A DNA stretch of 36,882 bases from Asterionella formosa. Its lineage: Eukaryota. The notes under the pieces were generated by a model. That model saw only the letters and a program-made list of their open reading frames with translations. It was not told where the DNA came from and made no database searches. Numbering within the stretch: the stretch's first letter is position 1; each line of letters begins with the position of its first letter. The position numbers and the translations under genes are program-made. The stretch is from positions 1 through 36,882 of the forward strand of contig NKIB01015265.1 of NCBI GenBank assembly GCA_002256025.1, written 5' to 3'. This document shows positions 1-36,882 of this stretch, piece by piece.

Positions 1-53
1 ACCCGACACAGCCCCAAGATATAGGGTCGGTGTCGGCACCACCAAGTAATGCC

Positions 54-3000
54 ATGCTCAGTATGCTTTCCTTTGGAAGAGTTCAACCGACATTGGATGG
101 CAACATTTTGGAATTGAACACTTTAAATAGGTCACAGGGCCGGGGCTCCTCGCGTACTACGATTGCCCAATCCCTATCGAACACAAAGAAATTTGCAAGG
201 AAGCTAGTATCTACGCGTGGGAATCCGAAAGAATCACCTACAGAGACTTTAGCCAAGGAAGCTCCAGAACCAGATAAGAAAAGAGCTACTTATAGGCGAT
301 ATCGCGTCGGAGATACAGTCTTGGTCACGAACTCGCAGGTGAAAGGTGCGAACTTGGTCAATCGATACGGATATCCAGCTGGGGGAGGGTTAACTTCAGA
401 AGAGACGCGAGGGCCTTATACTTATGTTCTAGCGACAGTCAAGAAGGTTCATTTCGACGAAGATGCGGAGTATTACACGGTAACGAGGGCAGATACAGGT
501 GTTCATCAACGCGCTGATACAGGTAAGCGAGCTTTTGTCATAGCATTCTTATGCACGCTTGTTAAAAATATCGATACTAATAGCATACGAATCCTAGAAC
601 TGATGGAACCACTGAAGACAGCTCATGCTGAAGCTGCCGCTCTGCGAGCGGCAACAGAAGAACCCCAAATTACCTCAGAGCGAGGTACTCATTCGGCACG
701 AGGAAAAAACTCAGGTTCTAGTTCTAGCCTGCGAGGAGCATCACAGTTTTCTGAAAATATCAAGATTTTCATTTCCATAATTGGATCTCCATTCTTTTGG
801 CTTTATGATTATTTAGCGAAACTGCTGGGTAGACGAATTTCCAGGCACGCTAATCTGGCATTGTTGGCGACAAAACGACAAGGACAACTCTTCCTAAATG
901 GCATGAAACCTTATTCATGCAGCATGCGGCTGACGATTGTGAATTTTTTAGTGATTTGCAGTGTGTGGTATATGTTTATTGATCAAGCACGTTTGGCCTT
1001 CATACCGCGCTCGGCCGACTTTGCCTTGGCCATTGTATCATTGTACGTCCAGTCCTTGAACGATTTGCGCCGTTATAAAAGTCAAGGTTGGTACTAACCC
1101 TTTTTGTTTCAGTTTCGTATGGTGTATCTTGATTTTAGAGTTGGTTTTTGAAATTTTTATCCGACCTGATGGTTACCATAGTTTGATTATATCCGAAAAG
1201 GCTTACTCGCCTTCAACAGTGCGTTACATTAACGCCTTCCATTTAACAATTGAACTCATGTCATTGGGAGTTTTTGTTCCAGAGTTTCTCTGCTTATTTT
1301 CACCACAGTATGGCTGCAGTGATAGAACACCATTTTCCTTCTTCAATGCAGCTTTTTTGGCGATTTTGGGGCCGTCCAGCAAGGACGCCTTTTTTGGTCG
1401 TGCATATATGGCAATAGTTCGGCTGCGTCTATTTGGATTAGTCCGTCATTGGAAGAAAATGTGGATTAATGATAACAGCAACGTTAGCAATATAAACGGA
1501 AAAGCGAAGGGAACGCGGAATCGGTTCTTGTCAGGCGTTTTTGTACCGGCTAGAGTCGGTCACTCTGATGGCAAAAAACACAAGTCCGAAGCATTGAATG
1601 TAGAACGACAAACTAAAAAAGAAGATGCGCTGATTAATGCGAGTAACATTGGAAGAGCGCTATTGGTTATCAATTCCCATCGTGCCTTATTGATTGTGTA
1701 AGTCATCTCCTGTCGCAATTATTATTCGATATGAAATTTGCTCACCAGTTCGTCGCAGTTGTATTATAATGGGCATATTTCCAATAATTGGAACACTCCA
1801 AACCTGGGGAGGAGCCAACGTGGTCGCCAATCAGATGGTTGATCAAATGCAGGCTCTGAATCTCATGCTCAACAATGGAACTGGCATTGATGAATGCAAA
1901 TTCTTTTTTGATACAGTGTATAGCTGGATTGTTGGTGTATCTGCTGGAAGTAAGCCTGCTGCTCTCGCTAATTCATCCATATTTGTTCTTTTCTTGTCTA
2001 TTGATCCAATCCGATGTACTGAGGTTGTGCCGGGTTATGAGGGCGTCCCGACCGCCACATTTTGTAGCCTTTATGACAGCAATGTTTATTCTCCGTCACC
2101 AGAGGCAATACAAAAAATTAACGAGCTTTGCGACGTATGGAGAGGCACTTCAGTAAACACAACTGTAGAGGAGCTAGCAGAGCGGGCTGGTATTCGATCT
2201 GGGGCTATCCATGTGGTGGTTAATCAAACGATTGGAACCTGGAACAGCGAGGTAGAGACGGCATTCACAATCACAGCGAAATATAACCAGACCTATTCAA
2301 TACAGCCCGCAGCGCTTTCGTCGTTTCTCTTACAAATCACGCTTCTTGTCTGTGTTATTGGAGGACTTTCCATTTTGAGACGAGATTCCGGCCTACTTGT
2401 TCTTGGTCCTCTTCGACGGATGCTGAAAATCGTTGCTCGATATGCGAAGAATCCCCTGTCAGAAATAAAAGTCGGAGGCTCGAACTCCGACGACGAAGAT
2501 ACCGACGAGGAATCTCCGCAGGGCAAGTTGGGAAACTATGAAACTGAACAACTGATCAATGCTGTCTCCAAAATTACTGATTTGTTACGCAAATGTTGGG
2601 GAGTCGCCGGTGCTTATATAATTTCTACAAATCTTGCTACCCAAGAGGGCGCGTTAACAGAAGTGTTCAATCCAACTGTTCCCGGAAAGAGTGTGTATGC
2701 CCTCTTCGGTTTCGCTGCAATAAATGGATTTGACCACACACTGAGACAGCTCGGGGGAGATGTGATGATTCTAATCAACGATGTCGCTGCTGTTTTGCAC
2801 GGAGAAGTGTTCAGGTGGGGATTTGGTGATTCCGGCCAATGCAACAAAAACTTGGGGGCTGCCTTTCTCATGGTCTTCAGAATTGGTTTGGTCAAGGAGG
2901 TTATCCGAAAGTTGGAGCAAGCTACTGACGTTGTATTTTCCAATACGGCCACTCAGAAGGGTAATGGCACTCGGAATCGCTATCCGAGTAAGAAACAAAA

Positions 3001-3967
3001 CAAAATTGTATCGTCGTTTTCCAAGCCTGCAGGGAGTCGAAGTGTGACTGCGACGTCGGGTCGACGAAATAAGGAACTGCGAGCCAATTCAAGTAGAGCA
3101 ATTATGAGCCTTTCTCTGCAGTCCCTTCCAGGTATTCAGACCTTTACAGATCGTGCTGTTATCGGAATGCTTAAATCATTCGCTGGTATTTACAGAGATA
3201 ACAAGTTATTGAGTTGGAAGAATGATTTCCGTCTTGGAGCTGGTGTCGGTGCTTTTTCCGTGAACATGATTTTCGGCATGGACGCCGGTTGGGCTGTTGA
3301 AGGTGCGGTCGGAAGTGAATACAAGATTGATGCTACTTATCTGTCTCCTCATGTGAACATGGCTTCTCGCATGATGAGTGCCTGTAAGCAGTATGGTGTC
3401 TCCATTTTGTTGAGTCAAGCAGTCCAAGAGCTTATGTCTGATGTGGCAAGGTCAAAGCTTCGCCATTTAGACACCATTACAGTCAAGGGTTCCAGTCTAA
3501 AGCAGAAGATTTTCACCTACGATGCACGCCACACGGGTGTGGACTTCTTTTTGTTCAGTCGATCTGAGGAGCAAGCTAATCTCGACTCTGACCGCTATAC
3601 ACCAAACGTCTGGAATTCAGATCAAGATTTGCGTGCCATGAGACAGCATGTCACGGAAGATTTTGAGCTTGAATTCAGCAAGGGTCGCGATGCGTATCTG
3701 GAAGGAAATTGGCCCAAGGCTATAAAGCATCTGGAAGCTGCGAATGAAATTATGGTTGAAAACGTCATGGACCAAGGGTATATTCAAGACGAGCTGAATG
3801 AGCTACAGAATAGAGTATTGGATGGCGAAGATGCTAGGGCGGCGGAAGAAGAGCTCCGAAACGAAACTGGTGATGGCCCATGTCGCCGGCTGATTGCATA
3901 CATGGAATCAGAAGGCAGGGTACCCCCAGAGCATTGGAAGGGGTATCGACCACTGACAAGCAAGTAA
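54..3967 (+). CDS. Membrane class III adenylate/guanylate cyclase-like protein with N-terminal ion-transport-like TM region and C-terminal TPR-like tail. 4 exons; introns 523-597, 1043-1112, 1698-1758. May start upstream of the window.
   Basis: Three ORFs (30-1097, 1129-1701, 1694-3967) join in frame through GT-AG introns with branch-point-like TACTAA(C)/CTCAC. Cyclase motifs: LFGFAAI, NKNLGAAFL, GWAVEGAVGSEYKIDATYLSPHVNMASR. The tail DGPC..L..YM...PPEHWKGYRPLTSK resembles alveolate/stramenopile channel-cyclases. The frame is open back to base 3; first ATG is at 54. Confidence 0.88.
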
Positions 3968-4438
3968 ATTAACAATTCCATATGTTTGGTGTAGATGGCT
4001 CGGTGTAGTTTTGTTTAAAGGTTTGGGGCAATGTTTGGAAGTGTCCAAGATGTTCCCCTTTGTTTCTAAACTTGCTCGACTTGTTTTTTAAAAAAAAATT
4101 TCATCAGTTGAAGAGCTTTGCTTGAAGACCGGTTAGTGGTGTACCGTAATTGGTGCGGGACGATTTGTTCTAGGGTGATTAAAGAAAGCTTGGGGGATTG
4201 ATTGCTAAATGGTGACACGAAAAGTTGAGGAGACCCGCCTTGACAGGTCATTTGGAGTACTGCATGAGTACAGTGTAATTTAGGACCACTTTGCCGCAGT
4301 AATGACACAACATAATGCGAGGAGTGTGCGGGAAAGGGAAATATAACTGGTAACGCATGAGCGGCTTGCGGTAACATCAGGTAGGATAATAAATAGGCAC
4401 ACCAAACAAGAAATAAATATCTTGGGCAAAAAATCTGG

Positions 4439-5446
4439 CTATTCCCTAGAATTACATACATCATTAGCCAAACTCATCAAACTCACCACAGCTACATCGC
4501 TTCTTAAGATTCGATACCCTAACGTGACTTGTTGAAAGCCTAACTCTCGAAAGCGATCCAATTCAGTCGGTTCTTCCCAACCCCCTTCAGGGCCCACTGC
4601 CAGAAGGATTCGATTGCAGCCTGCAGGAAACTCCACTTCTTTCATGCGTTTCTCCGGGCCTTCGGATAATCGCTGTGGATGGCACACAACACGGGCAAAA
4701 TCCGCAATTGGAAAGAGACTTTCCAATTCATCTTCAAAAAAATGCTTTAAGTTCTTACAAATGGTGAGTTGTGGTAGTCTAACGTCCCCAGCTTGACACA
4801 AGCCTTCCACCAATCGCTCGCGTAATTGTTCAGGCTTCCGAAACAAGTGTGAGCCAAAGTAGTCCTTGGGAACTTTTGCAGCCCCAGTCAAGATCAAGTG
4901 GTCTACTCCTATTTGAGAAATCATAGGCAAGACCCGGCTCAAGGCCAGTGGTCGAGGAAGGGCTAGTATCAGACTGACCTTAATGTCATTTTGTGTTGGT
5001 ATTTCTGTCAATCTCTTTAAAGCGAATTGGATTGAACCGGGAGGTTTCCCATTTCCCAGAGGTTCTGGCTTTTTGACTTTGCCTTCTGGAACCCACTGGA
5101 TAGTAGCTTCATCCGTGAGGAGTCCATTGTGGTCGTGACAACTGACGATACCAGCACGTACTGAATCTCCATTTTGGAGGCCAAGTATGTTCGACGCATG
5201 AATCGTTCGATAATCATCTTTCGGGAGTGTGACTGTTGGTATTGTTCCATTTGTGGGTATGTCGACTTCGCAGGGGTCGAAGAGAAAGCGGTTCAATCTG
5301 CAGAAGGTTGTTGCATGGAAGTGTTTGCGGTGGTGTGCCGTCCGTGTCAATCCCAAGGACGCCACCCCAATAGGTCTCGTCCCCAATAGTAGCACCATTG
5401 TTGTTGCGGGGAGATTGACTCTGCATGAAGGGAAGGGTCGTTTCAT
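4439..5446 (-). CDS. rsmE: RsmE-family 16S rRNA m3U1498 methyltransferase (SPOUT), probably organelle-targeted
   Basis: Motifs LILALPRP, QIGVDHL, LVEGLCQAGD..LP, LAVGPEGGW and LGYRILRSDVA. N-terminal extension precedes the domain. ATG at 5446 or 5398. Confidence 0.9.
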   Translation of the reverse strand: MKRPFPSCRVNLPATTMVLLLGTRPIGVASLGLTRTAHHRKHFHATTFCRLNRFLFDPCEVDIPTNGTIPTVTLPKDDYRTIHASNILGLQNGDSVRAGIVSCHDHNGLLTDEATIQWVPEGKVKKPEPLGNGKPPGSIQFALKRLTEIPTQNDIKVSLILALPRPLALSRVLPMISQIGVDHLILTGAAKVPKDYFGSHLFRKPEQLRERLVEGLCQAGDVRLPQLTICKNLKHFFEDELESLFPIADFARVVCHPQRLSEGPEKRMKEVEFPAGCNRILLAVGPEGGWEEPTELDRFRELGFQQVTLGYRILRSDVAVVSLMSLANDVCNSRE

Positions 5447-5926
5447 TTGATGGCGATTGATTCGTTTAAGAATCAATGCATTGTGTCTTGTTTCTGTTAT
5501 CACTTGGTGAGCGGCTGCATTGAAAATAAATCATTGATGGGGGGATGAAATATCGAAAAAGGCAGGGGGGACAAAATAGCTTTTTTCAAAATAAATTACT
5601 GGTGGGTAGTTGCTAAATATACCTACCGGTAGTATGTAGGATGTATCATTATGTGGCGAATAAATTAGCCTTTCGAGACCTAAATTACCGGTAAAGCCTA
5701 ACCAGTACAATGTACTTACAAACCGTTCTTATGATGAATACTTATAAATAACTGTTCGTTTTGAGACCACGGACAAACTTGAAACTGCATCACGTTGATG
5801 GAAGCACATCAGACTAATACTGTGCTAGGATAGAGTTTGCCTTTTGTTCATCCTCTCGTCAATTACACTTGCTCGCTCTGGCCCTAGAAATTACTTCTAC
5901 CAAGATAAACAAGCCAGGGAATCGCG

Positions 5927-7690
5927 ATGAAAGGCATACATAAGAGTTGGCTTCTTGGCTGCATGATGTTTTCCATCATGTCCATTGGTGCAGAACACGA
6001 GCGGCATTGTGGCGCTCAAAGCGATACTATCACGTACGATTGGGAGAAAATAGATTTCTACGATATGCTCGGACTTCCGTCAGCTCAAAGCAAAGCTTCT
6101 AGACAGAAACGAAAAACTGAGAGACAAAAATCCACATCGAAGGACGTGCGTAGAGCATATCGAAGGCAAGCGCAACTGTACCACCCGGACAAGAAGAACG
6201 ACACTATATCGGTAGAGGAATCCAATGTTCGCTTCGCAAGGATCGCGGAAGCGTACGAAGTACTAGGCAATCAAACAAAACGAAGCAATTATGATTTGTG
6301 GCTGCTTGATTGTGAGGATTATCTGCATCGAGGGCCTTCAAGCAACCAACAAGCAAACCACGGGTCTGAACGGTGGTCGATGTTTGAGCGCGCGAAGGAT
6401 CCTCGACGAGTCTTTGAAGAGTTTTTCTACGGGTCATCGGAATCAAAAAAAGGCGATCTCTTCAACATGTTCCAATCAACCCTTAAACCAGTTAGAGTGC
6501 ATGAACACAAAGAACTGCTCTACGACAACTACGGGAACAAGATCATTAGAGTTTTTCAAACGGAGGAGTATACTGCAGACCACGATGGCACTTTCTTTTA
6601 TAGGATCGTTGTACAAGACTACGCAGAAAGATACGATCGCTTCCATGGATGGGTATATGAACCTATTTCTCAACCATTTGTTACGGACGAGGGCTATAGA
6701 CATGAAAGTGTTGATAGATCGGACGGTAACAGTCACAGCCACAGCCACAAAAAGGATACACTCCATCTCGGTGAGATTTTAACACCCGATTCACCTGTAT
6801 TATCATCAAAAAATGCTCGATACTATGCTGGTATTACACAGGATTGCGAATTGGTCATCATGTCTGATTCAACTCTACCAGACATGGATAATTTTCTGAT
6901 GTGGTCATCCAAAACGTCTCTACCAAATATTTATAAAGCTGGAAGTTGCTTCCTGAGTTTGAGAGGCCCACACCTTGTTTTATCAGTTGGAGATCCAAAT
7001 AGACCAGGGGTAATATTATGGCATAGTGATGTTCCTGAGTCGATAATTAGGGACGAAGCACGGTTGAAAGAATCTGGAGATAGTGTGCCAGTCTACTATG
7101 CTCGACTCGACGACGATGGTAGCTTGTCGGTCTATATGGTGCGGGAAACATCTACACATTCAGCGAATGGAAAAGAAAATTGTAATGCAGTGCATTCATC
7201 AGAGCATTGGTTGTCTCAGATAGTGAGCACCACAAGATTCCAATTCCGGTCAAAAGTCGAACAAGGCTGGAGTGTTGTGCACAAGTGGAGACAAAATATT
7301 CTTAGATCTCCTCAAAGCAAACAGGAAAGCAAAAACTCGACGGAAGATACCGACAGTAGTCAATCTTCGCTGCCGAAGGAATTTTGTGTTTATGCCACTG
7401 GTATAGCCGGTTGTAATGTTGGTGCCAGAAAACTTTTGAAACTTGGACGAGGTCTTGGGCAATCCGCGTCGTCAACGCTGACTAGGTTAGACTCTGCAAT
7501 TGACACAATTTTTGATTTCTTTCAGGCGGATATTGAGAATGATGAAGATGACGATGCAATTGATAGAGTAAGTAGAATTCTGGGGAAGACAAGGAATGAA
7601 CTAGGTAAAGCGTACCAGAAAATAGCAGCGAAAGGTGTTAACGCGGTACGCCAAGCTATCAACAAACGCAAAGCGAAACGCATGTCTTGA
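5927..7690 (+). CDS. Signal-peptide-bearing DnaJ (J-domain) protein with a bulb-type (B) lectin-like domain
   Basis: Hydrophobic N-terminus. J-domain: DFYDMLGL...VRRAYRRQAQLYHPDK...IAEAYEVLG...RSNYD. B-lectin-like pattern: TL..GE.L, L.S.N.RY, QDCELV, WSS, LWHS, LDDDGSLSVY. Single exon. Confidence 0.88.
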   Translation: MKGIHKSWLLGCMMFSIMSIGAEHERHCGAQSDTITYDWEKIDFYDMLGLPSAQSKASRQKRKTERQKSTSKDVRRAYRRQAQLYHPDKKNDTISVEESNVRFARIAEAYEVLGNQTKRSNYDLWLLDCEDYLHRGPSSNQQANHGSERWSMFERAKDPRRVFEEFFYGSSESKKGDLFNMFQSTLKPVRVHEHKELLYDNYGNKIIRVFQTEEYTADHDGTFFYRIVVQDYAERYDRFHGWVYEPISQPFVTDEGYRHESVDRSDGNSHSHSHKKDTLHLGEILTPDSPVLSSKNARYYAGITQDCELVIMSDSTLPDMDNFLMWSSKTSLPNIYKAGSCFLSLRGPHLVLSVGDPNRPGVILWHSDVPESIIRDEARLKESGDSVPVYYARLDDDGSLSVYMVRETSTHSANGKENCNAVHSSEHWLSQIVSTTRFQFRSKVEQGWSVVHKWRQNILRSPQSKQESKNSTEDTDSSQSSLPKEFCVYATGIAGCNVGARKLLKLGRGLGQSASSTLTRLDSAIDTIFDFFQADIENDEDDDAIDRVSRILGKTRNELGKAYQKIAAKGVNAVRQAINKRKAKRMS

Positions 7691-8023
7691 AGAAATGCGG
7701 TATTGTTCACACGAGTCTTCTTATAACTTATCCCTTGATGACCAATTCATAACGGTAGCCCAAGGGGAATCTTCCCAATCACCTCCAATTCGTAAAATTG
7801 GATCTTGGTTGATTTAAAACGCGAGTCCGGTGTGTAACAAAGATGTAGATTATTTCTCCTAGTCCTTTCCAAGAGAAGTCATATTTTGTAGTTGCTTTAT
7901 TAAGCCGAGGCTCAACAAGGTTTGCCTGAGTTCGCATTAAACCTTAATTAGGTGAATATTATTTTAATGAAGAAACTAACAGGTACCGGAATCATCACAC
8001 CGGTAGTCTGAAAAATAAAGACT

Positions 8024-8089
8024 NNNNNNNNNNNNNNNNNNNNNNNNNNNNNNNNNNNNNNNNNNNNNNNNNNNNNNNNNNNNNNNNNN
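8024..8089. other. Assembly gap (66 N)
   Basis: Run of N in the sequence. Confidence 1.
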
Positions 8090-8266
8090 CCCCCCCCTCA
8101 TACACCGGAATTCTATCAGTACATACATGATAAACGATCTACCAATGTTGCTTCATATATATATTATATATACAATAAAATGCTTCTTCCGATACTAAAA
8201 TGCATAGTACCCTGAAGGCCGATCCAACCATCCCATTCAGCCAAACATACCATTGCTTTTGTCCAC

Positions 8267-8899
8267 ATGAAACTCTTCTTGGGCATTTTACTTCCACTTT
8301 TGACTATTTTGTTCTGTTCTTTGCGTTCATGTGCACTCAGGGTTGAACAATCAAGCACCTCATGTTCCTCTGCTTTATTTGGCATTGCATCCTCGTCAAT
8401 CATCACCATGGAAACTGAGGATATGTTGTTTGGAAAGTTTCTGATTCCTGCTGAGCATGTGTTTTATCGGTCGTCGTTATCGGCAGCTTTTGTGAATCTT
8501 AGACCGATTGTTCCAGGCCACGTATTGGTGGTATCTAACCGAGTAGTCCCTCGAATCGGTGACCTTTCCGACGACGAGTACGCAGATCTGTGGAAGTCGG
8601 TTCGAGTGGTCCAGGAACTACTGGCAAAACACTACAATGCAACTGCCTTTAACGTGGCAGTTCAAGACGGAAAAGAAGCAGGACAGAGTGTCCCTCATGT
8701 TCACGTCCATATTTTGCCGCGAACTGAAGGAGACTTTGCCCGAAATGATGACGTCTACGATGAGCTTCAGGATTGGGCACCTCGTAAGGACATGACCTCC
8801 GAAAAGCCAAAACTTGTGGTTCCTCAGGATGGCGACAGAAAGGATCGAACACCAGATCAAATGGAAGAAGAAGCTTCGATTTACAGAAGCCTCATGTGA
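8267..8899 (+). CDS. FHIT: HIT-family bis(5'-adenosyl)-triphosphatase (FHIT/Hnt2-like); alternative start ATG at 8408
   Basis: FGKFLI, AFVNLRPIVPGHVLV, VQDGKEAGQSVPHVHVHILPR (histidine triad), NDDVYDEL and RT..QMEEEA..YR all fit the FHIT branch. Confidence 0.92.
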   Translation: MKLFLGILLPLLTILFCSLRSCALRVEQSSTSCSSALFGIASSSIITMETEDMLFGKFLIPAEHVFYRSSLSAAFVNLRPIVPGHVLVVSNRVVPRIGDLSDDEYADLWKSVRVVQELLAKHYNATAFNVAVQDGKEAGQSVPHVHVHILPRTEGDFARNDDVYDELQDWAPRKDMTSEKPKLVVPQDGDRKDRTPDQMEEEASIYRSLM

Positions 8900-9029
8900 C
8901 ATCCCTAACTACCTTTTATTCTATACTGTGCATTAGTAGGGCACGTTGCTCATTGACCTTCTAAGGTTCGGTCTCACCATACGTTGACCACTTCGTAACA
9001 CAAATCTCAGTACTATTATCCAATATAAA

Positions 9030-10337
9030 CTATGAACGTAAGCTTTCATTTGAATCATCATCATCATCACCACGTATCTCGATTGAGGCCACTTCAAACT
9101 TTCCAAGAATATGAAATTCAGTCGCTAGTCCCTTTTCAACCTTACAGCAAACCCCACCTTCTCGGGTTAGCCCAACGTCTTGATTGCGAGAAAGTCGGAG
9201 AAACCCCTTTTCTGGCTCTTGGACTCTAACTTCGTTCATGCGGTCGTTGAGTCTGTCAGTTTCAATTCGTAAATCAACAAGGTCTTTCGCGCGCTTTAAC
9301 TTGGCCCAGCTGAACAGTGACTTGTCGTCCTCACCCTCACGGCTCAGCCGTTCATACCTCTGGGCCAGGCGTTCCTGTTGTTCTTTCAACGACTGCTTCA
9401 AGCTCCCAGTTTGCTGTCGACTATTTAAAGGGAAGTATCCACAAGTGCAATACACCCTTCCCCCGGGACAGTTCACATCTCGTCCTCGATGACGGACTTC
9501 GTCCTCCAACTCAATGTAGAACCTCAGCAGGTCTGTGCCCATGGGCCCTTCCCTTTGAGACACGCGCCATCCTCCACTCTTGACTGGTATTTTTCGAGCT
9601 CCTTCGGTCATGCTAGGTCCCATTGTGAGCTCATTATTGACCACTAGCAAAACCTTGGCATCTGCCATACCATTAAGAAACTCTTCCCTCTCGTACAGCT
9701 GCTGGGGCGAAAATTCCACCTCCAAATTCAGCAAGAGGCGCTCACCACTTATACCCCATGTCTTTGGCATCCAAGTACCTGAATGAAAAGTGTGTTGTGG
9801 CTCAATGTTGTGAGTTTTGGGCGTCTTATTGTCAGCTTGGCAAAAACACGACCTCGCCTGCGAGCAACATGAAATCTACTGTAACAAACCTGGCTCGCGC
9901 CCAATATTGAGCATGATTTTCCACCGTGTCCCATCTATTAAACTTGTTACTTCTTGCTTCTTGACCCTGGCTATGGACTTGGCATCATAAGAAGGCCTTT
10001 CGGTGATTGCAGTGGGTTTGTTGCTGACAGCAAGCATAGGCTCAAAAACAATTCCTTCAGGAGGTTTCACTTCCTTAACAACGTCGTCACATACAGTATC
10101 AGCAGTGGCATTGCTCCGACTGAATTTTGCATTGAGTGCGTCTATTCGTCGGAGAGCTTCTTGGCGCATGTCTGCAATCTCCGATTTCATCGAATCAACA
10201 CTGTCTTCTTGAAGGGACAATTGTGATTGAGTTGACCATCTCTTGCCACGAGTCAACTGAGAAGAAAATGATGAAAATCCATAGCTTGAGGTTGTAATGC
10301 CCGCTAGAATAGTGAGGGCTGCCGTGAGATGCACCAT
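9030..10337 (-). CDS. Uncharacterised, probably plastid-targeted protein. 2 exons; intron 9779-9889.
   Basis: Signal peptide MVHLTAALTILAGITTSSYG followed by F (ASAFAP-like cleavage) and a Ser-rich transit segment. Removing a 111-nt GT-AG intron joins two ORFs into LNIGREPGTWMPKTWGISGERL. Confidence 0.82.
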
Positions 10338-10985
10338 CGTGGTGAGCAGCACTTCGTCGTTCTTTGGAGATTTTTGAGTTCGCTAATAAAATTAGAACAT
10401 GGTAAGAACGATAGACTGCAGTGGGTAAATAATACTGGTACTGGTACCAGGTGCTACTCTTTGTTACATGATACCGTAGTCTAACGATCTTGTCACAGAG
10501 TTAGTGCGTATACCGGTATCCTTGAACCAGTACTACGAATGGTACTAACTACCTCTGGTACCGGTAGTTCGGAGCAGCTGGCACTTAAATACCGCCGGTA
10601 TATCATTCGACTTTCACTTACCGGTACACATATGATGTGTATGTAGCACATTCTATCATTCCAACCAGGTAACAAACGCAGTCGTAAGGGCCGTTCTTAT
10701 CTTTTTTTTTCGTGCATCACGGAATTTGAATTTTTTTGAAAATGTATCAGCAACGGTAACTCGATTTGAACTGAATTTCATTCACTCCAAAAGTGTCACT
10801 GTATCACTAATTTGTGATCACATTGTATCATGGAGTAACATGGATCTTCAATGGCAAATGGCTGGCAAGGATCATGTGTATATCCCTCACTCCTGAATAT
10901 ATTGATGGTCTTGATATCAAGCAGCAACATAAAATATAACACTGGTAAACTATATATTCTATAAAAACACACCATTGCATGAATC

Positions 10986-11659
10986 ATGCCGTTGCCATTT
11001 GAGTTACTTGATGATAATGATGATGACAGTAGTGATCTTGGTTTCTTATTCCTCTGTCATTTAGCTAAGGAAGCAGAAGAAAAAGAACACTCGTCCAAAT
11101 GACAAAGGCAACGCTGTAAACGGCAGCTTCAGTCATCTGAACGACAACAACAACGAAGGCACAAGTGGCACCACGAAAGAATCTCCTGGCAATCGCATGT
11201 CAAGAAACTCTATCACAAGATTGCTTTCGAGAAGACATACAGAATGTCACACAGAGCATTCAAAAACTCACCTCCTTGCTGGAAATTTATATTGCAGGGA
11301 ATTATTCCAAATGTGGCACTTCTGAGCCCATAATTCCCGAAATTGTGGGAGCCATTGGTTTGCGATGGCTGGCTGGTGGCAGTTACATCAACATTCGTCA
11401 TGCCTAGTTACAGTTGTAGCATTGCTTCACTTTATCGATGTCTTGATTTGTTCATTGATGCTGTACTAAACTGTGAAGAACTCGAAATTAATTTTCCAAA
11501 AGAAAAAGGAGAATTTATCAAATTGGCTTCCAGCTTTGAATGCAAAAGCTCCGAGGGCATGATGAGAGGATGTGTTGGTGCTATTGACGGCTTCCTAGCC
11601 ACCATCAACCGCCCGACTTAAGTTGAAAGTGGCAACAACCCTGGTTCATTTTTTTTTCG
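10986..11659 (+). pseudogene. Harbinger (DDE_Tnp_4/HARBI1-like) transposase, N-terminal half
   Basis: Across frames: W..HVKKL...FEKTYRMS..AF, LRWLAGGSY..I, SLYRC..FIDAV, GCVGAIDG (first catalytic D), GNNPGSFF. Premature TGA at 11100, frameshifts, truncation at about 11659. Confidence 0.85.
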
Positions 11660-23161: not shown

Positions 23162-23782
23162 AATAACATTGTGCTATCCCATAGTTTTAAGAAATCTCTT
23201 TATTGGCAACATCAGAGGCAATATATAGGACAGCCTAACCCCATTGCCACACATATACTTTCCACAACATGACCGCTTTATATATAGCTTATATATCTTA
23301 TATATACGTAGTGTAGCTTGTCCCACACGTATGTTCTCGCCACTCCGAAGTGTAAAATATTTATGAGGGTACCAGAACCATTATTCAATCAATAGCTGAT
23401 TCCAACGTCTGCAAATAAAAAGCATCGTACTTATAAGATCTGGGGTATCATACAATAACTGGCAAAGAATTTCTCTGAGAATTTTCCTGTGCATGATGCA
23501 TATTTTGTTATATGTATGATAACTACATACTATGAAAGTGAATAGGCTAAGCTTACTCGTCGTAATAATCAAAACACCATACAATTATCAAAACATTATC
23601 CTATGATGTATATTCTTTTATCATATACCTATCCTGCCTTATATGATGGTAAGTCTTATCGAAATAGCTGTTAAAAATAGGTTGAAATGGATTGTAATTT
23701 TACTGTTATATCACGAAATCAATTTTAAGTTTCTACATTTTGTGCAGATGCTTTAACAGCCAATGTTCCCCTTTTCTATCGT

Positions 23783-23930
23783 CTCAATGCTCTTGATACA
23801 TGCCTCCCGCCTCCCTTCTTCAATGCTTGGTGTGAGGATGTATGCCTCCCCCACGTCCCTTCAATGCTCTTGATACATGCCTCCTGCTTCCCTTCAATGC
23901 TCTTGAGGATGCATTGCTTCCTGCCTTCAA
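23783..23930. repeat. Degenerate ~33-42-bp tandem repeat
   Basis: TCAATGCTCTTGATACATGCCTCC and variants occur 4-5 times; reads KQEACIKSIEG-like on the minus strand. Confidence 0.75.
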
Positions 23931-24736
23931 ATATCTTTTTGCATACCTCCCGCAACCCTTCCACCACTCTGATTCTGAAACTCGTCTGACTACATGCTGC
24001 AAATCCTATTTCCTTTTGATCCGATTCTGTTTCATCCATTTTGATTTCCTAATTATAATAACAATGAGAAGGAATTACTTGCTCGTTAGCCATGTTTTGT
24101 TTATGTCTCAACACTACAGTACCATTTTAGCATGCTCCACTTACCAGAAATCGATGAAGTTTTTGCATAATGCAGTAAAATAATGTGTCAGTCAATGATG
24201 ACATAAGTACAAATCAATAAACCGTTCCACCAATGTCATTTATAACTTACAACAAAACTCTTTGATTAAAATTATCCTGAAAGATTGAAAAACAAACATG
24301 TGTCAGTGATGTTCTAACAGTGGCTCATTGATCCAGCAAGAGCATTTACAAGTTTTTGGTCGACATTGGTGGTATCCTGCTGAATGCGAAATGTGTTTTT
24401 GAATTGTTGGGGAAGGAGGCAATCATTTAGTCTTTGTGAACCCAACAATTGATTACCTTGGCATGTACTCTTGACATGCATAGCATAGCTAGATTCAGTT
24501 CACTTTTCCATTTTCAATCCTTCTAAGCCGCAACAAGGTTTATCATCATTGTTTTCGTTGAAGCGTCATTCTTTCAGTTTTCCTTGTCACAGTGCAGAGA
24601 AGATCATTTATTTCAGGATCATGTGTAACCGGTATGCATAACAAGAAACCTCTAAACATGATTTCAAATGTATATATAGGCTAAGGAAAATATTTATAAA
24701 ATTTTGAAACATATAAATATATGCACATAATGTGTA

Positions 24737-25619
24737 TACTATCATCAATTAAGGTTATACATAATTCAAATTTATTCAATGCAAGAGGATACCGGTATCA
24801 TTGTTTTCCACGACCTGATGCACTGTTTTTGAATTTTCCCGCATCAATTCTTGTACCTACAAGTAATTAATTTAATGAAGACCCTAAATAAGCAAGCGGG
24901 AGTCATACAAAAAATTTCATATGGTACAAATCATAAAAAAATTTACTAGTAGATGAATCGCTCGAATCAATCGTTATGAATTACAGATCATACCTCCTGG
25001 TTAGAAATGATTGCTAATAAATAAGATCACAGATAACAATTTTTAGCTTTTTGATCTTACATTTAACATGAATATATCTTACTTCTAAAAAATTACAGAT
25101 CATACTTTGGTTAGATATGATTGCCAATAAATAAGATCACAGATAACAATCTTTAGCTTTTTTGATCTTACTTTTAACATGAATGTAACTTACTACTAAA
25201 AAATTACAGATCATACTTTGGTTAGATTCGATTGCCAACAAAAAATCACAGATAACAATCTTCAGCTTTTTTGATCTCACTTTTAACATGAATTAAATCT
25301 TACTACTAAAAAATTACACATCATACTTTCTGGTTAGTTATGATTGCCATTAAATAAGATCACAGATAACAACTTTGAGCTCGTTTGATCTTATTTTTAA
25401 CCTAAGTACGAGGTGACAAGGATAGATACCAATGTCGCCTTGTTTGTACGAGAACAACGTGTTATTGCGTCCCCTCCATCAGTAATAGATACCAATGTCG
25501 TCACCTTATCTGTACAAGAATGTGCTGTAGCCTGAGTTCGAGGTGACATAGATACCATTGTCACCTTGTTTGTACGAGAAAGTGTTATTGCGTCACCTTC
25601 ATCACCAATAGATTCCAAT
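24737..25619 (+). repeat. Dispersed composite repeat, copy 2; internal ~111-bp unit present 4 times
   Basis: TGGTTAG..ATGATTGCCAATAAATAAGATCACAGATAACAA units start at about 24998, 25108, 25219 and 25331; the flanks match 20641-21299. Confidence 0.95.
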
Positions 25620-26312
25620 ACAGAAGGGATGGAGCCTATAGAGCACTACTCAAACGAAAGAGGAAACAAAGCGAAAAAATTCATGCAGCACGATTTGAAA
25701 CAGCAGTCAAACAGGAAAGGCAAGACGACAAATCAGGTAAGACTTACGGTTCTGGTGTTGCGCTCAGAAGGGAACATCAGGAAACAAGAAGGAAAGGAAT
25801 GAATATCTGTAATCATTGTGGCCACAATGATCATCAAAGGAAAAGCAAAGGCAATCTGTCAATTCAATGTAGGGAAAGTGCCTGATCACACTGGTATGCA
25901 TATGATCAATGATGATCAGCTACCTACTGTGGATATTGTTCCGGCCAACACTCAAGAAAATGTTACATGTGCATCCATTGTGGCCAGCTTGGGTTTGCAA
26001 GACTGCGCAAACCGGGCCAATAATATCTCGGTAAGTAATTGAATTTTACTAATCAAAATATTTATAGTGAAGCGGGCACTTACAATGGTTTTTTTTGTAC
26101 AGGCGATTGCATTACGAAAAATTGAATCACAAGACTCCTATTCCAATGGTGACGTTTTGGCAATTAGTGATTCTGATTCCGACATTTTGGTGACCATTGA
26201 AAATGCCAATATTGTTGAATTTTCGGGGGACAATAGCTCAACGTTGGCAGGGTTTGAAGAAGAGTTAAAAAATCGGTAATCTTCATTTAGCCCCAGAAGT
26301 TAACTTTCGGTG

Positions 26313-26427
26313 AGAAACTGCAGAAAGGAACTTCGGTTTTTTTACTAGGCCAAATCAACGAGTTGGCCCTGTAACATCCACTATTTTCAGCATAGTTACA
26401 ATACCGAAATTCCTTTCTGTAGTTTCT
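26313..26427. repeat. Inverted repeat, 25-bp arms (23/25), 65-bp spacer
   Basis: AGAAACTGCAGAAAGGAACTTCGGT (26313-26337) versus ACCGAAATTCCTTTCTGTAGTTTCT (26403-26427). Confidence 0.85.
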
Positions 26428-27011
26428 GGCTAGATCCTATATACTGACGTTATACAGAGTTTACCTATACCCAACATACCCCTACCGGTACTTCGATCGA
26501 TGACGGTATCTAAGCATATGGAAAGGGTGTCCAATGGTGAAAGCTCCAAGTAGCGACATACATTTATTTTTACTCAAACGATGTCTGTGTTTGATTACTC
26601 TGACTAAATTTTATTTTTTAACCCTACCTCGTGCTAGGGGTTCAAATGCAGGAACCTCAAGAAACTTCGATAATTTTAGTCGAAAGGAGTACAGTGCTGA
26701 AACGTTGACTCTCAGTGTTTAGGTGGTACCAGGTACTTCGTACGCTGGTAAACCAGTACACCACCCAAACTTTCACTTTTTGTAGCATTCCAACACAAAT
26801 ATTACAGTAGACTACCAGGTACCGGGACATATAATGGGTAAATAAGTTAATAGCACAAACCGTACAAACTCCAATTATGGCTCCGCGCGAAGTCTCGCTC
26901 CGTAAAATACAGGACAATAGAAGTCCAGTACAGTTCTACATACGCAGGTCATCGTGGCATCGGAGGTTTTGCACTCATCCATAAAACAAGCAGCCAGCTG
27001 AACTTGATCCC

Positions 27012-29888
27012 ATGGGAGAAACAGAGAACAACGGCGGCGGCGCCCCTGCCCCAACGGGCATGTCAGCCATGCTGAAAGAAGTACAAGAACTCGCTGACAA
27101 GTTCAAAGTAGAAGAAGATGTCGAGTACACCTCGCCGTATGCGTCTTTGGAAAAGGCTGCCGTCTTGCAAGATGCTCGTATCTTCCACGACCCTCACGAA
27201 GTGCGTGAAAATCCACGGAAATGTTGTACTGTAATTGCGCAGCTCCTTCACCTCCAAAATATGGGCCAGCAATTGCAGACAACTGAGGCCACTGAAGTTT
27301 TCTTTGGGGTTACTAAGCTTTTTATGAGCGATGATGCCTCTCTTAGACGCATGGTCTACCTCTTCATCAAAGAGGTTGCTGAAACGTGTGATCCTGATGA
27401 TATTATTATTGTCACATCATGCCTGACCAAGGACATGACTTGCGATGTTGATCTTTACCGCGGAAATGCGCTGCGTGTGTTGGTCCGTATAGTCGATGCT
27501 GCTATGCTCGGGGCCATTGAGCGCTATGTCAAGCAAGCCATAGTTGATTCTTCGGGCCAAGTTTCCAGCGCTGCTCTCGTTTCGTCTTTGCACCTCTTTC
27601 AGAGCTCACCGGAGAGCGCTGCTATCGTTAAACGATGGATCACCGAGGTTACGGAAGCGACTGCGAGTCCTAATGAGATGGTTCAGTTCCATGCCATGCA
27701 ATTGCTCTATCAGATAAAATCACATGATCGGTTGGGAGTTTCAAAGGTGGTCCAGCAGTACAGCGAACGCAACTCCCTCAAGTCGCCCCTTGCGATTGTT
27801 TTGTTGATCCGCTATGCCTCCAAGCTATTGCGGGACGAGATCGCTGAGGGTCGTTTCAGCGGAAGCTCTCTTAAAGAGGGATCCCCAATGGCTCTCGCTG
27901 GTTATCACTTCCTCGAGACCAGTTTGCGACACAAATCTGAAATGGTGGTCTATGAAGCTGCTCGCAGCATTGCCACGCTTCCTGGACTCGAGGCTCAAGA
28001 CTTGAGCCCTGTCATTGCCGTTCTTCAGTTATTCCTCTCGTCTCCGAAGCCTACTGTCAGATTCGCTGCTATGAAGACGTTGGCTTCCCTTGCCATATCG
28101 CAGCCCCGGGCCGTTGGCAAATGCAATGAAGATCTCGAAGCACTTCTCAGCGATACCAATCGATCCATTTCCACTCTTGCAATGACCACCCTTCTCAAAA
28201 CAAGTAACGAGTCTGCTGTTGATCGTCTTCTCAAACAGATCTCTCAGTTCTTATCCGACATTGCAGATGAGTATAAGATCACTGTTGTTAAGAGTCTGCA
28301 ACAGCTGTGTTTGGTCTACCCTGCGAAGCACCGCATTTTGGTTGGGTTCCTTTCAAACTTTTTGCGGGAAGAAGGTGGCTTCGACTTCAAGCGATCTATT
28401 GTTTCCAGTATCGTATCCTTGATTCGCACCGTTCCGGAGACCACTGAAAGCTCACTCTTGCATCTTTGCGAGTTTATCGAGGATTGCGAGTTTACCATGC
28501 TCTCAACACAAATCCTCCATTTGTTGGGCGAATTGGGGCCCAGCACGACAGCGCCTGCTCGTTACATTCGATTTATCTATAATCGTGTGATTTTGGAAAA
28601 CTCTTCTGTTCGAGCTGCTGCCGTTTCAGCATTGGCCAAGTTTGCTGCCCAGTGCCCTTCTCTTCGCACTTCAATCATGACTCTCTTGAAGCGTAGTTTG
28701 AACGATGAAGACGACGAAACTCGGGATCGTGCCACTCTTTGCGTTTCTATTATTGAGGCTGCAATGTCGACATTCCCTTACGTTGCCCCTCCAGATGACA
28801 TTGATGCCGGGGAATTCCCCCCTGACAATCCTCAGGAGGGTGACACCGCGGCGTTTGTTTTGCTTGAGGCTTTACCCATGACATTCGACAAGCTTCAACG
28901 TAGTCTCAAGGTGTACATGGCCAGTCCAACGGCCATGGGAAATACCCAGCCTATTTCTGTCGAGACTTTACCTGTTGTTGAGGATACTGCTGAAGATATT
29001 GCTGCAGCGACTGGTGCTGATAGCATGGATCTCGATGGAGCTAATCTTCTCGGCTCGGCAACCGACGAACCCAAGGAGGTCGTTGACCCTGCCGCTGCTT
29101 TGTACGAAATTCCAGAGTTGGCATCGTTTGGTCGTGTCTTCCGTTCTTCGCCGCCTGTTCAACTAACTGAGAGCGAAACGGAGTACGTGGTTCAATGCGT
29201 GAAGCACATATTTGCAAGTCATGTTGTACTCCAATTCAGTGTTCAAAATACCATTGAAGATCAACGGCTAGACAATGTGACTGTCCTTCTCGATGATAGC
29301 GATTCGGAAAACTTTAAAGTTTCTGGTGAAATCCCTGTCAACGGAATCTCGTACGGAATGACTAAGAATTGCTTCACTGTTTTGGAACGTGTCTCTGACT
29401 CCCCACTAGTTGCGAGCACATTTGCTTGTGAATTGCGATTCAATGTTGTCCAAGTTGACCCTGTTACAGGTGAAGTAGAGGGCGACTCGTTCGAAGAAGA
29501 ATACCCAACCGAAGAGCTAGTTATTTCAACCTCCGATTTTATGGCGAAGGTTTCGGTCCCAGATTTTCGGAAGGCCTGGGAGGATGCGGGCAACGACAAC
29601 GAGGTTCTCGAGAAGTTCGCTTTGAATTACAAGAAAGTCGAAGACGCTGTTTCGGCTGTTCTTGGCATGTTGGGGATGCAACCAATGGATGGCACTGCTG
29701 TTGTCAAACCCGACATAGGAACAAAGGCGCACATGTTACACCTTAGTGGAGTATTTGTATCGGGACATAAGGTATTGGCTAGAGCGCAAGTTGCTAGTGC
29801 AGGCGAGAACGGAGGAGTTGTACTGAAGGTTGCTGTTCGAAGTGGAGACGCTGACGTCTCTCGACTCGTTGCTGATTGCATCAACTAA
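27012..29888 (+). CDS. COPG: Coatomer (COPI) subunit gamma, single exon
   Basis: EATEVFFGVTKLF, LRRMVYLFIKE, IIVTSCLTKDM, FLREEGGFDFK, HLCEFIEDCEF, YIRFIYNRVILEN, LTESETEYVV.CVKHIF; 958 aa. Confidence 0.97.
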   Translation: MGETENNGGGAPAPTGMSAMLKEVQELADKFKVEEDVEYTSPYASLEKAAVLQDARIFHDPHEVRENPRKCCTVIAQLLHLQNMGQQLQTTEATEVFFGVTKLFMSDDASLRRMVYLFIKEVAETCDPDDIIIVTSCLTKDMTCDVDLYRGNALRVLVRIVDAAMLGAIERYVKQAIVDSSGQVSSAALVSSLHLFQSSPESAAIVKRWITEVTEATASPNEMVQFHAMQLLYQIKSHDRLGVSKVVQQYSERNSLKSPLAIVLLIRYASKLLRDEIAEGRFSGSSLKEGSPMALAGYHFLETSLRHKSEMVVYEAARSIATLPGLEAQDLSPVIAVLQLFLSSPKPTVRFAAMKTLASLAISQPRAVGKCNEDLEALLSDTNRSISTLAMTTLLKTSNESAVDRLLKQISQFLSDIADEYKITVVKSLQQLCLVYPAKHRILVGFLSNFLREEGGFDFKRSIVSSIVSLIRTVPETTESSLLHLCEFIEDCEFTMLSTQILHLLGELGPSTTAPARYIRFIYNRVILENSSVRAAAVSALAKFAAQCPSLRTSIMTLLKRSLNDEDDETRDRATLCVSIIEAAMSTFPYVAPPDDIDAGEFPPDNPQEGDTAAFVLLEALPMTFDKLQRSLKVYMASPTAMGNTQPISVETLPVVEDTAEDIAAATGADSMDLDGANLLGSATDEPKEVVDPAAALYEIPELASFGRVFRSSPPVQLTESETEYVVQCVKHIFASHVVLQFSVQNTIEDQRLDNVTVLLDDSDSENFKVSGEIPVNGISYGMTKNCFTVLERVSDSPLVASTFACELRFNVVQVDPVTGEVEGDSFEEEYPTEELVISTSDFMAKVSVPDFRKAWEDAGNDNEVLEKFALNYKKVEDAVSAVLGMLGMQPMDGTAVVKPDIGTKAHMLHLSGVFVSGHKVLARAQVASAGENGGVVLKVAVRSGDADVSRLVADCIN

Positions 29889-30419
29889 AGTGGGTGCGAG
29901 CAGCATGCAGGTATACTCCATCATTAAAGAAATGTGAAGCCGAACAATTCTACAACTGTTCAGGTAGATAACGTATGGCTGAATTTTTCAAGTCATTATT
30001 TTTGAAATTTTAGTATGCCTAATGTTCAAACTTGTTTATGTTATTGCGATGTCCTGATTCTGTGAGGCTTGATGGATGTTCAACCAAAACTCAAGCATTT
30101 GTGATCTGGATCTGAACTTTTTTTGGGGATGAATAATGAAAGTAAAGCCAAGATTTCAAACAAAAATCAGCCAACCCCAACTTCCTGCCACTTTAGGGGG
30201 GTCTATTTGTCACACCCCAACACAAGAAAACTTGATTTTACTCCAGATTGGAAAGCCCTACTTGCTTGTTGAACCCTGTCTGAACTTCAATGTACCATCA
30301 ATGAACATCTGGTCCAGGAAGCAGTCCAACAGTCAACACTAAAAGGCAGGTGAAGAATACAAGAATCGAACCCATCACCTCATGAGGTGTGCTAACCAAT
30401 TAAACAAATGTATTTATTT

Positions 30420-31210
30420 TCCTCAGACATTCCCCTTGTACTTGCACTGACAATATCCTCTGATTTAACATGAGTTCCTGTGAGAGACATATGTAGTAAT
30501 GAAGAATACATGTTGAGTTAATTTCCTACATCTTGTTTATGAAATGATGAAAAAGAATTCATTAGCAGTGATGCAAGTAGAACAAGAGAATAATGTTGCA
30601 ACTTTCAATGCAGTAGCTTTGGGAAACAGATCGAAATGCAACAACAGGAACAACAGCTAATGCTGCAGGAGGAGAAACAGAAAATGCAAGCAGAAGATGA
30701 GGAGAAACTGAAAATATAACAACAGGAACCACTGCAAATAAGAAAGAAAGAAAAAATTTGACAAAGTGACTCCAGCATCTATTCTCAGCCGAGCTGTCAG
30801 TCTTACTAAACTCAAGATTAGGAAAGAAAAAGAGATTTCTGGAACATGCAGATTTTCTCTTGAAAAAGTCAATAGAGTTTGCAAGGCAGAACAGGGCAAC
30901 GCTCTATACAATAATATTTCGGGACAACAAGGTTCCAGGGGAAAACAGGGACGAAGCAAAAGTTTGGAAGGCCTCAGGAAAGAGATTCCAATGGCAAACA
31001 CAGTTACCAGTGGATTATAATGGGTGACATGAGAAAAATAGGATCCCGAAAAGAGGTTTTGCAATCAGAGTTACTATCAAACTTTTTATTTTGAAAATTC
31101 TCATAGGAGAGAGTGACCATCAACTTTCACTACCCCACCACCTTATATGGCCCATGGAGCGCAATGACGAAGAATCTAGAGGTGATGCGCTATAAAAATG
31201 ATTGACAAAT
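30420..31210 (+). pseudogene. Decayed coding remnant of unknown (possibly transposon) origin
   Basis: Purine-rich, coiled-coil-like frame (KQIEMQQQEQQLMLQEEKQKMQAEDEEKLK*...) broken by stops and continuing into ORF 30766-31020. No recognisable domain. Confidence 0.3.
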
Positions 31211-31342
31211 GCATGCTAACTACATTAAATTCTAATCTTATTTTTTGTGTACTCGGAATACATTGTTATATCATTGTTTTCTTATACATCAGACCTGTTA
31301 AATTCGCATTACAAAAGACAAGAAAGCTAACAAAATCCGTCA

Positions 31343-31890
31343 GTACCAGCAAGTTAGGGTTATTTTTCTGAAATGGACAAGGTGACGGTGGACATGAGTC
31401 ATCAACTCTATCTTTGAGTTGACCGTATCACGACTTGTTAGTGACGTATTTAACTATTTCGTCTAAACACAGAAACGTTAAAACGAGGCAAAATGCTGAA
31501 AAAAAGAAAATGACAATGACTGGGGCAATAGAGTGGCGGCCCAAAGCAAAAGTTAGCAAAGTAAGCAAGTCTTGCTTACGTTGCTTTATTCTCTCCAAAC
31601 TCAAAATCTTTCTCCTTTTCCGGTCGAAAATTCCCCACCTTCTTGCTTACTTTTGCTTCGGGCCCCCCTTTGCCCCAGTCATTGTTTTTATTTCAGCCAT
31701 TTGCCTCGTTTTGACGTTTCCGTGGTTAGACGAAATAATTATTTACGTCACTACCGGTAGTTACAAGTCGTCATACCACTGTCGACTTACGGAGATTGTT
31801 GATGACGTTCTCTCTTTTTTGTCTTTTTAAGCGCCTGTCCTGCGTCACGTTGTCCATTTCAGCAAAGAAATCACCGCAACTTGCTGGTAC
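31343..31890. mobile_element. Foldback/MITE-like non-autonomous element with long imperfect inverted arms
   Basis: GTACCAGCAAGTT...CTGAAATGGACAA.GTGACG pairs with CGTCAC.TTGTCCATTTCAG...AACTTGCTGGTAC. Inner arms 31439-31569 and 31642-31753 are also reverse complementary. Confidence 0.75.
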
Positions 31891-32388
31891 CAGGTACACC
31901 AGGTAACTGGTACATACCTGTTACTGTTACCAGGTACCCTGTACTGGTAGGTGCATGCTTTGTACGTCATGCTAGTAAACTACTAGTGCACTAGCTTTCA
32001 CGACGGCAAGAAAGGTACCGGTATTGGGGGTAACTAGAATTTTTTGTCAAAACAAGCACACCAGACAGTACACAGTCACCAGGTACTGTACCACTTACGC
32101 ACGACAAAATAGATGTGATAGCATACCCGTATCGAGTACGTATTTATTGATTCAATGATATGGATATGCAGGAAGACCAGGATACCGGTATTGTAGCTCC
32201 AACGGAAGACTCGTCTTCCAATCATAGCTACAAGGGTAACTGGTACCCCTAAGTTGCTAAGTTCTTTGGATTGATCATCGTTACAAATATATTACTCCTC
32301 CACAGAAGAAGCGCTGAATATACTCGATCTTCGCTAAGCCATAGCAACACCACTGACCTCCTGCGCCTTGCTTAGGACCAACCATATC

Positions 32389-33338
32389 ATGGCCTTCGGA
32401 AAGAAGAAAGTTTTGGAAGAACCGGAAGTTGTCGTTGTTGACCATACCGGTTGGCTCCTGGCCAGCAGCGTGGCAGAGTTTATTTTGATGCACACTCATG
32501 AGATAAAGTACATGTGCATGTTTGGATATACCTTCTACCATGGTATGTTAGTTCCAGGCGTCAAGTCTTTGCGTACCTATTTCACTTTACTCTCAATTTA
32601 TATTCCTTTCCCCCTCTATGTGAACATGCAGGCTCCAATGTTTTTGGAAACTTGGGCAAAGACTCTCCTTTGTCGTTCAAATTCATCAATATGATTCTCG
32701 CCTGCACTGGTGGCGGAATCTTCGTTCCAATCTTCATCAATGCCATCCCCGTCCCTCTCTGCCAGGACGCCTATCCCATTGCTATCTTAGTTTCCTTCTT
32801 GCTTCACCAGTACATTCCCATTCTTCGCGAAGTCATGAAACTGTCCGCTGTTTTCCAGGTCAGTTGAGACAGGCAAATTGTTATACCCGCCTGCTTGTAT
32901 TTTTCATCTGATTTTTTCTTATAAATGTCACAGGCTGTCATCATCTTCTTGTACGAATGCCTGAGAGCCTCTGTAGTTGTAAAGCTCACCGCCGCTGCCG
33001 GTTCCACGATCCCTGCCAGTGATTTCAGTTTCCCTATTTTCGGCCCTATATTTTGCGGTGCGGTTGCAGGGTGTGGGGGCGCTTTCCTTCCATTAAACAA
33101 GGGGTTAGATCCCATTAAGAAGGATGGATTGGCCCCTGCCATGATGTCTGCTTTAATCGCGGCCACTTTCTACCACCTCTTCGTGAACACATCACTGAGC
33201 GAAGGGGTTGTGGACGCTCCGAAGAAGGCTCATGTTGTTATCGCCATATGCTTTATTCTTCACCATTTCTCCTATACATTCAAACTGTTCGCGCGAGCTC
33301 CCAAAGTTCCTATCACCCAAGCCAAGAAGGAGAGTTAA
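32389..33338 (+). CDS. Multi-pass membrane protein, TRIC/TMEM38-like cation channel family. Introns 32543-32631 and 32859-32933.
   Basis: Three ORFs splice in frame via GT-AG introns. About 7 hydrophobic segments and two glycine clusters, LACTGGGI and GAVAGCGGAF, as in the two repeats of TRIC channels. Confidence 0.7.
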
Positions 33339-33537
33339 TGATACTCCCTTTTCTCCAAAAAACTACCGGTATTGATGTTCAGTTTTTTCATTACATGATG
33401 TGTTAAGAATAACCTTTGTGTAGCTGTGCCCAATACTTGCAAATATATTATACCGGTAGTCTACCTAGTCAAATCATGCTTTCTATACAATCCATCAATC
33501 ATTCTTCAGTAGACTTTCTTAAATTTTACATTTGTGT

Positions 33538-36510
33538 TTAAATAGCAGTGTTAAGAGCCACCATTTGCGTGGTATCCAGCAATAGGAGGTTACTTTGATT
33601 CTCGATGAAAGCAAGAGTGTACTTGTTACTGTCGCTGATCGTCCTCAATTCATCGTGTCGTGTTTGAACCGCTTTGTGCATGGCGCGCAGTGCCCTCATA
33701 AATGGTCCTCGTGACTTGTCAATAGCCATGCCATGCGTTTGAAGCAGTTCCAAGCACCAATGCAAATAAAACTCAACATGTGGGGATTCCGACATAGCTT
33801 TGGAAACAAACTGAAGGAGTCGTTCAAGATGCTCGGGTCCAATCGCTCTGACAACATGTGGAATAGTTGCAAAAGGCGTATCCTCGAGTACTTCCTTGAC
33901 CAAGGCAGACTCATTCAAATGCAAAGCCATCCGAAGGGCAGTACTGCAGTCCCCGGAAGCAAATTTAGCCTGGATAGTCGATGGGGTAATCTCTTCTGTC
34001 AAGGAGATCGGGTCAAACATCATGTCTTCATCTAATGAGTAAACATGGAGACCCTCACCAGACACGGCAGCCCATTCTCGGCCAGTTGAAGAAAAGGCAA
34101 CTTGTTGAGTGAGAACTTCAACTCGACTTTTGCGAGTACCATCATCGCCTCGCCGTGCTCCAGGCAAATTCAAAGCGTTGTATGTAGTTTCGTCTTCCGA
34201 ATCGGCCTCCTCATCAACAGGACCTCCACCAGCGAGGTTTTTGGAGTTGAGCTGTAAACGAGATGAAGGAATGAATAAAGTTAGGACGTGGTCAGCAATA
34301 CCAGCTATCTCAGGCAAAAAAAATTAGGGTGTGTTGCGCTCGGACATCCAAGGAAGTTAATTTCGCTCCATTGGGAATTAACCCGTCGGCGTTTCTGCGA
34401 ACGTTTATGGGAAAGTCATCATCATCGCACAAACCACACCATACAAGCAGCAAAAAACATAAATAAGGCTTTTACTCACCTCATCTAGTACTCCATCCAG
34501 CGATCGATTGAACGTGACTTGAAACTTCTTCAGAAGCATCTGTTGACTGACTTCGTATATACATACGTACTTCGAATTTCCTCCAGCCAAAACACAGCAT
34601 CCATCAGCAGAATAACAAACCGAGGTGAAGTATCGCGATGAAGCATTGTTGTCTGACGTCATCCGGTCGTTTATTTTCCTTCCTCCTGCAATGTCGCGTC
34701 GACCATCAATTTCAAACTTGAGCTTTGCACTCTCGACATCCCAGAAACTCAGTAGACCACCAATAGTTCCCGAGCAGACTTCTTTTCCATCAGGTCGAAA
34801 AGCCACACATACAACGTCAGAGGTGTGTTGCACACTCTCGGTCGCGATGTTTCCCTTGTAGAGATCCCAGAACTTGACCGTGCCATCCCAAGAAGCAGAA
34901 GCAAGACAGCCGCCACTGAGCTGGAAAGTGAGGTCGCAAACAGGGCCTTCATGTCCAGTCATAACATCGAGGAGTTTTCCAGTTTGAAGATTCCAAATGT
35001 ATATGTGAAAAGGACCAGCTGACCCAGCAGCGACAATCTCTCCACTCGGATCGACTGCCAAGCTCAAGAATTGAACAGGTGTTGGTGTCGTTAGAGTTTT
35101 AAAGGTACGGTAACGGTGCAGGTCATGAGCTCGAACAGTACCATCTAGGCTAGAGCTGAGGACGACACTTGAGTTTGCGAATCTGACAGCAGTAACTGGT
35201 GCTGTGTGAGACTGCTCCATGGTGACATAACAAAATCCACTGGTTGCATTCCATAGTTTCAATTTGCCGTCTTCACCACCAGTACATACAACTACACCAT
35301 CTGGAGAATACGCCATGGCTCGCATACCGTAAGCATGCCCACGCTGTTTAAGCACGTAAGTTTCAGATCTCCATTCCCAAACCAAGAGTTGCTGCGAACC
35401 AGGGCAACCCAGAGCAAGCCAATCTCCTGTGTCATTCAAAACAGCAGTTTTTATAACTTGATTGGATCCAACTGATAGAGTATGGATATTAGCAACGGAT
35501 GGAAGTTCGTAGAGACCGAAGAGACCCGAAGAAAAACCCACAACGAGAAGTTCTGCTTTTGCACAATATGATGTTGCTGTCACGTTGGCCCCTTCTTGAT
35601 GAAAATAATGGCGTGATCTTAGTGACCACGTCATCTTAACAAGATGATGGGCTTGGTTATCAGTATCATTATGAGCAGCTACAGCAATCGAGTTGTGAAG
35701 AGGACCACCCGAGAAAAACTCGAGAACATCATCAATTTTGGCTTCACTGTCGCCATCGGCATCTGGAAGGTCAACGTCGTCGTCGTCACTGTGTCGGCAC
35801 TGCCAGGTAACGAGTGCCCCATCTTCGCTAATGGTGTAACAAGAGTCAATTACTCTCCTGTTCTTTTCCATTTTCTGCGTGAAGTACGCACCGACGATGG
35901 GAGTCTTGTGTCCACTGAGAGTGACGGGCAGGTAGTTTCTGGTTGTTGTAACAGTCCATAAGCGGCAAGTACCATCACGGCTACCAGCGAGTAGGACAGT
36001 CGAGTCTGAGCTCCAATGAAGGGAAGTAACATCATCGGACTGGCCAGTGTAGGTTCTGTGTAGGACAAGGGGTGCGAACTCCTTTCGCATCTGACTCGGT
36101 GTGTGCCAGACCTGTACATGCTTTCCATGTGTTACAGCTAAGTAGCTACCGTCTGGACTAAATAGAACTTGTCTGACCTTTCTCTTGAATCTAAAGCGAT
36201 GCAGAACAATTCCTCGGTGAAAGTTGACCAGTAAAGCGTAGTTTTGAATGTCAACAACCAACAAAAGGGCATCATCGGGTGAAAGTGCCAGGCATCGAAT
36301 ATTGGATCTGGCCTCAATGGGAAGAGTTCTTACGGAATGAGCCTGGAGATCAATAACTTGTACACGATTAGAAACCGCGGAAATCAACGTGTTTCCCGAA
36401 GAAGAATACACAAGGTTTGCGCCACTTCCTTTCCCTGCCTGTGTTGCAGTTGAGTTCGGGTGTCCGTAGTAGGCACCGCAAAGTCGTTGGAGCTTGTAAT
36501 TGAACTTCAT
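33538..36510 (-). CDS. PWP2: Periodic tryptophan protein 2 (PWP2/Utp1), SSU processome WD40 protein; intron 34252-34479
   Basis: MKFNYKLQRLCGAYY start; QLLVWEWRSETYVLKQRGH; GTVRAHDLHRYRTFKT; IDGRRDI; the splice gives SLDGVLDE|LNSKNL; C-terminal Utp12-like HVEFYL.W domain. Confidence 0.96.
34335..34431 (-). ncRNA. U14: U14 (SNORD14-like) box C/D snoRNA, intronic in PWP2
   Basis: On the minus strand: terminal stem TGTGC/GCGCA; box C ATGATGA (34425-34419); domain A ACGTTCGCAG (34404-34395); internal hairpin GTTAATT..AATTAAC; domain B CTTCCTTGGATGT (34356-34344) directly before box D variant CCGA (34343-34340). Confidence 0.9.
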
Positions 36511-36882
36511 TCTTACAGATTTCACACTAGCCAGTCTATGCCAACGAAAGACAGCAAGTGCGGTATTCCAATTCGGCACCGGGTCAGGATGGGGATAGGT
36601 AACATTGCCGGCAAATCACAAGCACAGATCGAAATATATCCTAGCAAAATTATAAGGCAAACTTAAGGTGATGGAGTTCAGCCATCCTCTTCATGTTTGT
36701 TGCCAGGTGATGAGTGGCTCGAGAGACAATGAGCTCATATTCAATTTTCCACCCAAAAATCCCTCCTCCAACCTCCTTGGATGGTTTGAGAAAAAGAAGG
36801 TCCGGTAAAAGACGGTTTGTTGCGAAGAAGAAAAAAAAGGATACATGCATACCTGGATCTTATGCTGGATCTAACCTCTAAG

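Follow-up and report, generated by a model that had tools for sequence, protein, structure and literature searches.

Vertebrate U14 (SNORD14A-E) is hosted by introns of HSPA8/hsc70 and RPS13, and yeast U14 is co-transcribed with snR190 and is not intronic. Other snoRNAs reside in ribosome-biogenesis genes, namely human NOP56, NOP58 and NCL, and yeast NOG2, which carries snR191; to our knowledge, none of these cases pairs U14 with a UTP-B subunit. PWP2/Utp1 is such a UTP-B subunit, in the 90S pre-ribosome. Yeast U14 (snR128) belongs to a set of three snoRNAs that are essential for making 18S rRNA, is essential for the A0, A1 and A2 cleavages, contains regions for the methylation in helix 14 (C414) and for helix 6, and accumulates on 90S particles isolated by Pwp2-TAP once Dbp4 has been depleted (excerpts of PMC9196750).

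The window analysed here is the whole 36,882-nt stretch of the Asterionella formosa contig NKIB01015265.1. It encodes PWP2/Utp1, whose sole intron very probably contains, in sense orientation, a pennate-diatom U14 (SNORD14-type) box C/D snoRNA, in an arrangement shared by many diatoms. Like vertebrate U14, the diatom RNA is intronic and sense, with one snoRNA per intron, domains A and B, and hosts that can carry several copies, one intron after another. It differs from vertebrate U14 in its host, which is a 90S scaffold instead of a chaperone or a ribosomal protein, and in its type, in which domain A is shorter, the spacer UUCCCAUAAAC is conserved, D', a hairpin and UGGAGC form a module, and CCGA is apparently tolerated as a box. 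In contrast to yeast U14, the window RNA is intronic and lacks the yeast-specific Y domain. As with NOP56, NOP58, NCL and NOG2, one transcript gives both a nucleolar RNA and an assembly protein, which links their supplies. Further protist U14s came from a metagenome scan, in which 141 loci (L numbers below) were found by a DNA pattern; both the pattern and RF00016 place them in the same family, and several are intronic, but their hosts differ.

The host gene and its intron

The gene consists of two exons and one intron, as follows.

34480..36510, minus strand: PWP2/Utp1 exon 1, an open frame of 677 codons with the ATG at 36510
34252..34479, minus strand: sole PWP2 intron ("intron B"), 228 nt, GT..AG (GTGAGT...TTTACAG), phase 0
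34280..34285, minus strand: putative branch site CCUAAC, read from the sequence, at a distance of 29 nt to the 3' splice site and of 53 nt to the preceding snoRNA
33538..34251, minus strand: PWP2 exon 2 with the Utp12 domain, 237 codons (34251-33541) plus the stop

Exon 1 contains tandem WD40 propeller families (Pfam), and exon 2 contains the Utp12 domain (PF04003, E 1.3e-24). In phmmer searches of the PDB, exon 1 matches human PWP2 (7mq8_LO, E 1.1e-171) and yeast Utp1 (5wlc_LO, E 1.4e-164), whereas the next UTP-type protein after the PWP2 chains is TBL3 (E 5.6e-29), which bears out the first-pass annotation in naming PWP2 as the host. Exon 2 matches only PWP2 chains in the same database (E 7e-39 to 1e-30), resuming where exon 1 ends, and the exon junction is seamless, since residues 628 and 630 of yeast Pwp2 align with residue 676 of exon 1 and residue 1 of exon 2, respectively. 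Exon 1 shares 63-75% identity with named diatom PWP2 proteins. The protein atlas returns only generic WD40 clusters for the window protein, which are uninformative on taxonomy. Same-strand ORF pieces overlap within the window, which is consistent with short introns, the other introns here having been put at 61-111 nt in the first-pass annotation.

The 228-nt intron with its sense RNA can be read directly from the sequence, and it is spliced as had been predicted. The joint 34251->34480, which skips 228 nt with ends CT..AC, is present in RNA contigs from three of the four RNA runs, namely X1 and X4 of study P1 and X5 of study P2; in run X6 the contigs read through the intron and show no spliced joint. 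All four runs are represented by contigs, with flat depth across the whole intron. The depths of intron and junction unitigs (117/1452, 28.8/1080 and 8.95/7.2) give only a weak hint with such flat contig depth, the intron-holding unitig reaching 8.1% of the depth of the spliced junction in the cDNA library and 2.7% in the polyA library of the same study.

Family assignment

The RNA in the intron was assigned with covariance models as a single feature.

34334..34432, minus strand: U14 box C/D snoRNA, 99 nt from stem to stem, sense to PWP2, matched by RF00016 and by model R1

RF00016 (SNORD14) aligns over its full length (model positions 1-111) to 34430..34336 with 39.0 bits and an E-value of 1.1e-6 (451 bases searched), and the other six Rfam matches of the region scan, in which E-values up to 10 were admitted, have E-values of 4.1 to 9.7 and a best score of 15.9 bits. 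This score is below the RF00016 gathering cut-off of 64, and Rfam at gathering thresholds gives no match in the whole window. The same model yields 37.7-59.9 bits on 18 diatom-type U14s, all under the cut-off, and 60.6-65.5 bits on three HSP70-hosted copies, two of which just pass while one fails. The Rfam cut-off thus excludes the whole diatom lineage, as all 18 diatom-type matches fall below 64. Because none of these 18 relatives and only two HSP70-hosted copies out of three reach it, the null gathering scan is not counted against U14.

Twenty diatom-type U14s, with the window left out, served to construct a covariance model (R1). It matches the window at 34434..34330 with 103.6 bits (E 5.6e-24), within the 84-118 bits of the relatives, and its next match in the 36.9 kb reaches 16.1 bits. 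Exactly one R1 match lies inside the PWP2 intron, giving one snoRNA per intron. The earlier claim of a U14/SNORD14 homologue is therefore upheld by both models, and the covariance-model check that had been proposed for it returned a significant match (RF00016), though one under the gathering cut-off.

Chance occurrence of U14-like words in an ordinary long intron was also considered, and its probability is negligible. It would agree with the lack of a gathering-level Rfam match and with the single-sequence fold (MFE -26.8 kcal/mol, z -0.77 against shuffles), which does not draw the C/D architecture; this fold is uninformative here, however, because poor single-sequence folds are usual for box C/D snoRNAs. 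Chance is refuted by the E-values of both models, above all that of R1, by the conservation of the same segment in orthologous introns and by the covarying stems (below).

Anatomy of the U14 RNA

The first-pass annotation had listed box C, both 18S-complementary elements, a D-like box and a closing stem, and all of them were located in the sequence in sense orientation, together with further elements.

34427..34432, minus strand: terminal stem 5' arm UUGUGC, pairing with 34334-34339
34419..34425, minus strand: box C AUGAUGA, in register with box C in the RF00016 and R1 alignments
34395..34403, minus strand: domain A CGUUCGCAG, with 18S helix-6 complementarity, aligned to RF00016 CAUUCGCAG
34386..34389, minus strand: D'-like box CCGA, in a column that is CUGA or CCGA in relatives
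34373..34384, minus strand: internal hairpin GGG/UUAAUU/CCC between D' and C', 34384-34382 pairing with 34375-34373, covarying
34365..34370, minus strand: C'-like UGGAGC, placed by column conservation in 20 relatives
34344..34356, minus strand: domain B CUUCCUUGGAUGU, predicted guide for 18S 2'-O-methylation, abutting box D
34340..34343, minus strand: box D CCGA, read from the sequence
34334..34339, minus strand: terminal stem 3' arm GCGCAA, pairing with 34427-34432

The terminal stem has 6 bp, five of them Watson-Crick and one G-U. G34426-A34425-U34424, as read by hand, form a 3-nt bulge that separates stem I from the sheared G-A pairs, and a 3-nt bulge followed by GA/GA is the geometry expected of a kink-turn. 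Among the 20 relatives, the C'-like element shows no variation in TGG or in the next G, and almost none in the A that separates them.

Domain A is 9 nt long, without the UUUCCAC by which the Rfam consensus is extended; its A-to-G difference from CAUUCGCAG retains a predicted G-U pair with the target in helix 6 of 18S. The same variant is present in L090 and L135, and other domain A variants of relatives are also wobble-compatible: GUUCGCAG; GUUUGCAG (inferred from PINVC tails). Domain B, directly 5' of box D, is identical to the RF00016 consensus at 13 of 13 positions, its pairing being judged on the universal 18S target. The target is an 18S cytidine, C414 in yeast and C462 in human (excerpts of PMC3511168 and PMC9196750).

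Box D has the right placement and GA core but is spelled CCGA, where the consensus is CUGA. As the D'-like box is also CCGA, and the RF00016 score of the window is the second lowest of 25 SNORD14 matches (the 24 in loci span 37.7-66.2 bits), the copy might be decaying or non-functional, with CCGA boxes that no longer support a snoRNP and a working U14 elsewhere in the genome. Decay does occur among PWP2-hosted U14s: in the intron-B copy of L057, box C is weakened (UGACGAUGA) and the terminal stem is poor. In the window, however, all other elements are intact, the kink-turn geometry (6-bp stem, 3-nt bulge, GA/GA) is exact, and the R1 score lies inside the range of the relatives. Box D is CUGA in 112, CCGA in 7, CUUA in 4, AUGA in 1 and CUGC in 1 of the 125 unique metagenome U14 cores, and the CCGA spelling recurs in independent lineages, including the PWP2-hosted pennate orthologue L019, as well as in the intron-B copy of L057. 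With the conservation described in the next section, which is confined to the snoRNA, decay of the window copy is highly improbable, although a further U14 copy, perhaps a canonical one, may exist elsewhere in this organism.

Conservation in diatom PWP2 introns

PWP2 exons adjoin U14 in 9 of the 141 metagenome loci, on 9 contigs (tblastn), and these hosts have their nearest named relatives among diatoms as far apart as raphid pennates, Leptocylindrus and Chaetoceros. The loci show no variation in UGAUGA, UUCGCAG or domain B, which is not independent evidence because the search pattern had fixed all three. The PWP2-hosted U14s occupy two fixed intron positions, A and B. At position A, a phase-1 site within the G610 codon, U14 is present in five loci (L032, L077, L124, L092 and L057). 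Introns at position B, which is that of the window, are 184-284 nt long in orthologues and begin and end with GT..AG in all six loci where both ends are present; they contain CTAAC or CTCAC, resembling the CCUAAC of the window, whose role as a branch site is putative. The distance of U14 to the 5' splice site is 27-76 nt; that to the 3' splice site is 60-106 nt in five orthologous B introns. The snoRNA of the window sits 82 nt upstream of its 3' splice site, and intronic box C/D snoRNAs of mammals lie, as a rule, about 70-80 nt upstream of theirs.

Alignment of six B introns places 46 of the 50 invariant columns inside the snoRNA, and the comparison of orthologous introns, suggested earlier as a check, thus found the snoRNA strongly conserved in the PWP2 introns of other diatoms. 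A strain variant in X5/X6 shows one difference in 95 snoRNA bases, which falls in a linker, versus eight in 133 other intron bases; this contrast (Fisher one-sided p 0.055) is suggestive but not significant alone. Judged by the aligned introns, selection in diatom PWP2 introns evidently targets the snoRNA and spares the remaining intron sequence, and it is this restriction, with only one of the nine strain differences in the snoRNA, that argues against decay.

The stems of the RNA are paired in 81.1% of cells among 20 relatives, compared with 63.2 +/- 2.4 after shuffling (0 of 500 shuffles reach the observed value), and changes on both sides occur at 10 of 10 pairs of two stems, with slid controls giving 19.6-51.1%. 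The terminal stem is paired in 82.5% of cells with both-side changes at six of six pairs, and the internal hairpin takes the forms GGG/CCC, UCA/UGA, UGC/GCA, UUGC/GCAA and CGUCG/CGACG in the relatives.

Database proteins reading into the intron

Evidence that is independent of the DNA scan pattern comes from database PWP2 proteins that read past the end of exon 1. Translated U14 motifs are carried by 18 of 83 such proteins, one being the window's own and one of the 17 others being an NCBI record named Fistulifera solaris. The scripted signature is absent from 66 of the 83 tails, among which P0092 is positive by eye; in the remaining read-through tails no motif is seen, most of them being too short to be informative (median length 11.5 residues). 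At position A, 26 database proteins end just past DIxGG, and P0121, which is 97% identical to L077, is the only one that reaches a U14 motif. The other DIxGG-ending proteins indicate only an intron at A.

Other hosts of U14 and the meaning of the linkage

Outside PWP2, three U14 copies lie between HSP70 exons in L043, which served as a control that reproduces the vertebrate HSP70 arrangement (the 60.6-65.5 bits given above), two copies lie in an intron of an IMP dehydrogenase (IMPDH) gene in L053, and L071 has U14 in a TCP-1/CCT chaperonin gene. Tandem U14 pairs outside PWP2 are found in L045, L094, L125, L130 and L135, whose flanking frames contain no Pfam domain and no PWP2 (tblastn, E up to 1); the pair in L045 is of the same U14 type as the PWP2-hosted relatives. 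As other hosts and non-PWP2 tandem pairs exist, the pairing of U14 with PWP2 is not obligatory.

These hosts bear on the possibility that snoRNP assembly acts in cis, also or mainly, by modulating the splicing of PWP2 or its mRNA in a feedback between U14 or its core proteins and UTP-B. At two fixed intron positions, the linkage is kept in pennate diatoms as well as in Leptocylindrus-like and Chaetoceros-like ones, the spacing between the snoRNA and the 3' splice site is steady, and the higher relative depth of the intron unitig in the cDNA library than in the polyA library is a weak hint in the same direction, given the flat depth. However, the linkage may persist simply because loss of the intron would be loss of an essential RNA, and the unrelated hosts (HSP70, IMPDH, CCT) and the L045 tandem pair stand against an action tied to PWP2, which makes a role in cis unlikely. 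It is similarly doubtful that the linkage is a selected dosage or feedback device, in which U14 snoRNPs on one or two fixed PWP2 introns would report the availability of the core proteins and set UTP-B output; such a function would explain the survival of the pairing since before the pennate/centric split, with two intronic copies kept alike per genome.

Proposed biogenesis and function

For the U14 snoRNA encoded in the PWP2 intron, a pathway can be proposed by analogy with intronic box C/D snoRNAs elsewhere. The AUGAUGA of box C and the CCGA of box D, joined by the 6-bp terminal stem, would form a kink-turn that may recruit Snu13, Nop56, Nop58 and fibrillarin on the pre-mRNA or on the excised lariat, and debranching followed by exonucleolytic trimming would release a snoRNP of about 95-99 nt. 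In the nucleolus, domain B would pair with 18S and direct 2'-O-methylation of the cytidine 5 nt from box D (yeast C414/human C462, within ACAUCCAAGGAAG), while domain A may pair with helix 6 of 18S and support the early cleavages.

Each U14 molecule produced along this pathway costs one PWP2 transcript, and the supply of U14 is therefore tied to the transcription of a protein of the same particle. It had been proposed at the outset that a PWP2 host would co-express a protein and an RNA of the 90S pre-ribosome; that both come from one transcript follows from the anatomy, whereas a functional coupling between them is conjectural.

Significance

In full-text literature searches, with subscription journals and supplements outside their scope, no mention of PWP2 as a snoRNA host and no description of diatom U14 were found, in agreement with the remark of the first-pass annotation that it knew of no description of the arrangement. 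A snoRNA within a ribosome-biogenesis gene is a familiar theme; PWP2 as the host of U14 was not found in print. The U14 of diatoms is now described, together with a model (R1) that finds it where the Rfam cut-off misses the diatom type, and box D is repeatedly spelled CCGA in nature. The locus also flags an annotation error, in which gene callers, by reading through the intron, cut PWP2 short at about 680-790 residues; one named NCBI record is among the cases. The product of the host gene, PWP2, belongs to the same 90S particle as U14, and the family offers a clean case for snoRNA host switching, with PWP2 as the host in diatoms and HSP70, IMPDH and CCT elsewhere.

Host gene and splicing of the intron

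The host gene of the window U14, a SNORD14-type box C/D snoRNA, is PWP2, as claimed by the first-pass annotation, and its single intron (intron B) has the 228 nt reported there:

36510-34480, minus strand: PWP2 exon 1, open frame starting with the ATG at 36510, ending ...LDGVLDE and followed by GTGAGT
34479-34252, minus strand: PWP2 intron B, 228 nt, GT..AG, phase 0
34251 to the stop codon at 33540-33538, minus strand: PWP2 exon 2, frame resuming after TTTACAG

Pfam identifies WD40 propeller families in the exon-1 piece and the Utp12 domain in the exon-2 piece (E 1.3e-24). Among PDB sequences, the exon-1 product matches human PWP2 (E 1.1e-171) and Chaetomium Pwp2 and yeast Utp1/Pwp2 (about 1e-164), while the next UTP-type protein, TBL3, reaches just 5.6e-29; PWP2 chains are the only PDB matches of the exon-2 product. 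Exon 2 takes up where exon 1 ends (residue 676 aligned to 628, then residue 1 to 630, yeast numbering), and this seamless continuation, together with the PDB matches, establishes both the host and the intron model.

A run search matched 20 runs, 18 of them recorded as RNA and mostly lake or freshwater metatranscriptomes; at least half of the sampled words were present in six, and four (X1, X4, X5 and X6) were compared in detail, all as contigs, which give no view of mature RNA. Contigs in X1, X4 and X5 (two studies) contain a joint from 34251 to 34480 that skips 228 bases with CT..AC ends, matching the predicted splice of intron B; X6 holds only contigs running through the intron. Unitig depths of the intron-holding and junction forms were 117 vs 1452, 28.8 vs 1080 and 8.95 vs 7.2.

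Structure of the window U14

The elements previously noted in sense orientation (box C, domains A and B, a D-like box and a closing stem) are all present in order:

34432-34427, minus strand: 5' stem arm UUGUGC, sense in the intron
34425-34419, minus strand: box C, AUGAUGA, sense in the intron
34403-34395, minus strand: domain A, CGUUCGCAG, preceded by UUCCCAUAAA, both between box C and the D'-like CCGA
34389-34386, minus strand: D'-like CCGA, after domain A
between the D'-like CCGA and UGGAGC, minus strand: GGG/CCC hairpin
34370-34365, minus strand: C'-like UGGAGC
34356-34344, minus strand: domain B, CUUCCUUGGAUGU, abutting box D
34343-34340, minus strand: box D, spelled CCGA
34339-34334, minus strand: 3' stem arm GCGCAA

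The ends UUGUGC and GCGCAA form six pairs, and three unpaired bases (read by hand) lie on the box C strand between this stem and the G-A pairs, which we take to be the kink-turn layout. Domain B matches the consensus of the Rfam U14 model (RF00016) at every base; domain A lacks the consensus extension UUUCCAC and differs by one A-to-G change, at which target pairing is maintained as G-U. The snoRNA lies 82 nt from the 3' splice site, in agreement with the mammalian placement rule for intronic box C/D snoRNAs, and CCUAAC is located 53 nt past it.

U14 at two intron positions of diatom PWP2

A metagenome scan for the pattern box C, UUCGCAG and domain B matched at least 142 stretches, and 141 loci were analysed with flanks of up to 2000 nt for about the first 80 and 300 nt for the others. 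PWP2 adjoins U14 in nine of the 141 loci among the matches listed, on nine contigs (tblastn with the two window exons), and relaxing E to 1 added no further PWP2-adjoining locus among them. The U14 copies occupy position B, the window's site, or position A, a second intron in the G610 codon (DIAGG|RK, phase 1) that is missing from the window PWP2. The B copy of L057 has UGACGAUGA as its box C and so escaped the scan pattern.

Table. PWP2-adjoining U14 loci among the matches listed: locus; U14-bearing position; nearest of 14 named PWP2 proteins (a small reference set, giving approximate placements)
L019, L066, L090, L119; B; pennates
L077, L057; A and B; Leptocylindrus danicus
L092; A; Leptocylindrus danicus
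L032; A and B; Chaetoceros (top score)
L124; A; Chaetoceros (top score)

In this small sample of matches listed, the U14-bearing A intron occurs on centric-like contigs only and pennate-like contigs have the B copy only. L077 shares 66% identity with Leptocylindrus danicus vs about 50% with pennates. The closest named proteins to the window PWP2 are from raphid pennates (Seminavis robusta 75%, Nitzschia 70-71%, Cylindrotheca 70% and Fistulifera 69%), and Chaetoceros PWP2 shares 63%. These approximate placements suggest that the linkage of U14 and PWP2 is older than the split of the sampled diatom lineages.

Seven database PWP2 proteins (P0066, P0069, P0074, P0079, P0080, P0106 and P0119), which share 80-92% identity with the window product near residue 610, end directly after DIAGG. 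Judged from these ends, close pennate relatives possess the position-A intron absent from the window, and the A intron itself is more widespread than its U14-bearing centric-like carriers.

Where both introns hold a copy, the A and B copies (L032:1991-2094 and 2404-2507; L077:1991-2093 and 2372-2475; L057:1987-2087 and 1566-1666) are 96.9%, 86.7% and 83.2% identical, respectively, while copies at the same position in different genomes share 65-79%, a pattern suggestive of gene conversion between the two introns or of repeated duplication from one to the other.

The U14-PWP2 pairing has exceptions. L045, L094, L125, L130 and L135 carry tandem pairs of this U14 type without PWP2 in the vicinity. 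Among other U14s from the scan, L043 has three copies between HSP70 exons; this repeats the classical animal arrangement and acts as a method control. Further protist U14s are two copies in an IMP dehydrogenase intron (L053:1437-1528 and 1635-1726) and one copy flanked by exons of a TCP-1/CCT chaperonin gene (L071:1538-1655). A separate low-depth RNA contig from two lake metatranscriptome studies (X4 record 8 and X5 record 13; depth 2.5-2.9) matches only window 34337-34370, with 2 mismatches in 34 matched bases and divergence on both sides; in U14 sense its flank contains UUUGCAG, CUGA and a GAGCUC/GAGCUC hairpin, which mark the contig as a further diatom-type U14 from a different organism or locus.

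Conservation, covariation and model scores

The six B introns with both ends present, the window's included, are all GT..AG and 184-284 nt long, with 27-76 nt separating the snoRNA from the donor and 60-106 nt separating it from the acceptor. When six B introns were aligned, 46 of the 50 invariant columns fell within intron positions 56-143, the snoRNA, and the sequence outside did not align, which favours the U14 reading of the first-pass annotation. Within the species, X5 and X6 contigs represent a variant strain that differs from the window at 34290, 34302, 34305, 34313, 34316 (one base missing), 34323, 34442 and 34462 outside the snoRNA and inside it only at 34360, in the linker before domain B (8/133 non-snoRNA intron bases vs 1/95 snoRNA bases, one-sided p 0.055).

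A structure alignment was made from 20 of 23 diatom-type sequences, leaving out the more divergent L005, L071 and L131 and, deliberately, the window. The terminal stem and internal hairpin are 81.1% paired vs 63.2 +/- 2.4 after shuffling (reached by 0/500 shuffles), slid controls give 19.6-51.1%, and changes on both sides occur at all ten pairs; a model-fitted alignment, biased to structure by construction, gives 83.1%. Identity among loci in UGAUGA, UUCGCAG and domain B is imposed by the scan pattern, which places no constraint on the spacer UUCCCAUAAAC, on box D, on UGGAGC or on either helix.

No Rfam match was obtained for the whole window at gathering thresholds. With E-value thresholds, 34150-34600 gave an end-to-end SNORD14 match (39.0 bits, E 1.1e-6), which supports the U14 assignment though it lies below the cut-off of 64; the six remaining matches gave E 4.1 to 9.7, the next-highest score being 15.9 bits. 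Since diatom-type copies score 37.7-59.9 bits against this cut-off (HSP70-hosted ones 60.6-65.5), the sub-threshold score is a property of the model and not a sign of a false locus. The covariance model built from the 20 diatom-type U14s, window excluded and searched with filters off, scores the locus at 103.6 bits (E 5.6e-24); the next match in the window (31155-31196, plus strand, 16.1 bits, E 0.068), a 42-nt segment in which a GCGC/GCGC stem encloses AUGACGAAGA, is too short for a snoRNA and probably due to chance.

Box D reads CUGA in 112 of 125 unique cores among the matches listed, CCGA in 7, CUUA in 4, and AUGA and CUGC in one each. Among those with CCGA are the pennate orthologue L019 and one L045 copy, and CCGA is frequent at D' in relatives too. 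It keeps the GA of the sheared pairs and presumably turns the kink-turn U-U pair into U-C; we take CCGA to be a natural variant that is probably tolerated. All four CUUA cores come from a tandemly repeated U14 type (L067-L069, L086-L088, L024 and L052).

Read-through PWP2 proteins

Independently of the scan pattern, a search with the exon-1 protein found many database proteins of 680-790 residues that consist of exon 1 plus read-through into intron B. Among 179 proteins, 142 match the exon-1 end, of which 59 go on into exon 2 and 83 read through; 82 of these 83 tails begin with V, the residue dictated by a GTN donor. Translated U14 motifs (e.g. AMMMNFP-stop, DDELPINVRS and INFLGCLS) occur in 17 tails by a scripted test and, by eye, in that of P0092, a total of 18 including the window's own protein. 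The other tails (median 11.5 residues) stop short of the snoRNA and are thus uninformative either way.

One positive tail belongs to the NCBI record "periodic tryptophan protein 2 [Fistulifera solaris]" (P0075, 688 residues), which ends ...VMMMNFP-stop, a translation of the GT donor, intron sequence and U14 box C region. It looks truncated by an unrecognised intron, so that the public gene model apparently lacks this intron plus the entire Utp12 exon; the same truncation recurs in dozens of PWP2 proteins (680-790 aa) called from metagenomes.

Implications of PWP2 hosting

According to PMC9196750, yeast U14 is essential for the A0, A1 and A2 cleavages, one region guiding methylation of 18S helix 14 (C414) and another binding helix 6, and Dbp4 depletion leads to U14 accumulation on Pwp2-TAP-purified 90S particles. 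PMC3511168 lists the methylation as Cm414 in yeast, Cm462 in human and Cm416 in Arabidopsis. As with box C/D snoRNAs in other introns, core proteins would assemble at the C/D kink-turn of the window U14, either in the pre-mRNA or in the lariat, and exonucleases would trim to the terminal stem; we infer such processing, snoRNP assembly, methylation and any coupling to PWP2 beyond the shared transcript.

The splice, motifs, conservation and covariation of the intronic U14, all observed here, uphold the overall interpretation of the first-pass annotation: the U14 in the PWP2 intron is real, and the comparative case is well supported. Searches of openly accessible article text agree with the earlier statement of novelty in returning no description of U14 in PWP2 or of diatom U14, and term look-ups in PMC3511168, PMC12309372, PMC4247016, PMC4156623 and PMC3675471 gave no mention of either. 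PWP2 is therefore a U14 host gene without a published description in the literature so searched; a snoRNA within a ribosome-biogenesis gene is a familiar arrangement, and it is the pairing of U14 with PWP2, and its depth in diatoms, that appear to be new.
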